DNA from: Clostridia bacterium
Lineage (GTDB): Bacteria > Bacillota > Clostridia > Oscillospirales > CAG-272
DNA length: 64,000 nucleotides
Reading direction: 5' to 3'
Assembly (NCBI GenBank): GCA_017415805.1
Contig: JAFQEC010000032.1
Coordinates: 2,411-66,410 of the forward strand
A model generated the notes under the pieces. That model searched no databases. It worked only from the letters and a program-made list of their open reading frames with translations, and was not told where the DNA came from. The translations under genes and the position numbers were made by a program. Positions 1-64,000 of the stretch are shown here, in pieces (the first letter of the stretch is position 1; the number at the start of each line of letters is the position of its first letter).

Positions 1-57
1 CAAAAAATCGGGCTTTTTCAAGCGTATTTTTGACAAATTCAAATAATTGAGGACAGT

Positions 58-984
58 ATGGAAAATTGTAAGGACTGGACACAGCTGAAGGTCACCGTAA
101 AGCGCGAGCACCTGGATGAGCTGGTCGCCATTATGAGCATGATCCAGAACAATCTGATGATCGAGGATTTCAGCGACATTGATCTGACCTCGTGCTACGG
201 GGATCTGATTGACGAGAGTATTCTGAACGCCGATAAAACGGTTGCGTCGGTTTCGGTGTTCCTGCCCGCTGACCGCCCCTTTACCGATGCCGTGTCGTTC
301 CTGCGTGAGCGCATGAGCGCCGCCGCACTGGAGGGCAAGGTGGAGATGATCGGCGTCAACGAGGAGGATTGGGCAAACTCGTGGAAGGCGTATTATAAGA
401 CCTTGCATATCGGCAAGCGCATGGTTATCGTGCCCGCATGGGAGGATTATACCCCCGCCGAGGGCGAGATCGTCGTGCGTATGGATCCCGGCATGGCGTT
501 CGGTACGGGTACGCACGAGACCACGCGGCTTGTGATCGAGCTGTTGGAGCAGTACACCAAAAAGGGCACGCGCGTGCTGGACGTGGGCTGCGGAAGCGGC
601 ATTCTGGCCATCTGTGCGTCCAAGCTGGGTGCGGCGGAGTGCCGCGCCTATGACATCGACCCCGTGGCCGTGCGCGTGGCCGAGGAGAACGTGAAGGACA
701 GCGGGCAGACCAACGTCATTTGCGGTGTCTCCGACCTGTTGCGTCAGGTCGATCTCACGGGCGGCAAGTACGATCTGGTGTGTGCCAACATCGTGGCGGA
801 CATCATCATTCGCATGGCACCCGACGTTGGGAATTACATGAAGGACGATGCGATCCTGCTGGCCTCGGGTATCATCACCGAGCGTGCCGAGGAGGTCGTG
901 GCCGCGCTGGAGACAAACGCCCTGCGTGTAGTCGAGCGACACGACGACAACGGCTGGAGCGCGCTCGTTGTGCAAAAAGTATAA
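58..984 (+). CDS. prmA: Ribosomal protein L11 methyltransferase
   Basis: EEDWANSWK, DPGMAFGTGTHETT and VLDVGCGSGILAI motifs; RBS gagga upstream; precedes rsmE. Confidence 0.97.
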   Translation: MENCKDWTQLKVTVKREHLDELVAIMSMIQNNLMIEDFSDIDLTSCYGDLIDESILNADKTVASVSVFLPADRPFTDAVSFLRERMSAAALEGKVEMIGVNEEDWANSWKAYYKTLHIGKRMVIVPAWEDYTPAEGEIVVRMDPGMAFGTGTHETTRLVIELLEQYTKKGTRVLDVGCGSGILAICASKLGAAECRAYDIDPVAVRVAEENVKDSGQTNVICGVSDLLRQVDLTGGKYDLVCANIVADIIIRMAPDVGNYMKDDAILLASGIITERAEEVVAALETNALRVVERHDDNGWSALVVQKV

Positions 985-988
985 AGAT

Positions 989-1018
989 AGCCGTGGAGCG
1001 ATCCACGGCTGTTTTTTT
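989..1018 (+). terminator. Intrinsic terminator after prmA
   Basis: agccgtgga-gcga-tccacggct hairpin followed by g and T7. Confidence 0.85.
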
Positions 1019-1094
1019 GGGCAAAAAATCTGCATGCGGGGAGTCGAAATTGTAGCATTCGTCGAGAACGATGTAAATAATCACAAAAAGGGCA

Positions 1095-1123
1095 TTGACA
1101 AATTGTTGAATTTGCGCTATACT
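1095..1123 (+). promoter_or_regulatory. sigmaA promoter of rsmE
   Basis: TTGACA-17bp-TATACT. Confidence 0.8.
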
Positions 1124-1154
1124 AATCATACGTTTTAAAAAAGGAGGATCGTGT

Positions 1155-1904
1155 ATGCCGCGTTTCTTTGTAAGAAGTGACCAAATCGAAAACGGCACGG
1201 TTACGATCCTGGGGGAGGACGCACACCACATCTCGCGCTCACTGCGCATGGCGGTGGGGGAGAGCATCACGGTCTCCGATATGCAGCGCCGTGTGTATTA
1301 CTGCCGACTGTCGGCGTTTTTGCCCGACCGCGTGCTCGCCGTCGTGGAGCGCGAGGAGCAAGCAGACACCGAGCCCCCGTATACGGTCACGCTCTATCAG
1401 GCATTACTCAAGGGCGACAAGCTGGATACCGTCATCCAAAAGGCAGTGGAGTGCGGTGCGGCACGCATCGTTCCCTTTGAAAGCGAGCGTTGCGTGGTGC
1501 GCTGTAAGCCCGAGGCCGAGGCGCACAAGACCGAGCGACGCTGTCGCATCGCACGCGAGGCGGCCAAGCAGTGTGGCCGCGGGATCTTGCCCGAGGTTCT
1601 GCCTACCGTGTCCTTTTTGGAAATGCTGACGCGCGTAAGCGCGGCCGATACCGTGATCTTTTGCTATGAGGGGGAAAACACCGAGCCGATCGGAGCGTTT
1701 CTTGCCCGAAATCTACCGCGCGCGGGAAGTGAGCTTGCCGTGATCATCGGCAGCGAGGGCGGCTTTTCGCTCTCCGAGGTCGAGCAGGCGCGTTCCTGCG
1801 GCTTTGTGCCCATCGGGCTTGGAAAGCGGATCCTGCGCGCTGAAACCGCGCCGACCTTTGCGCTGGCCTGCATTGCGTGTATACACGAGCTTCAAGGCGA
1901 ATAA
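1155..1904 (+). CDS. rsmE: 16S rRNA m3U1498 methyltransferase
   Basis: MPRFF start, HHISRSLR, QKAVECG, IGSEGGFS, LGKRILRAETA; RBS aaggagg. Confidence 0.97.
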   Translation: MPRFFVRSDQIENGTVTILGEDAHHISRSLRMAVGESITVSDMQRRVYYCRLSAFLPDRVLAVVEREEQADTEPPYTVTLYQALLKGDKLDTVIQKAVECGAARIVPFESERCVVRCKPEAEAHKTERRCRIAREAAKQCGRGILPEVLPTVSFLEMLTRVSAADTVIFCYEGENTEPIGAFLARNLPRAGSELAVIIGSEGGFSLSEVEQARSCGFVPIGLGKRILRAETAPTFALACIACIHELQGE

Positions 1905-1952
1905 AGTTCACAAAAAAATATGCTTTTTTCTGTGAAAAATGGCAAAACCCTA

Positions 1953-1981
1953 TTGCAAATTGCTTAAAAATCGTGTAAAAT
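1953..1981 (+). promoter_or_regulatory. sigmaA promoter of the CdaR-family gene
   Basis: TTGCAA-17bp-TAAAAT. Confidence 0.65.
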
Positions 1982-2032
1982 ATAAGTAATTCTGAGTCAT
2001 AACACATATAAGAAGGATGAGAGGTTAAACAT

Positions 2033-3118
2033 ATGTCAAACAGATTGTTTCAGGGCGTGATTCATCAAATGAAGGATGCGATTGACCGCGTGATCGGCGT
2101 TATGGACGAGAACGGCGTCATCATTTCCTGCTCAGAGCTGGTGAAGATCGGCGAGGTTCGTCAGGGTATCCGTGAGGAGCTGGTTTACGCCGCCGAGGAG
2201 ATCACGTCGGGCGGTTACACCTACCGTCCCGTGTCGGGCGGTGTGAAGGCCGAGTATATCGTGTTTGTCGAGGGCGAGGACAAGATGGCGGCAAAGATGT
2301 CCAAGCTGCTTGCGATCTCGCTTGGCAATATCAAGAACCTCTACGACGAAAAGTACGATAAGGGCTCGTTTATCAAGAATATTATTTTGGATAACATTCT
2401 GCCCAGCGACATTTACATCAAGAGCAAGGAGCTGCACTTCAATACCGAAGAGGTGCGTATCGTGTTCCTGATCAAGTTCTCCAGCAAGACCGATATGATG
2501 CCCTTTGAGATGCTGCAAAACATGTTCCCTGACAAGTCCAAGGATTATGTGATCAGCGTCGGCGAGCACGACATCGTGCTGGTTAAGGACATCAAGCCCG
2601 GCACCGACAGCAAGGAGATCGAGCGCATCGCCACCAATATTGCCGATACACTGTGCACCGAGTTTTATACCAAGGTCGCCATCGGCGTTTCCACCGCGGT
2701 GGATAACATCAAGGATCTGGCGCGTGCCTACAAGGAGGCGCAGGTCGCCCTTGAGGTCGGCAAGGTGTTCGAGACCGAGAAGAACATCATCAGCTATGAA
2801 AACCTCGGCATCGGCCGTTTGATCTATCAGCTTCCCACCACCCTGTGCGAGATGTTCTTGCAGGAGGTGTTCAAGAAGGGAAGCCTGGAGTCGCTCGACC
2901 GTGAGACGCTGATGACGATTCAGTGCTTCTTTGAGAACAACCTCAACGTATCCGAGACCTCACGCAAGCTCTTCGTGCACCGCAACACGCTGGTGTACCG
3001 TCTGGAGAAGATCCGTAAGCTCACGGGGCTTGACCTGCGTGAGTTCGAGCACGCCATTACCTTCAAGGTGGCGCTGATGGTGAAAAAATACCTCAACTCC
3101 AAGCCCGCTAAATTCTGA
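2033..3118 (+). CDS. CdaR/PucR-family transcriptional regulator
   Basis: C-terminal HTH NLNVSETSRKLFVHRNTLVYRLEKIRKLTGLDL; N-terminal sugar-diacid-recognition-like region. Confidence 0.9.
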   Translation: MSNRLFQGVIHQMKDAIDRVIGVMDENGVIISCSELVKIGEVRQGIREELVYAAEEITSGGYTYRPVSGGVKAEYIVFVEGEDKMAAKMSKLLAISLGNIKNLYDEKYDKGSFIKNIILDNILPSDIYIKSKELHFNTEEVRIVFLIKFSSKTDMMPFEMLQNMFPDKSKDYVISVGEHDIVLVKDIKPGTDSKEIERIATNIADTLCTEFYTKVAIGVSTAVDNIKDLARAYKEAQVALEVGKVFETEKNIISYENLGIGRLIYQLPTTLCEMFLQEVFKKGSLESLDRETLMTIQCFFENNLNVSETSRKLFVHRNTLVYRLEKIRKLTGLDLREFEHAITFKVALMVKKYLNSKPAKF

Positions 3119-3235
3119 TTTTTACATTGGGTAAGCGATGCACGGCTTTTGTGCGTCGCTTACCCATGGTTGCTCTATTTGCGTTGATCCGTCGACTGTT
3201 TTTCGCTCCTTTTTCAGTGGATAGAAAGGTTTTTT

Positions 3236-4780
3236 ATGAGATTTTTGTTTTCGATCGAGCCTTCGGTTCTGCAAAGCGAGCGCGCAAGGATCGACGAGAC
3301 CGTTGCGCGCGTGCTTCCCGGCGCGCGCTGGCGCATTGACGCACGCGCAGGCGTGCTCACGGTAGAAACGCCGAATGGCGACATGAGCGCGGGCGAGGCT
3401 CTGCGCCTTGCGCTGCTGGCGGTCGGCGTGCACGCCGTTCCCATGATGCAAGCACCGCAGACCCCGCCGCCGATCTATATGGAAAAAAAGCGCGGCCGCA
3501 CGGTCAGCCTGCCCGTTTTTATCGTCTCGCTGGTGGCGGTGGCACTGGTGGTTTCGTTGCTTGTGTTTTTCGTTTCCTCCGCGCTTTTTGGCGCGTTCGG
3601 CAACGACACGCTGGGCAACACCAATCCGAACCAAGAGGACTATGCTGACAAGATCGCACTGATCGATCAGTTCTTTAAGGAATATTCGATATACGACGCC
3701 GACGGAACGCTGCTGTTGGACGAAATGCTCAAGGCCTATGCGGCCGCTACGGGCGACCCCTACGCGGCGTACTATACGGCCGAGGAGTATGCCGCGATGA
3801 TCGCCGAAAACAATGCCGATCATGTCGGTGTGGGTATTACCGTGGTGTACGACGCGGCCACAAACACCATTCAGGTCGTCAGCGTCCTGCCCGACTCTCC
3901 CGCACTGGCGGCAGGCGTACTTCCCGGGGATCGCATTGTGGCGATCGGCACGGGAGATGCGCGCGTTTTGGTTTCCGAGGTCGGTTACGACGTGGCCGTG
4001 GACGCCTTGCTCGGCGAGGAGGGGACCGTTGCCGAATTCGAGGTTTTGCGCGGAGAACAGACGATACCGTTTGCGATCACCCGCCAAAGGGTCACGACGG
4101 TGTCGGTCACAGGCAAAACGGCCGAGAGCGATCCTACGGTCGGCGTGGTGCGCATTACGGGCTTTGATACCAAGACCCCCGTTCAGTTTGCCGCCGAAAT
4201 GGAGCGACTGATCGGCATGGGCTGTGTGCGCTTCGTGTTTGACGTACGCAACAATCCGGGCGGCGATCTGCGCTCGATCCAAGCCGTGCTCTCCTATTTT
4301 CTCAACGAAAACGATACGGTGCTGAGCACAGTTTATAAGGATGGCACCACGACCGTTTATCGGAACGTCGAGGCCGCCTATACCGACGGCTACGCCGATT
4401 GCAGCATCAAAAAAGAAAACCTTGGTAAATATCGCAATTATCCAATCACCGTGCTGACCAACGGTGCTACTGCCAGCGCGGCCGAGCTGTTTACCGCGGC
4501 GCTGCGCGATCACGGCCTTGCCGGCGTGGTTGGTGAGACGACCTTTGGCAAGGGTGTGCTGCAAAGCATTTACAGCCTGGAATCCTACGGATACAGCGGC
4601 GCGATCAAGTTGACCGTGGGCTATTACAATCCGCCCTCAGGCGTGAATTACGACGGTGTGGGCATCGTGCCCGATACCACCGTGAAGCTTGGTGACGAGG
4701 CGGCGAAAAAGCATCTGTTTTTGCTCACCGAGGCCGAGGATGCACAGCTGCAAAAGGCCATTGAAAAAGTAAAACAATAA
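3236..4780 (+). CDS. S41-family C-terminal processing protease (TM, PDZ, protease domains) with extra N-terminal domain
   Basis: GVGI and SPALAAGVLPGD (PDZ), DVRNNPGG, TASAAELF (catalytic Ser), TFGKG (Lys), GIVPD. Confidence 0.92.
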   Translation: MRFLFSIEPSVLQSERARIDETVARVLPGARWRIDARAGVLTVETPNGDMSAGEALRLALLAVGVHAVPMMQAPQTPPPIYMEKKRGRTVSLPVFIVSLVAVALVVSLLVFFVSSALFGAFGNDTLGNTNPNQEDYADKIALIDQFFKEYSIYDADGTLLLDEMLKAYAAATGDPYAAYYTAEEYAAMIAENNADHVGVGITVVYDAATNTIQVVSVLPDSPALAAGVLPGDRIVAIGTGDARVLVSEVGYDVAVDALLGEEGTVAEFEVLRGEQTIPFAITRQRVTTVSVTGKTAESDPTVGVVRITGFDTKTPVQFAAEMERLIGMGCVRFVFDVRNNPGGDLRSIQAVLSYFLNENDTVLSTVYKDGTTTVYRNVEAAYTDGYADCSIKKENLGKYRNYPITVLTNGATASAAELFTAALRDHGLAGVVGETTFGKGVLQSIYSLESYGYSGAIKLTVGYYNPPSGVNYDGVGIVPDTTVKLGDEAAKKHLFLLTEAEDAQLQKAIEKVKQ

Positions 4781-4811
4781 TAATTTTATACAAGACAGAG
4801 GAGTACCCATC

Positions 4812-5300
4812 ATGGCAAACGAAAAAAGAAAAATGATGACCCAAGAGGGCTATGACGAGCTGGTCCGCGAGCTGAAATGGCGCGAGGGCGAGGAGCGCGA
4901 GCGTATTAAAAACGACATCGTGACCGCGCGCGGCTTCGGTGACCTTTCCGAGAACGCGGAGTACGACGCCGCCCGTAATGCGCAGGCAGAGAACGAGGCG
5001 CGTATTCTCCAGCTCAAATCCGATATTGAAAATGCAGAGGTGCACGACTCCTCGAAGGCGGTGCACGGTGTCATCGGCATCGGTGCGACCGTTCGTGTGA
5101 AGGATAAGGAGACGGGAGAGGAGCTGACCTGGCGCATCGTGGGATCGAACGAGGCCGACGTGCCCGGGGGCAAGATCTCCGATCTTTCGCCCGTGGGTCA
5201 GGCACTCATTGATCATCGCGCCGGCGATGTGGTCACGGGCACCGTTGAGGCATCGGGCTACACCTTTACCTACGAGGTGCTGGACGTTTCGCGCAGCTAA
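4812..5300 (+). CDS. greA: Transcription elongation factor GreA
   Basis: ARGFGDLSENAEYDAA, ISDLSPVGQALI; greA-lysS synteny. Confidence 0.95.
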   Translation: MANEKRKMMTQEGYDELVRELKWREGEERERIKNDIVTARGFGDLSENAEYDAARNAQAENEARILQLKSDIENAEVHDSSKAVHGVIGIGATVRVKDKETGEELTWRIVGSNEADVPGGKISDLSPVGQALIDHRAGDVVTGTVEASGYTFTYEVLDVSRS

Positions 5301-5314
5301 ATAAAGGAGACATC

Positions 5315-6820
5315 ATGGCAGAAGAGATCAAGAACGCGGTCGAGCAAGAGACCGTAGAGGAAAACATCGGCGATCAGCTCCGCATTCGTCGCGAGAAGCT
5401 GGCGGCACTGTGCGCCGCAGGGCAGAACCCGTTTGAAAAGGTCAAGTACGACTTTGATACCTATACCGCAGACATCCACGCCGATTTTGAGGGCTACGAG
5501 GATAAGAACGTCCGCATCGCAGGTCGTATTATGAGCCGCCGCGATATGGGCAAGGCCAACTTTATCGACGTGATGGACGGCAAGGGCCGTATTCAATGCT
5601 ACGTTCGTATCAACGACGTGGGTGAGGAGACCTTTGAGCAGTTCAAAAAGTGGGATATCGGTGATATCATTGGCGTTTCGGGCAAGGTGTTCCGCACCCG
5701 TCGCGGCGAGGTCTCAGTGCATGCCGAGAGCCTGGAGCTGCTGGCCAAGTCGCTGTTGCCCCTGCCCGAGAAGTTCCACGGCCTCAAGGATACCGATACG
5801 CGCTACCGTCAGCGCTACGTGGATTTGATCGTGAATCCCGAGGTGAAGGATACCTTTGTCAAGCGCAGCCGCATTCTCACCGAGATCCGTCATTATCTGG
5901 ACTCCAAGGGCTTTTTGGAGGTCGATACCCCTATTCTCACGCCCTTTGAGATCGGCGCCAGCGCCCGTCCGTTCGTGACGCACCACAACACGCTCGATAT
6001 GGACATGTATCTGCGCATTGAGACCGAGCTGTATTTGAAGCGTCTGATCGTGGGTGGCATGGACCGTGTGTACGAGGTGGGCCGTATCTTCCGCAACGAG
6101 GGCATGGATACCAAGCACAACCCCGAGTTTACCAGCATCGAGCTCTATCAGGCCTTTACCGATTACAAGGGCATGATGGATCTGGTCGAGGATCTGTACA
6201 AGTACCTCGCCGAGAAGATCTGCGGGTCGCTCACGATCCCGTACCAGGGGCATGAGATCAACATGGGCAGCTGGGAGCGCCTCACGATGGTCGAGGCGGT
6301 TCGCAAGTACGCAGGCGTGGATTACAACGACTGGGCTACCGATGAGGATGCCCGTGCCGCCGCTAAGGCCATGCACGTTGAGGTGCCTGCCAATGCCACC
6401 AAGGGCACGGTGCTCGTGGAGTTCTTTGACGCATACGTGGAGGAGAAGCTCATTCAGCCCACCTTCATTTACGATTATCCCGTGGAGAACAGCCCGCTTG
6501 CCAAGCGCAAGCCCTCGGACGCCGCCTTTACCGAGCGCTTTGAGTATTTCATCAACGCCACGGAATTTGGCAACGCGTTCTCCGAGCTCAATGACCCCAT
6601 CGACCAAAAGGAGCGCTTTGAGCGTCAGGTAGCCGCCAAGCGCGCCGAGGACCCCAACACCACGGCTCGCGTGGATGACGACTATATCACGGCACTGGAA
6701 TACGGCCTTGCCCCCACGGGCGGCCTTGGCTTTGGCGTGGATCGCCTGGTGATGCTGCTCACCGACAGCGATTCGATCCGCGACGTGCTCCTGTTCCCGA
6801 CGATGAAGCCGCTGGACTGA
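5315..6820 (+). CDS. lysS: Lysyl-tRNA synthetase (class II)
   Basis: RYRQRYVDL, YLRIETELYLKRL, FRNEG, HNPEFT, GLGFGVDRL, DVLLFP. Confidence 0.98.
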   Translation: MAEEIKNAVEQETVEENIGDQLRIRREKLAALCAAGQNPFEKVKYDFDTYTADIHADFEGYEDKNVRIAGRIMSRRDMGKANFIDVMDGKGRIQCYVRINDVGEETFEQFKKWDIGDIIGVSGKVFRTRRGEVSVHAESLELLAKSLLPLPEKFHGLKDTDTRYRQRYVDLIVNPEVKDTFVKRSRILTEIRHYLDSKGFLEVDTPILTPFEIGASARPFVTHHNTLDMDMYLRIETELYLKRLIVGGMDRVYEVGRIFRNEGMDTKHNPEFTSIELYQAFTDYKGMMDLVEDLYKYLAEKICGSLTIPYQGHEINMGSWERLTMVEAVRKYAGVDYNDWATDEDARAAAKAMHVEVPANATKGTVLVEFFDAYVEEKLIQPTFIYDYPVENSPLAKRKPSDAAFTERFEYFINATEFGNAFSELNDPIDQKERFERQVAAKRAEDPNTTARVDDDYITALEYGLAPTGGLGFGVDRLVMLLTDSDSIRDVLLFPTMKPLD

Positions 6821-6828
6821 TAAAAATC

Positions 6829-6857
6829 AAGCTACCGCCGTTGGCGGTAGCTTTTTT
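6829..6857 (+). terminator. Intrinsic terminator after lysS
   Basis: aagctaccgcc-gtt-ggcggtagctt hairpin plus T tract. Confidence 0.85.
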
Positions 6858-6868
6858 AAGGTGAAGAT

Positions 6869-7618
6869 ATGCAAGAAAATAACAGAAACAGAGAAGAAAA
6901 GTTTGAGGCACACGACATTGGTGCAGGTGTTGCCGCACAGCGCGCAGAGCGACCGCACGGCAAGCTCTACCGCTGGCTGGATAATTTCTGGTATCATTAC
7001 AAATGGCCCGTGCTCATCGGCGGCTTTTTTGCCATCGTGCTCCTGGTCTGTATTCTGCAAATGTGCGGCAAGGAGAGCGAGGGGGACGTGAATATCGTGT
7101 TGGCGGGCCCGTATAGCCTTGCGACCGACGAGACGGCTTACGGTGATCTGCAAAAGTGCCTTGCGGCGGAGCTTGCGCGTGACTACAACGACGACGGTCA
7201 AAAGAAGGTCGACATCATGCACTACACCATTTATTCCGAGGAGCAGATCAAGGCCGCAAACGGCGAGATCCATACGTCGTCCAACACGGGGAATTACGAT
7301 ACCTACAAGGACTATCTCACCACGGGTGATGCGGGAATTTTGTTCCTTGACCCGTGGCTGTATGAGGAGCTGGCAGGCAAGACCGACCATTTGCAGGAGA
7401 TCACCGAGGTGGTGGGCAAGCAGCCCGAGGGCGCACTTTTGGACGAGAACGGCAAATGCTACGGCGTGCGGTTGGGGGACACCGCCCTCTACCGCGAGAA
7501 TAGTGCCGTTCGTATTTTGCCCGCGGACACCGTGATCTGCCTGATGAAGCCGTTGGTGTTCGGGGAGCAAAGCGAGTGGTCGCACACGCTGGAGTATCTG
7601 CGCGCGCTGATCGGATGA
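6869..7618 (+). CDS. Hypothetical membrane-anchored protein
   Basis: WLDNFWYHYKW motif, one TM helix, then a predicted extracytoplasmic domain; host-like codon usage; own terminator. Confidence 0.8.
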   Translation: MQENNRNREEKFEAHDIGAGVAAQRAERPHGKLYRWLDNFWYHYKWPVLIGGFFAIVLLVCILQMCGKESEGDVNIVLAGPYSLATDETAYGDLQKCLAAELARDYNDDGQKKVDIMHYTIYSEEQIKAANGEIHTSSNTGNYDTYKDYLTTGDAGILFLDPWLYEELAGKTDHLQEITEVVGKQPEGALLDENGKCYGVRLGDTALYRENSAVRILPADTVICLMKPLVFGEQSEWSHTLEYLRALIG

Positions 7619-7626
7619 TGTTTTTG

Positions 7627-7659
7627 AAAAAAGCCACGGTTGTGTGCCGTGGCTTTTTT
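7627..7659 (+). terminator. Intrinsic terminator (possibly bidirectional)
   Basis: aaaaaagccacgg-ttgtgtg-ccgtggctttttt. Confidence 0.85.
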
Positions 7660-7769
7660 GCATGTAAAATCGCGTCGAAACAGCATAAAACACAAAGATA
7701 TGTTCTTTTGTGAAAATAAACAAGTTTCTTTTTGAGAGAATAAGAATTCGCATTTTTCGCGCGCGTATC

Positions 7770-7798
7770 TTGACTTTTTCTTTATTATCTTGTATAAT
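7770..7798 (+). promoter_or_regulatory. sigmaA promoter of the miaB operon
   Basis: TTGACT-17bp-TATAAT. Confidence 0.8.
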
Positions 7799-7826
7799 AT
7801 TATATTATATTTCCAAAGGAGACAGT

Positions 7827-9248
7827 ATGTCTGCAAATCCGAATTCTTTCGCAACGCCACACGCGCTTGACGAATGTCGCGCAGTCGTGCGCGCGCACAC
7901 GGCGGCGTTTGCGGCACAGCACGGTCGAAGCCCGCGCTGCTTCGTGCTGACCTTCGGCTGTCAGCAAAACGTCGCGGACAGCGAAAAGCTCTCGGGCATG
8001 GCCGAGGAGCTGGGGTACGAGATCTGCTCCGCACCCGAGCAGGCTGAGCTGATTCTTGTGAACACCTGCGCCATTCGCGAGCATGCCGAGATCAAGGCAC
8101 TCTCGATCGTGGGGCAGTATAAGCACCTCAGGGAGAAAAATCCCGCGCTGCTCATCGGCGTTTGCGGCTGTATGGTGGTGCAGGAGCATCGCCGCGCGCA
8201 ATTGCAGCGCAGCTACCCGTACGTGAGCTTTGTGCTGGGTACTGCGGCACTGCATCTGCTGCCCGAGCGCCTTGCCGAGTGCATCGTGCGCGAGCGCCGT
8301 ATCTTCCGCGCCGATGAGAGCTATGCGATCGCCGAGGGCGTGCCGATCCGCCGCGAGAGCACCTACCGCGCCTTTGTCAGCATCATGTACGGCTGCAACA
8401 ACTTCTGCTCCTACTGCATCGTTCCTTACGTGCGCGGCCGCGAGCGCTCGCGTGCGCCTGAGGCAGTGATTGCAGAGGTTCGTCAATTGGTGGCTGAGGG
8501 CTACCGCGACATCACGCTGCTGGGGCAGAACGTCAATTCCTACGGCAAGGATCTCGGCACGGGCTACACCTTTGCCGACCTGCTCGCCGAGCTGGACAGC
8601 ATAGAGGGGGATTACATCCTGCGCTTTATGACCAGCCACCCCAAGGATGCCACGCGGCGGCTCGTCGACGTGATGGCATCGGGCACGCACATCGCCCACC
8701 AGTTCCACCTGCCGCTGCAATCGGGCAGCGATGCGATCCTGAAAGCGATGAACCGCCATTACGACCGCGCCAAATATCTCGATATTCTCGACTATATGCG
8801 TGAGCGCATGCCCGATATTGCCGTGACCTCGGATATCATCGTGGGCTTCCCCGGGGAGACCGACGCCGATTTTGAGGACACGCTTTTGATGCTCTCGCGT
8901 GCACGCTTTGACAGTATCTTCTCGTTCATTTACTCGCCGCGAAAGGGAACGCCCGCGGCCGAGATGAAGGAGCAGATCCCGCGCGCCGTGCAGAACGCAC
9001 GCTTTGACCGATTGCTCGCGCTTCAAAATGAGATCTCACTCGCGCAAAATCTGCCCTTGGTGGGCACGACCGTGCGCGTGCTTTGCGACGGCGAGAGCAA
9101 GACCGACGCGGGTATGCTGCAGGGCAGGACCGCACAAAATAAGATCGTCTTTTTTGCAGGGGATATCCCCGCAGGAGAATGGGTCGACGTGCAGATCGAC
9201 CGCGCCGAGGCCTTTGCGCTTTACGGCACAATCCGAAATGAAGAATAA
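7827..9248 (+). CDS. miaB: tRNA-2-methylthio-N6-dimethylallyladenosine synthase
   Basis: TFGCQQN, NTCAIRE, CGCM, radical SAM CNNFCSYC, C-terminal TRAM domain; start moved to ATG 7827 behind aagga RBS. Confidence 0.96.
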   Translation: MSANPNSFATPHALDECRAVVRAHTAAFAAQHGRSPRCFVLTFGCQQNVADSEKLSGMAEELGYEICSAPEQAELILVNTCAIREHAEIKALSIVGQYKHLREKNPALLIGVCGCMVVQEHRRAQLQRSYPYVSFVLGTAALHLLPERLAECIVRERRIFRADESYAIAEGVPIRRESTYRAFVSIMYGCNNFCSYCIVPYVRGRERSRAPEAVIAEVRQLVAEGYRDITLLGQNVNSYGKDLGTGYTFADLLAELDSIEGDYILRFMTSHPKDATRRLVDVMASGTHIAHQFHLPLQSGSDAILKAMNRHYDRAKYLDILDYMRERMPDIAVTSDIIVGFPGETDADFEDTLLMLSRARFDSIFSFIYSPRKGTPAAEMKEQIPRAVQNARFDRLLALQNEISLAQNLPLVGTTVRVLCDGESKTDAGMLQGRTAQNKIVFFAGDIPAGEWVDVQIDRAEAFALYGTIRNEE

Positions 9249-9268
9249 ACCGACGAAAGGATACAGTT

Positions 9269-9655
9269 ATGGGAATTTTTGAACTGGCGGCCGAGCTCGG
9301 CCGCACGCTGAAGGAAGACAAGAGACTTGTGGCATTGGAGGAGGCACGCGTCGCATACGAGAACGACGAGCGCGTAGGTCGCTTGATGACCGAATACGAG
9401 GTCCAGCAAAAGGCCATTCAGAACGAGGCGATGAAGGCAGAGCGCAACGACGAGCTGATCCGCATGATCCAGGATCGCATCGACGCGCTGTACACCGAGA
9501 TCACCGAGACCGAGACCTACCGCGCGCTGGAGAAGGCACAAAACGAGGTCAATGAGCTGATGGAAATGGTCAATACCACCATCACCTTCCAGATCACGGG
9601 CAAGACGTCCGCGGGCTGCACCCACGATTGCTCGACCTGCGGCGGCTGCCACTGA
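9269..9655 (+). CDS. YlbF/YmcA (RicA/RicF) family regulator with Cys-rich tail
   Basis: Helical protein starting IFELAAELGRTLK; C-terminal GCTHDCSTCGGCH; sits between miaB and mutS like Bacillus ymcA. Confidence 0.85.
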   Translation: MGIFELAAELGRTLKEDKRLVALEEARVAYENDERVGRLMTEYEVQQKAIQNEAMKAERNDELIRMIQDRIDALYTEITETETYRALEKAQNEVNELMEMVNTTITFQITGKTSAGCTHDCSTCGGCH

Positions 9656-9697
9656 TTTCAATATCCGACCAAACCAAAAGAAAAGGAGCACTGTGCC

Positions 9698-12289
9698 ATG
9701 ACACCGATGATGGAGCAGTATTTCGAGATCAAAAACAAATACAAGGACTATCTCGTGTTCTATCGCCTGGGCGATTTTTATGAGATGTTTTTTGACGACG
9801 CGAGGCTCGCCTCGCGCGAGCTGGAGCTCACCCTCACGGGGCGCGACTGCGGCGAGCCCGAGCGCGCGCCGATGTGCGGCGTGCCGTTTCACAGTGCAGA
9901 GAGCTACATCGCGCGCTTGATCGAAAAGGGATATAAGGTCGCGATCTGTGAGCAGATGGAGGATCCGTCCAAGGCCAAGGGGCTTGTCAAGCGCGACATC
10001 GTGCGCGTGGTCACGCCCGGCACGCTGCTCGAGCCCGGGATGCTCACCGAAAAGAAGAATAACTATGTCTGCGCCATCTGTATCGAGCAGGGGGCGTTCG
10101 GCGTTTGCTTTGCCGACGTTTCCACGGCGCAGATCCACGCCACCACACTCGCGGGAGACAACCGCATGGCACGGCTGCAAAGCGAGCTCGGCACCTTCGA
10201 GCCGCGCGAGGTCGTGGTGGATCTGCCGCATACCGACTTTGCGGAGCTTGCGGATTTCATCACCAACCGTGTGGGTGCGATGATCTCGGCAGGGGAGGCG
10301 GCACGCTTTGATTACACGGCCGCGTGCGCGCGTCTGCGTGCGCAGTTTGGCGATACGCTCCCGCAAGGCTGGGAGGAGCAACGGGCGATGGTCTGCTCGG
10401 TGGGTGCGCTGCTGGATTACATCGGTGAAATGCAGCGCAGTGACGTGGGCTACATCAAGGAGCTCACGGTCTACTCCGACGGCCAGTACATGGATATGGA
10501 CATCAATACGCGCCGCAATCTCGAGCTGACCGAGACCATGCGCAGCAAGGAGAAGCGCGGCACGCTGCTCTGGGTGCTCGATCGCACCCGCACCGCCCCC
10601 GGCGCGCGCCTCTTGCGCTCGTGGGTGGAGCATCCGCTGCTCTCCGATAAGGCCATCGTCACGCGCCAGGGTGCCGTGGAGGAGCTGTTTGGCAATTATA
10701 TGCTGCGCGGGGAGCTGGGCGACACGCTCTCGGGCGTGCTGGATCTCGAGCGCCTCATCACACGCATCGTCTACGGCACGGCCAATGCCAAGGACCTGCG
10801 CGCCGTTGCCGCTACCGTTGCCGTGCTCCCCGAGGTGCGCCGACTGCTTGCCGACTGCCGCGACGGGGAATTGCGCCGCATTTTTGAGGATCTGGACGAC
10901 CTTCGCGATATTCACGCCCTGATCGACGCCGCCATTGACGAGGATCCGCCCTTCGTTTTGCGCGAGGGGGGACTGATCCGCAAGGGCTACAATACTGATG
11001 TCGACTATCTGCGCTCGGTCATGCAGGACGGCAAATCGTGGATCGAGCGCGTGGCCGCCGAGGAGCGCGAGGCAACGGGCATCCGCACGCTCAAGATCGG
11101 CTATAACAAGGTGTTTGGCTATTACATTGAGGTGTCGAAGTCCTTTGTGGATCAGGTGCCCGAGCGCTATATTCGCAAGCAAACCCTCACAAACGGCGAG
11201 CGTTACATCACCGAGGAGCTTAAGGATATGGAGGCCACCATTCTCGGTGCGGCCGACAAGGTCTGCTCGCTCGAATACGAAATTTTCCAGGAGATCCGCG
11301 CCAAGGTCGCCGCCGAGGGCGAGCGCATTCAGCGCGTGGCCAACCGTCTGGCGGAGCTGGACGTGTATCTCTCGCTGGCCGACGTGGCGGCCAAGAACAA
11401 GTATGTGCGCCCCGAGGTCGATATGAGCGACACCGTGGTGATTCGCGACGGCCGCCATCCCGTTGTGGAGCAGTTCGTAAAGGACACGTATTTTGTGCCC
11501 AACGACGCGCTGCTTGACACCGACAAGAATCGCGTGATGCTCATCACCGGTCCGAACATGGCGGGTAAATCCACTTATATGCGTCAGGTCGCGCTGATCG
11601 TGCTGATGGCGCAGATCGGCTCGTTCGTGCCTGCCGCCGAGGCGCGCATCGGCATCGTGGACAAGCTGTTTACGCGCGTGGGCGCGTCGGACGATCTCGC
11701 GTCGGGGCAGTCCACCTTCATGCTGGAGATGAACGAGGTCGCCTACATTCTGCGCAACGCGACGCGCCGCAGTCTGATCATCTATGACGAGGTCGGGCGC
11801 GGCACGAGTACCTTTGACGGCATGAGCATTGCGCGTGCTATCGTGGAATACACGCACAGCCGCAGGATCGGCGCAAAAACGCTGTTTGCCACGCATTATC
11901 ACGAGCTCACCTCGCTCGAGGAGGAGCTGGACGGGGTGGTGAACTACAACATTGCCGCCAAGAAGCGCGGGGACAGTATCACGTTCCTGCGCAAGATCAT
12001 TCGCGGCTCCACCGACGACAGCTACGGCATTGAGGTCGCGAAGCTCGCAGGACTGCCGAACGAGGTCATTCGCCGTGCGCGCGAGGTGCTTGCCTCGGTT
12101 GAGGCCACGGCCAAGGCCGTGCAGACCGCGCCGACAGAGAACACAAAGCAACAGGATGACACGCTCATTACAATGGACGACTGTGTGAACGCGCAGGTCA
12201 TTGACGCCCTGCGCGGTATGGACATCAACACCCTCTCGCCCTATGAGGCCATGAGCTTTTTGTTCGATTTGAAGAAACGCCTGAATTAA
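9698..12289 (+). CDS. mutS: DNA mismatch repair protein MutS
   Basis: TPMMEQY, GDFYEMF, TGPNMAGKSTYMRQ, STFMLEM, DEVGRGTS, FATHYHEL. Confidence 0.98.
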   Translation: MTPMMEQYFEIKNKYKDYLVFYRLGDFYEMFFDDARLASRELELTLTGRDCGEPERAPMCGVPFHSAESYIARLIEKGYKVAICEQMEDPSKAKGLVKRDIVRVVTPGTLLEPGMLTEKKNNYVCAICIEQGAFGVCFADVSTAQIHATTLAGDNRMARLQSELGTFEPREVVVDLPHTDFAELADFITNRVGAMISAGEAARFDYTAACARLRAQFGDTLPQGWEEQRAMVCSVGALLDYIGEMQRSDVGYIKELTVYSDGQYMDMDINTRRNLELTETMRSKEKRGTLLWVLDRTRTAPGARLLRSWVEHPLLSDKAIVTRQGAVEELFGNYMLRGELGDTLSGVLDLERLITRIVYGTANAKDLRAVAATVAVLPEVRRLLADCRDGELRRIFEDLDDLRDIHALIDAAIDEDPPFVLREGGLIRKGYNTDVDYLRSVMQDGKSWIERVAAEEREATGIRTLKIGYNKVFGYYIEVSKSFVDQVPERYIRKQTLTNGERYITEELKDMEATILGAADKVCSLEYEIFQEIRAKVAAEGERIQRVANRLAELDVYLSLADVAAKNKYVRPEVDMSDTVVIRDGRHPVVEQFVKDTYFVPNDALLDTDKNRVMLITGPNMAGKSTYMRQVALIVLMAQIGSFVPAAEARIGIVDKLFTRVGASDDLASGQSTFMLEMNEVAYILRNATRRSLIIYDEVGRGTSTFDGMSIARAIVEYTHSRRIGAKTLFATHYHELTSLEEELDGVVNYNIAAKKRGDSITFLRKIIRGSTDDSYGIEVAKLAGLPNEVIRRAREVLASVEATAKAVQTAPTENTKQQDDTLITMDDCVNAQVIDALRGMDINTLSPYEAMSFLFDLKKRLN

Positions 12290-12299
12290 GGAGCGCAAA

Positions 12300-14252
12300 A
12301 TGGGAAAAATCAATGTACTTTCCTTTGCCGTTGCCAATCTGATCGCTGCGGGTGAGGTGGTGGACCGCCCCGCCTCGGTGATCAAGGAGCTCCTGGAAAA
12401 CGCCATTGACGCGGGGGCCACCCGTGTCACGGTGGAGATCCAGCACGGCGGCATCACCTTTATGCGCGTAGCGGATAACGGATGCGGCATGGAAAAGGAG
12501 GATCTGCCCGTGGCCATCCGCCGCCACGCCACCAGCAAGATCCGCGAGGCGGACGATCTGGACGGGATCGCAACGCTGGGCTTTCGCGGCGAGGCACTGG
12601 CGGCGATCGCCGCCGTTTCGGATCTGCGCATCATCACGCGCACCGCGCAAAACGAGTTTGGCTATATGCTCCAGTCCAGCGGCGGCGAGGTGAAGGACGT
12701 TGTGGAGCAGGGGTGTCCCGTGGGTACGACGGTGATCGTAGAGAACCTCTTTGGTAACGTCCCTGCACGCCGCAAGTTCCTCAAAAAGGATGTGTCCGAG
12801 TCGATCGCGGTCACCACGTATGTGGAGAAGATCGCGCTCTCGCACCCCGATATTGCCATTCGGCTGATCGTGGACGGCAATCTGAAGCTGGATACCGCAG
12901 GCGACGGCGATCTGCGCTCCGCGATGTACGCGGTGTTCGGCCGCGATTTCGTGGCGCGCACCATCCCCGTCGAGGGCGGGAACGAGAGCGTCAAGGTGCG
13001 CGGCTTCATCGGTCGCCCCGATAACGTGCGCCCCAAGCGCAATTTTGAGAATTTCTTTATCAACGGCCGTTATATCAATTGCCGCACCGCGGCGGCGGCA
13101 CTGGAGCAGGCGTTTACGTCCTTTATCCCGCCCGAGAAATTCCCGTGCTGCGTGCTGCATATCGAGATCAATCCTGCGGCCGTGGACGTCAACGTTCACC
13201 CCGCCAAATTAGAGGTCAAGTTTTCCAACGAAAGACCTGTGTTTGAGGCGGTCTATTACGCTGTGCGCGCCGCGCTGGAGGCCAATACCGATCGCCCCGA
13301 CCTTAAGCTGAAGGATGCCGTGCCCGATGCCGTGCGTGCCTTCGTGCCGATCGAGGAGGGGAAGCGCGAGTCGGTGGCCGCGCGTCAGATCTCAATGCGA
13401 GATATGCCTGCCAAGCCTGCGGCAGCACCCGAGCCCTTTGCGCGCATGAGCGCCGCAGACTATGCCGCGCGCTATACCGCCGAGGGCAAGGAAGCCCAAA
13501 GAGCGTCTGCCTCTCTGCCGTACCGCACGGATGGTTTGGCAGTCCCTAAAAAAGAAGAAATTCCGCATCCGCCACTGCGCGTGTCAGATACCGCGCATGC
13601 TGCACCGCCAAAAACGGCGTCTGCACCCCAAGCACCGTCCGTCGCGCCTGTTGAGACCGCACCTGCTATCGAGAGCTGGCGTATCATCGGTGAGGCGTTC
13701 CATACCTACGTGATCGTAGAGCGCGGAGAGGAGCTTTTGCTCATCGACAAGCACGCCGCGCACGAGCGTGTGCTCTTTGAGGATCTCAACGCCCGCCGCA
13801 AGGCCGATACCGCCAAAACCGCACAAATGCTTCTTGTGCCGTATCCGCTAACGGTGAGTGCCGAGGAGCGCGAAACGCTGGAGTTCTATCGCACCGAGAT
13901 CGAGGCCGTGGGCTTCGGCTACGCGCTGACGGCACACGGTGCAGGACTCTCCGAGATCCCCGCAGGGCTCTCACCCGCGGCGGCAGGGGAGCTGCTGCTC
14001 ACACTGGCCGAGGGCTTGCGCGAGGGCACGGGCAACGCGGAGCTCGCGCGTGACATTGTGTTTGAAAAGGCACTCTATCAGGGCGCGTGCAAGGCCGCAC
14101 TCAAGGCGGGGCGTGAGTATCCCCCCGAATACGTGGAGGCGCTGTGCCGCCGATTGATGGCACTGCCCGACATTACAGTCTGTCCGCACGGCAGACCCAT
14201 CGCCGTGGTGCTCACGCGCGCGACGCTCCACCGCCAGTTCGGCAGAGGTTGA
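12300..14252 (+). CDS. mutL: DNA mismatch repair endonuclease MutL
   Basis: IAAGEVVDRPASVIKELLEN, GFRGEAL, DVNVHPAK, DKHAAHER, CPHGRP. Confidence 0.98.
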   Translation: MGKINVLSFAVANLIAAGEVVDRPASVIKELLENAIDAGATRVTVEIQHGGITFMRVADNGCGMEKEDLPVAIRRHATSKIREADDLDGIATLGFRGEALAAIAAVSDLRIITRTAQNEFGYMLQSSGGEVKDVVEQGCPVGTTVIVENLFGNVPARRKFLKKDVSESIAVTTYVEKIALSHPDIAIRLIVDGNLKLDTAGDGDLRSAMYAVFGRDFVARTIPVEGGNESVKVRGFIGRPDNVRPKRNFENFFINGRYINCRTAAAALEQAFTSFIPPEKFPCCVLHIEINPAAVDVNVHPAKLEVKFSNERPVFEAVYYAVRAALEANTDRPDLKLKDAVPDAVRAFVPIEEGKRESVAARQISMRDMPAKPAAAPEPFARMSAADYAARYTAEGKEAQRASASLPYRTDGLAVPKKEEIPHPPLRVSDTAHAAPPKTASAPQAPSVAPVETAPAIESWRIIGEAFHTYVIVERGEELLLIDKHAAHERVLFEDLNARRKADTAKTAQMLLVPYPLTVSAEERETLEFYRTEIEAVGFGYALTAHGAGLSEIPAGLSPAAAGELLLTLAEGLREGTGNAELARDIVFEKALYQGACKAALKAGREYPPEYVEALCRRLMALPDITVCPHGRPIAVVLTRATLHRQFGRG

Positions 14253-14298
14253 ATTACATACAGGGTCGAGCTGTATTCTCGGCACCGAAAGGAAAGCT

Positions 14299-15441
14299 AT
14301 GTCAAAATTTGAACTGCTAAAGCAAGAGGGCCGCGCACGGCGCGGTGTCCTGCACACCATACACGGTGACATCCAGACTCCCGTTTTCATGAACGTGGGC
14401 ACGTGTGCCGCCATCAAGGGCGGCGTTTCGACCGTGGAGCTTGAGGAGATCGACTGCCAGGTCGAGCTCTCGAACACCTATCATCTGCATCTGCGCCCGG
14501 GCGACGGTCTCATCCGCGACATGGGGGGCTTGCACAAATTTATGAACTGGAAGCGCCCGATCCTCACTGACAGCGGCGGATTTCAGGTATTTTCGCTCTC
14601 ACAGCTGCGTAAAATTACCGAAGAGGGCGTGCGCTTTGCCTCGCACATCGACGGCAAGCGTATTTTCATGGGCCCAGAGGAGAGCATGCAGATCCAATCC
14701 AATCTTGCATCCACCATCGCCATGGCGTTTGACGAATGTATTGAAAATCCCGCGCCCTACGACTACGTGAAGGAGTCGATCGCGCGCACCTACCGCTGGC
14801 TTGTGCGCTGTAAGGCCGAAATGGCGCGCCTGAACGCCCTGCCCGATACCATCAACCGCGAGCAGATGCTCTTTGGTATCAATCAAGGCAGCACCTATGC
14901 AGATCTGCGCGTGGAGCACATGAAGCAGATCGCCGAGCTGGATCTGGACGGCTACGCCATCGGCGGCCTTGCCGTGGGTGAAACGGCCGACGAAATGTAC
15001 CGCATCATCGACGCGGTCGAGCCGCATATGCCAAAGGACAAGCCGCGGTATCTCATGGGCGTGGGCACGCCCTGCAATATTCTCGAGGCCGTGCATCTGG
15101 GTGTGGATTTCTTTGACTGTGTGATGCCCAGCCGCAACGCGCGCCACGGAAATCTGTTCACATGGCACGGCAAGATCAATCTACTCAATGAAAAATACGC
15201 GCGAGATCCCCGTCCGCTGGACGAGGGCTGCAATTGCCCCACGTGCCGCAATTACTCGCGTTCCTACATCCGTCACCTCATCAAGGCAAAGGAGTCGCTT
15301 GGCATGCGCTTTGCCGTCACGCACAACCTCTATTTCTACAACGAGCTCACGCGCAGGATGCGTGAGGCGCTGGAGGGCGGATACTTCGAGAGCTTTTATC
15401 AGAAATACCGCAATATTCTGGGCGAGCGCCATCCCGACTAA
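14299..15441 (+). CDS. tgt: tRNA-guanine transglycosylase
   Basis: TPVFM, NTYHL, TDSGGFQVFSL, GGLAVGE, PRYLMGVG, DCV, Zn-binding CNCPTC. Confidence 0.97.
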   Translation: MSKFELLKQEGRARRGVLHTIHGDIQTPVFMNVGTCAAIKGGVSTVELEEIDCQVELSNTYHLHLRPGDGLIRDMGGLHKFMNWKRPILTDSGGFQVFSLSQLRKITEEGVRFASHIDGKRIFMGPEESMQIQSNLASTIAMAFDECIENPAPYDYVKESIARTYRWLVRCKAEMARLNALPDTINREQMLFGINQGSTYADLRVEHMKQIAELDLDGYAIGGLAVGETADEMYRIIDAVEPHMPKDKPRYLMGVGTPCNILEAVHLGVDFFDCVMPSRNARHGNLFTWHGKINLLNEKYARDPRPLDEGCNCPTCRNYSRSYIRHLIKAKESLGMRFAVTHNLYFYNELTRRMREALEGGYFESFYQKYRNILGERHPD

Positions 15442-15465
15442 GAGCCTTGCCGAAAAGGAGAAATT

Positions 15466-16848
15466 ATGATCGAAAAACACACCCTCGAGGAGCTGCTTGG
15501 CATCGCGGTGTCCACGGGTGCGGATTTTGCCGAGGTCTTTGCCGAGCACGAGCACTCCAACACCATTCGCCTCGTCGCAGAGAGGATCGAGTCGATCCGC
15601 GATCACGTGCGTGCGGGCGTGGGCATCCGCGCCTTTGTGGGCACCAAGACCTACTATGCCTCGACCTCGGATACCTCGCGTGAGGGGCTGCTTGCCTGTG
15701 CCGCCGCTGTGGCGGGCGCAGTGGGCGACGCCAAGAGCGCGGGCGCGCGCATCACGCTGATGCCCGATGCGATCCCGGACCGTCACGCCATTCGCCTGTA
15801 TCCCGACGACGTGGCAACGCGCGAGAAGGTGGAGCTTTTGCGTGAGGCGTGCACCGCCGCGCGCGAGACCGACGAGCGCATCGCACAGGTGCAGGGCACG
15901 TTCCTGGACGTGGATCGCCGCTTTTTGGTGGCGAACACCGAGGGGCTGTGCCGCACCGACCGCAAGGTGCGCACGCGCATCGCCGTGAGTGCCGTGGCCT
16001 CGGCCGCAGGGGAGAACCAATCGGGCTCGTTTGCACCCGGTGCCGGCATGGGCATGGAGCTTTTTGAGACCGTATCTCCGCGTGCTGTGGGCAAGCGTGC
16101 CGCCGATCAGGCGCTGACCAATCTCGGCGCGGTCTATTGCCCCGCGGGCACGATGACCGTGGCCATCGAAAACGGCTTTGGCGGCGTGATCTTCCATGAG
16201 GCGTGCGGCCACTCGCTGGAGGCCACGTCCGTGGGTATCGGCGCGTCGCAAATGGCAGGAAAGCTGGGGCAGCAGATTGCAAACCCCAAGGTGACCGCCA
16301 TTGACGACGGCACCATCCCCAACGGCTGGGGCTCGTACAGCATCGACGATGAGGGCAACCCCGCACAGCGCAACGTGCTCATTGAGAACGGCATTTTGAA
16401 GGGCTATATGATCGACCGCCTCGGCGCGCGCCGCATGGGGCTTCCCATGACGGGCAACAGCCGCCGCGAGAGCTATACCTACGAGCCCACCTCGCGCATG
16501 ACCAACACTTTTATTGACAACGGCCCCGACAAAAACGAGGATATCATCGCCTCGATCGAATACGGGCTTTACGCCAAGGACATGGGCGGTGGCTCGGTCA
16601 ATCCTCTGACGGGCGAATTCAATTTCGCCGTCAAGGAGGGCTACTTGGTGCGCAACGGCAAGATCTGTGAGGCCGTGCGCGGCGCGTCGCTGATCGGCAC
16701 GGGCGCGCAGATCCTGCAAGACATTGACATGGTGGGGCAGAACCTCGCCACGGGGCAGGGTATGTGCGGCTCATCCAGCGGCAGCGTGCCCACCGACGTG
16801 GGCCAGCCCCTCATTCGCGTGCGCAAGATCACGGTAGGAGGTCGCTGA
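15466..16848 (+). CDS. tldD: TldD metalloprotease catalytic subunit
   Basis: HEACGHSLE zinc motif, SRMTNT, GMCG. Confidence 0.93.
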   Translation: MIEKHTLEELLGIAVSTGADFAEVFAEHEHSNTIRLVAERIESIRDHVRAGVGIRAFVGTKTYYASTSDTSREGLLACAAAVAGAVGDAKSAGARITLMPDAIPDRHAIRLYPDDVATREKVELLREACTAARETDERIAQVQGTFLDVDRRFLVANTEGLCRTDRKVRTRIAVSAVASAAGENQSGSFAPGAGMGMELFETVSPRAVGKRAADQALTNLGAVYCPAGTMTVAIENGFGGVIFHEACGHSLEATSVGIGASQMAGKLGQQIANPKVTAIDDGTIPNGWGSYSIDDEGNPAQRNVLIENGILKGYMIDRLGARRMGLPMTGNSRRESYTYEPTSRMTNTFIDNGPDKNEDIIASIEYGLYAKDMGGGSVNPLTGEFNFAVKEGYLVRNGKICEAVRGASLIGTGAQILQDIDMVGQNLATGQGMCGSSSGSVPTDVGQPLIRVRKITVGGR

Positions 16849-18185
16849 TGAACTTCGAACAGATCAAAAAAATTTTGTTCCGCGAGGCTAAAAAAGCAGG
16901 CCTTTCGGAGTTTGATGTGTATTTCCGCATGTCGAGCGAGAGCGCGGCAGAGGCACTCAACCGCGAGCTCTCCAGCTTCTCGTCGGGCACGGTGGGGGGC
17001 GTGTCCTTCCGCTGTACGGTCGACGGGCGCCTTGGAAGCGCCGCAACGCAGTGCTTGCAGGAGGCGGAGCTTTGTGCGCTCGTACCCCGCGCCGTGGCCA
17101 ACGCCACGGTGATCGACACCGATGAGCAGCCGATCTTTTTCGAGGGCTCGGCACACTACCAAGCACCGACCGCCGTCCTGCCCGATATCCCCGATGCGGC
17201 TGAGCTGCGCCGCGCGGTGCTCGCACTGCAAGAGGAGCTGTATGCCGCAAGTGACCGCGTCACCGACGGCACGTCCAGTGCCGCAGGGGGTGCTATGACC
17301 GAGGTCTCGATCGCCAATTCCAAGGGGCTTTTGCTCTCGCACCGTATGGGCATGACCTACACCTATGCCGAGGCGGTGGTCAAGGAGGGCGAGGAGGCCG
17401 CGTACGGCACGTCCTTTGGGAAAATGCCCCTCTCGGACGCGTGCGCGCTCTCGCACAAGGCCGTGGACGAGGCCCTCTCCAAGCTGGGCGCAGGGAACGT
17501 GAAAACAGGGAAATACGACGTGATCTTCTCGGCGCGTCAGGTGCGCACGCTGCTCGCGGCCTTCTCGGGCGTGTTCAGCGGCAAGAACGCCCTGCTCGGT
17601 CTTTCCTTGCTCAGGGGCAAGGAGGGCAGTGCGGTGGCCGCCCCGTGTCTGTCGCTTGTGGACGATCCGTTTTACGCCGAGAATACGGTGCAGCTGCCCT
17701 TTGACGCCGAGGGCGTGGCCGTTTTTGAAAAAAAGGTGATCGACAAGGGCGTTTTACAGACGCTGCTCTATGACCTCACCACGGCCAAAAAGGCAGGATG
17801 CGCGACCACGGGCAACGCACAGCGCGGCTCATATGCCGACCCCATTTCGATCGCGCCCTATTGCCTGCGCGTGGAAGGGGGCGTATATACGCCCGAGGAG
17901 CTGCGCGCGCGGCTTGGTGACGGGTTGTATATCACCGAACTCAAGGGTCTGCACGCAGGCGCGGATGCCGTTACGGGCGATTTTTCGATCGAGAGCGCGG
18001 GCTTTCTGGTAAAGAACGGTGCGCTCGCCGCCCCCGTGCACTCCTTCACAGTCGCGGGCAATTTCTTTGAGCTGCTTCGCGCCGTGGACGGCGTGGCCGA
18101 TAACGTGGAAATGGGAATGTCGTCCCTTTCCTGCATCGCCGCACCCGACCTGCTCGTGCGTGGACTTTCGGTCGCGGGCGAATAA
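16848..18185 (+). CDS. pmbA: TldE/PmbA metalloprotease partner subunit
   Basis: FDAEGV, TTGNA, GLHAGAD, GDFS; ATG overlaps tldD stop (TGATG) with ggagg RBS. Confidence 0.9.
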   Translation: MNFEQIKKILFREAKKAGLSEFDVYFRMSSESAAEALNRELSSFSSGTVGGVSFRCTVDGRLGSAATQCLQEAELCALVPRAVANATVIDTDEQPIFFEGSAHYQAPTAVLPDIPDAAELRRAVLALQEELYAASDRVTDGTSSAAGGAMTEVSIANSKGLLLSHRMGMTYTYAEAVVKEGEEAAYGTSFGKMPLSDACALSHKAVDEALSKLGAGNVKTGKYDVIFSARQVRTLLAAFSGVFSGKNALLGLSLLRGKEGSAVAAPCLSLVDDPFYAENTVQLPFDAEGVAVFEKKVIDKGVLQTLLYDLTTAKKAGCATTGNAQRGSYADPISIAPYCLRVEGGVYTPEELRARLGDGLYITELKGLHAGADAVTGDFSIESAGFLVKNGALAAPVHSFTVAGNFFELLRAVDGVADNVEMGMSSLSCIAAPDLLVRGLSVAGE

Positions 18186-18210
18186 TTTGTAAAAAAAATG
18201 ATGACAGGAC

Positions 18211-18239
18211 TTGATTGTTTTCGCGTTCTGTTATATAAT
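18211..18239 (+). promoter_or_regulatory. sigmaA promoter of argS
   Basis: TTGATT-17bp-TATAAT. Confidence 0.75.
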
Positions 18240-18271
18240 GAACTGTCGAAATTTTCTTTAAGAGGAATGTT

Positions 18272-20008
18272 ATGCTGACGATGAAAAAAGAGATCGCCGC
18301 GGCTCTGGCCGACGGGATCGCCAAGCTCGGCGCACCCACCGTGCCCGAGGCCGCGGAAATCGCGGCAATGCTGGAGTATCCGCCAGAGGAAAGCATGGGC
18401 GACCTGGCCCTGCCTTGCTTCAAATTAAGCCGCACCCTGCGGCGCGCCCCCGTGCAGATCGCAGCGGCCTTGGCTGACGCGCTTGCGGATGTGGCGTGTG
18501 TGCAGAAGGCCGAGGCCGTGAACGGATATTTGAATATCACCATCGCGGGGCAGTACCTGCTCGATCGCGTGCTGGCCGATATTTTTGCCAAGGGTGAAAA
18601 ATACGGCGCGAGCGATATGGGCAAGGGCAAGACCGTGGTGCTGGACTACTCCTCGCCCAACGTGGCCAAGCCCTTCCATATCGGGCATCTCGGCACCACC
18701 GTGATCGGTCACTCGCTCAAAAAGCTTCACGAGTTTGCGGGCTACGGTTGCGTGGGCATCAACTACCTCGGTGACTGGGGCACCCAGTTCGGCAAGCTCA
18801 TCGTGGCTTACAAGAAGTGGGGCAACCGCGAGATGATCGAGCAGGGGGGAATCGACAAGCTGGTCGAGCTCTACGTGCAGATCAACAACGCCATCTCGGG
18901 CAATGAGGAGAAGTGTATCCCCGCCGATCCCGCACTCGGGGACGAGGCACGCGCCGAGTTCCACAAGCTCGAGCAGGGAGACGAGGAAAATCTTGCGCTC
19001 TGGCGCTGGTTTATCGACATCAGCCTTGCTGAATATGAAAAGACCTACAAGCAGCTGGGCATTGAGTTTGACAGCTATAAGGGCGAGAGCTTTTATACCG
19101 ATAAAATGCCCGCCCAGGTACAAAAGCTGCGCGATCAGGGGCTTCTCAAGATCGACGACGGCGCATCCATCGTGGACCTTGAGCCCTACGGCATGCCGCC
19201 CTGCCTGATCCTCAAGCGCGACGGCTCCACGCTCTATCCCACGCGTGACATCGCCGCCGCGGTCTACCGCAAAGAGACCTATGACTTCGACAAGGCCATC
19301 TACGTGACCTCGGCAGGGCAGAGCCTGCACTTTGCACAGTGGTTCAAGGTCGTGGAGCTGATGGGCTACGAGTGGTTCGATCAGCTCGTGCACGTGCCCT
19401 ACGGCACGGTCAGCATCAACGGCGCCAAGCTCGCCACGCGTACGGGCAACGTGGTGCTGCTCAAGGATCTGTTCAAGGCGGCCATCGACGAGGTGGCGGC
19501 CATTATGGAGCAGAAGAACCCCAATATCGAGAACAAGGCCGAGGTTGCCGAGGCGGTGGGCGTTGGCGCGATCGTGTTCTACTACCTCTCCAACAGCCGC
19601 ATCAAGGACATCAATTTCGTGATGGAGGATGCCCTCAATTTTGACGGCAATACGGGCCCCTACGTCCAGTACACCTACGCACGCACCTGCGCGGTTCTGC
19701 GCAAGGCGGGCGAGGACGAGGGGGGCACGCTCAAGATCACCGCGCCCGAGGAGGGCACGCTGCTCAAGACCCTCGCGCGCTTCCCCGAGAAGGTGCTCTC
19801 GGCCATTGCCGATTACGAGCCCTCGGTCATCACGCGCTATATTCTGGAGGTGGCGGCCGCCTTCAATCGCTTCTACCACAGCTGCCCGATTCTTGGCAGC
19901 GAGGATGCGGACGTGCGCGCCACCCGTGTGGCCATCACCCGTGCGGCAAACATCGTGCTGGGCAACGCCTTCCCGTTGATTTGCCTCAAGAAAATGGAAA
20001 AAATTTAA
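18272..20008 (+). CDS. argS: Arginyl-tRNA synthetase
   Basis: DYSSPNVAKPFHIGH, NYLGDWGTQFG, GNTGPYVQY, FNRFYH. Confidence 0.98.
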   Translation: MLTMKKEIAAALADGIAKLGAPTVPEAAEIAAMLEYPPEESMGDLALPCFKLSRTLRRAPVQIAAALADALADVACVQKAEAVNGYLNITIAGQYLLDRVLADIFAKGEKYGASDMGKGKTVVLDYSSPNVAKPFHIGHLGTTVIGHSLKKLHEFAGYGCVGINYLGDWGTQFGKLIVAYKKWGNREMIEQGGIDKLVELYVQINNAISGNEEKCIPADPALGDEARAEFHKLEQGDEENLALWRWFIDISLAEYEKTYKQLGIEFDSYKGESFYTDKMPAQVQKLRDQGLLKIDDGASIVDLEPYGMPPCLILKRDGSTLYPTRDIAAAVYRKETYDFDKAIYVTSAGQSLHFAQWFKVVELMGYEWFDQLVHVPYGTVSINGAKLATRTGNVVLLKDLFKAAIDEVAAIMEQKNPNIENKAEVAEAVGVGAIVFYYLSNSRIKDINFVMEDALNFDGNTGPYVQYTYARTCAVLRKAGEDEGGTLKITAPEEGTLLKTLARFPEKVLSAIADYEPSVITRYILEVAAAFNRFYHSCPILGSEDADVRATRVAITRAANIVLGNAFPLICLKKMEKI

Positions 20009-20021
20009 GGAGATAACAGGT

Positions 20022-20750
20022 ATGTCGGGACATAGCAAATGGGCCAATATCAAGCATAAGAAGGAAAAGACCGATGCGCAAAAGGCCAAGGTCTTTACCA
20101 AGATCGGCAAGGAGATCGCCGTTGCCGTCAAGGCGGGCGGCGGAGATCCCAATTCCAACTCCAAGCTCCGTGACCTCATTCAGAAGGCCAAATCCAACAA
20201 TGTGCCCAACGACAACATTGATCGCATCATCAAAAAGGCGATGGGCAGCACGGGCGAGAACTACGAGGAGGTCACCTACGAGGGCTACGGCCCCGGCGGT
20301 GTGGCCGTGATCGTGGAGACCACCACCGACAACCGCAACCGCACCGCGGGCAACGTGCGCTCTTATTTCAACAAGTATAAGGGCAACATGGGCACCTCGG
20401 GCTGCGTTTCGTTCCTCTTTGAGGACAAGGGTGTCATCATCGTGAGCAATGAGGACGGTGACATCGACGAGGATAAGCTGATGGAGACCGCACTGGAGTC
20501 GGGCGCAGAGGATTTTGCCGCAGGCGAGGGCGTGTTTGAGATCTACACCGTGGTGGACGATCTCTACGCCGTCAAGGAAGCGATCGAGGCCGCGGGCTAT
20601 CCCGTTGTCTCGGCCGAGAAGGACAAGATCCCCTCGAACACCGTGACGCTCACGAGCGACGACGACCTCAAATTTATGGGGCTCTTGGTCGAAATGCTCG
20701 AAGAGGACGACGACGTGATGAACGTCTACCACAACTGGGAGAACTGCTGA
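20022..20750 (+). CDS. yebC: YebC/PmpR family protein
   Basis: MSGHSKWANIKHKK, YEGYGPGGVA, TDNRNRT, NVYHN. Confidence 0.96.
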   Translation: MSGHSKWANIKHKKEKTDAQKAKVFTKIGKEIAVAVKAGGGDPNSNSKLRDLIQKAKSNNVPNDNIDRIIKKAMGSTGENYEEVTYEGYGPGGVAVIVETTTDNRNRTAGNVRSYFNKYKGNMGTSGCVSFLFEDKGVIIVSNEDGDIDEDKLMETALESGAEDFAAGEGVFEIYTVVDDLYAVKEAIEAAGYPVVSAEKDKIPSNTVTLTSDDDLKFMGLLVEMLEEDDDVMNVYHNWENC

Positions 20751-20760
20751 AAAGAAAACG

Positions 20761-20789
20761 ACGGAGAGGCTTGGCTTCTCCGTTTTTTT
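20761..20789 (+). terminator. Intrinsic terminator after yebC
   Basis: acggagaggc-ttg-gcttctccgt hairpin plus T tract. Confidence 0.8.
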
Positions 20790-20879
20790 GTTGTCAAAGC
20801 CTGCCTTGGTGAAATTTCTCTTTTTGCTTTGGTGCAAAATTGCACATATTAATAAAAAATGCATTGCGGGGGAATAGAC

Positions 20880-22307
20880 ATGGCCAAGGAAGGGAAATTG
20901 CTCAAGCACACGGTTCTCATCGGTGCATCCTCGGCGCTTTGCAAGGCAGTTTCCTTCTTTTTACTGCCGCTTTATACGGCAACTTTAAGTCCTGCGGAAT
21001 TCGGTGCATCCGATATTCTGGTCAGCACGGCGGTGCTTCTTTTGCCGCTGGTCTCGTGTAACGCGCCCGAGGCGGTCTTTCGCTTCGGCGCGGGTGAGCA
21101 CGCGCCGAGCGGCGTGCTTGCTGCGGGCGCGCGGTGCGTGGGGATCGGGCTTTTTGTATTTTTGCTTTTTCTGCCGCTTTTTGGCTTTTCACAGGTGCTT
21201 CGCCCGTATTTGCTTTATTTGTATTTGTACGTGGCGGCGGCCAATTTACACAGCCTGCTGGCGCATGCGCTGCGCGCGGCAGGGGAGTACGGGCTCTATG
21301 CCCTTCAGCAGATCTTTTGTGCACTGCTCACGGCGGTGCTCGGCGTTCTGTTTTTGACGGTTCTGCGCCTTGGTGTGCGCGGGTATCTGGCCTCGGTGCT
21401 TGTGGCGGATCTGATCACGGCGATCGTGCTTGCGCTTTGCCTGCGCCCGTGGCGGCTCTTGCAGGGGAACGAGTCACGCCAAGGCCTTGCGCGTGCGATG
21501 CTGCGCTATTCGGTGCCGCTGATCCCCGCATCGGCGCTCTGGTGGGTGATCGCACTCTCGGACCGTTATATTTTACTGAGCTTTCACGGCGAGGTCGCCA
21601 CGGGCATCTATGCGGCGGCAGGACGCTTACCGAGCCTTTTGACCTTCGCACTGGGCATCTTTATGGAGGCATGGCAATATGCCGCTATTTGCGAAAAAAA
21701 CGAAACGCGCGCCGTGCGCTTTGGCAAAATGTATGCCATGCTCCTGCCGTTTCTGGTGGCACTGTGCGCCGCCTTGATGCTGGCGGCACGGCCGCTTGTG
21801 TGGCTGATCTTTGATGCTGATTATGCCGCTGCCGCGCGTGACGTGCCGCTGTTGCTGCTCGCGGGCTTTTTTGCGGCACTGGCCTCTTTTTTTGGGAGCG
21901 TGTATACCGTAAAGATGCACTCGGGCGCGGTGTTCTGGACGACGCTCGGCGGGGCATTACTCAATCTCGTGCTCAATTTTGCACTGATCCCGCGTATGGG
22001 AACAACGGGTGCCGCACTCGCCACCTGCTTTGCCTATGCCTTGGTTTTTGTGTTGCGTGCATGGCACACGCGCGCGACCATGCCGTTTTATCGCTATGCA
22101 AAAAAAACCGCCGCCAGCGCGCTTTTGCTGCTCTTTGCCGCGTTGCTTGGTGCACGCGCACGGCTCGGCCCTTTTGCCATCGGCGCTTTGCTTGCGCCCA
22201 TACCCTTTTGGCGCGAGGGCATAAATTTGCTTGCTTTCTTGCGAAAACGGCTGGATGGGGTGTTGAAAAAGCGCAAAAAAGCGCGCGGTGATATTGACAA
22301 AGCGTGA
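20880..22307 (+). CDS. Polysaccharide/oligosaccharide flippase (Wzx/MOP superfamily)
   Basis: FFLLPLYTATLSPAEFG, MLRYSVPLIP, SDRY, LNFALIPRMGTTGAALAT; many TM segments. Confidence 0.88.
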   Translation: MAKEGKLLKHTVLIGASSALCKAVSFFLLPLYTATLSPAEFGASDILVSTAVLLLPLVSCNAPEAVFRFGAGEHAPSGVLAAGARCVGIGLFVFLLFLPLFGFSQVLRPYLLYLYLYVAAANLHSLLAHALRAAGEYGLYALQQIFCALLTAVLGVLFLTVLRLGVRGYLASVLVADLITAIVLALCLRPWRLLQGNESRQGLARAMLRYSVPLIPASALWWVIALSDRYILLSFHGEVATGIYAAAGRLPSLLTFALGIFMEAWQYAAICEKNETRAVRFGKMYAMLLPFLVALCAALMLAARPLVWLIFDADYAAAARDVPLLLLAGFFAALASFFGSVYTVKMHSGAVFWTTLGGALLNLVLNFALIPRMGTTGAALATCFAYALVFVLRAWHTRATMPFYRYAKKTAASALLLLFAALLGARARLGPFAIGALLAPIPFWREGINLLAFLRKRLDGVLKKRKKARGDIDKA

Positions 22308-22322
22308 ATTGTGTCTTATAAT
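22294..22322 (+). promoter_or_regulatory. Consensus sigmaA promoter of the NhaC-family transporter
   Basis: TTGACA-17bp-TATAAT overlapping the flippase stop codon. Confidence 0.8.
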
Positions 22323-22383
22323 AGAGAAGAAGAATGCGCGACCCGATCGCGCTTTTTCTTTCAAAAAAATAAGGAGAAAAGGT

Positions 22384-24018
22384 ATGAAGCTTGACCGTCG
22401 TCTTCGAAATCTCATCATCATTGCCCTGGCACTGATCGCGGTTGTGGTGCTTGCCATCACGCTGCGTGCGGACAGTGCCGACGCAAGCCCCTATTACGCC
22501 ACCTTCATGTCGCTGGTGCCCCCCATCATCGCCATCGGCCTTGCGCTGCTCACCAAGGAGGTGTACAGCTCGCTGTTTGTCGGTGTGCTGGCAGGCGCAC
22601 TGTTTCACGCCGATTTTAATGTGATCAAGGCGATGGACGCCGTTACCAATGACGGCTTGATCACCGCCATTGCCGACACCGCAGGTATTTTTGCATTCCT
22701 CGTTATTCTTGGTGCTATTGTTATTCTGCTCAATAAGGCAGGCGGCTCCAAGGCGTTTGGAAAGTGGGCACAGACCCACGTCAAAACGCGCGTGGGCGCA
22801 ATTCTTGCCACCTTTGTGCTTGGTGTGCTGATCTTTGTGGACGACTATTTCAACTGCCTGACCGTTGGCAGCGTGATGCGCCCCGTGTCGGATACGCACA
22901 AGATCTCGCGCGCAAAGCTCGCCTACATCATTGATGCCACCGCCGCACCCATTTGCATGATCGCCCCCGTTTCCTCTTGGGCGGCCGCCGTGGTGGACTA
23001 TGTGGAGGACGGACAGGGACTTTCCTATTTCATCCGTGCCATTCCGTACAATTTCTATTCGCTGCTTACCATCGTGTTTGTGATCGCCATCGCCTTGATG
23101 GGCTTTGATTACGGCAAGATGGCAAGTGCCGAGCTGGCCGCGCAAGCAGGTGACCTCGGAGCAGAGGAGCATGAGGAGAACACTGAGGAGCACGGCGAAA
23201 ACGAGCGTGCCCGCGTGCTGGACCTTGTGCTGCCCATCTGCACGCTGATCGTTTCGTGCGTTTTGGCACTGCTTTACGTGGGTGGGTTCTTCGCCAAGGA
23301 CAGCGAATATTATATGAGCCTGACGGGTGCCTTCGGTGATACCGACGCCACCGTGGCACTGCCTTGGGGATCTCTGATTGCACTGATTTTGATTATCGTG
23401 TATCTGATGGCCCGTCGCCTGATCACCTTTAAGACCTCGATGGAAGCGATCCCGAAGGGCTTTATTGCCATGGTCCCCGCGATCCTGATCCTGACGCTTG
23501 CAACCTCTCTCAAGAATGTGACGGGTCTGCTCGGCTCGGATGTGTTTGTTGAGGGCCTGTTGGAAAATGCAGGCGCGCTCAAGCTCTTCCTGCCTGCGAT
23601 CATCTTTGTGATCGCGTGCTTCCTTGCTTTTGCAACGGGCACCTCTTGGGGCACGTTCGGTATTCTTATTCCCATCGTGCTTGCCGTTGATCTCGGCGCG
23701 GAGCTTAGCATCATCGCCATGTCCGCCTGCCTTGCGGGTGCAGTTTGCGGTGACCATTGCTCGCCCATCTCGGATACCACCATTATGGCATCCGCGGGCG
23801 CACAGTGTAATCACGTGCAGCACGTGTCCACACAGCTGCCCTATGCCATTACTGTGGCGGCGGTTTCCTTCGTTTGCTACATCATCGCGGGTGTTGCACA
23901 GAGCGTGGGACTGTACTGGTGGTTCTCGCTGCCCTTTGGTATGGTTTTGATGGTGGCGACGCTCTTTGGCATTCGCTTTGTGCAGAACAAGAAACAGGCC
24001 TTGCCGGCAGAAAAATAA
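22384..24018 (+). CDS. NhaC-family transporter (Na+/H+ antiporter or amino-acid carrier)
   Basis: IFVDDYFN, SRAKLAYIIDATAAP, FATGTSWGTFGI, GAVCGDHCSPISDTTIMAS, HVSTQLPYA; start behind aaggag. Confidence 0.92.
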   Translation: MKLDRRLRNLIIIALALIAVVVLAITLRADSADASPYYATFMSLVPPIIAIGLALLTKEVYSSLFVGVLAGALFHADFNVIKAMDAVTNDGLITAIADTAGIFAFLVILGAIVILLNKAGGSKAFGKWAQTHVKTRVGAILATFVLGVLIFVDDYFNCLTVGSVMRPVSDTHKISRAKLAYIIDATAAPICMIAPVSSWAAAVVDYVEDGQGLSYFIRAIPYNFYSLLTIVFVIAIALMGFDYGKMASAELAAQAGDLGAEEHEENTEEHGENERARVLDLVLPICTLIVSCVLALLYVGGFFAKDSEYYMSLTGAFGDTDATVALPWGSLIALILIIVYLMARRLITFKTSMEAIPKGFIAMVPAILILTLATSLKNVTGLLGSDVFVEGLLENAGALKLFLPAIIFVIACFLAFATGTSWGTFGILIPIVLAVDLGAELSIIAMSACLAGAVCGDHCSPISDTTIMASAGAQCNHVQHVSTQLPYAITVAAVSFVCYIIAGVAQSVGLYWWFSLPFGMVLMVATLFGIRFVQNKKQALPAEK

Positions 24019-24042
24019 ATTTGAAAAAAATGCAAAAACCTA

Positions 24043-24071
24043 TTGCATTTTCCAAGCAGGTGTGATATAAT
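24043..24071 (+). promoter_or_regulatory. sigmaA promoter of rplS
   Basis: TTGCAT-17bp-TATAAT with extended -10 TG. Confidence 0.8.
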
Positions 24072-24099
24072 ACCATCTGTGTGTTTACACGAAGTATAA

Positions 24100-24134
24100 G
24101 GGTGGTCCGCTGCCAAGCTCTGCATGAACATCCG
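24100..24134 (+). ncRNA. L19 ribosomal protein leader (cis-regulatory RNA)
   Basis: gggtggtccgctg...gcatgaacatcc resembles the Firmicute L19 leader (UCCGCUG...GCAUGAACAUC) and lies between the rplS promoter and RBS. Confidence 0.8.
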
Positions 24135-24153
24135 GATTTTAAGGAGGCCAAAC

Positions 24154-24495
24154 ATGAACTTGATTCAGGCTTTTACAAACGAGCAATTGAAGGAAGAGGT
24201 ACCGGTTATTCGCATCGGTGACACCGTGCGCATCCACAACAAGATCGTTGAGGGTACCAAAGAGAGAATTCAGCTTTTCGAGGGCACCGTTATCGCCAAG
24301 CACGGCGGCGGCATCTCCGAGACCTTCACCGTCAGACGCGTTTCTTACGGTGTCGGTGTGGAGAAGACCTTCCCCCTCCATTCGCCCAACGTGGCAAAAG
24401 TTGATGTCATCCGCGTCGGTAAGGTCCGCCGCGCAAAGCTTTACTACCTGCGTGACCGCGTTGGTAAGGCTTCCAAGGTCAAGGAGAAGATCTAA
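24154..24495 (+). CDS. rplS: 50S ribosomal protein L19
   Basis: [36 protein letters not shown]; RBS aaggagg. Confidence 0.98.
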
Positions 24496-24504
24496 GACCG
24501 TATA

Positions 24505-24535
24505 CAAAAAGCAACCGCTTGGCGGTTGCTTTTTG
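24505..24535 (+). terminator. Terminator after rplS
   Basis: caaaaagcaaccgc-ttg-gcggttgctttttg. Confidence 0.85.
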
Positions 24536-24552
24536 TGTTTCTTGTGCCAAAT

Positions 24553-24586
24553 CAAAAAAGAACCGCCCGACGGGCGGTTCTTTTTG
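24553..24586 (-). terminator. Terminator after pckG (bidirectional form)
   Basis: aaaaagaaccgccc-gac-gggcggttcttttt. Confidence 0.85.
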
Positions 24587-24597
24587 TCGTTGTTTGA

Positions 24598-26382
24598 TTA
24601 GCCGAGTCTCTTCTCGAGAGCAGCAAGCTCCTCGTACATGGTAGCGGGAACGCGGTCACCAACCTGAGCATAGAACTCCTTGATGTTGGCAACGTCTGCC
24701 TTCCAGGACTCGACGTCCACCGACAGAAGATCCTTGATGGTGTCAAGCGTGACATCCGAAAGACCCTCAATGTTAATGTCCTCGGCCTTGGGCACGTAGC
24801 CGATAGCGGTCTCAACGGCGTCCACCTTGCCCTCGCAGCGAGCCAGGATCCAGAGAAGGACGCGCATATTGTCGCCGAAGCCGGGCCAGATGAAGTGGCC
24901 TTCGTCATCGGTGCGGAACCAGTTGACGTGGAAGATCATGGGCGGGTTGGGGATCTTCTTGCCCATATCCAGCCAGTGCTTCCAGTAGTCACCCATGTTG
25001 TAGCCCACGAAGGGACGCATTGCCATGGGGTCGCGGCGGACAACGCCGACAGCGCCTGCGGCTGCTGCGGTGGTCTCGGAGGCCATGATCGAGCCCACGA
25101 ACGAGCCGTGCTGCCAGTTGAAGGACTGGTAAACCAGGGGAGCAGTCTTTGCACGGCGGCCGCCGAAGACGATGGCCGACACGGGCACGCCCTTCAGGCT
25201 GTTGAACTCAGGCGAAATGCAGGGGCAGTTCGCAGCCAGAGCCGTAAAGCGGGAGTTGGGATGTGCGCCGCAGGTGGACTTATCCTTCTTATCATACTTG
25301 GTGCAGTCCCAAGGATTGCCCTTCCAGTCGATGGCGTTACCGGGCTGGGGAGGATTGTTGTCCAGGCCCTCCCACCAGACGGTGTTGTTCTTGGTGTCGT
25401 GCACGACGTTGGTGAAGATGGTGTCGCGCTTGGTGGTTGCCAGTGCGTTGGGGTTGGATTTTTCGTTGGTGCCGGGGGCCACGCCGAAGAAGCCGTTCTC
25501 GGGGTTGACCGCCCAGAGTCTGCCGTCCTCACCCACGCGCAGCCAAGCGATGTCGTCACCGACGCACTCAACCTCGTAGCCCTGCTCGCGCAGGAACTTC
25601 GGGGGGATGAGCATGGCAAGGTTGGTCTTGCCGCAAGCAGAGGGGAATGCAGCGGTGACGTACTTCTTCTCACCGTTGGGGTACTTCACGCCCAGAATGA
25701 GCATGTGCTCGGCCATCCAGCCTTCCTTGCGGCCAAGGTAGGATGCAATACGCAGTGCAAAGCACTTCTTGCCCAGCAGCACGTTTCCGCCGTAGCCCGA
25801 GTTCACGGACATGATCTCGTTGGTCTCGGGGAAGTGGGTGATATAGCGGTTCTCCTCGTCAATGTCAGCGCGTGCGTGCAGACCCTTGATATAGTCTGCG
25901 CTGTCGCCGAGCGCCTCAAGCACGTTGGTGCCCACGCGCGTCATGATGAGCATGTTCAGCACGACGTAGATCGAGTCGGTCAGCTCAATGCCGTACTTGG
26001 CAAAGTCCGAGCCGACAACGCCCATGGAGTAGGGGATGACGTACATGGTGCGGCCCTTCATCGAGTTCTTGTAGAGCTTGAACAGCTTTTCCTTCATCTC
26101 GGCAGGAGCCATCCAGTTGTTGATGTTGCCTGCGTCTTCCTTCTTCTCGGTGCAGATGAAGGTGCGGTTTTCCACGCGTGCAACGTCGTTGACAGCGGTG
26201 CGGTGCAGGTAGCAGTTGGGCAGCAGCTCCTGGTTGAGCTTGATAAGCTCACCGGTGGAGCAGGCCTCGGCACGCAGAGCCTCTGCCTGTGCCTCGGAGC
26301 CGTCGATCCAGACGATCTTGTCGGGATTCGTCATAGCGGCCATTTCGTCGATCCAGGACAAAACGTACTTGTTGTTGGTCAT
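24598..26382 (-). CDS. pckG: Phosphoenolpyruvate carboxykinase (GTP-dependent)
   Basis: DVARVE, GYGGNVLLGKKCFALRIAS, AFPSACGKTNLAM, VGDDIAW, NPENGFFGVAPG, HPNSRF, WPGFGDN. Confidence 0.97.
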   Translation of the reverse strand: MTNNKYVLSWIDEMAAMTNPDKIVWIDGSEAQAEALRAEACSTGELIKLNQELLPNCYLHRTAVNDVARVENRTFICTEKKEDAGNINNWMAPAEMKEKLFKLYKNSMKGRTMYVIPYSMGVVGSDFAKYGIELTDSIYVVLNMLIMTRVGTNVLEALGDSADYIKGLHARADIDEENRYITHFPETNEIMSVNSGYGGNVLLGKKCFALRIASYLGRKEGWMAEHMLILGVKYPNGEKKYVTAAFPSACGKTNLAMLIPPKFLREQGYEVECVGDDIAWLRVGEDGRLWAVNPENGFFGVAPGTNEKSNPNALATTKRDTIFTNVVHDTKNNTVWWEGLDNNPPQPGNAIDWKGNPWDCTKYDKKDKSTCGAHPNSRFTALAANCPCISPEFNSLKGVPVSAIVFGGRRAKTAPLVYQSFNWQHGSFVGSIMASETTAAAAGAVGVVRRDPMAMRPFVGYNMGDYWKHWLDMGKKIPNPPMIFHVNWFRTDDEGHFIWPGFGDNMRVLLWILARCEGKVDAVETAIGYVPKAEDINIEGLSDVTLDTIKDLLSVDVESWKADVANIKEFYAQVGDRVPATMYEELAALEKRLG

Positions 26383-26435
26383 AGTTTTTTCTCCTCTTGT
26401 ATTTGGGATGGTACTACCATCGTTTCCCAGTATAG

Positions 26436-26464
26436 ATTTTACTACACTTTTGCAAGATTTTCAA
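26436..26464 (-). promoter_or_regulatory. sigmaA promoter of pckG
   Basis: Minus strand TTGAAA-17bp-TAAAAT. Confidence 0.65.
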
Positions 26465-26534
26465 CAGAAACTTGCAAAAGTTACACTTTGTTAACATGTA
26501 AACGCGCACACGGGAAAATTTATGACAGCTTGCA

Positions 26535-28109
26535 CTATTTTTTTGCCGTTTGCGCCTGTGCAATTTGCTCCTTTGTGGGGAAAAGCGAGCGCAAAAGCCA
26601 TGTGGCATCACTTTTTCCAAAGGTTCCCGTAAGTGCAAGAAGCAGAACGTACAGTGCGGCAAGGAGCAGAATGTGCAGTGTCAGCGAAAGTCCGCCGCTG
26701 TGTACGGCGAAGGGAAGCAAACGGTGCAAAAGGGTTAGGATACAGGAGGCACCGATCACCGCGGCAAGCGGACGAACCAAAAGCGTAAAGATACGGGGGC
26801 GATAGCGGCTGATGCGCAGCAGGCGCGCGATGCTGAGGGCTGCATTCAGAATCTCGGTAATGTAAATGGTGATCAAATACCCCCAAATTCCAAAGCACGG
26901 CACCAACAGCCAGACCGCGACCACCGAAACGAAGGCGTCCAGAATGTTCACGTTCATCGAGTAGACCTGCTCTCCCATGCCCTTGAGCATGGCGTCCGTG
27001 GCAGTATCCAGATACATCACGGGAATCAGCGGCGCCAGCGCGCGGATAAAGGCCGCAACCTCAGAGCTGTCATAAAGCACCTGCCCAAGCTCCCCCGAAA
27101 GGCAGAGCATCGCACCCGCCACACCGATCGAAAAGAGGAATGTCATTTGGTAAACGCGCCCTGCAATATAGCGGATCTCCACCTCGTTTCCTGCCGCCTG
27201 CTGCTCGGTCACCTCGGGAATGAGAAGTGCGGAAAATGACGAGAGAATGGCGGCGGGATAGAGCACCACGGGCAGCGCCATGCTGTGCAGCGATCCGTAG
27301 GATGCCAATGCGGCCGAGCTGCCTGCTCCAAAGGCTATAAGCCCTCGTGGGATTAAAATATGTTCTATTGCAAGTAAACCTGACCGCGCATATGCGCTGA
27401 TCGCCACGGGCATTGCCACCGCCGCCACACGGATGGGACCGCTGTATTTTGCAGTGCCGACATGGCGAAAATGCCGTTTGTCCGCCACGTACAAAACAAG
27501 GTTGAGCACCAAGGAAACCGATTCGGAAACCGCACCGCCCAGCAGAATGGCGAGCATACAGCCCTCAACGGTTTTGGGCGCGACCGCGACGAGCAGATAG
27601 CCCGTGAGCGAGATCTTGATTGCCTGCTCCGCCACCTGTGCGATCGCGTTTTTCCAGGCACGGCGCACGGCGGTGAAATAGCCGTTTAGAACCGAGGTCA
27701 GCGCGATCGGAAGGAGCGTGAAGGAGAGCAGCCGCAACGCACGCACCGTCCGCACATCGTGCAGAAGAAGGCGGCCGATAGGGGCGGAAAGGCCAAACAA
27801 AAGGATCGATGAAAGCGTGCCGAAAAAGAGGGCGTAGGAGAGGCACGCCAAAAGACACCGACGGTTTTCCGCGCCTCCGCTTCGCTCCAGTCGCTCGGCC
27901 ACGGTACGCACGGTGGCGAGGTGGATGCCCGAGGTCGCCAGCGTGGTTGCAAAGCCGTACACGCTTCCCACCAGTGAAAGCAAGCCCATCGCCTCTGCGC
28001 CCACACGGTTAGAGACATAGACGTTGAAGCTCACCGAGACGGTGCGCATCAAAAGCGCGACCGCCGTGAGCAGCAGCGCGTTCAAAAAATACTGACGTTT
28101 GGTTTTCAT
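26535..28109 (-). CDS. SpoVB-like MOP-family flippase
   Basis: NALLLTAVALLMR, NRVGAEAMG, LNGYF, SQ/EQ motif, LIPRGL, LKGMGEQ; about 14 TM; RBS gaggtg. Confidence 0.85.
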   Translation of the reverse strand: MKTKRQYFLNALLLTAVALLMRTVSVSFNVYVSNRVGAEAMGLLSLVGSVYGFATTLATSGIHLATVRTVAERLERSGGAENRRCLLACLSYALFFGTLSSILLFGLSAPIGRLLLHDVRTVRALRLLSFTLLPIALTSVLNGYFTAVRRAWKNAIAQVAEQAIKISLTGYLLVAVAPKTVEGCMLAILLGGAVSESVSLVLNLVLYVADKRHFRHVGTAKYSGPIRVAAVAMPVAISAYARSGLLAIEHILIPRGLIAFGAGSSAALASYGSLHSMALPVVLYPAAILSSFSALLIPEVTEQQAAGNEVEIRYIAGRVYQMTFLFSIGVAGAMLCLSGELGQVLYDSSEVAAFIRALAPLIPVMYLDTATDAMLKGMGEQVYSMNVNILDAFVSVVAVWLLVPCFGIWGYLITIYITEILNAALSIARLLRISRYRPRIFTLLVRPLAAVIGASCILTLLHRLLPFAVHSGGLSLTLHILLLAALYVLLLALTGTFGKSDATWLLRSLFPTKEQIAQAQTAKK

Positions 28110-28126
28110 AGCTTCACCTCGTGTTC

Positions 28127-28155
28127 ATTCTATTCGCCGCGCGTGTAAGATAGAC
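28127..28155 (-). promoter_or_regulatory. Possible mother-cell sigmaE-type promoter of the spoVB-like gene
   Basis: Minus strand gtctat-15bp-aatagaat resembles the sigmaE consensus; Bacillus spoVB is sigmaE-dependent. Confidence 0.4.
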
Positions 28156-28166
28156 CGCGCGGCCTC

Positions 28167-28195
28167 TTTACAAATTTTTTGAATTATGCTATACT
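28167..28195 (+). promoter_or_regulatory. sigmaA promoter
   Basis: TTTACA-17bp-TATACT with extended -10 TG. Confidence 0.7.
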
Positions 28196-28262
28196 GAAAT
28201 CAAGGCCGCACTCATATGCTTTTTGCAAAAAGGCGGCTCAGTTCCCGGAAGGAGAGGCAACA

Positions 28263-28907
28263 ATGGCGAAAACGGTAGCAATCACCATCGGCAGACAGTA
28301 CGGAAGCGGAGGTCACGACATCGGCTTGCGCGTGGGCGAGCTTCTCGGCTTCAAGGTCTATGACAAGGAGCTGATCGGATTGGCGGCGGAAAAAAGCGGC
28401 GTAAACCCCGATTATCTGCGCCGCGTGGACGAGAAGGCCACAAACAGTCTGCTCTATACACTGGCGCTTGGCGGCTCGCTGTACCGTGCACGGCACCTTG
28501 GCGTGGACGTGCCGATCAACGACCAGCTGTTTATCACGCAGACCGAGATCATCAAGAAGGCGGCAGAGGAGGAGTCCTGCATTTTCATCGGCCGCTGTGC
28601 CGATTACGTGCTGCGCAACCATCCGGGGCGCTTGAGCTTCTTTATTTACGCTGATATCAAGGCGCGCGCAAGCCGTATCGCCCAGCGTTACGCCATCACC
28701 CACGAGGAGGCGATAGGCCGCATCAATAAGACCGATAAGCGGCGCATCGGCTATTATAACTATTACACAGGAAAAAAGTGGGGGAAATTTGACAATTACC
28801 ATCTCTCCATTGATAGCTCGTTGCTTGGCGTAGAGGGCACGGCGCAGGCCATCGCTGACATTGTGCGTGTCTATTTATCCGAGAGCGAGGAGGATAAAAA
28901 GCTCTGA
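28263..28907 (+). CDS. Cytidylate kinase-like family protein
   Basis: ITIGRQYGSGG, YDKELI, CIFIGRCADYVL, DKRR..YY.YYTGKKWG, YHLSIDSS. Confidence 0.9.
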   Translation: MAKTVAITIGRQYGSGGHDIGLRVGELLGFKVYDKELIGLAAEKSGVNPDYLRRVDEKATNSLLYTLALGGSLYRARHLGVDVPINDQLFITQTEIIKKAAEEESCIFIGRCADYVLRNHPGRLSFFIYADIKARASRIAQRYAITHEEAIGRINKTDKRRIGYYNYYTGKKWGKFDNYHLSIDSSLLGVEGTAQAIADIVRVYLSESEEDKKL

Positions 28908-28943
28908 ACAAAACGGCACGATTTGTCAAGCGACAAAAAACTC

Positions 28944-28972
28944 TTGACAAGAATGCGGCAGCGGACTATGAT
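28944..28972 (+). promoter_or_regulatory. sigmaA promoter of rubredoxin
   Basis: TTGACA-17bp-TATGAT. Confidence 0.75.
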
Positions 28973-29008
28973 ATATAGTGCAAACCACAACACAGGAGGC
29001 TTTTACCC

Positions 29009-29191
29009 ATGGCTGTTTATGTCTGCGCATTGTGTGGATATGAGTACGACCCCAAAAACGGAGATCCCGAAAACGGGATTGAGGAAGGTACGGAATTTGA
29101 GGACCTGCCCGAAGGTTTCGAGTGCCCGCTTTGCGGCGCATCGAAAGAGGATTTTGAACGTCAAAACAGCGAGAGCGAAGACGAGGAATAA
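29009..29191 (+). CDS. Rubredoxin
   Basis: [12 protein letters not shown]...[14 protein letters not shown]; RBS aggagg. Confidence 0.96.
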
Positions 29192-29233
29192 AGCAAGCAG
29201 GCGGTGCCGTTGGGTACCGCCTGCTTGCTTTAT
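29188..29233 (+). terminator. Terminator after rubredoxin
   Basis: ataaagcaagcaggcggt...accgcctgcttgctttat long hairpin. Confidence 0.75.
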
Positions 29234-29264
29234 CCATTTTTTGTGCATATTTGTATAAAAAAGG

Positions 29265-29293
29265 TTGACTTTTCTTATATAAGAAGTTATAAT
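29265..29293 (+). promoter_or_regulatory. sigmaA promoter of the nusB-recN operon
   Basis: TTGACT-17bp-TATAAT. Confidence 0.8.
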
Positions 29294-29336
29294 ATTAAAT
29301 ATCAAATTAAACTCTCACAGCGAAGGGAAGAATGTT

Positions 29337-29756
29337 ATGGCAATCAACAGAAGAGAAGCACGTGAGGCGGTTTTTGAGCTGCTGTTCGAGACCGAGTTTC
29401 GCAAGGAGGAGGGGGCGGAGTCCATTTATGCCGCCGCCGTGGAAAACCGCGAGATCGCAGAGGACGATTATATCCGCAGCGCTTATTTCGGCGTGCTGTC
29501 ACATCTTGAGGAAATCGATGCGCGCATCAACCGCCATTCCAACGGCTGGAAGACCTCGCGCATTTCGCGCGTGTCACGCTCGATCATTCGCCTTTGCGTG
29601 TATGAAATGCTGTACTGTGCCGATATTCCCGAGAGTGTTTCGCTCAACGAGGCGGTCGAGCTTTGCAAGAAGTTTGACGAGGAAAAGGCGCGCCCCTTCC
29701 TCAACGGCGTACTCAACGGCATCAAAAACGAGATCGTAGGCGAGCGAAATGGCTGA
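29337..29756 (+). CDS. nusB: Transcription antitermination factor NusB
   Basis: RREARE, W..SRIS.V, IRLCVYE, NEAVELCKKF, FLNGVL. Confidence 0.95.
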   Translation: MAINRREAREAVFELLFETEFRKEEGAESIYAAAVENREIAEDDYIRSAYFGVLSHLEEIDARINRHSNGWKTSRISRVSRSIIRLCVYEMLYCADIPESVSLNEAVELCKKFDEEKARPFLNGVLNGIKNEIVGERNG

Positions 29757-30705
29757 GGCCTGCTATATCGGGATCGACACCAGCAATTATACCACCTCGG
29801 TCGCACTGGTAAGTGCGAAGGGCGAGATCCTTGCCAATCTCAAGCGGCCGCTTCCCGTGCGATCGGGCGAGTGCGGTCTGCGGCAAAGCGACGCGGTCTT
29901 TGCGCATGTGCGCAATCTGCCCGTGCTGATGCAGGAGCTGGAGACACTTCTTGCAGGGCGCACGCCCTGTGCCATCGGCGTATCAGCCAAGCCGCGCGAC
30001 GCCGAGGATTCCTATATGCCCTGCTTTCTCGCGGGCGTTGCGGCGGCTGAGGCCATGGCAGCGGGATTGCACGTGCCACTCCTGCGCTTCTCGCACCAAA
30101 ACGGACACCTGATGGCCGCACTGCACGGCGCAGGTGCGAGCGAAGCACTGTTCGGTCGGCCCTTCGGCGCCTTTCACGTTTCGGGCGGCACCACAGAGCT
30201 TTTGTACGTTCGCCCGCGCGGCCTTGATTTTTCGGTGGAGAAGGTCGGCGGAACGGCCGATCTCAATGCGGGGCAGGCTGTCGATCGCATCGGCGTGATG
30301 CTGGGGCTGGATTTCCCGTGCGGCCCTGCGCTGGAGCTGCTGGCGGGCGAGAACACGGCACGTGTGCCGAAGCCGCGTGTTTCGGTGAAAGGCATGAATT
30401 GCAATCTCTCGGGATTGGAAAACCTTGCGCGTGCACTGCTGGAAAAAAGCGGCGATCGCGCGCTGAGCGCCGCTTATACACTGGATTTTATCGCACAGAC
30501 CCTTGGCACTATGGCAGAGAATTTTCGCGCGGAGCACGGCCCCTTGCCGCTGCTGTTTGCAGGCGGCGTGATGAGCAACCGCCGCATCACCGCCGCGCTC
30601 GCCGCGCGCTTGCCCGAGGTCTTCTTTGCGCCCCCTGCCTATTCCGCCGATAATGCGGTAGGTGTGGCGCTGCTGTGCCGTGCACGGCATATGGCGGAAA
30701 ATTAA
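29749..30705 (+). CDS. TsaD/Kae1-like ASKHA protein (peptidase M22 paralog)
   Basis: IGIDTSNYTTS, SHQNGH, VSGGTT, GQAVDR, GGVMSN, DNAVG. Confidence 0.85.
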   Translation: MAEACYIGIDTSNYTTSVALVSAKGEILANLKRPLPVRSGECGLRQSDAVFAHVRNLPVLMQELETLLAGRTPCAIGVSAKPRDAEDSYMPCFLAGVAAAEAMAAGLHVPLLRFSHQNGHLMAALHGAGASEALFGRPFGAFHVSGGTTELLYVRPRGLDFSVEKVGGTADLNAGQAVDRIGVMLGLDFPCGPALELLAGENTARVPKPRVSVKGMNCNLSGLENLARALLEKSGDRALSAAYTLDFIAQTLGTMAENFRAEHGPLPLLFAGGVMSNRRITAALAARLPEVFFAPPAYSADNAVGVALLCRARHMAEN

Positions 30706-30723
30706 GCACGAAAGGAGAAGCGT

Positions 30724-31935
30724 ATGTCTGCCAATCTGCTGACGGTAACCGAGCTCAACGAGTATTTGCGTATGCTTATGGACGGCAATCCGCTTCTCGG
30801 CAACGTTTTCGTGCGCGGTGAGATCTCCAATTTCACCAATCACTATAAAACAGGGCATTTTTACTTTTCCCTGAAGGATGAGGGCGGTGCTTTGCGCGCC
30901 GTGATGTTCCGTTCGTATGCGGCAAGGCTCGCTTTTTTGCCCGAGAACGGCATGAAGGTGATCCTGCACGGCCGCGTGAGCGTTTATCCGCGCAACGGCG
31001 AGTATCAGATCTACGTGGACGATATGCAGCCCGACGGCGTTGGTGCGCTGTGGCTGGCTTACGAGCAGCTGCGCCAAAAATTGGAAGGAGAGGGGCTGTT
31101 CGATCCTGCGCGCAAGCGCGCCTTGCCCCCTTATCCCGCACGCATCGGCATCATCACCTCGCCCACGGGCGCGGCGGTGCGTGATATGATCCAGATCCTC
31201 GGCCGCCGCTATCCCGCGGCCGAGGTGATCCTGTATCCCGCGCTGGTGCAGGGTACGGATGCGCCCAAGAGCCTGATCGCAGGGCTTCGGCTGTTTGCCA
31301 CCGCGCTGCCCGTGGACGTGATCCTGCTGGGACGCGGCGGTGGCTCTGCCGAGGATCTGTTTGCCTTTAACAACGAGGAGCTGGCGCGCGCCGTGGCGGC
31401 ATCGCCGATCCCTGTGGTGAGTGCGGTCGGGCACGAGACCGATTTTACGATCTGTGATTTCGTGGCCGATCTGCGCGCGCCCACGCCCTCTGCGGCGGCC
31501 GAGCTGGCCGTGCCCGATGCCGCGGAGCTGCGCCGTGCGCTGTCGGCGACGGCGGAGCGCATGAGCGCGACCCTCTCGCATCGCATTTCACATGCGCGTG
31601 CGCGGCTCGATGCGTTGGCCGCATCGGGGGCATTGCGCTCACCGCGATACACCCTGGACGAAAAGCGCATGGCGCTGGGGATGGCCGAGCAGCGGCTGGT
31701 GCATCTGACCGAGCAGGGGATGCACACGGCACACAGCTCGCTTACCGCGCTCTGCGCGCGCCTGAAGGGCCTCAACCCCTTGGACGTGCTCACGCGCGGC
31801 TATGCGGCAGTCTTTGACGGTGCGCATCGCCCGATCACGCGTGCCGCCGAGCTCGCGGCAGGGCAGACCGTCCACATTCAATTTTCCGACAAAACGGCGG
31901 ATGCCACGGTCAGCGGCATCCGAGAAAGCGAGTAA
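30724..31935 (+). CDS. xseA: Exodeoxyribonuclease VII large subunit
   Basis: GEISNF, GHFYFSLKD, ITSPTGAAVRD, RGGGSAEDL, AVGHETDFT, APTPSAAAE. Confidence 0.97.
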   Translation: MSANLLTVTELNEYLRMLMDGNPLLGNVFVRGEISNFTNHYKTGHFYFSLKDEGGALRAVMFRSYAARLAFLPENGMKVILHGRVSVYPRNGEYQIYVDDMQPDGVGALWLAYEQLRQKLEGEGLFDPARKRALPPYPARIGIITSPTGAAVRDMIQILGRRYPAAEVILYPALVQGTDAPKSLIAGLRLFATALPVDVILLGRGGGSAEDLFAFNNEELARAVAASPIPVVSAVGHETDFTICDFVADLRAPTPSAAAELAVPDAAELRRALSATAERMSATLSHRISHARARLDALAASGALRSPRYTLDEKRMALGMAEQRLVHLTEQGMHTAHSSLTALCARLKGLNPLDVLTRGYAAVFDGAHRPITRAAELAAGQTVHIQFSDKTADATVSGIRESE

Positions 31936-31937
31936 AT

Positions 31938-32171
31938 ATGGCAAACGAAGAAATGCGCTTTGAAGAAGCAATGGCGGCACTGGAGGAGCTGGTGGCGCGA
32001 TTGGAGGCGGGCAAGGTCGGTCTTGACGAGTCGCTTGCGCTCTATGAGCAGGGCATGCGGCTGGTTCGTCTGTGCAACGCACAGCTCGATCGCGCACAGC
32101 AGCGCGTTGCCGCGGTCCGCATGACCGAAGAGGGCCTTGTGACCGAGCCCTTTGACGGAGCGAAGGCATGA
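31938..32171 (+). CDS. xseB: Exodeoxyribonuclease VII small subunit
   Basis: FEEAMAALEELVARLE, LDESLALYEQG. Confidence 0.95.
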   Translation: MANEEMRFEEAMAALEELVARLEAGKVGLDESLALYEQGMRLVRLCNAQLDRAQQRVAAVRMTEEGLVTEPFDGAKA

Positions 32172-33052
32172 ATATTTCGCAAATACTGGAACAAAACGCC
32201 GCACTGGTCGAGACCGCGCTTCGCGAGGCATTGGCGCTCAGCGACCCCGATTTTGAAGCTGTGCTTTCTGCCGAGCGTTACAGTCTGCTGGCGGGCGGCA
32301 AGCGCATCCGCCCCACCCTGGTGCTGGAGCTCTGCCGATTGCTTGGCGGCACCGATACCGCGGCACTTCCGTTCGCCGTGGCTGTCGAGATGGTGCACAC
32401 CTATTCGCTCATTCACGACGATCTGCCCTGCATGGATGACGACGATCTGCGCCGCGGTTTGCCGACCTGTCACAAGAAATTCGGCGAGGCCACCGCACTG
32501 CTCGCAGGGGACGGACTTCTGACGCGTGCGTTTGGCGTGGCGGCGGGCAATACTGCCGTTTCGGCTGAGCAGGCACTGGCCGCCGTGCGTGTGCTGTCGC
32601 ACGCGGCGGGGAGCTTTGGCATGATCGGCGGACAGGTGATGGATCTGGCGGGAGAGGGCACACACCTCACCGAGCAAGCGCTTTGCAAGCTGCACGCACA
32701 CAAAACGGGCGCGCTCATTCGCGCGAGTGCGTTGCTTGGGTGTCTCGCGGCGGGCTTGCGCGAGGATGATCCGCGTGTCGCGGCGGCTTCGCGCTTTGCC
32801 GACGGGATCGGGCTTGCGTTTCAGATCGTGGATGACGTGCTGGATGCGACCGCAAGCACCGAGGTGCTCGGCAAGAGCGCGGGCTCGGACGAGCGAAGCG
32901 AAAAGACCACGTTTTTAACCTACTATACACCCGAAGCGGCGCTCGCGTATGCACGCCGCGTGACCGATGCGGCCAAGCAAGCGCTCGCGGTATTTCCGCG
33001 CACCGAACGGCTGCTGGCACTGGCCGATCATCTGATTGAGAGAAAAAATTAA
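32168..33052 (+). CDS. ispA: Geranyltranstransferase / farnesyl diphosphate synthase
   Basis: GGKRIRP, LIHDDLPCMDDDDLRRG, GGQVMD, KTG, FQIVDDVLD. Confidence 0.95.
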   Translation: MNISQILEQNAALVETALREALALSDPDFEAVLSAERYSLLAGGKRIRPTLVLELCRLLGGTDTAALPFAVAVEMVHTYSLIHDDLPCMDDDDLRRGLPTCHKKFGEATALLAGDGLLTRAFGVAAGNTAVSAEQALAAVRVLSHAAGSFGMIGGQVMDLAGEGTHLTEQALCKLHAHKTGALIRASALLGCLAAGLREDDPRVAAASRFADGIGLAFQIVDDVLDATASTEVLGKSAGSDERSEKTTFLTYYTPEAALAYARRVTDAAKQALAVFPRTERLLALADHLIERKN

Positions 33053-33055
33053 CGC

Positions 33056-33559
33056 ATGGAGTTTGAAATGATACAACTGAAAAATCACCTGATCGATCTT
33101 GTCACCAACCCCGTACTGTTGGCTGCGGTAGTGGCGTGGCTGATCGCACAGATCCTCAAGATCTTCACCTCGCCCTCACACCGCGAGAACATTTCGTTTT
33201 TGCGCTTTGTGCTGGGCAGTGGCGGTATGCCCAGCTCACACTCGGCGGCGGTTTGCGCCACCTGCTTTTCGTGCGGCATCATCTATGGCTACGACTCGGC
33301 GATCTTTGCGGTCTCCGCGGTGCTGGCTGTGGTCGTGATGCGTGATGCCGCAGGCATCCGCCGCGAGGCAGGAAAGCAGGCGCAGGTCATCAATCAGGTC
33401 TCGCAGGAGCTCAGCAAAAAGCGAAAGAGCTTTATGGTATCCAATCTCCAGGAGCTGCTGGGGCATACCCCCTTACAGGTTCTGTTTGGCGGCTTGCTCG
33501 GGCTTGCAATGGCGTATTTTTGCCAGTGCTGGCTGTTCTTGAAGATCCTGCCCGTATAA
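33056..33559 (+). CDS. Divergent PAP2 family (DUF212) membrane protein
   Basis: AQILK, SGGMPSSHSA, DAAGIRREAG, LGHTP; start could be 33068. Confidence 0.9.
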   Translation: MEFEMIQLKNHLIDLVTNPVLLAAVVAWLIAQILKIFTSPSHRENISFLRFVLGSGGMPSSHSAAVCATCFSCGIIYGYDSAIFAVSAVLAVVVMRDAAGIRREAGKQAQVINQVSQELSKKRKSFMVSNLQELLGHTPLQVLFGGLLGLAMAYFCQCWLFLKILPV

Positions 33560-33563
33560 CGTC

Positions 33564-34346
33564 ATGCGTTTGGATGTATATCTTGCAGCCAACGGCTATG
33601 CCGAGAGCCGCGAGCGCGCCAAGCGGCTGATCGAATCGGGCGCGGTTACGGTGGGCGGCGCTCTTGCCCAAAAGGCCGCGCAGGAGGTGGTGGGCGCGCC
33701 CGCGATCACCGTGCGCGAGGAGCGCTTTGTAGGGCGCGGCGGTGAGAAGCTGGATGCTGCCTTGCGCTTATTTTCGGTTGATCCGCGCGGCCTTCATGCG
33801 CTGGATATCGGTGCTTCCACGGGGGGCTTTACCGATTGCCTTTTGCAGCATGGCGCAGCCGCGGTGGTGGCACTGGACGCAGGCATGGGACAGCTGCATC
33901 CGCGGTTGCTTGCCGATGCGCGTGTGAGAAATATTGAAAAATACAACGCGCGTGAGCTCGCGCCCGCCGATGTCGGCACGGTCGAGCTTGTTGTGATGGA
34001 TGTTTCCTTTATTTCGCAGACCTATATTTTGCCGCGTATCCCCTCGGTGCTCTCCGAGGATGGACGATTGATCTCGCTCGTGAAGCCGCAATTTGAGGCG
34101 GGGCGTACAGCTCTGAACAAGAAGGGGCTCGTGAAGCATCCGCGTGACCGCGTGATGGCCGTACGGCGCGTGCTGTCGGCCGCGGCCGAGGCAGGGCTTC
34201 GGTGCGTGGGGCTTGCCCCCTCGCCGATCCGCGGGGGCGACGGCAACGAGGAATATTTAGCCGTGTTTGAAAAGAGCGCGGATTGCAGGGGCAATTTGCA
34301 CATTTCGGTGGAAAAAACAGTTTTGGAAGGGGCGGTGAGCCAATGA
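33564..34346 (+). CDS. tlyA: TlyA-family rRNA 2'-O-methyltransferase
   Basis: MRLDVYL (S4 domain), RGGEKL, DIGASTGGFTDCLLQ, DVSFIS, VKPQFE, GNEEY. Confidence 0.95.
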   Translation: MRLDVYLAANGYAESRERAKRLIESGAVTVGGALAQKAAQEVVGAPAITVREERFVGRGGEKLDAALRLFSVDPRGLHALDIGASTGGFTDCLLQHGAAAVVALDAGMGQLHPRLLADARVRNIEKYNARELAPADVGTVELVVMDVSFISQTYILPRIPSVLSEDGRLISLVKPQFEAGRTALNKKGLVKHPRDRVMAVRRVLSAAAEAGLRCVGLAPSPIRGGDGNEEYLAVFEKSADCRGNLHISVEKTVLEGAVSQ

Positions 34347-35224
34347 CAGTCAAAAGTGTTGCACTGATCACAAATTTTAATATCTATGACAAGGCCAATG
34401 CCGCGATGCGTGTGGCAGAGGAGCTGGTACAGTACGATGTGCGCATCCTGATCGCTTCGGTGAACAAGGATAAGATCTTCCGCATGCGCCGCAATCGCAA
34501 GGAGTATACCTATCTCCCCTTGGAGGAGATCTACCGCGAGGCCGATTGCATCATCGTGCTGGGCGGCGACGGAACGCTGCTCGATGCCGCGCGGCGTGCG
34601 GCGCCCCTTGGCAAGCCCTTGCTTGGCATCAATATGGGGCGGCTTGGCTATATGACCGAGCTGGAGATCTCGGATCTTGCGCAGCTCGCCAAGCTCTTTT
34701 CGGGCGAGTTTACCGTTGACGAGCGCACCATGCTCTCGGTGCGGATCCTCGCGCAAAACGATGCGGTCAAGGCAGAGTCCTTTGCCCTCAATGACGCCGT
34801 GATCTCAAACGGCTCGGTCGCGCGAATCGTGGATCTGGAGCTTTACGAGAACTGCGAGCTGATCTCGACCTACCGTGCAGACGGCTTGATCGTGGCAACG
34901 CCCACGGGCTCTACGGCGTATTCCATGTCGGCAGGCGGTCCGATCACAGATCCCCATCTGCCCTGCTTTTGCATCACGCCCGTGTGTCCGCATTCGCTCT
35001 CGGCGCGTCCGCTTCTGTTCCGCGACGACGCCGTGCTGGATATCAAAAACATCTGTCAGCGCGAGAAGATGCTCTATCTGACCCTGGACGGGCGCAACAA
35101 TTTTGAGATCTATCGCGGTGACCGTGTGCGCATCACGCGCGCGCCGATGCTCACGCGCCTGATCCGCTTTCAGAGTGGCGGATTTTATAAAAAGTTGCAG
35201 AAAAAACTGAATTCATATGAGTAA
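34343..35224 (+). CDS. nadK: NAD kinase
   Basis: LGGDGTLL, GINMGRLGY, LND, DGLIVATPTGSTAYSMSAGGP. Confidence 0.96.
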   Translation: MTVKSVALITNFNIYDKANAAMRVAEELVQYDVRILIASVNKDKIFRMRRNRKEYTYLPLEEIYREADCIIVLGGDGTLLDAARRAAPLGKPLLGINMGRLGYMTELEISDLAQLAKLFSGEFTVDERTMLSVRILAQNDAVKAESFALNDAVISNGSVARIVDLELYENCELISTYRADGLIVATPTGSTAYSMSAGGPITDPHLPCFCITPVCPHSLSARPLLFRDDAVLDIKNICQREKMLYLTLDGRNNFEIYRGDRVRITRAPMLTRLIRFQSGGFYKKLQKKLNSYE

Positions 35225-35236
35225 AAGAGGTAGAAG

Positions 35237-35692
35237 ATGAAGACCAACAGACAGAAGAAGATCCTGGAGATCGTTGCGCGCCATCACGTGGAGACGCAGG
35301 ATGACCTGATCTATCACCTGATGGAGGAGGGCTACTCGGTCACGCAGGCAACCATCTCGCGCGACATTCGCGAGCTCCAGCTGACCAAGGTCCTCACGGG
35401 AAAGGGCAGCTATCGCTACGTTGCCCCCAAGAAGGAGGACATGGTGACGGGCATGAAGTTCAACGCCGCACTGGTCGATTCGATCACCAGCGTGGACTAT
35501 GCGCAGAACATCATCGTCATCAAGACCTACCCGGGGCTCGCACAGGCAGTCGCGGCAGGTGTGGACAACCTGTCGCTCGCGGACCTGCTCGGTTGTGTGG
35601 CAGGGGATGATACCATCCTGATCGCCACGCGCAGCGAGATCTCGGCCAAGCTCATCAGCGAGCGCATCCGTATTATGATGAAGGCGGGCTGA
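35237..35692 (+). CDS. argR: Arginine repressor
   Basis: RQKKILEI, TQATISRDIREL, VIKTYPG, AGDDTI. Confidence 0.96.
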   Translation: MKTNRQKKILEIVARHHVETQDDLIYHLMEEGYSVTQATISRDIRELQLTKVLTGKGSYRYVAPKKEDMVTGMKFNAALVDSITSVDYAQNIIVIKTYPGLAQAVAAGVDNLSLADLLGCVAGDDTILIATRSEISAKLISERIRIMMKAG

Positions 35693-35693
35693 T

Positions 35694-37367
35694 ATGCTGG
35701 ATTCGCTTCACATTGAGAACATGGCGGTCATACGGTCGCTGGATGTCGATTTTGGGGGCGGTCTTTCGGTGATCAGCGGTGAAACGGGCTCGGGCAAGTC
35801 GGTGATGATGGATTCGTTGGCGTTTTTGCTGGGCGGACGGCCCGAGCGCGAGCTTGTGCGCAGCGGCACCGAGCAAGCGCTGGTCAGCGCGGTATTCTCA
35901 AATATCGGTGCGGCGGCTACGGCTTATCTTGCCGAGCAAGGGCTTGAGGCCGAGGATGAGCTGCTTTTGCAGCGCACGCTCACGGCGGACGGCAAATCGC
36001 GCTGCCGTCTCAACGGCCGCGCGGTGCCACAGTCGATCCTGCGCGGCCTTTCGGGGTATCTGGTGAGCATCCACGGTCAAAACGACAATCAGCTGCTGCT
36101 GCAAAAGGCGGCGCAGGCACGGATCTTGGATTCCTGTGCCGATTTCGGGGATACCACGGAGCGTTACACCGCCGCCTTTGCGGCGTATACCGAGACAGAG
36201 CGCCGTCTTGCATCCTTGCGCCGTGACAGCGCAGAGCAAAGCCGTCTGCGCGATATGCTGGAATTTCAGATCGCCGATATTGATGCCGCCAAGCTCCGAT
36301 GCGGTGAGGAGGAGGAGCTGCTCGCGCGCCGCGTGAAGCTGCAAAATGCCGAGCGCATCGCCAAGCAGACCGCGTTTTTGTACCGCGCGCTGTACGGGAG
36401 CGAAAAGGGCAGTGCTGCGCTGATCTTAGAGCGCGCCTCACAGGCCATGCACCAGCTCTCGGGCATGATGACGGGCGCAGAGGAAATGGCACAAAAGCTG
36501 ATGAGCATGCGCTATGAGGTGGAGGATATGGCCAACACCGCGCGCGACTTTGCCGAGGATTTTGACACCGACCCCACCGAGGCACTCAACCGCGTGGAGG
36601 CTCGACTGGATACCATCACCAAGCTGCGCCGCAAATACGGCGCGGATATTGCCGAGATCCTGGAGTTTCGCCGTACCGCGGCAGAGCGACTTTCTCTGCT
36701 GGAGAATACCGAGCGATCCGAGGCCGAGCTGCAAAAGCAGCTCGCCGCACAAAGATCCGAGCTGACGCTGCTGGCCGACGCCTTGCATCAGGCACGCGAG
36801 AGGGCGGCAGAGGAGCTTTGCGCACGCGTGCTGGCCGAGCTTTCCTTCTTGGATATGCCCGCAGTGCGCTTTGATATTGCACTTGCGCGCACGGCGGAAT
36901 TCGGCGCGCACGGCAACGACGACGTGGAGTTTTGCATCGCCACCAACCCGGGTGAGCCTCTTTTGCCCCTCTCACGCATCGCATCGGGCGGGGAGCTGGC
37001 ACGCATCATGCTGGCCCTCAAAAGCGTGCTCAACGAGCGCGACGGCGTTGCAACGGCGGTCTTTGACGAGGTCGATACGGGTATTTCGGGCAAGACCGCG
37101 CGCAAGATCGGCATTAAGCTTTCCGAGATCGGCCGCGCTACACAGGTGATCTCCATCACCCACTCGGCGCAGATCGCATCGCTTGCAAGCGCACATTACC
37201 GCATTGTCAAGCACGCCGAGCACGACCGTGCGCACACCACCGTTGAGCGCTTGGACGAGCAGGGACGCGTTGCCGAGGTGGCGCGTATTCTGGGCGGCCT
37301 TTCGGTCACCGAGGCACAGCGCGAGGCGGCGCGCGAGATGATCGAGGAGGGCAGGGCCTACCGATGA
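35694..37367 (+). CDS. recN: DNA repair protein RecN
   Basis: SGETGSGKS, IHGQ, IASGGELARIMLALK, FDEVDTGISG, ITHSAQIA. Confidence 0.97.
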   Translation: MLDSLHIENMAVIRSLDVDFGGGLSVISGETGSGKSVMMDSLAFLLGGRPERELVRSGTEQALVSAVFSNIGAAATAYLAEQGLEAEDELLLQRTLTADGKSRCRLNGRAVPQSILRGLSGYLVSIHGQNDNQLLLQKAAQARILDSCADFGDTTERYTAAFAAYTETERRLASLRRDSAEQSRLRDMLEFQIADIDAAKLRCGEEEELLARRVKLQNAERIAKQTAFLYRALYGSEKGSAALILERASQAMHQLSGMMTGAEEMAQKLMSMRYEVEDMANTARDFAEDFDTDPTEALNRVEARLDTITKLRRKYGADIAEILEFRRTAAERLSLLENTERSEAELQKQLAAQRSELTLLADALHQARERAAEELCARVLAELSFLDMPAVRFDIALARTAEFGAHGNDDVEFCIATNPGEPLLPLSRIASGGELARIMLALKSVLNERDGVATAVFDEVDTGISGKTARKIGIKLSEIGRATQVISITHSAQIASLASAHYRIVKHAEHDRAHTTVERLDEQGRVAEVARILGGLSVTEAQREAAREMIEEGRAYR

Positions 37368-37423
37368 GCGATCCCAAGCGTGCTTGAAGGCGCAAAAAGT
37401 GCGGATGAAATGTCGGGGAATAC

Positions 37424-37452
37424 TTGACAAGAGCCGCGAAGAAGAGTAAAAT
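37424..37452 (+). promoter_or_regulatory. sigmaA promoter of glyQS
   Basis: TTGACA-17bp-TAAAAT. Confidence 0.8.
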
Positions 37453-37482
37453 AACAATATTACAGCAAATTGAGGAGATACT

Positions 37483-38898
37483 ATGAACAACCTGGAAAAA
37501 ACAATGGATAAGATCGTCGCCCTTTGCAAGAACCGCGGCTTTATTTTCCCCGGCTCGGAGATCTACGGCGGCCTTGCCAACTCCTGGGACTACGGCCCTC
37601 TTGGCGTGGAGTTCAAGAACAACGTCAAAAAGGCATGGTGGAAGAAGTTCGTGCAGGAGAGCCGCTACAACGTCGGCCTGGACAGCGCGATCATCATGAA
37701 CCCCGAGGCATGGGTGGCATCGGGCCACGTGGGTGGATTTTCCGATCCGCTGATGGACTGCAAAGCCTGCAAGGCGCGTCACCGTGCGGACAAGCTCATC
37801 GAGGAGTATGCCTTCGAGAACGGCCTTGAGGACAACCCCGCAGGCTGGAGCTTTGAGCAGATGTCTGCGTATATCGAGGAGAAGGGCATCGTTTGCCCCA
37901 CCTGCGGCAAAAAGGACTTCACCGCCATCAAGAAGTTCAATCTGATGTTCAAGACCTTCATCGGTGTCACCGAGGATTCGACCAACACCGTGTATCTGCG
38001 CCCCGAGACCGCACAGGGAATTTTTGTGAATTTCCCCGCGATCCAGCGCTCCACGCGCCGCAAGTTGCCCTTTGGTGTTTGCCAGATCGGCAAATCCTTC
38101 CGAAACGAGATCACGCCCGGTAACTTCGTGTTCCGCACGCGCGAGTTCGAGCAGATGGAGCTGGAGTTCTTCTGCAAGCCCGGCACGGATCTGGAGTGGT
38201 TCGCCTACTGGAAGGATTTTTGCAAGAAGTGGCTGCTCGATCTCGGCATGCGTGAGGAGAATCTGCGTCTGCGCGATCACGACCCCGAGGAGCTGGCCTT
38301 CTATTCCAAGGGCACCACGGACTTTGAGTTCCTGTTCCCGTTTGGCTGGGGCGAGCTGTGGGGAATTGCTGACCGTACCGACTACGATCTCGGTCAGCAC
38401 GCCAAGCACTCCAACAAGGATATGACCTATTTCGACCCCGAGACAAACGAGCGCTACACCCCCTACGTGGTAGAGCCGTCGCTGGGCGCGGACCGCGTGG
38501 CGCTCGCCTTCCTTGTCGATGCCTATGACGAAGAGGTGATCGACGAGGCGAAGAACGACGTGCGCGTGGTGCTGCATCTGCATCCCGCACTCGCACCCTA
38601 CAAGGTGGCGGTGCTGCCCCTCTCCAAAAAGCTCTCCGACAAGGCACTTGAGGTGCGTGACGAGCTGGCCAAGTATTTTGCCGTGGATTACGACGAGACG
38701 GGCTCGATCGGCAAGCGTTACCGCCGCGAGGATGAGATCGGCACGCCCCTTTGCGTGACCGTGGACTTTGAGACGGTTGGCGACGGCGAGAAGGCCGCTG
38801 ACAACTGCGTGACCGTGCGTGACCGCGATACCATGGAGCAGGTCCGCATTCCGATCAGCGAGCTCAAGGACTATATTGAGAAGAAAATTGCATTTTAA
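37483..38898 (+). CDS. glyQS: Glycyl-tRNA synthetase (alpha2 homodimeric type)
   Basis: [56 protein letters not shown]. Confidence 0.98.
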
Positions 38899-38938
38899 GC
38901 AAAAAAAGCGGCGCTGTTGCGCCGCTTTTTGCTTTTTC
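38897..38938 (+). terminator. Intrinsic terminator after glyQS
   Basis: aaaaagcggcgc-tgtt-gcgccgcttttt. Confidence 0.85.
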
Positions 38939-38940
38939 TA

Positions 38941-38969
38941 TTGCATTTTTGCTTCCTTTATGATAAAAT
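38941..38969 (+). promoter_or_regulatory. sigmaA promoter of the kinase-RRE-peptidase operon
   Basis: TTGCAT-17bp-TAAAAT with extended -10 TG. Confidence 0.7.
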
Positions 38970-39000
38970 AAGTGCATATGAGAAAAAAGGGGGGATCGGC

Positions 39001-39711
39001 TTGAAGATCCGTATTGCAGAGCTGAATATCGAGATCCAAAACCGATACCCGTATACCGCACGGCAATGTGTGGGCTATGAGGCGGAGTTTGACCGCGCGG
39101 ACATTACGGTCTGCGTGCCGATCGAGGACGTCAAGCGCGAGTTTGAGCGCTCTGTCGAGGGGTGCTCACCCGGTTACGCCGAGTTCATCTGCATTTACCG
39201 CGCCATCGCACGCGAGCTGCCGCGCTTCGGTGCGTTCGTGTTTCACGCATCGGTGGTGGAGTGTGACGGCAGGGCATACGCCTTTACCGCCACCAGCGGC
39301 ACGGGCAAATCCACCCACACCGCACTCTGGTTGCAGGAATTCGGCGCGCGCGCGCGCATCATCAACGGCGACAAGCCCATCTTTCGCTTTTTTGGGGATA
39401 CGCTCTACGCCTGCGGCACGCCCTGGTGCGGCAAGGAGCGACAGGGCTGTAACGCCGTATCACCCTTGGCGGCACTCTGCTTTCTGGAGCGCGATACCGT
39501 CAACCGCATCGCACCCATTGACGATGCCGAGGCGGTGAAGCATCTGTTCCATCAGATCTTTATCCCCGAGAGCATCGAGGCAGCAGGTCTGCTGTTTGAC
39601 CTGCTCGACCGAACCGTACGCAATATCCCGACCTATTTGTTGGGGTGCAATATCTCGCCCGAGGCCGCACACGTGGCCTACCGCGGCATGCAGAGAGGAG
39701 AAAACGAATGA
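39001..39711 (+). CDS. HPr-kinase-related P-loop protein (HprK-rel/ScmC-like)
   Basis: FHASVVECDGRAYAFTATSGTGKST (His plus Walker A), IINGDKP, GTPWCG; likely TTG start behind aaaggggg. Confidence 0.85.
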   Translation: MKIRIAELNIEIQNRYPYTARQCVGYEAEFDRADITVCVPIEDVKREFERSVEGCSPGYAEFICIYRAIARELPRFGAFVFHASVVECDGRAYAFTATSGTGKSTHTALWLQEFGARARIINGDKPIFRFFGDTLYACGTPWCGKERQGCNAVSPLAALCFLERDTVNRIAPIDDAEAVKHLFHQIFIPESIEAAGLLFDLLDRTVRNIPTYLLGCNISPEAAHVAYRGMQRGENE

Positions 39712-39974
39712 TCCGCAGTAATTTATTTATCAAGCGCAAGATCGGCACGCAATTCGTCATCGTTGCGATCGGCGAGGCCACCAAGCGCTTCAACGGCATG
39801 ATCACCGTCAACGAAACGGGCAGCTTCATCTGGGATCAACTGGAGAAGGATATCACGCTGGACGAGCTGGTCAACGCTGTGACCGCAGAGTACGAGGTGG
39901 ATGCCGACACCGCCCGTGCCGATGCAGGTCGTTTTATCGAGACCCTGAAGGAGGTCGGCGCGCTTGCACAGTGA
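39708..39974 (+). CDS. PqqD-family peptide chaperone / RiPP recognition element
   Basis: RKIGTQFVIV, NETGSFIWDQL, LVNAVTAEYEVD, ARADAGRFIETL; ATGA overlap with the upstream gene; RBS gaggag. Confidence 0.9.
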   Translation: MIRSNLFIKRKIGTQFVIVAIGEATKRFNGMITVNETGSFIWDQLEKDITLDELVNAVTAEYEVDADTARADAGRFIETLKEVGALAQ

Positions 39975-40428
39975 AGTGAACCGCGACTTCTCGCTGGAGG
40001 AGCTGCTGCCGCTAATCACCGAGGTGACCGAGGCAGGCGGGGAATTCCGCTTGCATCCCCGCGGCACGAGCATGCGCCCGATGCTGCGCGAGGGCAAGGA
40101 TTCGGTGGTGCTTGTGCGCCCCGACACACCGCGTAAGCGAGAGATCTATCTCTATCGGCGCGCAAGCGGCCAATTCGTCCTACATCGTCTTTTGCGCGTG
40201 GAAAAGAACGGCACGCTCACCTTCTGCGGTGACAATCAGCTTTATTTGGAGCGCGGCATCGCGGCGGACGCCCTGATCGCACGCGTTTCGGCCTATTACC
40301 GCGGCAAAAAGCGTATTTCCATGGCATCCGTGCGCCAGCGCCTGTATGCCGCCCTGTATTGCTTCTGGCCCTACCGTTGGCTGCGTTATCTCCCGCGCCG
40401 CATGATACAAAAAATATTTCATAAGTAA
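39964..40428 (+). CDS. S24/S26-family signal-peptidase-like protein
   Basis: GTSMRPML (Ser), VLHRL (His), GDN; no N-terminal TM; TTG start behind aaggagg (GTG 39976 is an alternative). Confidence 0.85.
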   Translation: MHSEVNRDFSLEELLPLITEVTEAGGEFRLHPRGTSMRPMLREGKDSVVLVRPDTPRKREIYLYRRASGQFVLHRLLRVEKNGTLTFCGDNQLYLERGIAADALIARVSAYYRGKKRISMASVRQRLYAALYCFWPYRWLRYLPRRMIQKIFHK

Positions 40429-40456
40429 AAAACACCGACAGCGTCGGTGTTTTTTT
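40427..40456 (+). terminator. Terminator closing the kinase-RRE-peptidase operon
   Basis: aaaaaacaccgac-agc-gtcggtgtttttt. Confidence 0.85.
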
Positions 40457-40464
40457 GAAATAGA

Positions 40465-40493
40465 TAAAAGCCACCTAAATAAGGTGGCTTTTA
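40465..40493 (-). terminator. Terminator of the XRE gene
   Basis: taaaagccacct-aaata-aggtggctttta. Confidence 0.8.
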
Positions 40494-40736
40494 CTGTTCG
40501 ATCTCCAAATCTTTCGAATCGAAAATTTCATTATTCAAAAATTCGGCAAGGGGCATGTGAAATCCCCGCGCGAGCAAAATAACTGTGCTCAAGGTCACGG
40601 TTTTATTCCGTCCGTTCATGATGCATTGCATGCTTCCGTGCTGTATGCCCGATTCTTGCTCCAAGCGGTATTGGGACATGTTTTTCTCTTTCAATAGCAT
40701 GGAAATGCGCTTTGCGACGGCGTCGTTTACAGTCAA
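40491..40736 (-). CDS. XRE/Cro-like HTH transcriptional regulator
   Basis: RISMLLKEKNMSQYRLEQESGI...TLSTVILLARGF...EF; TTG start with aggagg RBS. Confidence 0.88.
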   Translation of the reverse strand: MTVNDAVAKRISMLLKEKNMSQYRLEQESGIQHGSMQCIMNGRNKTVTLSTVILLARGFHMPLAEFLNNEIFDSKDLEIEQ

Positions 40737-40766
40737 GCAGATATCCTCCTTGTGAGAAGATTTAAC

Positions 40767-40888
40767 TCCGTAGTTTTACCTACACAAATATAGTATCAAG
40801 AAAATTCAAAAATTATAAGAAGGCACGCCTACATATTGGCTTGATTTTTGTTTCTCCTTATGATATGCTATGTAGGCATACCTACATA
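40767..40888. promoter_or_regulatory. Three related 20-bp operator-like palindromes in a divergent promoter region
   Basis: tatgtagg-cata-cctacata (40869-40888, perfect arms); taagaaggcacgcctacata (40816-40835, 16/20 identical); tccgtagttttacctacaca (40767-40786, 14/20). Confidence 0.7.
40841..40869 (+). promoter_or_regulatory. sigmaA promoter of the SLOG-like gene
   Basis: TTGATT-17bp-TATGCT with extended -10 TG; abuts the perfect palindrome. Confidence 0.6.
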
Positions 40889-40902
40889 ACAGAGAATTGG
40901 TA

Positions 40903-41357
40903 ATGATCATCACATTTTGCGGACACGCTCAATTTCACGGAACAAATGAGCAAGAGCAAAAAATTCTTGATTTCTTAAAAGAAACGGTAGGAGATCAAGG
41001 GGCAGAAATCTATTTGGGCGGATATGGAGATTTTGACCGCTTTGCATACGATTGCTGTAAAAGGTATCAGAAGATGCATCCAAATGTTTCTCTTGTTTTT
41101 GTTGCGCCGTATCTAACAGCGGAATATCAACGTAATCATTTACAATATCAAAAGAAAAGATATGACGCGATACTCTATCCCGAAATTGAAAAAAGGCCAC
41201 AAAGCTTGCGATTATCTACCGAAACAGATATATGGTAGAAAAAGCAAGCTATGTTGTGGCATATGTATCGCATGATTGGGGCGGAGCTTATGCGATGTAT
41301 AAGTACGCAAAAACAAAAAGGAAGGAAATCTTCAATCTTGCAGATTGGGATAAATAA
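40903..41357 (+). pseudogene. SLOG/YpsA(DUF1273)-like protein split by a -1 frameshift
   Basis: Frame 1 ITFCGH...YLGGYGDFD...PYL...YPEIEK; continues in the -1 frame as KLAIIYRNRYMVEKASYVVAYVSHDWGGAYAMYKYAK...IFNLA to TAA 41357; break near A6 run at 41189-41194. Confidence 0.8.
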
Positions 41358-41393
41358 AGATCCACCGCATTTGCGGTGGATCTTTGCTTTTTT
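41356..41393. terminator. Convergent terminator
   Basis: aaagatccaccgca-tt-tgcggtggatcttt followed by gctttttt. Confidence 0.8.
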
Positions 41394-41586
41394 AATGCTC
41401 GTGCCCCTCGTCATCGTCGCCGCCGATCTGGGAGAGGATCTCCTCCTCCAGTCGCTTGCGCTCGATCTCATAGCGGATCATCACCACGGTGTAGTAGGCA
41501 ACGCCCGCCACCATGAGGGCCGCGAGGACGATCGCCACGATGCGCACGATCAGCCGGGAGCGATCCTTTTTTACCGTCTTTTTCAT
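41392..41586 (-). CDS. Small single-TM hypothetical protein
   Basis: Basic N-terminus, one TM helix, acidic His-containing tail; 3 nt downstream of the topoisomerase stop; gagg RBS. Confidence 0.7.
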   Translation of the reverse strand: MKKTVKKDRSRLIVRIVAIVLAALMVAGVAYYTVVMIRYEIERKRLEEEILSQIGGDDDEGHEH

Positions 41587-41589
41587 ACT

Positions 41590-43857
41590 TTACCTCAAAA
41601 TCTCTCCATCCAGCGAGAGCTGCGTGGCGCCCACGTTTTTATCATTCAGCGGCACACCCATAGCGGGGAGCTTATATTTGCGGTAGCCCTTGTCGTCACC
41701 GAAGTCGGTGCGCACCTGTGCCACCTTTTTCTCGCGCCGTCCCATGCTCATCAGCGTCACGCCGTTTGCCGAGCGCGTGGACATCACGGGGATGAGCGAG
41801 GATTTGAACACGATGGCGCGTTCCGCGTCGGAGACCAGCATCAGATCCATGGGATCCTTTTCCACCTCGTGCAAAACTCCCACTATGGGAGAGGCGGCGG
41901 AATACGCCCCTGTGAGTCGCTTGCGGTTGCCCTTGGTCTCGTAGGCCGAGATCGGCACGCGCACGCCCTTGCCGTTCTCAAAAATGAAGATCATGTTCTC
42001 GCCCGCAGGATAGGTGTTCTGCACGCGCATATAGATCGGACGCTCGTCCTTATCCATCTTCAAATACGCATTGAGGAAGTCGCCCATCGCAGAGGCCTTG
42101 GTATTTTCAAAGTCGGCAACTGCCGCACGGTAGACCTGACACTTGTCGGTGAAGAACAGAAGATTGTCCTTGTTCTCGGCGTCGACCGTTTGTGCGATAT
42201 AGTCGCCGTCCTTGACCTTTTGCTCGTCCTTGCCGATGCGCGCACTGCCTTCCAGTGATTTGAAGGTGATCTTTTTGAAATAGCCCTCGCGCGTGAGTAC
42301 CAATCGCACGGGGTAATTCTCCACGACATTCTCCACGTCCTCGACCTCGGGCAGATCCTCGGCGAAGATCAGCTGCGACTGGCGCGGCTTGCCGTATTTC
42401 TTTTTGATCTCGGCCAGCTGCGTGGCGATATGCGCGCGGATCTTGAGCTCATCTGCCAGGATCTCCTCCAGCTCTGCGATCTCGGATTTCAGTGTGTTCA
42501 TCTCGTTCACGCAGTTGAGCATGTATTTTTTGTTGAGGTTGCGCAGCTTGATATTGGCGATATATTCGGCCTGCACCTGATCAATGTCAAAGCCTGCCAT
42601 CAGGTCGGTCACGACCTGCTCGTCGGTCTCGGCGCGGCGGATGATACGAATGGCCTTATCAATATCAAGCAGCACCTTGCCGAGTGCCATCAAAAGGTGG
42701 TAGCGGTCACTCTTTTTGCGCAGGTCAAAGCGCAGCTCACGGCGCACGCACTCGGTGCGGAAGCTGATCCATTCCTTGAGGATGTCCACCACGCCAAGCT
42801 GTCGGGGAGTGGAGTTGATCAGCACGTTGAAGTTGCACTTAAAGCTGTCCTCCAGGGGCGTGAGCTTATAAAGGCGGTTCATCAGCGCATCGGGATCCAC
42901 GCCGCGGCGCAGCTCCAGCGTGAGCTTGAAGCCGTTGAGGTCGATCTCGTCGCGGAAATCGGCGATCTCCTTGACCTTGTTTTCCTTCACCAGGGCGGCA
43001 ATGCTGTCCAGAATGGCTTCAATGCTGGTGGAATAGGGGATCTGCAAAATGTCAATGCAGTTGGCATCCTTGTCGTACTTATAGCGTGCACGGATACGTA
43101 CCGAGCCCTGACCCGTTTCATAGATCTTGCGCATTTGCTCACGGTCATAGATGATCAGACCGCCGCCCGAAAAATCGGGGGCCTTGATCAGATCCAGGAT
43201 CCTGTCTACGCCGGCCTTTGGATTGCGCAAAAGCGCGATCGTTCCGTCACAGATCTCGGCCAGATTGAACGAGCAGATGTTCGACGCCATACCCACCGCA
43301 ATACCCGTATTCGGGGTCACCAGCACGTTGGGGAAGGTGGTGGGCAGGAGCACGGGCTCCTTCATGGTGTTGTCAAAGTTGTCTACGAATTCTACGGCGT
43401 CCTTGTCAATGCCGCCGAACAGCTCCTGACAGATGGGATCCAGCTTGACCTCGGTATAGCGTGCGGCGGCGTACTTCATGTCGCTGGAATACTGCTTGCC
43501 AAAGCTACCCTTGGAGTCCACGAGGGGATGCAGGAGTGCATCGTGACCGCGCGTGAGGCGCACCATGGTCTCGTAAATGGCGGCGTCGCCGTGGGGGTGG
43601 AGCTGCATGGTGCGGCCCACCACGTTCGAGCTCTTTTTGCGCTCACCCGTGAGCAGTCCCATTTTATACATCGTATACAGGAGCTTGCGGTGCGAGGGCT
43701 TGAGGCCGTCGATCTCGGGGATGGCGCGCGAGATGATCACGCTCATCACGTAGGGCATGTAATTCTTCTCAATGGTTTCGGTGATCGGCTGCGGGATCGA
43801 GGGTGCAGGAACGATCTGGGAACGGTCGGTCACGGGGGATGACTTCTTTCTGGCCAT
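41590..43857 (-). CDS. Type IIA topoisomerase subunit A (GyrA/ParC family, ParC-like)
   Basis: RAIPEIDGLKP, HPHGD, AAARYTE catalytic Tyr, GIAVGMA, APDF; no GyrA box visible; start at ATG 43857 behind ggaaagga. Confidence 0.93.
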   Translation of the reverse strand: MARKKSSPVTDRSQIVPAPSIPQPITETIEKNYMPYVMSVIISRAIPEIDGLKPSHRKLLYTMYKMGLLTGERKKSSNVVGRTMQLHPHGDAAIYETMVRLTRGHDALLHPLVDSKGSFGKQYSSDMKYAAARYTEVKLDPICQELFGGIDKDAVEFVDNFDNTMKEPVLLPTTFPNVLVTPNTGIAVGMASNICSFNLAEICDGTIALLRNPKAGVDRILDLIKAPDFSGGGLIIYDREQMRKIYETGQGSVRIRARYKYDKDANCIDILQIPYSTSIEAILDSIAALVKENKVKEIADFRDEIDLNGFKLTLELRRGVDPDALMNRLYKLTPLEDSFKCNFNVLINSTPRQLGVVDILKEWISFRTECVRRELRFDLRKKSDRYHLLMALGKVLLDIDKAIRIIRRAETDEQVVTDLMAGFDIDQVQAEYIANIKLRNLNKKYMLNCVNEMNTLKSEIAELEEILADELKIRAHIATQLAEIKKKYGKPRQSQLIFAEDLPEVEDVENVVENYPVRLVLTREGYFKKITFKSLEGSARIGKDEQKVKDGDYIAQTVDAENKDNLLFFTDKCQVYRAAVADFENTKASAMGDFLNAYLKMDKDERPIYMRVQNTYPAGENMIFIFENGKGVRVPISAYETKGNRKRLTGAYSAASPIVGVLHEVEKDPMDLMLVSDAERAIVFKSSLIPVMSTRSANGVTLMSMGRREKKVAQVRTDFGDDKGYRKYKLPAMGVPLNDKNVGATQLSLDGEILR

Positions 43858-43877
43858 TTGGGTGGTTCCTTTCCGTG

Positions 43878-44921
43878 TCAAATTTTACGTATCTGATGCG
43901 CCGCGGCGCGCAGGATGCGGTTGTAAAGGGCAAGCCCCAGCCCTTCCTTGGGGGGCAGATGGGCGTATAGCTTGCGAATGGCGGGACAGCCGTCGGCAAG
44001 GCGAAGCGCCGCAAATAAGCGCTTGGATTGCACGCGCAGATCGTTGCGCGGCCCAAGGGAAAACAGCGGCGTGCCCGCAGGGAAGTGCGCGCACTCCTCA
44101 TCGTAGCAAAGAAAGCCTGTGTCGGGTTGCTTGGCTTGCTCTAACATGTAGTCCAGTACCCGATCCGCATCGCCGTCCAGCAGCGTGAGTGCGGCATTGG
44201 GGGCATAATGGCGGTATTTCATACCGGGCGAGATCGGACGCTCTCCCTCGGCGAGCATCGAGAGCACGGCGGGGGCGATCTGCACGCGGCGGCAGATGCG
44301 GCAAAGCGCGTCGTAGGTCACCGCACCCGGGCGCAGGAGCGTGCCCTCATCACCGTCGAGCTTGATAATGGTGGATTCCAGACCGAATTCGCACTCGCCG
44401 CCGTCGATGATCATGGAAACGCGGCCGTCCAGATCCTCGATCACGTGCGCGGCACAGGTGGGCGAGGGCTTGCCCGAGCGATTGGCCGAGGGTGCGGCGA
44501 TCGGCACGCCTGCGGCGGCGATCAGTGCATTGGCCACAGGGTGTGCAGGGCAGCGTACCGCCACGGTTTCAAGGCCGCCTGTGACCGAGAGGGGCACGGT
44601 ATCCTTTCGCGGCAAAATCACCGTCAGGGGCCCCGGCATAAAGGTCTTGGCCAGCGCGTAGTAGGTCTCGCTTGTCACGGCGTAGGGCTCTGCGTCCTCT
44701 GGACGCGCGATATGGATGATGAGAGGGTTGTCCGACGGACGACCCTTGGCCGCATAGATGGCGCGTGCGGCGTTCTCGTCGGTGGCGTTGCCCCCGATGC
44801 CGTAGACCGTCTCGGTGGGAAAGACCACCAGCTCGCCGCGCCGCAAAAGCGCGGCCGCGCGCGCGATCTCGGCCTCGTGGCCGATCGGAGAGGGAACGCG
44901 GAGTATCTCGGTTTGCAACAT
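43878..44921 (-). CDS. sua5: L-threonylcarbamoyladenylate synthase (Sua5/YwlC type)
   Basis: FPTETVYG, KGRPSDNPLI, PGPLT, APSANRSG, GLEST, PGMKYRHYAP. Confidence 0.95.
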   Translation of the reverse strand: MLQTEILRVPSPIGHEAEIARAAALLRRGELVVFPTETVYGIGGNATDENAARAIYAAKGRPSDNPLIIHIARPEDAEPYAVTSETYYALAKTFMPGPLTVILPRKDTVPLSVTGGLETVAVRCPAHPVANALIAAAGVPIAAPSANRSGKPSPTCAAHVIEDLDGRVSMIIDGGECEFGLESTIIKLDGDEGTLLRPGAVTYDALCRICRRVQIAPAVLSMLAEGERPISPGMKYRHYAPNAALTLLDGDADRVLDYMLEQAKQPDTGFLCYDEECAHFPAGTPLFSLGPRNDLRVQSKRLFAALRLADGCPAIRKLYAHLPPKEGLGLALYNRILRAAAHQIRKI

Positions 44922-44929
44922 ATGTCTTC

Positions 44930-45997
44930 TTACTTATCCTTTTCTTGCATTTTACGGGCGGCGTCCTCGTTGCGCAGAGCCGCGATCAGCTCGTCCAGCC
45001 CCCCGTCCAGCACTTTTTCAATGTTGTAGAGCGAGAGCCCGATGCGGTGATCGGTCACGCGCCCTTGCGGGTAGTTATAGGTACGGATGCGCTCACTGCG
45101 GTCGCCCGTGCCGACTTGGTTTTTGCGCTCGTTGGCAATCGCGGTTTGCTGTGCGCGCAATTCCATATCGTAGAGCCGCGCACGCAGCATCTTCATGGCC
45201 TTGTCGCGGTTTTTGAACTGACTGCGCTCCTCCTGGCACTCCACCACGATGCCCGTGGGCTTATGTGTTAAGCGCACGGCGGATTCGGTCTTGTTGATGT
45301 GCTGACCGCCCGCACCGCTGCTCTTGCAGGATTCCATGGTAATATCGGCAGGGTTGATCGAGACCTCGACCTCGTCGACCTCGGGCAGGACGGCAACCGT
45401 CACGGTCGAGGTCTGGATGCGCCCTTGCGATTCGGTCACGGGCACGCGCTGGACGCGATGCACGCCCGATTCAAAGCGAAAGAGGGAATACGCGCCCTCT
45501 CCCTCGACCGAAAACGAGATCTCGCGAAAGCCGCCGAGATCGGTCTCGTTCGCTCCAATGCGCGCCGTGCGAAAGCCGATGCGCTCGGCGTACATGGTAT
45601 ACATACGGTACAGGACTGCGGCAAACAGTGCCGCCTCCTCGCCGCCCGCCCCCGCACGGATCTCCACGATGACGTTTCGCTCGTCGTTGGGGTCACGGGG
45701 AAGGAGCAAGCGCTCCAGCTCGTCGGTCAGCTCCGCAATACGCGCAAGACAGGCACGGTGCTCCTCGTCGGCAAGGGCAGCAAGCGACGTGTCATCGCTG
45801 TTTGCCAGCTCCTCCACATCGGCGGCCTCGCGCTCGGCATCTTGCAGAGCACGGTAGGCGCTCACCAAGGGCTCGAGGGCGCGCAGCTCCTTCATCAGTG
45901 CGGCATAGGCCCCACTGTCCGAGAGGACCGAGGGGTCGGCGCTTTTGGCCTCCAGCTCGGCAAAGCGCGCCGCGGCCTTATCCAACGCTTCTCTCAT
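44930..45997 (-). CDS. prfA: Peptide chain release factor 1
   Basis: GGEEAALF, GVHRVQRVPVT (PxT), SSGAGGQHIN, RSERIRTYNYPQGR. Confidence 0.97.
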   Translation of the reverse strand: MREALDKAAARFAELEAKSADPSVLSDSGAYAALMKELRALEPLVSAYRALQDAEREAADVEELANSDDTSLAALADEEHRACLARIAELTDELERLLLPRDPNDERNVIVEIRAGAGGEEAALFAAVLYRMYTMYAERIGFRTARIGANETDLGGFREISFSVEGEGAYSLFRFESGVHRVQRVPVTESQGRIQTSTVTVAVLPEVDEVEVSINPADITMESCKSSGAGGQHINKTESAVRLTHKPTGIVVECQEERSQFKNRDKAMKMLRARLYDMELRAQQTAIANERKNQVGTGDRSERIRTYNYPQGRVTDHRIGLSLYNIEKVLDGGLDELIAALRNEDAARKMQEKDK

Positions 45998-47388
45998 TCA
46001 GCCGTGCAAAAGGCCACGAAGGCGCGGTAGGCCTCATAAAGATCGACCTTTGCGATCACCTCGAAGGGCGCGTGCATCGAGATCACGGGAACGCCGAGGT
46101 CCACGGTCTCGATATTGTGCGCGGCGATATATTTGGCGACCGTTCCGCCGCCGCCGCAATCCACGCGGCCGAGCTCGCCTGCCTGCCAGACCACGCCCTC
46201 CTTCTCCATCGCGCCGCGCAGCCAGCCGATATACTCGGCGCTGGCATCGTTGGTGCCCGATTTGCCGCGCGAGCCCGTAAATTTGGTGAGCACCACGCCG
46301 CAGGAAAGAAGGGGAGTATTGCGCTTTTCAAACACGTCGGGGAAGTTGGGGTCATAGGCCGCCGAAACGTCGGCCGAGAGGCACTTGGAGTTGGCACGCA
46401 CCACGGCGGGATTGCCGCCAAGGCTTTGGGCGATCTCGTTGATGAGATCCATAAAAATGTCGGATTTCATGCCCGTGTTGCCGTCGCTGCCCGTTTCTTC
46501 CTTGTCGGCAAGGATGCACATGAGGGTGTGCTTCGAGTCGGCACATTCAAGGATCGCAGACAGTGCAGGATAAGCGCACACGCGATCGTCGTGCCCGTAG
46601 GCACCGATCAGGGAGCGATCAAAGCCGATGTCGCGCGCCTTGAAGGCGGGAACAACGCACAGCTCCGCCGAGAGGAAATCGGCTTCGGTAATGCCGTATT
46701 TCTCGTGCAGGAGCGCGAGGGTGTTGAGCTTGATGGCATCGGTTTCGTCCGCACCGTCAAACGGGCGGCTGCCCACCAGCACGTTGAGCTTTTCACCGGG
46801 GATCGCCTCGCCCAAGGGCTTTTTGCTCTGCTCCTGGCCGAGATGGGGGAGCAGATCGTTGATATAAAACACGGGGTCGCGCTCGTCCTCGCCCACCGAA
46901 ACGTCGATGACTGAGCCGTCGGCCATGGCCACCACGCCGTGCAGCGCAAGGGGCGTTGCCACCCACTGATACTTGCGGATGCCGCCGTAGTAGTGCGTTT
47001 TGAAAAAGCTCATGCCACTCTCCTCGTAAAGGGGACATTGCTTGAGGTCGATGCGGGGCGCATCAATGTGTGCGGCGGCGATGCGGATGCCGCACTCGAT
47101 GGGCTCACTGCCCACGGTAAAGAGAATAAGGCTCTTGCCGCGGTTGTTGTAATAGTATTTTCCGCCGCGCTGCACGCGCTCGCCCAGCGTGTAGGGAACA
47201 AAGCCCGCCGCCGTGGCAAGGCGGATGCCTTCCTTCACGGCCTCACGCTCGGTCTTGGCGGCATCCAGAAAGGCCGCATAGCCGCGCGCATAGTCGTGTG
47301 CGGCATCCAGTGCCTGCTTGCTTGCAGATTCGTATACGGTTTTTTTCTTGTAAAAGAGCTTTTCGCTCCATTCCTTGGCGTTCGACAT
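45994..47388 (-). CDS. M18-family aminopeptidase
   Basis: AHIDAPR, YYGGIRKYQW, DDRVC, DKEETGS, GGGGT, ISMH. Confidence 0.92.
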   Translation of the reverse strand: MSNAKEWSEKLFYKKKTVYESASKQALDAAHDYARGYAAFLDAAKTEREAVKEGIRLATAAGFVPYTLGERVQRGGKYYYNNRGKSLILFTVGSEPIECGIRIAAAHIDAPRIDLKQCPLYEESGMSFFKTHYYGGIRKYQWVATPLALHGVVAMADGSVIDVSVGEDERDPVFYINDLLPHLGQEQSKKPLGEAIPGEKLNVLVGSRPFDGADETDAIKLNTLALLHEKYGITEADFLSAELCVVPAFKARDIGFDRSLIGAYGHDDRVCAYPALSAILECADSKHTLMCILADKEETGSDGNTGMKSDIFMDLINEIAQSLGGNPAVVRANSKCLSADVSAAYDPNFPDVFEKRNTPLLSCGVVLTKFTGSRGKSGTNDASAEYIGWLRGAMEKEGVVWQAGELGRVDCGGGGTVAKYIAAHNIETVDLGVPVISMHAPFEVIAKVDLYEAYRAFVAFCTAE

Positions 47389-47400
47389 GAGGATCTCCTT

Positions 47401-47973
47401 TTATGCGTGAAATTGATATTTTTCGGTATATTCGCGATAGCGCTTCAGCGTGTCGGACACGTACGCATCGGTCTCGGGAAAGGGAATGACTAAAAGCGTC
47501 TTTCCGTCTGCGGAATATGCGCGCGATTCAAGCCATTCCGCCACGCGGCTCTCGCCTGCGTTGTAGGCGGCAAGCGCTACGGACCAGCTCCCGAAACGCG
47601 CAAACAGATACGAAAGATAATAGGTGCCGTAACGGATATTGACCGCAGGATCGAGGATCGCCGCGTCACAGAGCGCCTCGCTGAATTTTTCGTCGCGCAG
47701 AAAGGCAAAGGTCTCGGGCATCAGCTGCATCAGACCCTTCGCCCCCGCGGGCGAGACGGCGTCGGCGCGAAAATCGCTCTCGGTGCGGATCACCGCAAGG
47801 ACAAGCCCCGCGGGCACGCCGTATTCCAGCGCCGCCGTGCAGGCGAGGTCAAAATACTCTCGCTCCATCCGCGCGCGGCGGCGTGCGGCGTGGCACTCGG
47901 CCAGCGTGAAAGTCAGGAGCACGAGCGCCAGCAGCAGCGCGAGTGATCGGCCGATCCGTTTGGCAAAGGACAT
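47401..47973 (-). CDS. Lytic transglycosylase (SLT domain)
   Basis: IRTESDF, GAKGLMQLMP, NIRYGTYYL, AAYNAG, ETDAYV; N-terminal TM; coaE-slt synteny. Confidence 0.92.
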   Translation of the reverse strand: MSFAKRIGRSLALLLALVLLTFTLAECHAARRRARMEREYFDLACTAALEYGVPAGLVLAVIRTESDFRADAVSPAGAKGLMQLMPETFAFLRDEKFSEALCDAAILDPAVNIRYGTYYLSYLFARFGSWSVALAAYNAGESRVAEWLESRAYSADGKTLLVIPFPETDAYVSDTLKRYREYTEKYQFHA

Positions 47974-47979
47974 ACAACA

Positions 47980-48588
47980 CTACAACCCCAATTCCGAATT
48001 TTTGAGAAACGTGCGGATCTGGGATTCGAGATGCGCCTCATCCGCGTCGTTTTCGAGGATACAGTGGCAATGTGCGCGAAAGAAGGCATCGTTCTTCTGT
48101 GCATTGATACGGCGCTCGGCCGCGGTACGGTCAATACCGTCGCGCGCACAAATGCGCGCGACGCGCGTCTCACGGTTGGCCAATACGCCCAGCACAAGAT
48201 CACATTCGTGCTCGATGCCCGCTTCAAAGAGCTGGGGAGCATCCAACAAAACGGCGCGGGCCCCCGTGTCCTTGTAGGATTGCACCAGCTCGTGCGCTTT
48301 TGCCATAATATATTTATGGGTAATTGTGTTCAAAGTATGCAGCCGTGCATCGGTATCTGCGTGCCCAAGCACCGCCTGTGCGAGCCGTACGCGCTCCACG
48401 GTGCCTGTTTTGTTTAGGATCTCTTGTCCAAAGGCACGCACCAGCTCGTCGGTCATAGTGCCCTTTTGCAGTAAAAGCTCGTGGTAGATGCCGTCGGTGT
48501 CGATCGAGGGGATGCCGTAGCGCGCAAAAATGCGGCAGGCAAGACCTTTTCCCGCACCGCTTTGTCCCGTGATCCCAAGAATCTTCAT
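47980..48588 (-). CDS. coaE: Dephospho-CoA kinase
   Basis: MKILGITGQSGAGK, IDTD, LNTITH, DAPQLFE, RDG, RINAQ. Confidence 0.93.
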   Translation of the reverse strand: MKILGITGQSGAGKGLACRIFARYGIPSIDTDGIYHELLLQKGTMTDELVRAFGQEILNKTGTVERVRLAQAVLGHADTDARLHTLNTITHKYIMAKAHELVQSYKDTGARAVLLDAPQLFEAGIEHECDLVLGVLANRETRVARICARDGIDRTAAERRINAQKNDAFFRAHCHCILENDADEAHLESQIRTFLKNSELGL

Positions 48589-48622
48589 GACGCCTGCTCC
48601 CCATAAAAGTAAATTCATATAT

Positions 48623-48651
48623 ATTATACTACATTTTGTAAACAATTGCAA
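48623..48651 (-). promoter_or_regulatory. sigmaA promoter of the coaE operon
   Basis: Minus strand TTGCAA-17bp-TATAAT. Confidence 0.75.
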
Positions 48652-48681
48652 GGTGAATTTACAGATGTTGTGTTTTTTGTC

Positions 48682-48710
48682 TTGAAATTTTCCCCGAAAT
48701 CCGTTATAAT
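48682..48710 (+). promoter_or_regulatory. sigmaA promoter of the yjjG-murB-whiA-dnaE operon
   Basis: TTGAAA-17bp-TATAAT. Confidence 0.75.
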
Positions 48711-48734
48711 GAAAAAAAGGGAGGTGTGATCCGG

Positions 48735-49421
48735 ATGCGATATCACACAATACTTTTTGATGCCGATAATACCTTGTTGGATTTCGCGCGCTCCGAGCGT
48801 GCGGCACTGACCGAGGCATTGCAGAAAATGGGTGTTGTTGCAAGCGATGAGATGATCGCGGCATACAGCGCGATCAATCTGTCCATGTGGAAAAGGCTGG
48901 AGCGCGGCGAGATCACCAAGGGTGAGCTGCGCGAGGCGCGCTTTGCCGAATTTTGCCGTCGCTTTGATCTCTCGCTTGATGTGCGCGTGCTGGCGGATCA
49001 CTATTTGGAGTCGCTTGCCACAAAATCCTTTCTGATGGAAGGGGCACTCGCGGTGTGTGAGACGCTGGCTGCCCATTGCCGTCTGTATATCATCACCAAC
49101 GGGATCGCGCGCGTTCAGCACGGGCGCTTTGACGTCTCACCGCTGTATCCCTTGTTTGAAGACACCTTTATTTCCGATGAGATCGGTCACGAGAAGCCGA
49201 GCACCGCGTTTTTTGATGCGGTCAGGCGCAAAATTCCCGATTTTGATGCGGCTACTACGTTGGTCGTGGGGGATTCGCTGACCTCAGATATCGCGGGCGG
49301 TATTGCCGCAGGTCTTGATACCTGTTGGTATGACCGAAACAGCAAGGGTGCGCCGCAGGACATGGCCATCACCTATACCGTGCACACGCTGGAGGAGATC
49401 CTTCCTCTGGTCTTGCGGTGA
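48735..49421 (+). CDS. YjjG-family HAD nucleotidase
   Basis: LFDADNTLLDF, ITNG, EKP, VGDSLTSDIAGG. Confidence 0.92.
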   Translation: MRYHTILFDADNTLLDFARSERAALTEALQKMGVVASDEMIAAYSAINLSMWKRLERGEITKGELREARFAEFCRRFDLSLDVRVLADHYLESLATKSFLMEGALAVCETLAAHCRLYIITNGIARVQHGRFDVSPLYPLFEDTFISDEIGHEKPSTAFFDAVRRKIPDFDAATTLVVGDSLTSDIAGGIAAGLDTCWYDRNSKGAPQDMAITYTVHTLEEILPLVLR

Positions 49422-50323
49422 TCGGGGCGGTTCGGGACGTTTTCAAGCAAACGACGATTCCATACCGCACCGACGTGGATACACGCACGCTTTCCACCTT
49501 TCGCATCGGCGGTGTTTGTCCGCTTGTGATCGAGCCGCAATGCGAGAACGAGCTGATCGAGGCAATACGCATCTGCCGCCTTGTCGGTGTGCGCTTTGCC
49601 GTGATCGGACGGGGAAGTAATCTTTTATTTGCGGACGGAGAGCTGAAGCATGTGCTCATCCGCGCCGCCGCGCTTGACGCTCTGCGTCCTACACAAGTGG
49701 GAATTTCGGCACAGGCGGGCTGTTCGCTTGCACGCCTGGCGCACTTCGCGGCGGACCGGGAGCTGTCGGGCCTTGCGTTTGCCGCAGGCATCCCCGGAAC
49801 ACTGGGCGGTGCACTTGTGATGAATGCAGGTGCTTACGGTAAAGAGATCGGTACACTGGTGCAAAGCGTGACGGTATTAGACATCTGCCAAGCGCGCGTT
49901 ACGGTCCTGTCGCGTGAGGAGCTGTGCTTCTCGTATCGCAGCAGCCTGCTGCAAGCGCGCGACCTTACGGTGCTCTCGGCTGAGCTTGCGCTGCCCGTGC
50001 GCGCCTCGCGCGCGGCGATCCTTGCCGAAATGGCGGAGCTTGCAAAAAGGCGCAGGGAATCACAGCCCTTACAGCAGCCCAGTGCAGGGAGCGTTTTTCG
50101 CCGTCCCGCATCGGGTGAGCCGATGGGCAAGGTGATCGAGGAGTTGGGGCTCAAGGGGCTTCGGTGCGGCAACGCGGCCGTTTCCGACAAGCACGCGGGG
50201 TTTATTGTCAATCTCGGCGGTGCAACCGCCGCAGACGTATTGACGCTGATCGAGCATATTCGAAAAAATGTGGAAAGGGAAAGGGGATTTTTGCCGATTC
50301 CGGAGATTCGGTACGTCCCGTAA
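49418..50323 (+). CDS. murB: UDP-N-acetylenolpyruvoylglucosamine reductase
   Basis: TFRIGG, GRGSNLL, GIPGTLGGALVMNAGAY, SAGSVF, KHAGF. Confidence 0.95.
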   Translation: MIGAVRDVFKQTTIPYRTDVDTRTLSTFRIGGVCPLVIEPQCENELIEAIRICRLVGVRFAVIGRGSNLLFADGELKHVLIRAAALDALRPTQVGISAQAGCSLARLAHFAADRELSGLAFAAGIPGTLGGALVMNAGAYGKEIGTLVQSVTVLDICQARVTVLSREELCFSYRSSLLQARDLTVLSAELALPVRASRAAILAEMAELAKRRRESQPLQQPSAGSVFRRPASGEPMGKVIEELGLKGLRCGNAAVSDKHAGFIVNLGGATAADVLTLIEHIRKNVERERGFLPIPEIRYVP

Positions 50324-50327
50324 GTGC

Positions 50328-51188
50328 ATGAACTACTCATTGATCTTAAAGCAAGAGCTGATCCAGGGCGTTCCCAAGGCGCTTTGCTGTCGCAAGGCCT
50401 ATGCGGCGGGGCTTTTTTTCGACGCGCTGGAGATCGGTGAGGGCTGTCTTGCGCTTGCTCCCACTGCCGCTGTCGCACGGCGCGAGTGCGCGCGTGTGTA
50501 TCGCGAGCAATACCGCCGCGAGGCTCTGCTCGGGGGCGGCGCACTGCTGTTTTCCTCGGAAAAGCTGTATGCCACGCGCAACAGCGAGCCCGTGCTTGCC
50601 TGTGCACAGTGTGCAGGACACTTTTTACGCGGACTTCTGATCGTTTGCGGCTCGGTCACCGATCCGCAAAAGGCCTATCATCTGGAGCTTCGGCTTGCAA
50701 ACACGGAAAGAGTACCGTATCTGGCGCGCTTTTTTGAGGAGCGCGGCTGGCACCTCGGCTGTCGCAAGATCCGCGGTGGCCTTGGGCTGTATTCTAAAAA
50801 CAGCACCGTGATCGAGGAGCTGTTGACGGTGACAAGCGCGCATCAGGCACTTTTTACCATGATGAACGCAAAAATTGCGCGTGAGATCCGCAACGTGGAG
50901 AATCGCGCCACAAACTGCGTGGCACGCAACATTCACCGTGCGGTGGATGCCGCCACGCGTCAATGCGAGGCCGTTTCGGAGCTTATCAGAAGCTCAAGGC
51001 TGGAAAAAATGCCGCCCGAGCTACAGGAAACGGCACGCTTGCGCTTGGAAAACAGTGAGGCATCGCTCACGGAGCTGGCGCAGCTGCACAATCCCCCTAT
51101 TACAAAATCGGGTCTCAATCACCGTCTGCAAAAAATTCTGGAATTTGCAAGCACGGGGAAGGATGCCGAGGAAAATCGCAAAAAATAA
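50328..51188 (+). CDS. whiA: DNA-binding protein WhiA
   Basis: FLRG...GSVTDP..YHLE, NRATNC..N, TKSGLNHRL. Confidence 0.92.
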   Translation: MNYSLILKQELIQGVPKALCCRKAYAAGLFFDALEIGEGCLALAPTAAVARRECARVYREQYRREALLGGGALLFSSEKLYATRNSEPVLACAQCAGHFLRGLLIVCGSVTDPQKAYHLELRLANTERVPYLARFFEERGWHLGCRKIRGGLGLYSKNSTVIEELLTVTSAHQALFTMMNAKIAREIRNVENRATNCVARNIHRAVDAATRQCEAVSELIRSSRLEKMPPELQETARLRLENSEASLTELAQLHNPPITKSGLNHRLQKILEFASTGKDAEENRKK

Positions 51189-51204
51189 AGGAAAGGAGAA
51201 CGCC

Positions 51205-54200
51205 ATGTCCGATTTCGTTCATTTGCATCTGCACAGTGAATACAGCCTGCTCGATGGTGCGTGCCGCATTGCCGAGATTCCTTTGCGCGCCAAGGAGTGC
51301 GGACATACGGCCGTTGCGCTCACCGATCACGGTGTGCTCTATGGCGCGGTGGCGTTCTATAAGGCGTGCGTGAAAGAGGGGATCAAGCCGATCATCGGCT
51401 GTGAGGTCTACGTGGCACCGCGCACGCGCTTTGACAAAACAGGGGCGGATGCACACCCCTATCATCTGGTCCTGCTTTGCGAAAACGAGGTGGGGTATGC
51501 GAACCTGCTCACCCTTGTTTCGCGCAGCTTTACCGAGGGCTTTTATTCCAAGCCTCGCGTGGATATGGAGCTGTTGCGTGAGCACTCCGAGGGGCTGATC
51601 GCGCTCTCGGCTTGCCTTGCAGGGCGCATCCCCAGGCTCTTGGTAAGAGGTGATTTTACGGGGGCGCGCTCTGCGGCAAAAGAACTCTCTGTTATCTTTG
51701 GAAAGAACAATTTTTATCTTGAGCTGCAAGACCACGGCTTAGCGGAGCAAAAACAGATCCTGCCCGACCTTTTGAAGCTGGCCGAGGAGCTGGAGCTTGG
51801 GGTGGTCGCTACCAACGACTGTCACTACCTGCGCCGCACCGATGCCGAGATGCAGGCAACGCTGCTTTGCATCCAGACCAACACCCAGCTCGCGGACGGC
51901 AGACCCATCGGCTTTGAGACCGACGAGTTTTACTACAAGACCACCGACGAGATGCGCATGCTGTTCGGGCGCTACGAGGGTGCGATCGAGAACACGGCCC
52001 GTATCGCCGAGCGCTGTAATTTTGCGTTTGATTTCAGCAAAACGCACCTGCCCAAGTTCCCGTGCCCCGAGGGGCTTGCCGCCCCCGTTTATTTGCGGCG
52101 TCTTGCCGAGCAGGGATTTTCCGCACGCGTGGCAGCGGGCTTGATCGACTATTCCTTTGCTACGGAAGGGCAGTATCGCGAGCGCCTTGCCTATGAGCTT
52201 TCGGTGATCGAATCTATGGGCTATGCCGACTATTTCCTCATCGTGCAGGATTACGTCAATTTTGCACGCGGCAAGAAGATCCCCGTGGGCCCCGGGCGCG
52301 GCTCGGGCGCGGGAAGTCTGGTTGCCTTTTCTCTTGGCATCACGGACGTGGATCCGCTGCGCTTTGATCTGCTGTTCGAGCGCTTTCTCAATCCCGAGCG
52401 CATCAGCATGCCCGATATTGACATGGATTTCTGCTACAACCGCCGCGACGAGGTCATTCGTTATGTCAGCGAGCGCTACGGAAAGGATCACGTTTCCCAG
52501 ATCATCACCTTCGGTACGTTGGCGGCACGCGCTGCCGTGCGCGACGTTGGACGTGCGCTGGGCATGTCCTACGCAGAGGTGGACGCGGTAGCAAAGACGA
52601 TTCCGCGCGAGCTTGGCATCACCATTGCCGACGCGCTGAAATTGCCCGATCTGAAGCGTCTTTGCGCCGAAAATCCCGACGTGAAGCGTCTGGTGACGCT
52701 GGCGATGGCGCTGGAAGGAATGCCGCGTAACGTCTCGATCCACGCCGCGGGTGTGGTGATCACCGAGCGCGCGCTCTCGGATTACGTTCCTTTGGCGGCG
52801 AGCAACGGCGTGATCCTCACGCAATACGATATGGATACCATCGCCGAGCTCGGACTTTTGAAATTCGACTTTCTCGGTCTGCGGTATCTGACCATTATCA
52901 ATGACGCGGTGCTGCAGATCCGCGAGAGCGAGCCTGATTTTGACATCGAAAAGATCCCGCTGGACGACCCCGAGACCTACCGACTGATCGGTAAGGGAAT
53001 GACGGCGGGCGTGTTTCAGCTCGAGTCAGGCGGCATGCGCCAGATGCTTATGAATCTTGCCCCAGAGCGCTTTGACGATATTATTGCGGCCATCGCGCTC
53101 TACCGACCGGGGCCCATGGATTCGATCCCCACCTTCATTGAAAACCGAAAGCATCCCGAGGGCGTGACCTACCGCACGCCGCTGCTTAAGCCGATCCTGC
53201 GCTCGACCTACGGCTGCGTGGTCTATCAGGAGCAGGTGATGCAGGTCTTCCGCGAGCTGGCGGGCTACACCTTCGGCCACGCAGACGTGGTGCGCCGCGC
53301 CATGTCCAAGAAGAAGGCAAGCGTGATGGAGGCCGAGCGCGGCGATTTCGTTGCGGGCTGTGCCAAAAACGGCATATCTGCCGACGTGGCCAACGCGCTC
53401 TTTGACGATATGACCGCCTTTGCGCATTACGCCTTCAACAAGAGCCACGCGGCCGCTTATGCGGTGATCTCCTACCGCACGGCATACCTCAAGCAGCACT
53501 ATCCGAAGGCCTATTTTGCGGCACTGCTCACCTCGGAGCTGGGGAACATGCCCAAGATCACCGAATATATTGCCGAGGTCGGCAAGCGCGGTGTGCGCGT
53601 GCTGCCCCCCGATATCAATGAATCCAATGCGGTCTTTCACGTGAGTGGCGCGCACATCCGCTTTGGGCTTCTCGCCCTGAAAAACGTCGGAAAGGCGTTT
53701 TTGGACGGCGTGGTCGAGGAGCGCACGCGCTCGGGACCCTTCCGTTCGTTTGACGAGTTTTTGGACCGTATGTCGGCATACGATCTCAACAAGCGGCAGA
53801 TCGAATCGCTGATCAAGGCGGGCGCATTTGACAATCTCGGCGTTTACCGTAGCCGTCTGATGGCGGTCCTGGAGGAGATGATCGACCGCTTGCAAAGCCG
53901 TAACCGCAGCAAGCTCTCGGGTCAGCTGGATATCTTTTCCACGCCGGGCGCGGAGCGCCCAGAGGTGGAATATCCGCAAATTCCCGAATTTGATCTTCGC
54001 GATCTGCTCGCACAGGAAAAGGATGCGGCGGGAATGTATTTCTCGGGACATATGCTCGATGGCTTCTCCAAGGCACTCTCGGATCCCGCGATCTGCGAGA
54101 TCCGCACCCTTCGCGAGACCGATGCGGACGGCGCTCCGCTTGCAGTTGATCGCGCGCGCGTTACCGTTGCGGGGATCGTGACGGCGATGACGGGCAAGAC

Positions 54201-54699
54201 CACCAAAAGGGACGAGCGCATGGCCTTCTTCACGCTGGAGGACCGCTATGGCGAGATCGAGTGCCTCGCCTTCCCGAAGATCCTCGCGCAGTTCTCGCAT
54301 ATCCTGCACACCGACGCTGTGATCCGCGTGGAGGGCAACCTCTCGCTTCGCGAGGACGAAAGCGCCAAGATACTCGTCTCCAAGATCGAGCCCCTGCCCG
54401 ATAACGAGACGCTTGCGCGTGCACCGCGTGTCCAACAAGCGCCCAAGCAGATAGCGCCCGTGCGTGCCGTTGCACCCGAGCACGCAAAAATTCTGTATTT
54501 GCGCGTGCCGTCTCTCTCCGATCCTCTTTGGCACCGCGCACGCAACGTGCTGGAAATTTTTGAGGGCGATCTGCCTGTTTCGGTCTACGATTCTGCAACA
54601 AAGACCTATCAAATGCAGGAAGCGGGCTTTGACTGCACGGCGTATACACTGCACGAGCTGGAAGAAATACTCGGCACTGACAATGTGGTGCTGAAGTGA
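51205..54699 (+). CDS. dnaE: DNA polymerase III alpha subunit
   Basis: FVHLHLHSEYSLLDG (PHP), GRGSGAGS, MPDIDMD, KFDFLG, YAFNKSHA; RBS aaaggag. Confidence 0.98.
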   Translation: MSDFVHLHLHSEYSLLDGACRIAEIPLRAKECGHTAVALTDHGVLYGAVAFYKACVKEGIKPIIGCEVYVAPRTRFDKTGADAHPYHLVLLCENEVGYANLLTLVSRSFTEGFYSKPRVDMELLREHSEGLIALSACLAGRIPRLLVRGDFTGARSAAKELSVIFGKNNFYLELQDHGLAEQKQILPDLLKLAEELELGVVATNDCHYLRRTDAEMQATLLCIQTNTQLADGRPIGFETDEFYYKTTDEMRMLFGRYEGAIENTARIAERCNFAFDFSKTHLPKFPCPEGLAAPVYLRRLAEQGFSARVAAGLIDYSFATEGQYRERLAYELSVIESMGYADYFLIVQDYVNFARGKKIPVGPGRGSGAGSLVAFSLGITDVDPLRFDLLFERFLNPERISMPDIDMDFCYNRRDEVIRYVSERYGKDHVSQIITFGTLAARAAVRDVGRALGMSYAEVDAVAKTIPRELGITIADALKLPDLKRLCAENPDVKRLVTLAMALEGMPRNVSIHAAGVVITERALSDYVPLAASNGVILTQYDMDTIAELGLLKFDFLGLRYLTIINDAVLQIRESEPDFDIEKIPLDDPETYRLIGKGMTAGVFQLESGGMRQMLMNLAPERFDDIIAAIALYRPGPMDSIPTFIENRKHPEGVTYRTPLLKPILRSTYGCVVYQEQVMQVFRELAGYTFGHADVVRRAMSKKKASVMEAERGDFVAGCAKNGISADVANALFDDMTAFAHYAFNKSHAAAYAVISYRTAYLKQHYPKAYFAALLTSELGNMPKITEYIAEVGKRGVRVLPPDINESNAVFHVSGAHIRFGLLALKNVGKAFLDGVVEERTRSGPFRSFDEFLDRMSAYDLNKRQIESLIKAGAFDNLGVYRSRLMAVLEEMIDRLQSRNRSKLSGQLDIFSTPGAERPEVEYPQIPEFDLRDLLAQEKDAAGMYFSGHMLDGFSKALSDPAICEIRTLRETDADGAPLAVDRARVTVAGIVTAMTGKTTKRDERMAFFTLEDRYGEIECLAFPKILAQFSHILHTDAVIRVEGNLSLREDESAKILVSKIEPLPDNETLARAPRVQQAPKQIAPVRAVAPEHAKILYLRVPSLSDPLWHRARNVLEIFEGDLPVSVYDSATKTYQMQEAGFDCTAYTLHELEEILGTDNVVLK

Positions 54700-54739
54700 C
54701 AGAAATCACGCGCGTTCCCACTGTTCCAACAGTATCACG

Positions 54740-54783
54740 CACCCCCGCCTTGTTCAAAATGAGAACAGAGCGGGGGTGTTTTT
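54740..54783 (+). terminator. Hairpin after dnaE that also sequesters the pbp RBS
   Basis: cacccccgc...gcgggggtg followed by ttttt and then directly ATG. Confidence 0.6.
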
Positions 54784-57168
54784 ATGTGGATCAAAAAAAT
54801 CGGTGGGGGATTTGTGACGTTTGTGCTGTCGTGTTTTCTCGTCGCAACCCTCACCGCAACCGTTGCGGTGGCCGCAGGCGGCGTCTGGGCGGCGACGGCG
54901 CTGGACGGCGAGGTGGCCGAGGAGCTGTTCCTCATTGGGAGCACAGACCGCACCACGCGGCTGTATTACTACGACGAAAAGGGGAGGCCCACAGAGCTTG
55001 TGAGTGACCGCATCAGCGGCTATGAGAACGCGCTCTACTGTCCGCTATCCGAGATGCCCGAGCATCTCAAAAATGCGTTTGTAGCGATCGAGGATAAGCG
55101 ATTCTATGAGCACGGCGGTATCGACTGGGCGCGCACGGCCGCGGCGGTGCTGCGGTATCTGCGCGTACGTGACGGACAGTTCGGGGGATCGACCATCACA
55201 CAGCAGCTGGTCAAAAACCTTACGGGGGAGAGCGAAAAAAGCGTTTCACGCAAGGTCAGCGAGCTGTTGCGCGCGGTCAAGGTGGAAAAAGAGCTTGGCA
55301 AAGAGGAGATTTTAGAGCAATATCTCAACGTGGTCAATCTGTCGGAGAATTGCTACGGGGTTCGCACGGCGGCGAACGCCTATTTTTCCAAGGAGCCCCG
55401 AGACCTCACACTGGCCGAGGCGGCGAGCATCGCCGCTATAACCAACAATCCCTCACGCTACAATCCCATCCGTCATCCGCAAAGCAATCGCGCACGGCGC
55501 GATCTGATTCTTTCGGAAATGTATGCACAGGGCATGATCGGCGAGCAGGAATACCGTACCGCGGTGGCCGAGGAGCTTGCGCTCACGGTCAACCGAGAAA
55601 CGCTTTCGGGGCGAGTGAACTCCTGGTATGCCGATATGGTGGTGAGCGACGTGATCCGCGCTCTTTGCCGCGAGCGCGGCATGAGTGAGGCAACGGCAAG
55701 CCGACTCGTGTATTGTGGGGGGCTTCGTATCTACACCGCGATGAATCCCGAAATGCAACGCATCACAGAGGAATATTATGCGGATGAAGCGCATTTTCCG
55801 ACGCATGGAGATGGAAAGCACGCGCAAAGCGCGATGCTGATCGTTGATCCGAAAAGCGGTGATATTCTGGCGGTCGCGGGCGCGATCGGCGAGAAGCGCT
55901 CCAACCGCATCCAGAATTTTGCCACAGACACCAAGCGCCCATCGGGATCGGTCATCAAGCCGCTTTCGGTGTACGCACCTGCTCTTGAAAAAAATCTCGT
56001 AACCTATGCCACGGTATTTGACGATGTGCCAAGGAATTTTCGGCAAAACGGCGCGCCCTGGCCGCGCAACTCACCCGATGTGTACCGCGGACTGATCAAT
56101 GTCAACACCGCACTCACACATTCGGTAAACACGGTCAGTGTTTCGCTGTATGAGCGCTTAGGCGGTGATGTATGCTATCGCTTTTTGCACGATGAGCTGG
56201 GCTTTGTGTCCCTTTCGGAGCAGGGCGATCGCGGCGCGGCGGCGCTCGCCCTTGGGCAGCAGAGCGCAGGGGTCACGCTGCGCGAGACGGTGGGCGGCTA
56301 TACGGCGCTTGCCAACGGCGGCGTTTACACGGGCACACGCAGCTTTTATAAGGTGGTGGACAGCAAGGGAGAGCTGCTTTTATCCGACGAGCCGCAAGAG
56401 AGGCGTGTGTTGGACGCTTCCAACGCGTCGATCCTGACGCTGATGCTGCGGCAGGTGGTGGAAAACGGCACGGGCAAGGCACTCACACTCAAAAAACAGA
56501 TCGAAGTGGCAGGCAAGACCGGCACCTCGGGCAGGAGCTGCGATAAGTGGTTCGTGGGGTACACGCCCGAGCTGCTGGCGGGTGTTTGGTATGGGCACGA
56601 ATATCCGCAAGCGCTGACCGATATAAAGGGAAATCCCGCGCTTGCGATCTTCGATGCGGTGCTCGCCGATATCTATACGCAATCTCCCGCCAAGGCACGA
56701 CGCTTTACCGTGTCCGAGGATGTGATCGCGGTGCGCTATTGCCGCGATTCGGGAAAGCTCCCGTGTGATGCCTGTCGATTTGATCCGCGCGGGAGTCGCA
56801 TGGAGGTCGGATATTTCAAGCGAGGCACCGAGCCGCACGAGACCTGTGACCGACACGTGAAGATCCTGTATTGCGATCACGGTGGAGTCGCCACGCCCTT
56901 TTGCCCGGAGGAGGAGTGCCATACAACGGCACTGCTGCGCGTATCGCGCGTGTTCCCACGTCAGATCAAGGTGATGGATGCACCTTACACCTATGGCGGT
57001 GCAATGCCAATAAGGGAACAATATTTCTCCTCTAATGAGCCATATTATGCTCTAAATTACGATTCCAAGCGATATTTTGGGGTAGAAATGGGGCTGTCGC
57101 CTTACAACCGCATCTGCCCCGTGCACACGGCGGATGACTTCTGGAGCGAGCGTGTTGAGATCGAGTAA
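54784..57168 (+). CDS. Class A penicillin-binding protein (transglycosylase/transpeptidase)
   Basis: EDKRFYEH, GGSTITQQL, RK..E, SVIK (SxxK), SVN, KTG; Cys/His-rich C-terminus. Confidence 0.95.
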   Translation: MWIKKIGGGFVTFVLSCFLVATLTATVAVAAGGVWAATALDGEVAEELFLIGSTDRTTRLYYYDEKGRPTELVSDRISGYENALYCPLSEMPEHLKNAFVAIEDKRFYEHGGIDWARTAAAVLRYLRVRDGQFGGSTITQQLVKNLTGESEKSVSRKVSELLRAVKVEKELGKEEILEQYLNVVNLSENCYGVRTAANAYFSKEPRDLTLAEAASIAAITNNPSRYNPIRHPQSNRARRDLILSEMYAQGMIGEQEYRTAVAEELALTVNRETLSGRVNSWYADMVVSDVIRALCRERGMSEATASRLVYCGGLRIYTAMNPEMQRITEEYYADEAHFPTHGDGKHAQSAMLIVDPKSGDILAVAGAIGEKRSNRIQNFATDTKRPSGSVIKPLSVYAPALEKNLVTYATVFDDVPRNFRQNGAPWPRNSPDVYRGLINVNTALTHSVNTVSVSLYERLGGDVCYRFLHDELGFVSLSEQGDRGAAALALGQQSAGVTLRETVGGYTALANGGVYTGTRSFYKVVDSKGELLLSDEPQERRVLDASNASILTLMLRQVVENGTGKALTLKKQIEVAGKTGTSGRSCDKWFVGYTPELLAGVWYGHEYPQALTDIKGNPALAIFDAVLADIYTQSPAKARRFTVSEDVIAVRYCRDSGKLPCDACRFDPRGSRMEVGYFKRGTEPHETCDRHVKILYCDHGGVATPFCPEEECHTTALLRVSRVFPRQIKVMDAPYTYGGAMPIREQYFSSNEPYYALNYDSKRYFGVEMGLSPYNRICPVHTADDFWSERVEIE

Positions 57169-57171
57169 AGC

Positions 57172-57207
57172 AAAAAGCTCCCCACGGAAAACCCGTGGGG
57201 AGTCTCT
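57172..57207. terminator. Convergent terminator between pbp and mnmA
   Basis: ctccccacgg-aaaac-ccgtggggag preceded by an A run. Confidence 0.7.
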
Positions 57208-57213
57208 CATTAT

Positions 57214-58248
57214 TTAGCGGATGATGCCGCCGCCGATCACATAATCGTCCTTGTAAAGAACCACCGATTGACCGGGGCAAACGGCGCGCTGTGCTTCTTC
57301 AAATTCCACCGTGAGCTCGTCATCACCCGTTTGCTCCACGCGTGCGGCGGCCGTCCGTGTGCCGTAGCGGATCTTGGCGCTCACGTGCATGGGAGTGTCC
57401 ATACGGTCAAACGGAATCAGATTGATGCTGTGTGCTACAAGGCGTTTGGAGAACAGCTCCGCATTCTCACCCAGCGTCACGGTATTTGCGGCGGCATCCT
57501 TGGCGATGACATAGATCGGATGCCCTGCGGCAAAGCCCAGCCCCTTGCGCTGGCCGATGGTGTAGCGGATGTGCCCCTCGTGCTCGCCCAGCACCCGACC
57601 GTCTGAGGAAAGGAGCTTGCCGTGCGCAAAATCCGTGCCGCGTGTGCGACGGATGAAGGCGGCGTAATCGCCGTCGGGAATGAAGCAGATGTCCTGGCTG
57701 TCCTTGCGCGCCGCCATGGGGAAGTCCTTTTCCTGTGCGATGGCGCGCACCGCGTCTTTGTCAAGGCCACCGAGCGGAAGCTCCACACGCGCGAGCACGT
57801 CCTGCCCGAGTGTATAGAGCACGTAGCTCTGATCCTTCTGCGCGCAGGCGGCGGTGCGCAGCAGCATACGCCCATTTGTGCTTTTCTCAATGCGCGCGTA
57901 GTGGCCTGTTGCCAGGCGGTCATAGCCCCGTTGCTTGGCATAATCGAACAATGCGCCGAATTTAACGGTGCGGTTGCAGGTCACGCAAGGGTTCGGGGTG
58001 AGCCCCGCCTCATAGGCGCGGATAAAGGGCTCCTTGACAAGCGCGTTAAAGAGATCGGCAAAGTCAGCCGTGTAATGCTCGATGCCAAGTGCGTGACAAA
58101 GCGCGGCGGCATCGTCGGCATCGCGGCTCGGCGCGTGCTCCAGCTGCATGGTCACACCTGCGGCACGCGCGTGGTGCTCGACCGAGAGCGCGGCGGCCAC
58201 GGCGCTGTCCACGCCACCGCTCATGGCGATCAAAATGGCGTCATTCAT
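57214..58248 (-). CDS. mnmA: tRNA-specific 2-thiouridylase
   Basis: AMSGGVDS, TPNPCVTCN, ATGHYAR, KDQSY, DSQDICF, YTIGQRKG, PGQ. Confidence 0.97.
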   Translation of the reverse strand: MNDAILIAMSGGVDSAVAAALSVEHHARAAGVTMQLEHAPSRDADDAAALCHALGIEHYTADFADLFNALVKEPFIRAYEAGLTPNPCVTCNRTVKFGALFDYAKQRGYDRLATGHYARIEKSTNGRMLLRTAACAQKDQSYVLYTLGQDVLARVELPLGGLDKDAVRAIAQEKDFPMAARKDSQDICFIPDGDYAAFIRRTRGTDFAHGKLLSSDGRVLGEHEGHIRYTIGQRKGLGFAAGHPIYVIAKDAAANTVTLGENAELFSKRLVAHSINLIPFDRMDTPMHVSAKIRYGTRTAAARVEQTGDDELTVEFEEAQRAVCPGQSVVLYKDDYVIGGGIIR

Positions 58249-58753
58249 GGCTCAAATTCCAATCGTAGCGTGTGAGATTTCCGTTCTCCTTCAAACCCGC
58301 AAAGTCTTGCTGGCGCAGGATCTCATAGACCGCGACGGCGACCGAGTTGGAGAGGTTCAGGCTACGCAGCTGATCGCGCATCGGGATGCGCACGGCGGTG
58401 TCGGGGTGCTGCACCAGCAGCTCCTCGGGCAGCCCTGCGCTCTCCTTGCCGAACATGATGTATACCTCATCGGGGTAGGTGACGTCGGTGTGCTTGCGCG
58501 GTGCCTTGGTGGAGAAATAATAGATCTTGGCGCCCTCGTTGCGTGCAAAAAAGTCGTCAAGGCCGTCGTAGTAGGTAATATCGAGCTTGTCCCAGTAGTC
58601 CAGCCCCGCGCGCTTGAGCTTCTTGTCGTCGATGGTGAAGCCAAGGGGGCGGATGAGATGCAGAGAAGCACCCGTTGCGGCACAGGTACGGGCCACGTTG
58701 CCCGTGTTCTGTGGGATCTCGGGCTCAAAAAGAACGATATGAATATGGGGCAT
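58241..58753 (-). CDS. trmL: tRNA (cytidine/uridine-34)-2'-O-methyltransferase
   Basis: PEIPQNTGN, RAGLDYW, FGKESAGL, RIPM, RSLNLSN. Confidence 0.96.
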   Translation of the reverse strand: MPHIHIVLFEPEIPQNTGNVARTCAATGASLHLIRPLGFTIDDKKLKRAGLDYWDKLDITYYDGLDDFFARNEGAKIYYFSTKAPRKHTDVTYPDEVYIMFGKESAGLPEELLVQHPDTAVRIPMRDQLRSLNLSNSVAVAVYEILRQQDFAGLKENGNLTRYDWNLSHE

Positions 58754-58782
58754 GGATCAAAACCTCCGAATATACTGCCTCT

Positions 58783-58811
58783 ATTATAGCGAATTGCACG
58801 CCATGTTTCAA
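58783..58811 (-). promoter_or_regulatory. sigmaA promoter of trmL-mnmA
   Basis: Minus strand TTGAAA-17bp-TATAAT. Confidence 0.75.
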
Positions 58812-58910
58812 GTGGCTTGAAACAAATTGCAAATTTTTTCGTATTCGTATAGCAATTTTAAGAATAATGTTGTATAATAGACTTAATTATTTTCAGATGC
58901 GGAGGAAACT

Positions 58911-61661
58911 ATGGGTCTGTTTCGCAAAATGTTTGGGTCTTACAGTGACCGTCAGATCAAAAAGCTACGCAAAATTGCAAATTCCATCGAGGAAAAGGCC
59001 GAAGAATACGCCGCCATGTCCAACGAGGAGCTGGCGCACGTAACCGTCGTGCTCAAGGAGCGTCTGGCCGCAGGTGAGACCCTGGAGGATATTCTGGTCG
59101 ATGCCTTTGCCGCCGTGCGCGAGGCTGACGACCGTATTCTTGGAAAGCGCCCCTTTTACGTACAACTGCTCGGCGGTATCATCCTGCATCAGGGCCGTAT
59201 TGCCGAGATGAAAACGGGTGAGGGTAAAACGCTGGTCGCCACCATGCCTGCCTACCTCAACGCACTTGCAGGAAAGGGTGTGCACGTGGTCACCGTCAAC
59301 GATTATCTCGCACGCCGTGACAGCGAGGAGATGGGCCGCGTTTACGCCTTCATGGGCCTCTCCACGGGGCTTGTGGTGCACGGACTCTCGTCGGCCGAGA
59401 AGCGTGCGGCCTACAATGCCGATATTACCTACGGCACCAACAACGAGTTCGGATTTGACTACCTGCGTGATAACATGGTGGTCTATAAGAAGGATATGGT
59501 CCAGCGCGGCCACAATTTCGCCATCGTGGACGAGGTGGACTCCATTCTCATCGACGAGGCACGCACGCCTCTGATCATTTCGGGCGCGGGCGAGCAGCCT
59601 ACCGACCTGTACGACCGTGCCAACAGCCTTGTGCGCAATATGACCAAGCAGGTGCGCAAGGAGGTTGACAACAAAGAGGCCACCGACGAGGTCGAGGCCG
59701 ATTATCTGGTGGACGAGAAGGCGCGCCACACCATCCTCACGCCCCGCGGCGTGAAGCGCGCAGAGGAATTCTTCGGTATTGAGAACCTCTCCGACCCCGA
59801 AAACTCGGAGCTCGCGCACCACATCAATCAGGCCATTCACGCCTGGGGCGCGATGCGCCGCGACGTGGACTACGTGGTCAACGAGAACGGCGTGATGATC
59901 GTGGATGCCTTCACGGGCCGTATCATGCCCGGCCGCCGTTACTCCAACGGTCTGCATCAGGCCATCGAGGCCAAGGAGGGTGTGAAGGTTCAAAAGGAGA
60001 ACCGCACGCTTGCCACCATCACCTTCCAGAACTATTTCCGTATGTACGGCAAGCTCTCGGGCATGACGGGTACGGCACTCACCGAGGAGACCGAGTTCCG
60101 CGAGATCTACGCGCTGGACGTGGTGGAGGTGCCCACCAACCGCCCGATGATCCGCGTGGATCACAACGACGTGGTGTATATCAACACCAAGGCCAAGATC
60201 GACGCCATCGTGGCACAGGTGGCCGCTTGCTATGAGAAGGGACAGCCCGTTCTTGTGGGTACGGTGAGCGTGGATAAATCCGAGGAGCTCTCGGCACGCT
60301 TGCGCCGTGAGGGCATTCCGCACAACGTGCTCAACGCCAAGCACCACGAGCGTGAGGCCGAGATCGTGGCACAGGCAGGTAAATTCGGCGCGGTGACCAT
60401 TTCCACCAATATGGCGGGGCGCGGTACCGATATTATGCTGGGCGGCAACCCCGAATTTTTGGCGAAAAACGAAATGCGTAAGCAGGGCGTGCCCGAGGAG
60501 CTGATTGCAATGGCTGCGGGCACGGCCGATATCGAGGACGGGGAGCTGCGCGCCGCGCGCGAGCGCTTCCATGAACTCCAAAAGCATTTCAAGGAACAGA
60601 TCGCGCCCGAGGCCGAGCGCGTACGCGCCGCAGGCGGCCTGTATATTCTCGGCACCGAGCGGCACGAGAGCCGCCGTATCGACAACCAGCTCCGTGGCCG
60701 ATCGGGCCGTCAGGGTGACCCCGGCGAATCGCGCTTTTTCCTGTCGTTGGAGGACGATCTCATGCGTTTGTTCGGCGCGATGCGTATTCAGAATATGGTT
60801 ACGCGCCTTGGCATCCCCGAGGACCAGCCCATCAACGCGCGCATTCTTTCCAATTCCATTGAGGGGGCGCAAAAGCGTATTGAGGATCAGAACTTCAAGC
60901 GCCGCAAGTACGTGCTGACCTACGATGACGTGATGAATCAGCAGAGAAACCTCATTTACAGCCAGCGCCTGGAGGTGCTCAACGGTGAGGATATCTCCGC
61001 AACCATTCTTGCCATGCTCCGCAGCTCGGTGGAGGAGACGGTGTATTCCTTCGTTTCGGGGGATGACACCGAGCTCTGGAATCTTACGGGGCTGGAAGGG
61101 CATTATAAGGGCTTTTTGCTCAACAGCGGCGATCTCGCGCTCGACACCTTTGATGCCAAGCACGTCAAGCCCGATGACATCGTGGAGCGTATCGTTGAGA
61201 AGGCCGAGGCACGCTACCGCGAGAAGGAGGAGCTCTTTGGCGCCGAGGTGTTCGGTGAGGTTCAGCGCTCGATCCTCTTGCAGACCGTGGACCGTCACTG
61301 GATGGAGCACATCGACACGATGGACGATCTCAAGGAGAGCATCGGCTTGCAGGCCTACGCACAGCGCGACCCCGTGAACGAGTACCGCTTGCAGGGCTCG
61401 GATATGTTCGACGCGATGGTGGCCAATATCCGCGAGGAAACGGTACGCACCGTTCTCTCGGTCGTGCCGCGCACACAGCCGATCCGGCGCGTGCAGGTGG
61501 CAAAGCCCTTGCAGGAGTCCTTTGCGGGCGCGAAGGGTGCGGCCGCCAAGAAAACGATCGTGGTGCGCAAGGCCGAAAAGGTTGGCCGCAACGATCTATG
61601 CCCCTGTGGCAGCGGTAAAAAATACAAGAAGTGCTGCGGTGCTACGGGCAACGACAGCTAA
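58911..61661 (+). CDS. secA: Preprotein translocase ATPase SecA
   Basis: MKTGEGKT, DEVDSILIDEARTP, TNMAGRGTDI, RGRSGRQGDPG, SEC-C motif CPCGSGKKYKKCC. Confidence 0.98.
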   Translation: MGLFRKMFGSYSDRQIKKLRKIANSIEEKAEEYAAMSNEELAHVTVVLKERLAAGETLEDILVDAFAAVREADDRILGKRPFYVQLLGGIILHQGRIAEMKTGEGKTLVATMPAYLNALAGKGVHVVTVNDYLARRDSEEMGRVYAFMGLSTGLVVHGLSSAEKRAAYNADITYGTNNEFGFDYLRDNMVVYKKDMVQRGHNFAIVDEVDSILIDEARTPLIISGAGEQPTDLYDRANSLVRNMTKQVRKEVDNKEATDEVEADYLVDEKARHTILTPRGVKRAEEFFGIENLSDPENSELAHHINQAIHAWGAMRRDVDYVVNENGVMIVDAFTGRIMPGRRYSNGLHQAIEAKEGVKVQKENRTLATITFQNYFRMYGKLSGMTGTALTEETEFREIYALDVVEVPTNRPMIRVDHNDVVYINTKAKIDAIVAQVAACYEKGQPVLVGTVSVDKSEELSARLRREGIPHNVLNAKHHEREAEIVAQAGKFGAVTISTNMAGRGTDIMLGGNPEFLAKNEMRKQGVPEELIAMAAGTADIEDGELRAARERFHELQKHFKEQIAPEAERVRAAGGLYILGTERHESRRIDNQLRGRSGRQGDPGESRFFLSLEDDLMRLFGAMRIQNMVTRLGIPEDQPINARILSNSIEGAQKRIEDQNFKRRKYVLTYDDVMNQQRNLIYSQRLEVLNGEDISATILAMLRSSVEETVYSFVSGDDTELWNLTGLEGHYKGFLLNSGDLALDTFDAKHVKPDDIVERIVEKAEARYREKEELFGAEVFGEVQRSILLQTVDRHWMEHIDTMDDLKESIGLQAYAQRDPVNEYRLQGSDMFDAMVANIREETVRTVLSVVPRTQPIRRVQVAKPLQESFAGAKGAAAKKTIVVRKAEKVGRNDLCPCGSGKKYKKCCGATGNDS

Positions 61662-61680
61662 ACAGAAAGGGGAGAGCAGT

Positions 61681-62292
61681 ATGGGATTTGGCTGGCTTTT
61701 GGTCGGATATTTCTTTGCCAATATCATGTCGCTTTACTCCGAGCTCTCCTTTGCGATGCTCGCGGGCTATCCGCTCATGCTGATCGGACTGTGGCGGCTT
61801 GCCCCTTACCATAAGCGCTTTTATCAGTGCTTTTTCGTGACGTTGCCCGCGCTGCCCTTCGCGCTCTATTTTTCGCTTGTCGCCATCACAAAATTCGGCT
61901 TGCTCACAGCAGCACCGATCCTACAGGGGAGCGTTTATGCTGTGGTGGAGGGGATTTATTTCCTGTATAGCTTTTTGTTGCATGTGCTGCTGCTGCTCGC
62001 CATCTCGGGGCTCGCCGCGGAGCTCGGGCTGCTGCGTCACCAAAGCGCCGCGCTGCGCAATCTCGTGCTGATCGCGCTCTATACGGTGGTTTATCTTATC
62101 GCACGGCTACTTCCGGCCGAGCAGCAATCACTTTTTGTGTTGCCATTGATCTTGTTGCGTTATTTGTATATTTTTCTCAACCTTTGGCTTTTGTTCCGCT
62201 GCTACCGCCATATCTGCCCCGAGGGAGAAGGTATGATGTTCGAGCCCGTGGAGGATGCCGCAGAAAAGGAGGATGTCTATGATGAGAGCTGA
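61681..62292 (+). CDS. Hypothetical multi-pass membrane protein
   Basis: About 6 hydrophobic segments; RBS ggggag; follows secA by 19 nt. Confidence 0.8.
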   Translation: MGFGWLLVGYFFANIMSLYSELSFAMLAGYPLMLIGLWRLAPYHKRFYQCFFVTLPALPFALYFSLVAITKFGLLTAAPILQGSVYAVVEGIYFLYSFLLHVLLLLAISGLAAELGLLRHQSAALRNLVLIALYTVVYLIARLLPAEQQSLFVLPLILLRYLYIFLNLWLLFRCYRHICPEGEGMMFEPVEDAAEKEDVYDES

Positions 62293-63655
62293 TCGCCCCA
62301 TCCGCTTCGGACTTGTACTGGCGGGGCTTTGCTTTTTCTTCAACCCCGCGTTCTCTGTAATCGACGTTTTGCCCGATTTTATCGGGTGTCTGCTCATCTG
62401 GCTGGGGCTTTCCCGTGCTTCGGTGGTGAGCGTGCCTATGTCGGAGGCGCGAAGCGCCTTTTTGAAGCTTGCCGCGGTGGATCTTGTCAAGCTCTTTGCG
62501 CTGATGGTCGTTTTTGGGTCGGGGAGCTCAACCGAGCAGCCGGTTTCACTGCTCATTATCGCCTTTTCGGCGGCGGTCGTCGGGCTTTACTTCTTTACCG
62601 TGGCCCTTCGTGCGCTCTTTGAGGGCTTTTCCTCGCTGTCGGTCACCTATGACTGTGTGGCTCTTTACCAAACCCGCCCAAGCGGCCGTTCACGCACCAA
62701 GGAGGTGGCGCGCTTTGCTACGCTCTTCGTTTTCCTGCGTGAGATCATTTGTCTTGTGCCCGAATTTACAGCCCTCTCCTTAAACGCGCTGGACGGCCTG
62801 AACACAAGGCCGATGTACGATCACATCGGTGTGATGCGCTTGCTTGCTTGCGTGGCGGTTTTGGTGCTTGGAGTGATCTATTTGGTGCGTGTTTGCAAAT
62901 TTTTTGCCCTGCTTGGCCGCGAGCGTGCGCTTTGCGAAGGGTTTGGGGCACGCTACGGCGCGCATATCCAAGCGCACCCCGGCATTGCCGTGGAGCGTCG
63001 GCATACGGCGGCCTTTTTGTTGCTTGGCTTGGGGGCGTTCCTGCTTGCCGATTTTCAACTGGATTTTCGAAACGTCATCCCCGATGCGGCGGCCGCGGGC
63101 TGCCTTTTGCTCGGTGTACTGCTCTTGGACGTACCGAAAAAGCGCTTGCAGTACGGCACGGCGGCACTGGCGGCGGCCTACGGTGTGATCGCCACGGTCT
63201 CAAGCAATTTTGCGTATGCGTTTAACAGCACCTATGGGGAGGTGAAGGGCGCCGAGGCGGAGGATGCCTATCTCTCACTCTGGCTCTCATCGCTTGGTGA
63301 ATTTTTGGTATTTCTCGCGTTGCTTGCCTGCATTTGTCTCTTGCTGCACGCAACGGTGCTGCGCTATGCGGGCTACCTGCCCGAACACAAAAGCGAGTTT
63401 GAGCTTGATGCGCTGACGGGTCTTCGCGAGGAGCTGGACCGTGGCTTGATGCGTTCCTATGTCATACTTGCCATCAGCGCGCTGGCATCCTTCCTGTTCG
63501 ATTACATCAAGGAGATCCCGTACGACGGCTTTTGGCGGATTTTGGAATTTTTCTGGTTTTTCGATTTTTGCCTGGCACTTTTGTCGGCGGCCGTCTTTGC
63601 CTTTGCGCTGGCGACGATCCGCCGCGAGATCCGCGCGCGCTACCGCTTTGATTGA
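62279..63655 (+). CDS. Hypothetical multi-pass membrane protein with apparent internal duplication
   Basis: About 12 hydrophobic segments; DVLPDFIG and NVIPDAAA at equivalent positions in each half; RBS aaggagg; overlaps upstream gene. Confidence 0.8.
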   Translation: MMRADRPIRFGLVLAGLCFFFNPAFSVIDVLPDFIGCLLIWLGLSRASVVSVPMSEARSAFLKLAAVDLVKLFALMVVFGSGSSTEQPVSLLIIAFSAAVVGLYFFTVALRALFEGFSSLSVTYDCVALYQTRPSGRSRTKEVARFATLFVFLREIICLVPEFTALSLNALDGLNTRPMYDHIGVMRLLACVAVLVLGVIYLVRVCKFFALLGRERALCEGFGARYGAHIQAHPGIAVERRHTAAFLLLGLGAFLLADFQLDFRNVIPDAAAAGCLLLGVLLLDVPKKRLQYGTAALAAAYGVIATVSSNFAYAFNSTYGEVKGAEAEDAYLSLWLSSLGEFLVFLALLACICLLLHATVLRYAGYLPEHKSEFELDALTGLREELDRGLMRSYVILAISALASFLFDYIKEIPYDGFWRILEFFWFFDFCLALLSAAVFAFALATIRREIRARYRFD

Positions 63656-63682
63656 ATAGACCGCACTCCTTTGGGCACAATA
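63654..63682 (+). promoter_or_regulatory. Putative forespore sigmaG/sigmaF-type promoter
   Basis: GAATA-17bp-CACAATA (preceded by GG), close to the GHATR/CATAMTA consensus. Confidence 0.55.
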
Positions 63683-63717
63683 AGATCGTACCCCGAATAA
63701 AAAAAGGAGATGCAGTC

Positions 63718-63867
63718 ATGCAGAATCAGAATAACAACTACAACCAGAACAACCAGAATCAGAACAAGAATCAGAACCAGAACAAGAACCAGCAGAACAA
63801 CAATCAGAACCAGAACAAGAACCAGCAGAACAACAATCAGAACCAGAACAAGAACCAGAACTTCTGA
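63718..63867 (+). CDS. 49-aa Asn/Gln-rich small protein
   Basis: RBS aaaggag 8 nt before ATG; MQNQNNNYNQ...QNF; own terminator. Confidence 0.75.
   Translation: MQNQNNNYNQNNQNQNKNQNQNKNQQNNNQNQNKNQQNNNQNQNKNQNF
63769..63858 (+). repeat. 33-bp tandem repeat (about 2.7 copies) encoding NQNQNKNQQNN
   Basis: aatcagaaccagaacaagaaccagcagaacaac at 63769 and 63802, partial copy at 63835. Confidence 0.9.
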
Positions 63868-63880
63868 GGTTGCTTGCGGA

Positions 63881-63909
63881 AAGAGCCGGATTTTATTCGG
63901 CTCTTTTTT
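63881..63909 (+). terminator. Intrinsic terminator after the N/Q-rich gene
   Basis: aagagccgga-tttta-ttcggctctt plus T tract. Confidence 0.85.
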
Positions 63910-63976
63910 CTTTTTTCGGTTGCTTTTTGAGGGGAGTTATTGTATAATAAAAATAAGGAAAAAGAGAGGATTTTGT

Positions 63977-64000
63977 ATGACCGAGCTCGAAAAACGCTAT
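63977..64000 (+). CDS. Start of a CDS truncated by the window edge (MTELEKRY...)
   Basis: ATG behind gagagga RBS, with a TATAAT -10 element upstream. Confidence 0.55.

Follow-up and report, generated by a model that had tools for sequence, protein, structure and literature searches.

Three overlapping genes for a ScmC-family P-loop protein, a RiPP recognition element and a soluble S26-like peptidase: a candidate peptide-maturation core in Clostridia

What do a P-loop protein, a PqqD-type RiPP recognition element (RRE) and a soluble peptidase accomplish together, when the operon that encodes them has no precursor peptide beside it? Such an operon—its genes called K, R and S in what follows—lies in the 64,000-nt stretch of Clostridia DNA analyzed here (the window), where a first, sequence-only reading took it for a minimal, 'domesticated' module without partners, acting in trans. 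On balance, we think it probable that K, R and S are the central part of a RiPP-like peptide-maturation system that is guided by leaders, uses four enzymes, is widespread in the order and operates in trans in this organism. The system is apparently undescribed: the openly accessible literature yielded nothing on the K-R-S trio, nothing on the function of NTP_transf_5—the family of the fourth enzyme, N—outside lasso tailoring, and nothing on the HPr-rel-A or SynChlorMet systems.

Layout of the operon

The three genes lie on the same strand and overlap, R's ATG start with K's stop by 4 nt, and S's TTG start with the end of R by 11 nt (Table 1); the translational coupling claimed at first is borne out. 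The GC content of the operon is that of its flanks. The terminator of the glycyl-tRNA synthetase gene (fold -21.1 kcal/mol, z -4.7; as good in none of 200 shuffles) precedes the operon and so isolates it from upstream transcription, and a second terminator closes the K-R-S transcript (-15.9 kcal/mol, z -5.65; again 0 of 200), this one absent from the list produced by the terminator scan. The sequence-only reading had credited the operon with a sigmaA promoter of its own as well as a terminator. The terminator stands; the promoter does not fare so well, for a consensus scan found none on the + strand between 38931 and 39000, and the putative site that can be read by eye has a first hexamer matching at 3 of 6 positions. 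The start given for the operon, 38941, marks this putative promoter and not the start of a gene.

Table 1. Coordinates of the operon, its signals and its upstream neighbor
Feature	Position	Strand	Basis or remark
Glycyl-tRNA synthetase gene	37483-38898		Upstream neighbor of the operon
Intrinsic terminator of the glycyl-tRNA synthetase gene	38903..38930	+	12-pair stem and T-run (scan)
Putative promoter	38941..38969	+	Weak first hexamer, 17-nt spacer, extended -10; read by eye
Ribosome-binding site of K, purine-rich	38988-38994	+	TTG start 7 nt downstream
K, ScmC-family P-loop protein, HPr-kinase/PEPCK fold, 236 aa	39001..39711	+	TTG start
R, PqqD-type RiPP recognition element, 88 aa	39708..39974	+	PF05402 match, alignment
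S, soluble S26B/SEC11-like Ser/His peptidase, 154 aa	39964..40428	+	Motifs, fold
Intrinsic terminator closing the K-R-S transcript	40427..40455	+	Fold

Open reading frames and family profiles at the locus place neither a precursor nor a gene for a radical SAM enzyme, N or an ABC exporter beside the operon. Next to the operon, then, the absence of a precursor and of other maturases holds as first described, and the idea that the module must act in trans gains support.

Identities of the three proteins

K was first described as an HPrK-like P-loop protein, R as a PqqD/RRE protein and S as an S26-like peptidase; family, fold and motif evidence agree on all three. K carries Pfam PF27840 (ScmC) in precomputed annotation, as do 120 of the 120 homologues listed, and the corresponding atlas clusters bear the name ScmC, 32-68% of their members carrying the family. 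Its AlphaFold model (pLDDT 94.8) matches HPr kinase/phosphorylase (HPrK/P) and PEP carboxykinase. Against HPrK/P, Foldseek gives E-values of 5e-6 to 1e-5 at probability 1.0 and TM 0.3-0.6, with 1kkl, 1kkm and 1jb1 on top; a sequence profile of K gives only marginal matches among PDB chains. Eight residues—His82, Ser99, Gly100, Gly102, Lys103, Thr105, Asp124 and Lys125—are invariant in all 20 sequences compared, and their order, a preceding His, Walker A and an Asp-Lys pair, is what we take to be that of HPrK/P. By the narrower models K stands apart: it scores 26 bits against the NCBIfam equivalog for ScmC, TIGR04249 (cut-off 125), and 18.6 bits against HprK_rel_A (cut-off 200), and a local profile search at E up to 1 returned neither Hpr_kinase_C nor any other Pfam family. 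We know of no characterized member of the ScmC family, nor of kinase activity in any member.

R is a clear PqqD protein (PF05402, 68.1 bits; cut-off 23.4). Its best NCBIfam matches are two models of lasso PqqD chaperones, the B1 proteins, both below threshold (NF033530, 35 bits against 70; NF033536, 34.6 against 80), and the model of SynChlorMet ScmD gives 19.1 bits against a cut-off of 100. To our knowledge, domains of the PqqD type bind peptide leaders only.

S has a single Pfam match, to Peptidase_S24, and its 20.2 bits fall short of the 23.3-bit cut-off that two of its relatives exceed (28.0 and 26.8 bits); it scores 14.3 bits against TIGR02228 (cut-off 51.85), and a homologue is named 'S24/S26 family peptidase' in a public source. 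Its model (pLDDT 89.3) finds its best folds in SEC11C and SEC11A (7p2q, 7p2p), LexA and lambda cI. In 18 of 18 sequences the pairs Ser36-Met37 and His74-Arg75 and the triplet Gly89-Asp90-Asn91 do not vary, Ser36, His74 and Asp90 being the catalytic residues, and a sequence profile aligns these three motifs with those of SEC11C at E 0.1, its matches among PDB chains being marginal, like K's. The protein has no transmembrane-like stretch—its maximum Kyte-Doolittle(19) value is 0.73—and the membrane anchor reported missing is indeed missing. It ends in two basic aromatic helices.

Could S instead be a self-cleaving regulator of the LexA/UmuD kind, and the trio a stress switch unrelated to peptide maturation? 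LexA, lambda cI and UmuD are all among its fold matches, and Peptidase_S24 is the only family Pfam assigns to it. We consider this extremely unlikely, however: S has neither a DNA-binding domain nor the N-terminal region that would hold the cleavage site, its second catalytic residue is the His of an H-R pair, as in SEC11/SipW, and not Lys, and it is tightly paired with an RRE.

Distribution, precursors and partners

Among 301 genomes sampled across the order, K (counted by strong matches) occurs in 97, S in 103 and N in 119. Of the 97 genomes with K, 93 also have S and 88 also have N, and all three occur together in 85, counts that overstate independence since they are taken across related genomes. 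Within the genus, K is present in 16 of 24 genomes; K, R and S stand in a row at 14 of the 16 loci, and the position of the operon between glyS and a parC-like gene is kept at the seven where flanks were assembled and examined. The three genes are found together at 39 of 80 K loci, and nine of these 39 include N as well. R and S stay adjacent at 13 of 14 loci where K is on another contig, and at seven loci K and S occur without an adjacent R.

Fusions link the same genes: K with R twice (L141 and P0246), K with S (L142), S with N (L160), and, in P0244, K with a tyrosine-phosphatase-like domain. Two long open reading frames that resembled R-S fusions (L073, L081) proved to be upstream extensions without an R domain. 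Some relatives have more complete clusters. The one at L141 comprises a precursor, a radical SAM enzyme, the K-R fusion, S, an ABC exporter and N, and L066 and L077 are similar; radical SAM enzymes were found at L040, L093, L079, L141 and L066. Where N adjoins K-R-S, it is often preceded by an ABC exporter of the peptide type.

Relatives also supply what the window does not, a family of precursors. This family, P, of which 23 peptides were aligned, has a lasso-like leader that opens with a Tyr-x-x-Pro-x-hydrophobic element and closes with a Thr-Thr-Ser block. Of the 80 K loci, 15 include a P gene, in most cases 20-700 nt upstream of K, and dispersed copies of P genes occur elsewhere. They are present in 61 of the 301 genomes, 58 of them K-positive, and undetectable in 39 of the 97 genomes with K. 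In the genus they accompany K in 10 of 16 genomes, always unlinked to it, and the flanks retrieved around unlinked P loci contain no K, R, S or N gene. Three profile searches of the window's own genome (an assembly 97.7% complete) found no P, the best E-values, 1.8-6.4, being noise, and motif scans of it for a leader of the L141 type returned only spurious, GC-rich open reading frames. One contig of the assembly stops where synteny with a relative would place the P region. One 17-codon frame (C9:6515-6574) has six residues in common with the leader of a relative, a coincidence, we believe, because the remaining motif is missing and the frame sits within another gene's 5' region. SCIFF, considered as another possible substrate, is also encoded in this genome; it is served by a dedicated maturase with an RRE, and its leader differs.

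Is the operon, then, left over from a larger RiPP cluster that lost its precursor and other enzymes, decaying and no longer functional in this organism? No precursor was found in the assembly, and distant relatives do have fuller clusters. Even so, we regard this as very improbable. The three overlapping frames are intact and their catalytic residues conserved, 16 of 24 genomes of the genus retain the locus, both N genes of this genome are intact, the assembly breaks where a relative has P, and unlinked P is kept in 10 of the 16 K-positive genomes of the genus. The first reading had named, as signs against itself, a dN/dS showing decay and relatives in which the three genes occur only within a larger known cluster. 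Larger clusters do exist in some relatives, as at L141, L066 and L077. However, the trio is complete at 39 of the 80 loci, and dN/dS is about 0.1-0.2 (0.09-0.21 for the least saturated pairs, and at most 0.36 for pairs that include the window), which is purifying selection; the remnant reading therefore fails. A dispersed layout is usual for the system, which roughly one in three of the order's sampled genomes contain.

Nor is the module without partners, as first supposed. It stands alone within the window, but the same genome has two intact NTP_transf_5 genes, N1 and N2, unlinked and on other contigs, and genomes throughout the order tend to hold K, S and N together; in relatives the three are fused pairwise and a cognate precursor family exists. 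At least one of the two N genes lies in a polysaccharide locus, N2 being surrounded by genes for UDP-glucose dehydrogenase, epimerase and GT2 proteins. In a tree of N proteins, N1 falls with relatives' copies that are fused to Wzy_C, and N2 with copies linked to CapE/F/G; the N genes adjacent to K-R-S form a group separate from both, and the tree singles out neither N1 nor N2 as the partner of K-R-S.

These surroundings raise another prospect, in which the target is not a free small peptide but a protein or glycoconjugate belonging to the cell-envelope polysaccharide machinery, which the module would mature or regulate. N, and K-R-S by way of N, would then work at the membrane on some part of capsule or EPS assembly, with P as only one class of client, or as a glycan primer or anchor. 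Eight of nine annotated N loci are polysaccharide loci or Wzy_C polymerase/ligase-like fusions (L134, L135, L137, L138, L139, L141, L143, L145), and this could mean that N has a role in glycan synthesis and co-occurs with K for some other reason. The ninth, L140, has only a GT2 gene nearby; L136 encodes a Wzy_C fusion of the same length, recognized by HMM only. In the window's own genome, N2 has the polysaccharide setting described above. At loci with K only, its annotated neighbors include PGA_cap or Wzz/BY-kinase genes (L087, L105, L096; by cluster membership, L089 and L110 have the same neighbor), the K-R fusion and S of L141 close a long polysaccharide operon, and S and N have similar basic aromatic helices at their C-termini. 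We think this rather unlikely all the same. The only ligands known to us for PqqD-type domains are peptide leaders, the linkage of P to K is tight and P is specific for genomes that have K, R-S pairs are flanked by unrelated housekeeping genes, and the exporter that so often precedes K-R-S-adjacent N is of the peptide type.

A proposed pathway and its nearest relatives

The reading we prefer, leader-guided peptide maturation, takes its outline from phosphorylated lasso peptides. In the Bsf lasso system the B1 RRE is reported to speed the kinase BsfK and aid the protease BsfB2, kinases of this type act on Ser residues of the precursor, and lasso leaders carry YxxPxL and a Thr at -2 (PMC10368454). 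Lasso clusters of Firmicutes can combine kinase and nucleotidyltransferase in tailoring, as another study describes (PMC7533575).

The gene identities, folds, conserved catalytic residues, coupling, co-occurrence, fusions and precursor family with its linkage to K are observed; what we infer is the chemistry, where the cut falls, what N does and which substrate is used in this organism. R would bind the conserved N-terminal leader of P precursors and hand the bound peptide to K and S. Judging by its counterparts in phosphorylated-lasso-peptide pathways, K would phosphorylate a Ser or Thr. S, in the cytosol, would stand in for the lasso B2 cysteine protease and cut off the leader, probably at a small-x-small junction after the Thr-Thr-Ser block, and the unlinked NTP_transf_5 enzyme would probably elaborate the phosphate. 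There being no lasso cyclase, a linear product is expected, and the operon of this genome would do all this in trans.

Some P tails contain no Ser, Thr or Tyr, and so the site of phosphorylation, if there is one, may sit in the conserved block, or else the chemistry of K may differ. It is conceivable, if distinctly unlikely in our view, that the architecture is as we propose and the chemistry is not: K could be some other ATP-dependent enzyme, a carboxylate-activating one or a phosphorylase, and S might trim a C-terminal follower. The tails without hydroxyl residues would fit, as would the want of any characterized ScmC protein known to us, K's resemblance to PEP carboxykinase folds, and the chance that the conserved part of P is the part retained; the fusion to a tyrosine-phosphatase-like domain in P0244 suits any phospho-intermediate. 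Against this stand the invariant Walker A, preceding His and Asp-Lys pair of K, and the practice of the closest experimentally studied systems, which use such kinases on precursor Ser.

Going further than leader-guided maturation by K, R, S and N, we offer tentatively, and with more doubt than conviction, the possibility of a new RiPP class, common in gut and rumen Clostridia and derived from lasso systems without the cyclase. It would combine dispersed, multi-copy precursors with a lasso-like leader, a stand-alone RRE, a ScmC-family kinase, decoration by NTP_transf_5 enzymes of capsule loci, and the first soluble S26 leader peptidase guided by an RRE, and its products would be linear phospho- or glyco-peptides, short and acidic, with a possible tie to the assembly of surface polysaccharide. 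If the pathway proposed for K, R, S and N is right, roughly one in three of the genomes sampled from a major gut order encode a peptide-modification pathway that no one has studied, RiPP leader peptidases include a new type, an S26 Ser/His enzyme that acts together with an RRE, and the uncharacterized ScmC family gains a function. RiPP genes could then form a dispersed regulon instead of a cluster, and genome mining that is based on clusters would miss them. The link between NTP_transf_5 genes and capsule loci hints, moreover, at crosstalk between peptides and glycans on the surface of gut commensals.

How, finally, does the system compare with those already known? The SynChlorMet cassette consists of ScmC, ScmD, ScmE and ScmF; ScmD and two radical SAM/SPASM genes are expected in company with ScmC. 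Our operon resembles it in the ScmC-family P-loop protein beside a PqqD-family protein, and in the radical SAM enzymes of some relatives; it differs in that no radical SAM/SPASM partner adjoins it, and a peptidase and N are present instead. HPr kinase/phosphorylase is the top structural match of K, with P-loop and flanking His and Asp conserved, whereas K, at 236 aa, has a different N-terminal subdomain, partners from peptide maturation and no Hpr_kinase_C match. The signal peptidases of the ER and archaea (SEC11, SipW; S26B) give the best fold match of S and align with its Ser, His and Asp motifs, but S is soluble, without a signal-anchor, paired with an RRE, only 154 aa long, and below all family cut-offs.

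Phosphorylated lasso clusters (paeninodin, pseudomycoidin and Bsf; genes A, B1, B2, C, D, K and N) share more. They, too, have a separate PqqD/RRE protein, a kinase of HPr-kinase fold and an NTP_transf_5 enzyme, and their ABC exporter has its counterpart in the fuller relatives of our operon. The Tyr-x-x-Pro-x-hydrophobic element of the P leader has its like in theirs, as does the Thr two residues before the presumed cut, and one RRE would serve both kinase and protease, as reported for Bsf and proposed here for R. A lasso cyclase is absent from the window's genome, where one of six Asn_synthase matches is strong and is AsnB (TIGR01536, 459 bits; 223 bits against the lasso cyclase model, cut-off 525), and no Asn-synthetase-like cyclase recurs among the neighbor clusters of the 80 K loci. 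The best match in this genome to the transglutaminase-like B2 protease, PF13471, reaches 17 bits (cut-off 26). Where the lasso systems use that B2 cysteine protease, the leader peptidase here is of the Ser/His S26 type; K belongs to Pfam ScmC and not to Hpr_kinase_C; and the genes are usually dispersed, the precursors are multi-copy, and the spacing from Tyr to Thr in the leader is 2-3 residues longer than the -17 to -2 spacing of lasso leaders.

Three proteins, their genes and their surroundings

The first gene of the operon, K, encodes an HPr-kinase-fold protein of the ScmC family. The copy of Pfam searched gave no match to it; PF27840, named ScmC in the Atlas, is a precomputed assignment carried by K and by 120 of 120 homologues among the matches listed (of 1971 significant). 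K falls below the NCBIfam cut-offs for ScmC (26 bits versus 125) and HprK_rel_A (18.6 versus 200). Its AlphaFold model (pLDDT 94.8) matches HPrK/P structures best (E ~5e-6), then PEP carboxykinases, and its Walker A residues, the His before them and the Asp-Lys pair after them are invariant in 20/20 sequences. R has a clear PqqD domain (68.1 bits, Pfam); its nearest NCBIfam models, both under cut-off, are lasso PqqD chaperones. S scores 20.2 bits against Peptidase_S24, slightly under the cut-off of 23.3. Its Ser-Met, His-Arg and Gly-Asp-Asn boxes, invariant in 18/18 sequences, align with those of human SEC11C in a profile comparison (E 0.1), and the best folds for its model (pLDDT 89.3) are SEC11C, SEC11A, LexA, lambda cI and UmuD. 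No hydrophobic segment was found along S. This family, fold and residue evidence bears out the sequence-only reading, which had described K as an HPrK-like P-loop protein, R as a PqqD/RRE protein and S as an S26-like peptidase without a membrane anchor.

Four nt are common to the K stop and the R start, and 11 nt to R and S, which makes translational coupling plausible. The unit was also said to be bracketed by a promoter and terminator of its own: the three overlapping ORFs and the flanking terminators stand, but the proposed promoter is weak and did not turn up in a promoter scan. Operon and flanks have the same GC content. On the far side from the glycyl-tRNA synthetase gene, glyS, lies a small divergent HTH gene. 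A low-GC island (40460-41590; 0.42-0.48 versus 0.57-0.59 in its flanks) contains the HTH gene and a small ORF split over two frames; there is a paralogous pair on contig C6, and it is absent from all related loci compared. One possible reading of the island is a small insert, mobile or toxin-antitoxin-like, in which a frameshift or a sequencing error has split the ORF.

Features of the window, of other contigs of its genome and of related loci
Feature	Position	Strand	Details
glyS	37483-38898		flanks K-R-S on one side
glyS terminator	38903-38930		-21.1 kcal/mol; 0/200 shuffles as good
K	39001-39711	+	ORF, TTG start after purine-rich ribosome-binding site, 236 aa
R	39708-39974	+	ORF, 88 aa
S	39964-40428	+	ORF, 154 aa
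Hairpin past S	40427-40455		-15.9 kcal/mol; 0/200 shuffles as good
XRE-type HTH gene	40491-40736	-	HTH_26; inside low-GC island
Split small ORF	40897-41238 + 41232-41357		low-GC island; frame change ~40 nt past A-run
N1	C21:218-1429		NTP_transf_5 gene of G000
N2	C2:59257-60420		NTP_transf_5 gene of G000
Wzy_C + NTP_transf_5 fusions	L134 5196-7844; L135 6393-8969; L136 6560-9136		same genus, 858-882 aa
SCIFF-type six-cysteine peptide gene	L002 1257-1403 (G000:C11)		directly upstream of maturase
SCIFF radical SAM maturase	L002 1468-2844 (G000:C11)		458 aa; N-terminal PqqD-like match

Conservation, and a partner elsewhere in the genome

K is present in 22 of 41 related genomes, among them 16 of the 24 within the same genus. 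K, R and S are consecutive in 14 of these 16 genus loci; of the other two, one has no detectable S and the other is truncated at a contig edge. The glyS side and a parC-like side are kept in the seven genus loci with assembled, examined flanks. K shares 46-62% identity with its window counterpart, R 53-72% and S 44-63%; RecN in the same genomes is similar (57-69%), whereas GlyRS reaches 86-96%. Decay, named beforehand as the opposing outcome, is not what we found: dN/dS in the least saturated pairs is 0.09-0.12 for K, 0.10 for R and 0.09-0.21 for S, and so the genes are under purifying selection. In pairs that include the window, where dS is mostly saturated, it reaches at most 0.36.

In a survey of one genome per species, K relatives were encoded in at least 581 of 601 candidate stretches. 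The best 80 loci come from gut and rumen Clostridia MAGs: 39 have K, R and S, six K and R only, seven K and S only, and 28 K alone (five of them truncated by a contig end). The only other recurring gene family is an ABC exporter (14 loci), which lies between S and N, the NTP_transf_5 nucleotidyltransferase gene, in four loci; N itself is present in nine.

The module had been called stand-alone, but it is not: G000 (1.47 Mb in 38 contigs, 97.7% complete; the window lies on contig C29) holds two N genes on contigs other than that of K-R-S. Among the 41 relatives, 21 have both K and N, one has K only (a 74%-complete genome), two N only, and 17 neither. An even, order-wide sample of 301 genomes (299 of them with completeness of 90% or more and contamination of 5% or less) gave strong K matches in 97, leaving out four extra weak ones, N over cut-off in 119 and S in 103. 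S accompanies K in 93 of the 97 and N does so in 88; 85 genomes have all three, while 31 have only N and 10 only S. Fisher values for this co-occurrence are overstated, since related genomes are not independent, and the pattern holds over 26 families. Often the genes are not linked: K and S are on separate contigs in at least 21 of these genomes; R is immediately upstream in 13 of 14 S loci separated from K, and the neighbours of such contig-separated R-S pairs are unrelated housekeeping genes.

All four genes are tied together through fusions: K~R (in L141 and in the 475-aa protein P0246), K~S (375 aa, L142) and S~N (509 aa, L160). Others join N to MORN, N to a Wzy_C domain in same-genus genomes, and K to a tyrosine-phosphatase-like domain. 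This last kind is seen in P0244 (565 aa; PF13350 and PF03162), where the pairing of kinase and phosphatase would be consistent with reversible phosphorylation or with a phospho-intermediate.

The main rival reading, that the module is linked to surface glycans, draws on the company N keeps. N is consistently found in capsule/EPS loci or fused to Wzy_C, an O-antigen polymerase/ligase-like membrane domain, so that such a link is possible. GT4 glycosyltransferase genes flank the Wzy_C fusions (Pfam confirms L134 and L135; L136 was detected by HMM only). N1 groups with the N halves of these fusions, yet is itself unfused; N2 has UDP-glucose dehydrogenase, epimerase, sugar nucleotidyltransferase and GT2 genes as neighbours. 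The NTP_transf_5 genes of L138, L139, L141 and L143 have capE-, capF- and capG-like genes next to or around them; as these make UDP-L-FucNAc, a specific link to a nucleotide sugar is suggested. Residues 123-153 of S and the C-terminal parts of N2 and N1 (Kyte-Doolittle maximum for N1 1.69) are alike basic, aromatic-rich helices, and may be a common membrane-surface or docking element.

A candidate precursor family

L141 has, adjoining K~R and S, an ORF of 55 codons that is preceded by a good ribosome-binding site and flanked by a radical SAM gene and an ABC exporter gene; similar ORFs come after S in L066 and L077. Iterating the leader profile over stored loci gave 23 ORFs (alignment A4), the candidate precursor family P. 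The conserved N-terminal part, ~23 residues, runs Tyr-x-x-Pro-x-hydrophobic, an acidic-Val pair, Phe and a closing Asp-Val-Ile-Thr-Thr-Ser block; the C-terminal tail is short, variable and mostly acidic. Of the five loci with a radical SAM gene or ORF nearby, four (L066, L077, L141, L040) have Cys-rich tails, as does L069; the tail of L119 is not Cys-rich. The peptides have no family match in Pfam or NCBIfam.

P occurs in 15 of the best 80 K loci, where it mostly precedes K by 20-700 nt, and in 61 of the 301 order-sample genomes, 58 of them K-positive, often as several dispersed copies (up to eight). The search recovers the peptide in all five model-building genomes, a control by construction only. 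Some genomes (G167, G240, G232, G193 and G253) have four to eight dispersed P-like ORFs, many near contig ends, which hints at repeated or mobile contexts. P matches at E <=0.01 were obtained in 11 of the 24 genus genomes, none of them near K: ten are among the 16 K-positive genomes, and the eleventh is a weak match in a 70%-complete K-negative genome.

The genome search proposed by the sequence-only reading, for NTP_transf_5 partners and leader-sharing ORFs, yielded the two N genes and no P in G000, either by profile (best E 1.8-6.4) or by motif scans. In G003, from the same genus, the flank of the P region is in synteny with the final 1.1 kb of G000 contig C15; for the next ~13 kb, with the P gene of G003 among them, the G000 assembly has no equivalent. 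P is therefore absent from the assembly but not necessarily from the organism. The only recognisable RiPP precursor in G000 is the SCIFF peptide, and no lasso cyclase or B2-type leader protease was found there.

A proposed leader-guided pathway and its nearest relatives

By analogy, R would bind the P leader, K would phosphorylate Ser or Thr, S would cut at a small-x-small junction past the Thr-Thr-Ser block, and N would elaborate the phosphate. Some P tails are without hydroxyl residues, and K's target may thus sit in the conserved block instead.

The enzyme families are known already, under the public labels ScmC, PqqD and S24/S26 peptidase, and the window locus is an ordinary member of a large system. 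Openly accessible main texts held no description of the K-R-S-N gene set or of P that we could find; the enzyme combination, the S26-type leader peptidase, the missing cyclase, the dispersed layout and the precursor family appear to be new.

The nearest studied systems are the phosphorylated lasso peptides. In their leader, YxxPxL spans -17 to -12 and a Thr sits at -2, and the B1 RRE protein of the Bsf system speeds the kinase and aids the B2 protease (PMC10368454). Lasso clusters of Firmicutes typically include tailoring by a kinase and a nucleotidyltransferase (PMC7533575). A cut after the Thr-Thr-Ser block would likewise place Thr at -2, with the Tyr spacing two to three residues longer than in lasso leaders. 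The two kinds of system are alike in the B1-like R, kinase, N, exporter and lasso-like leader; they differ in that the present one has no cyclase and, in place of B2, has a soluble S26-type Ser/His peptidase, S.
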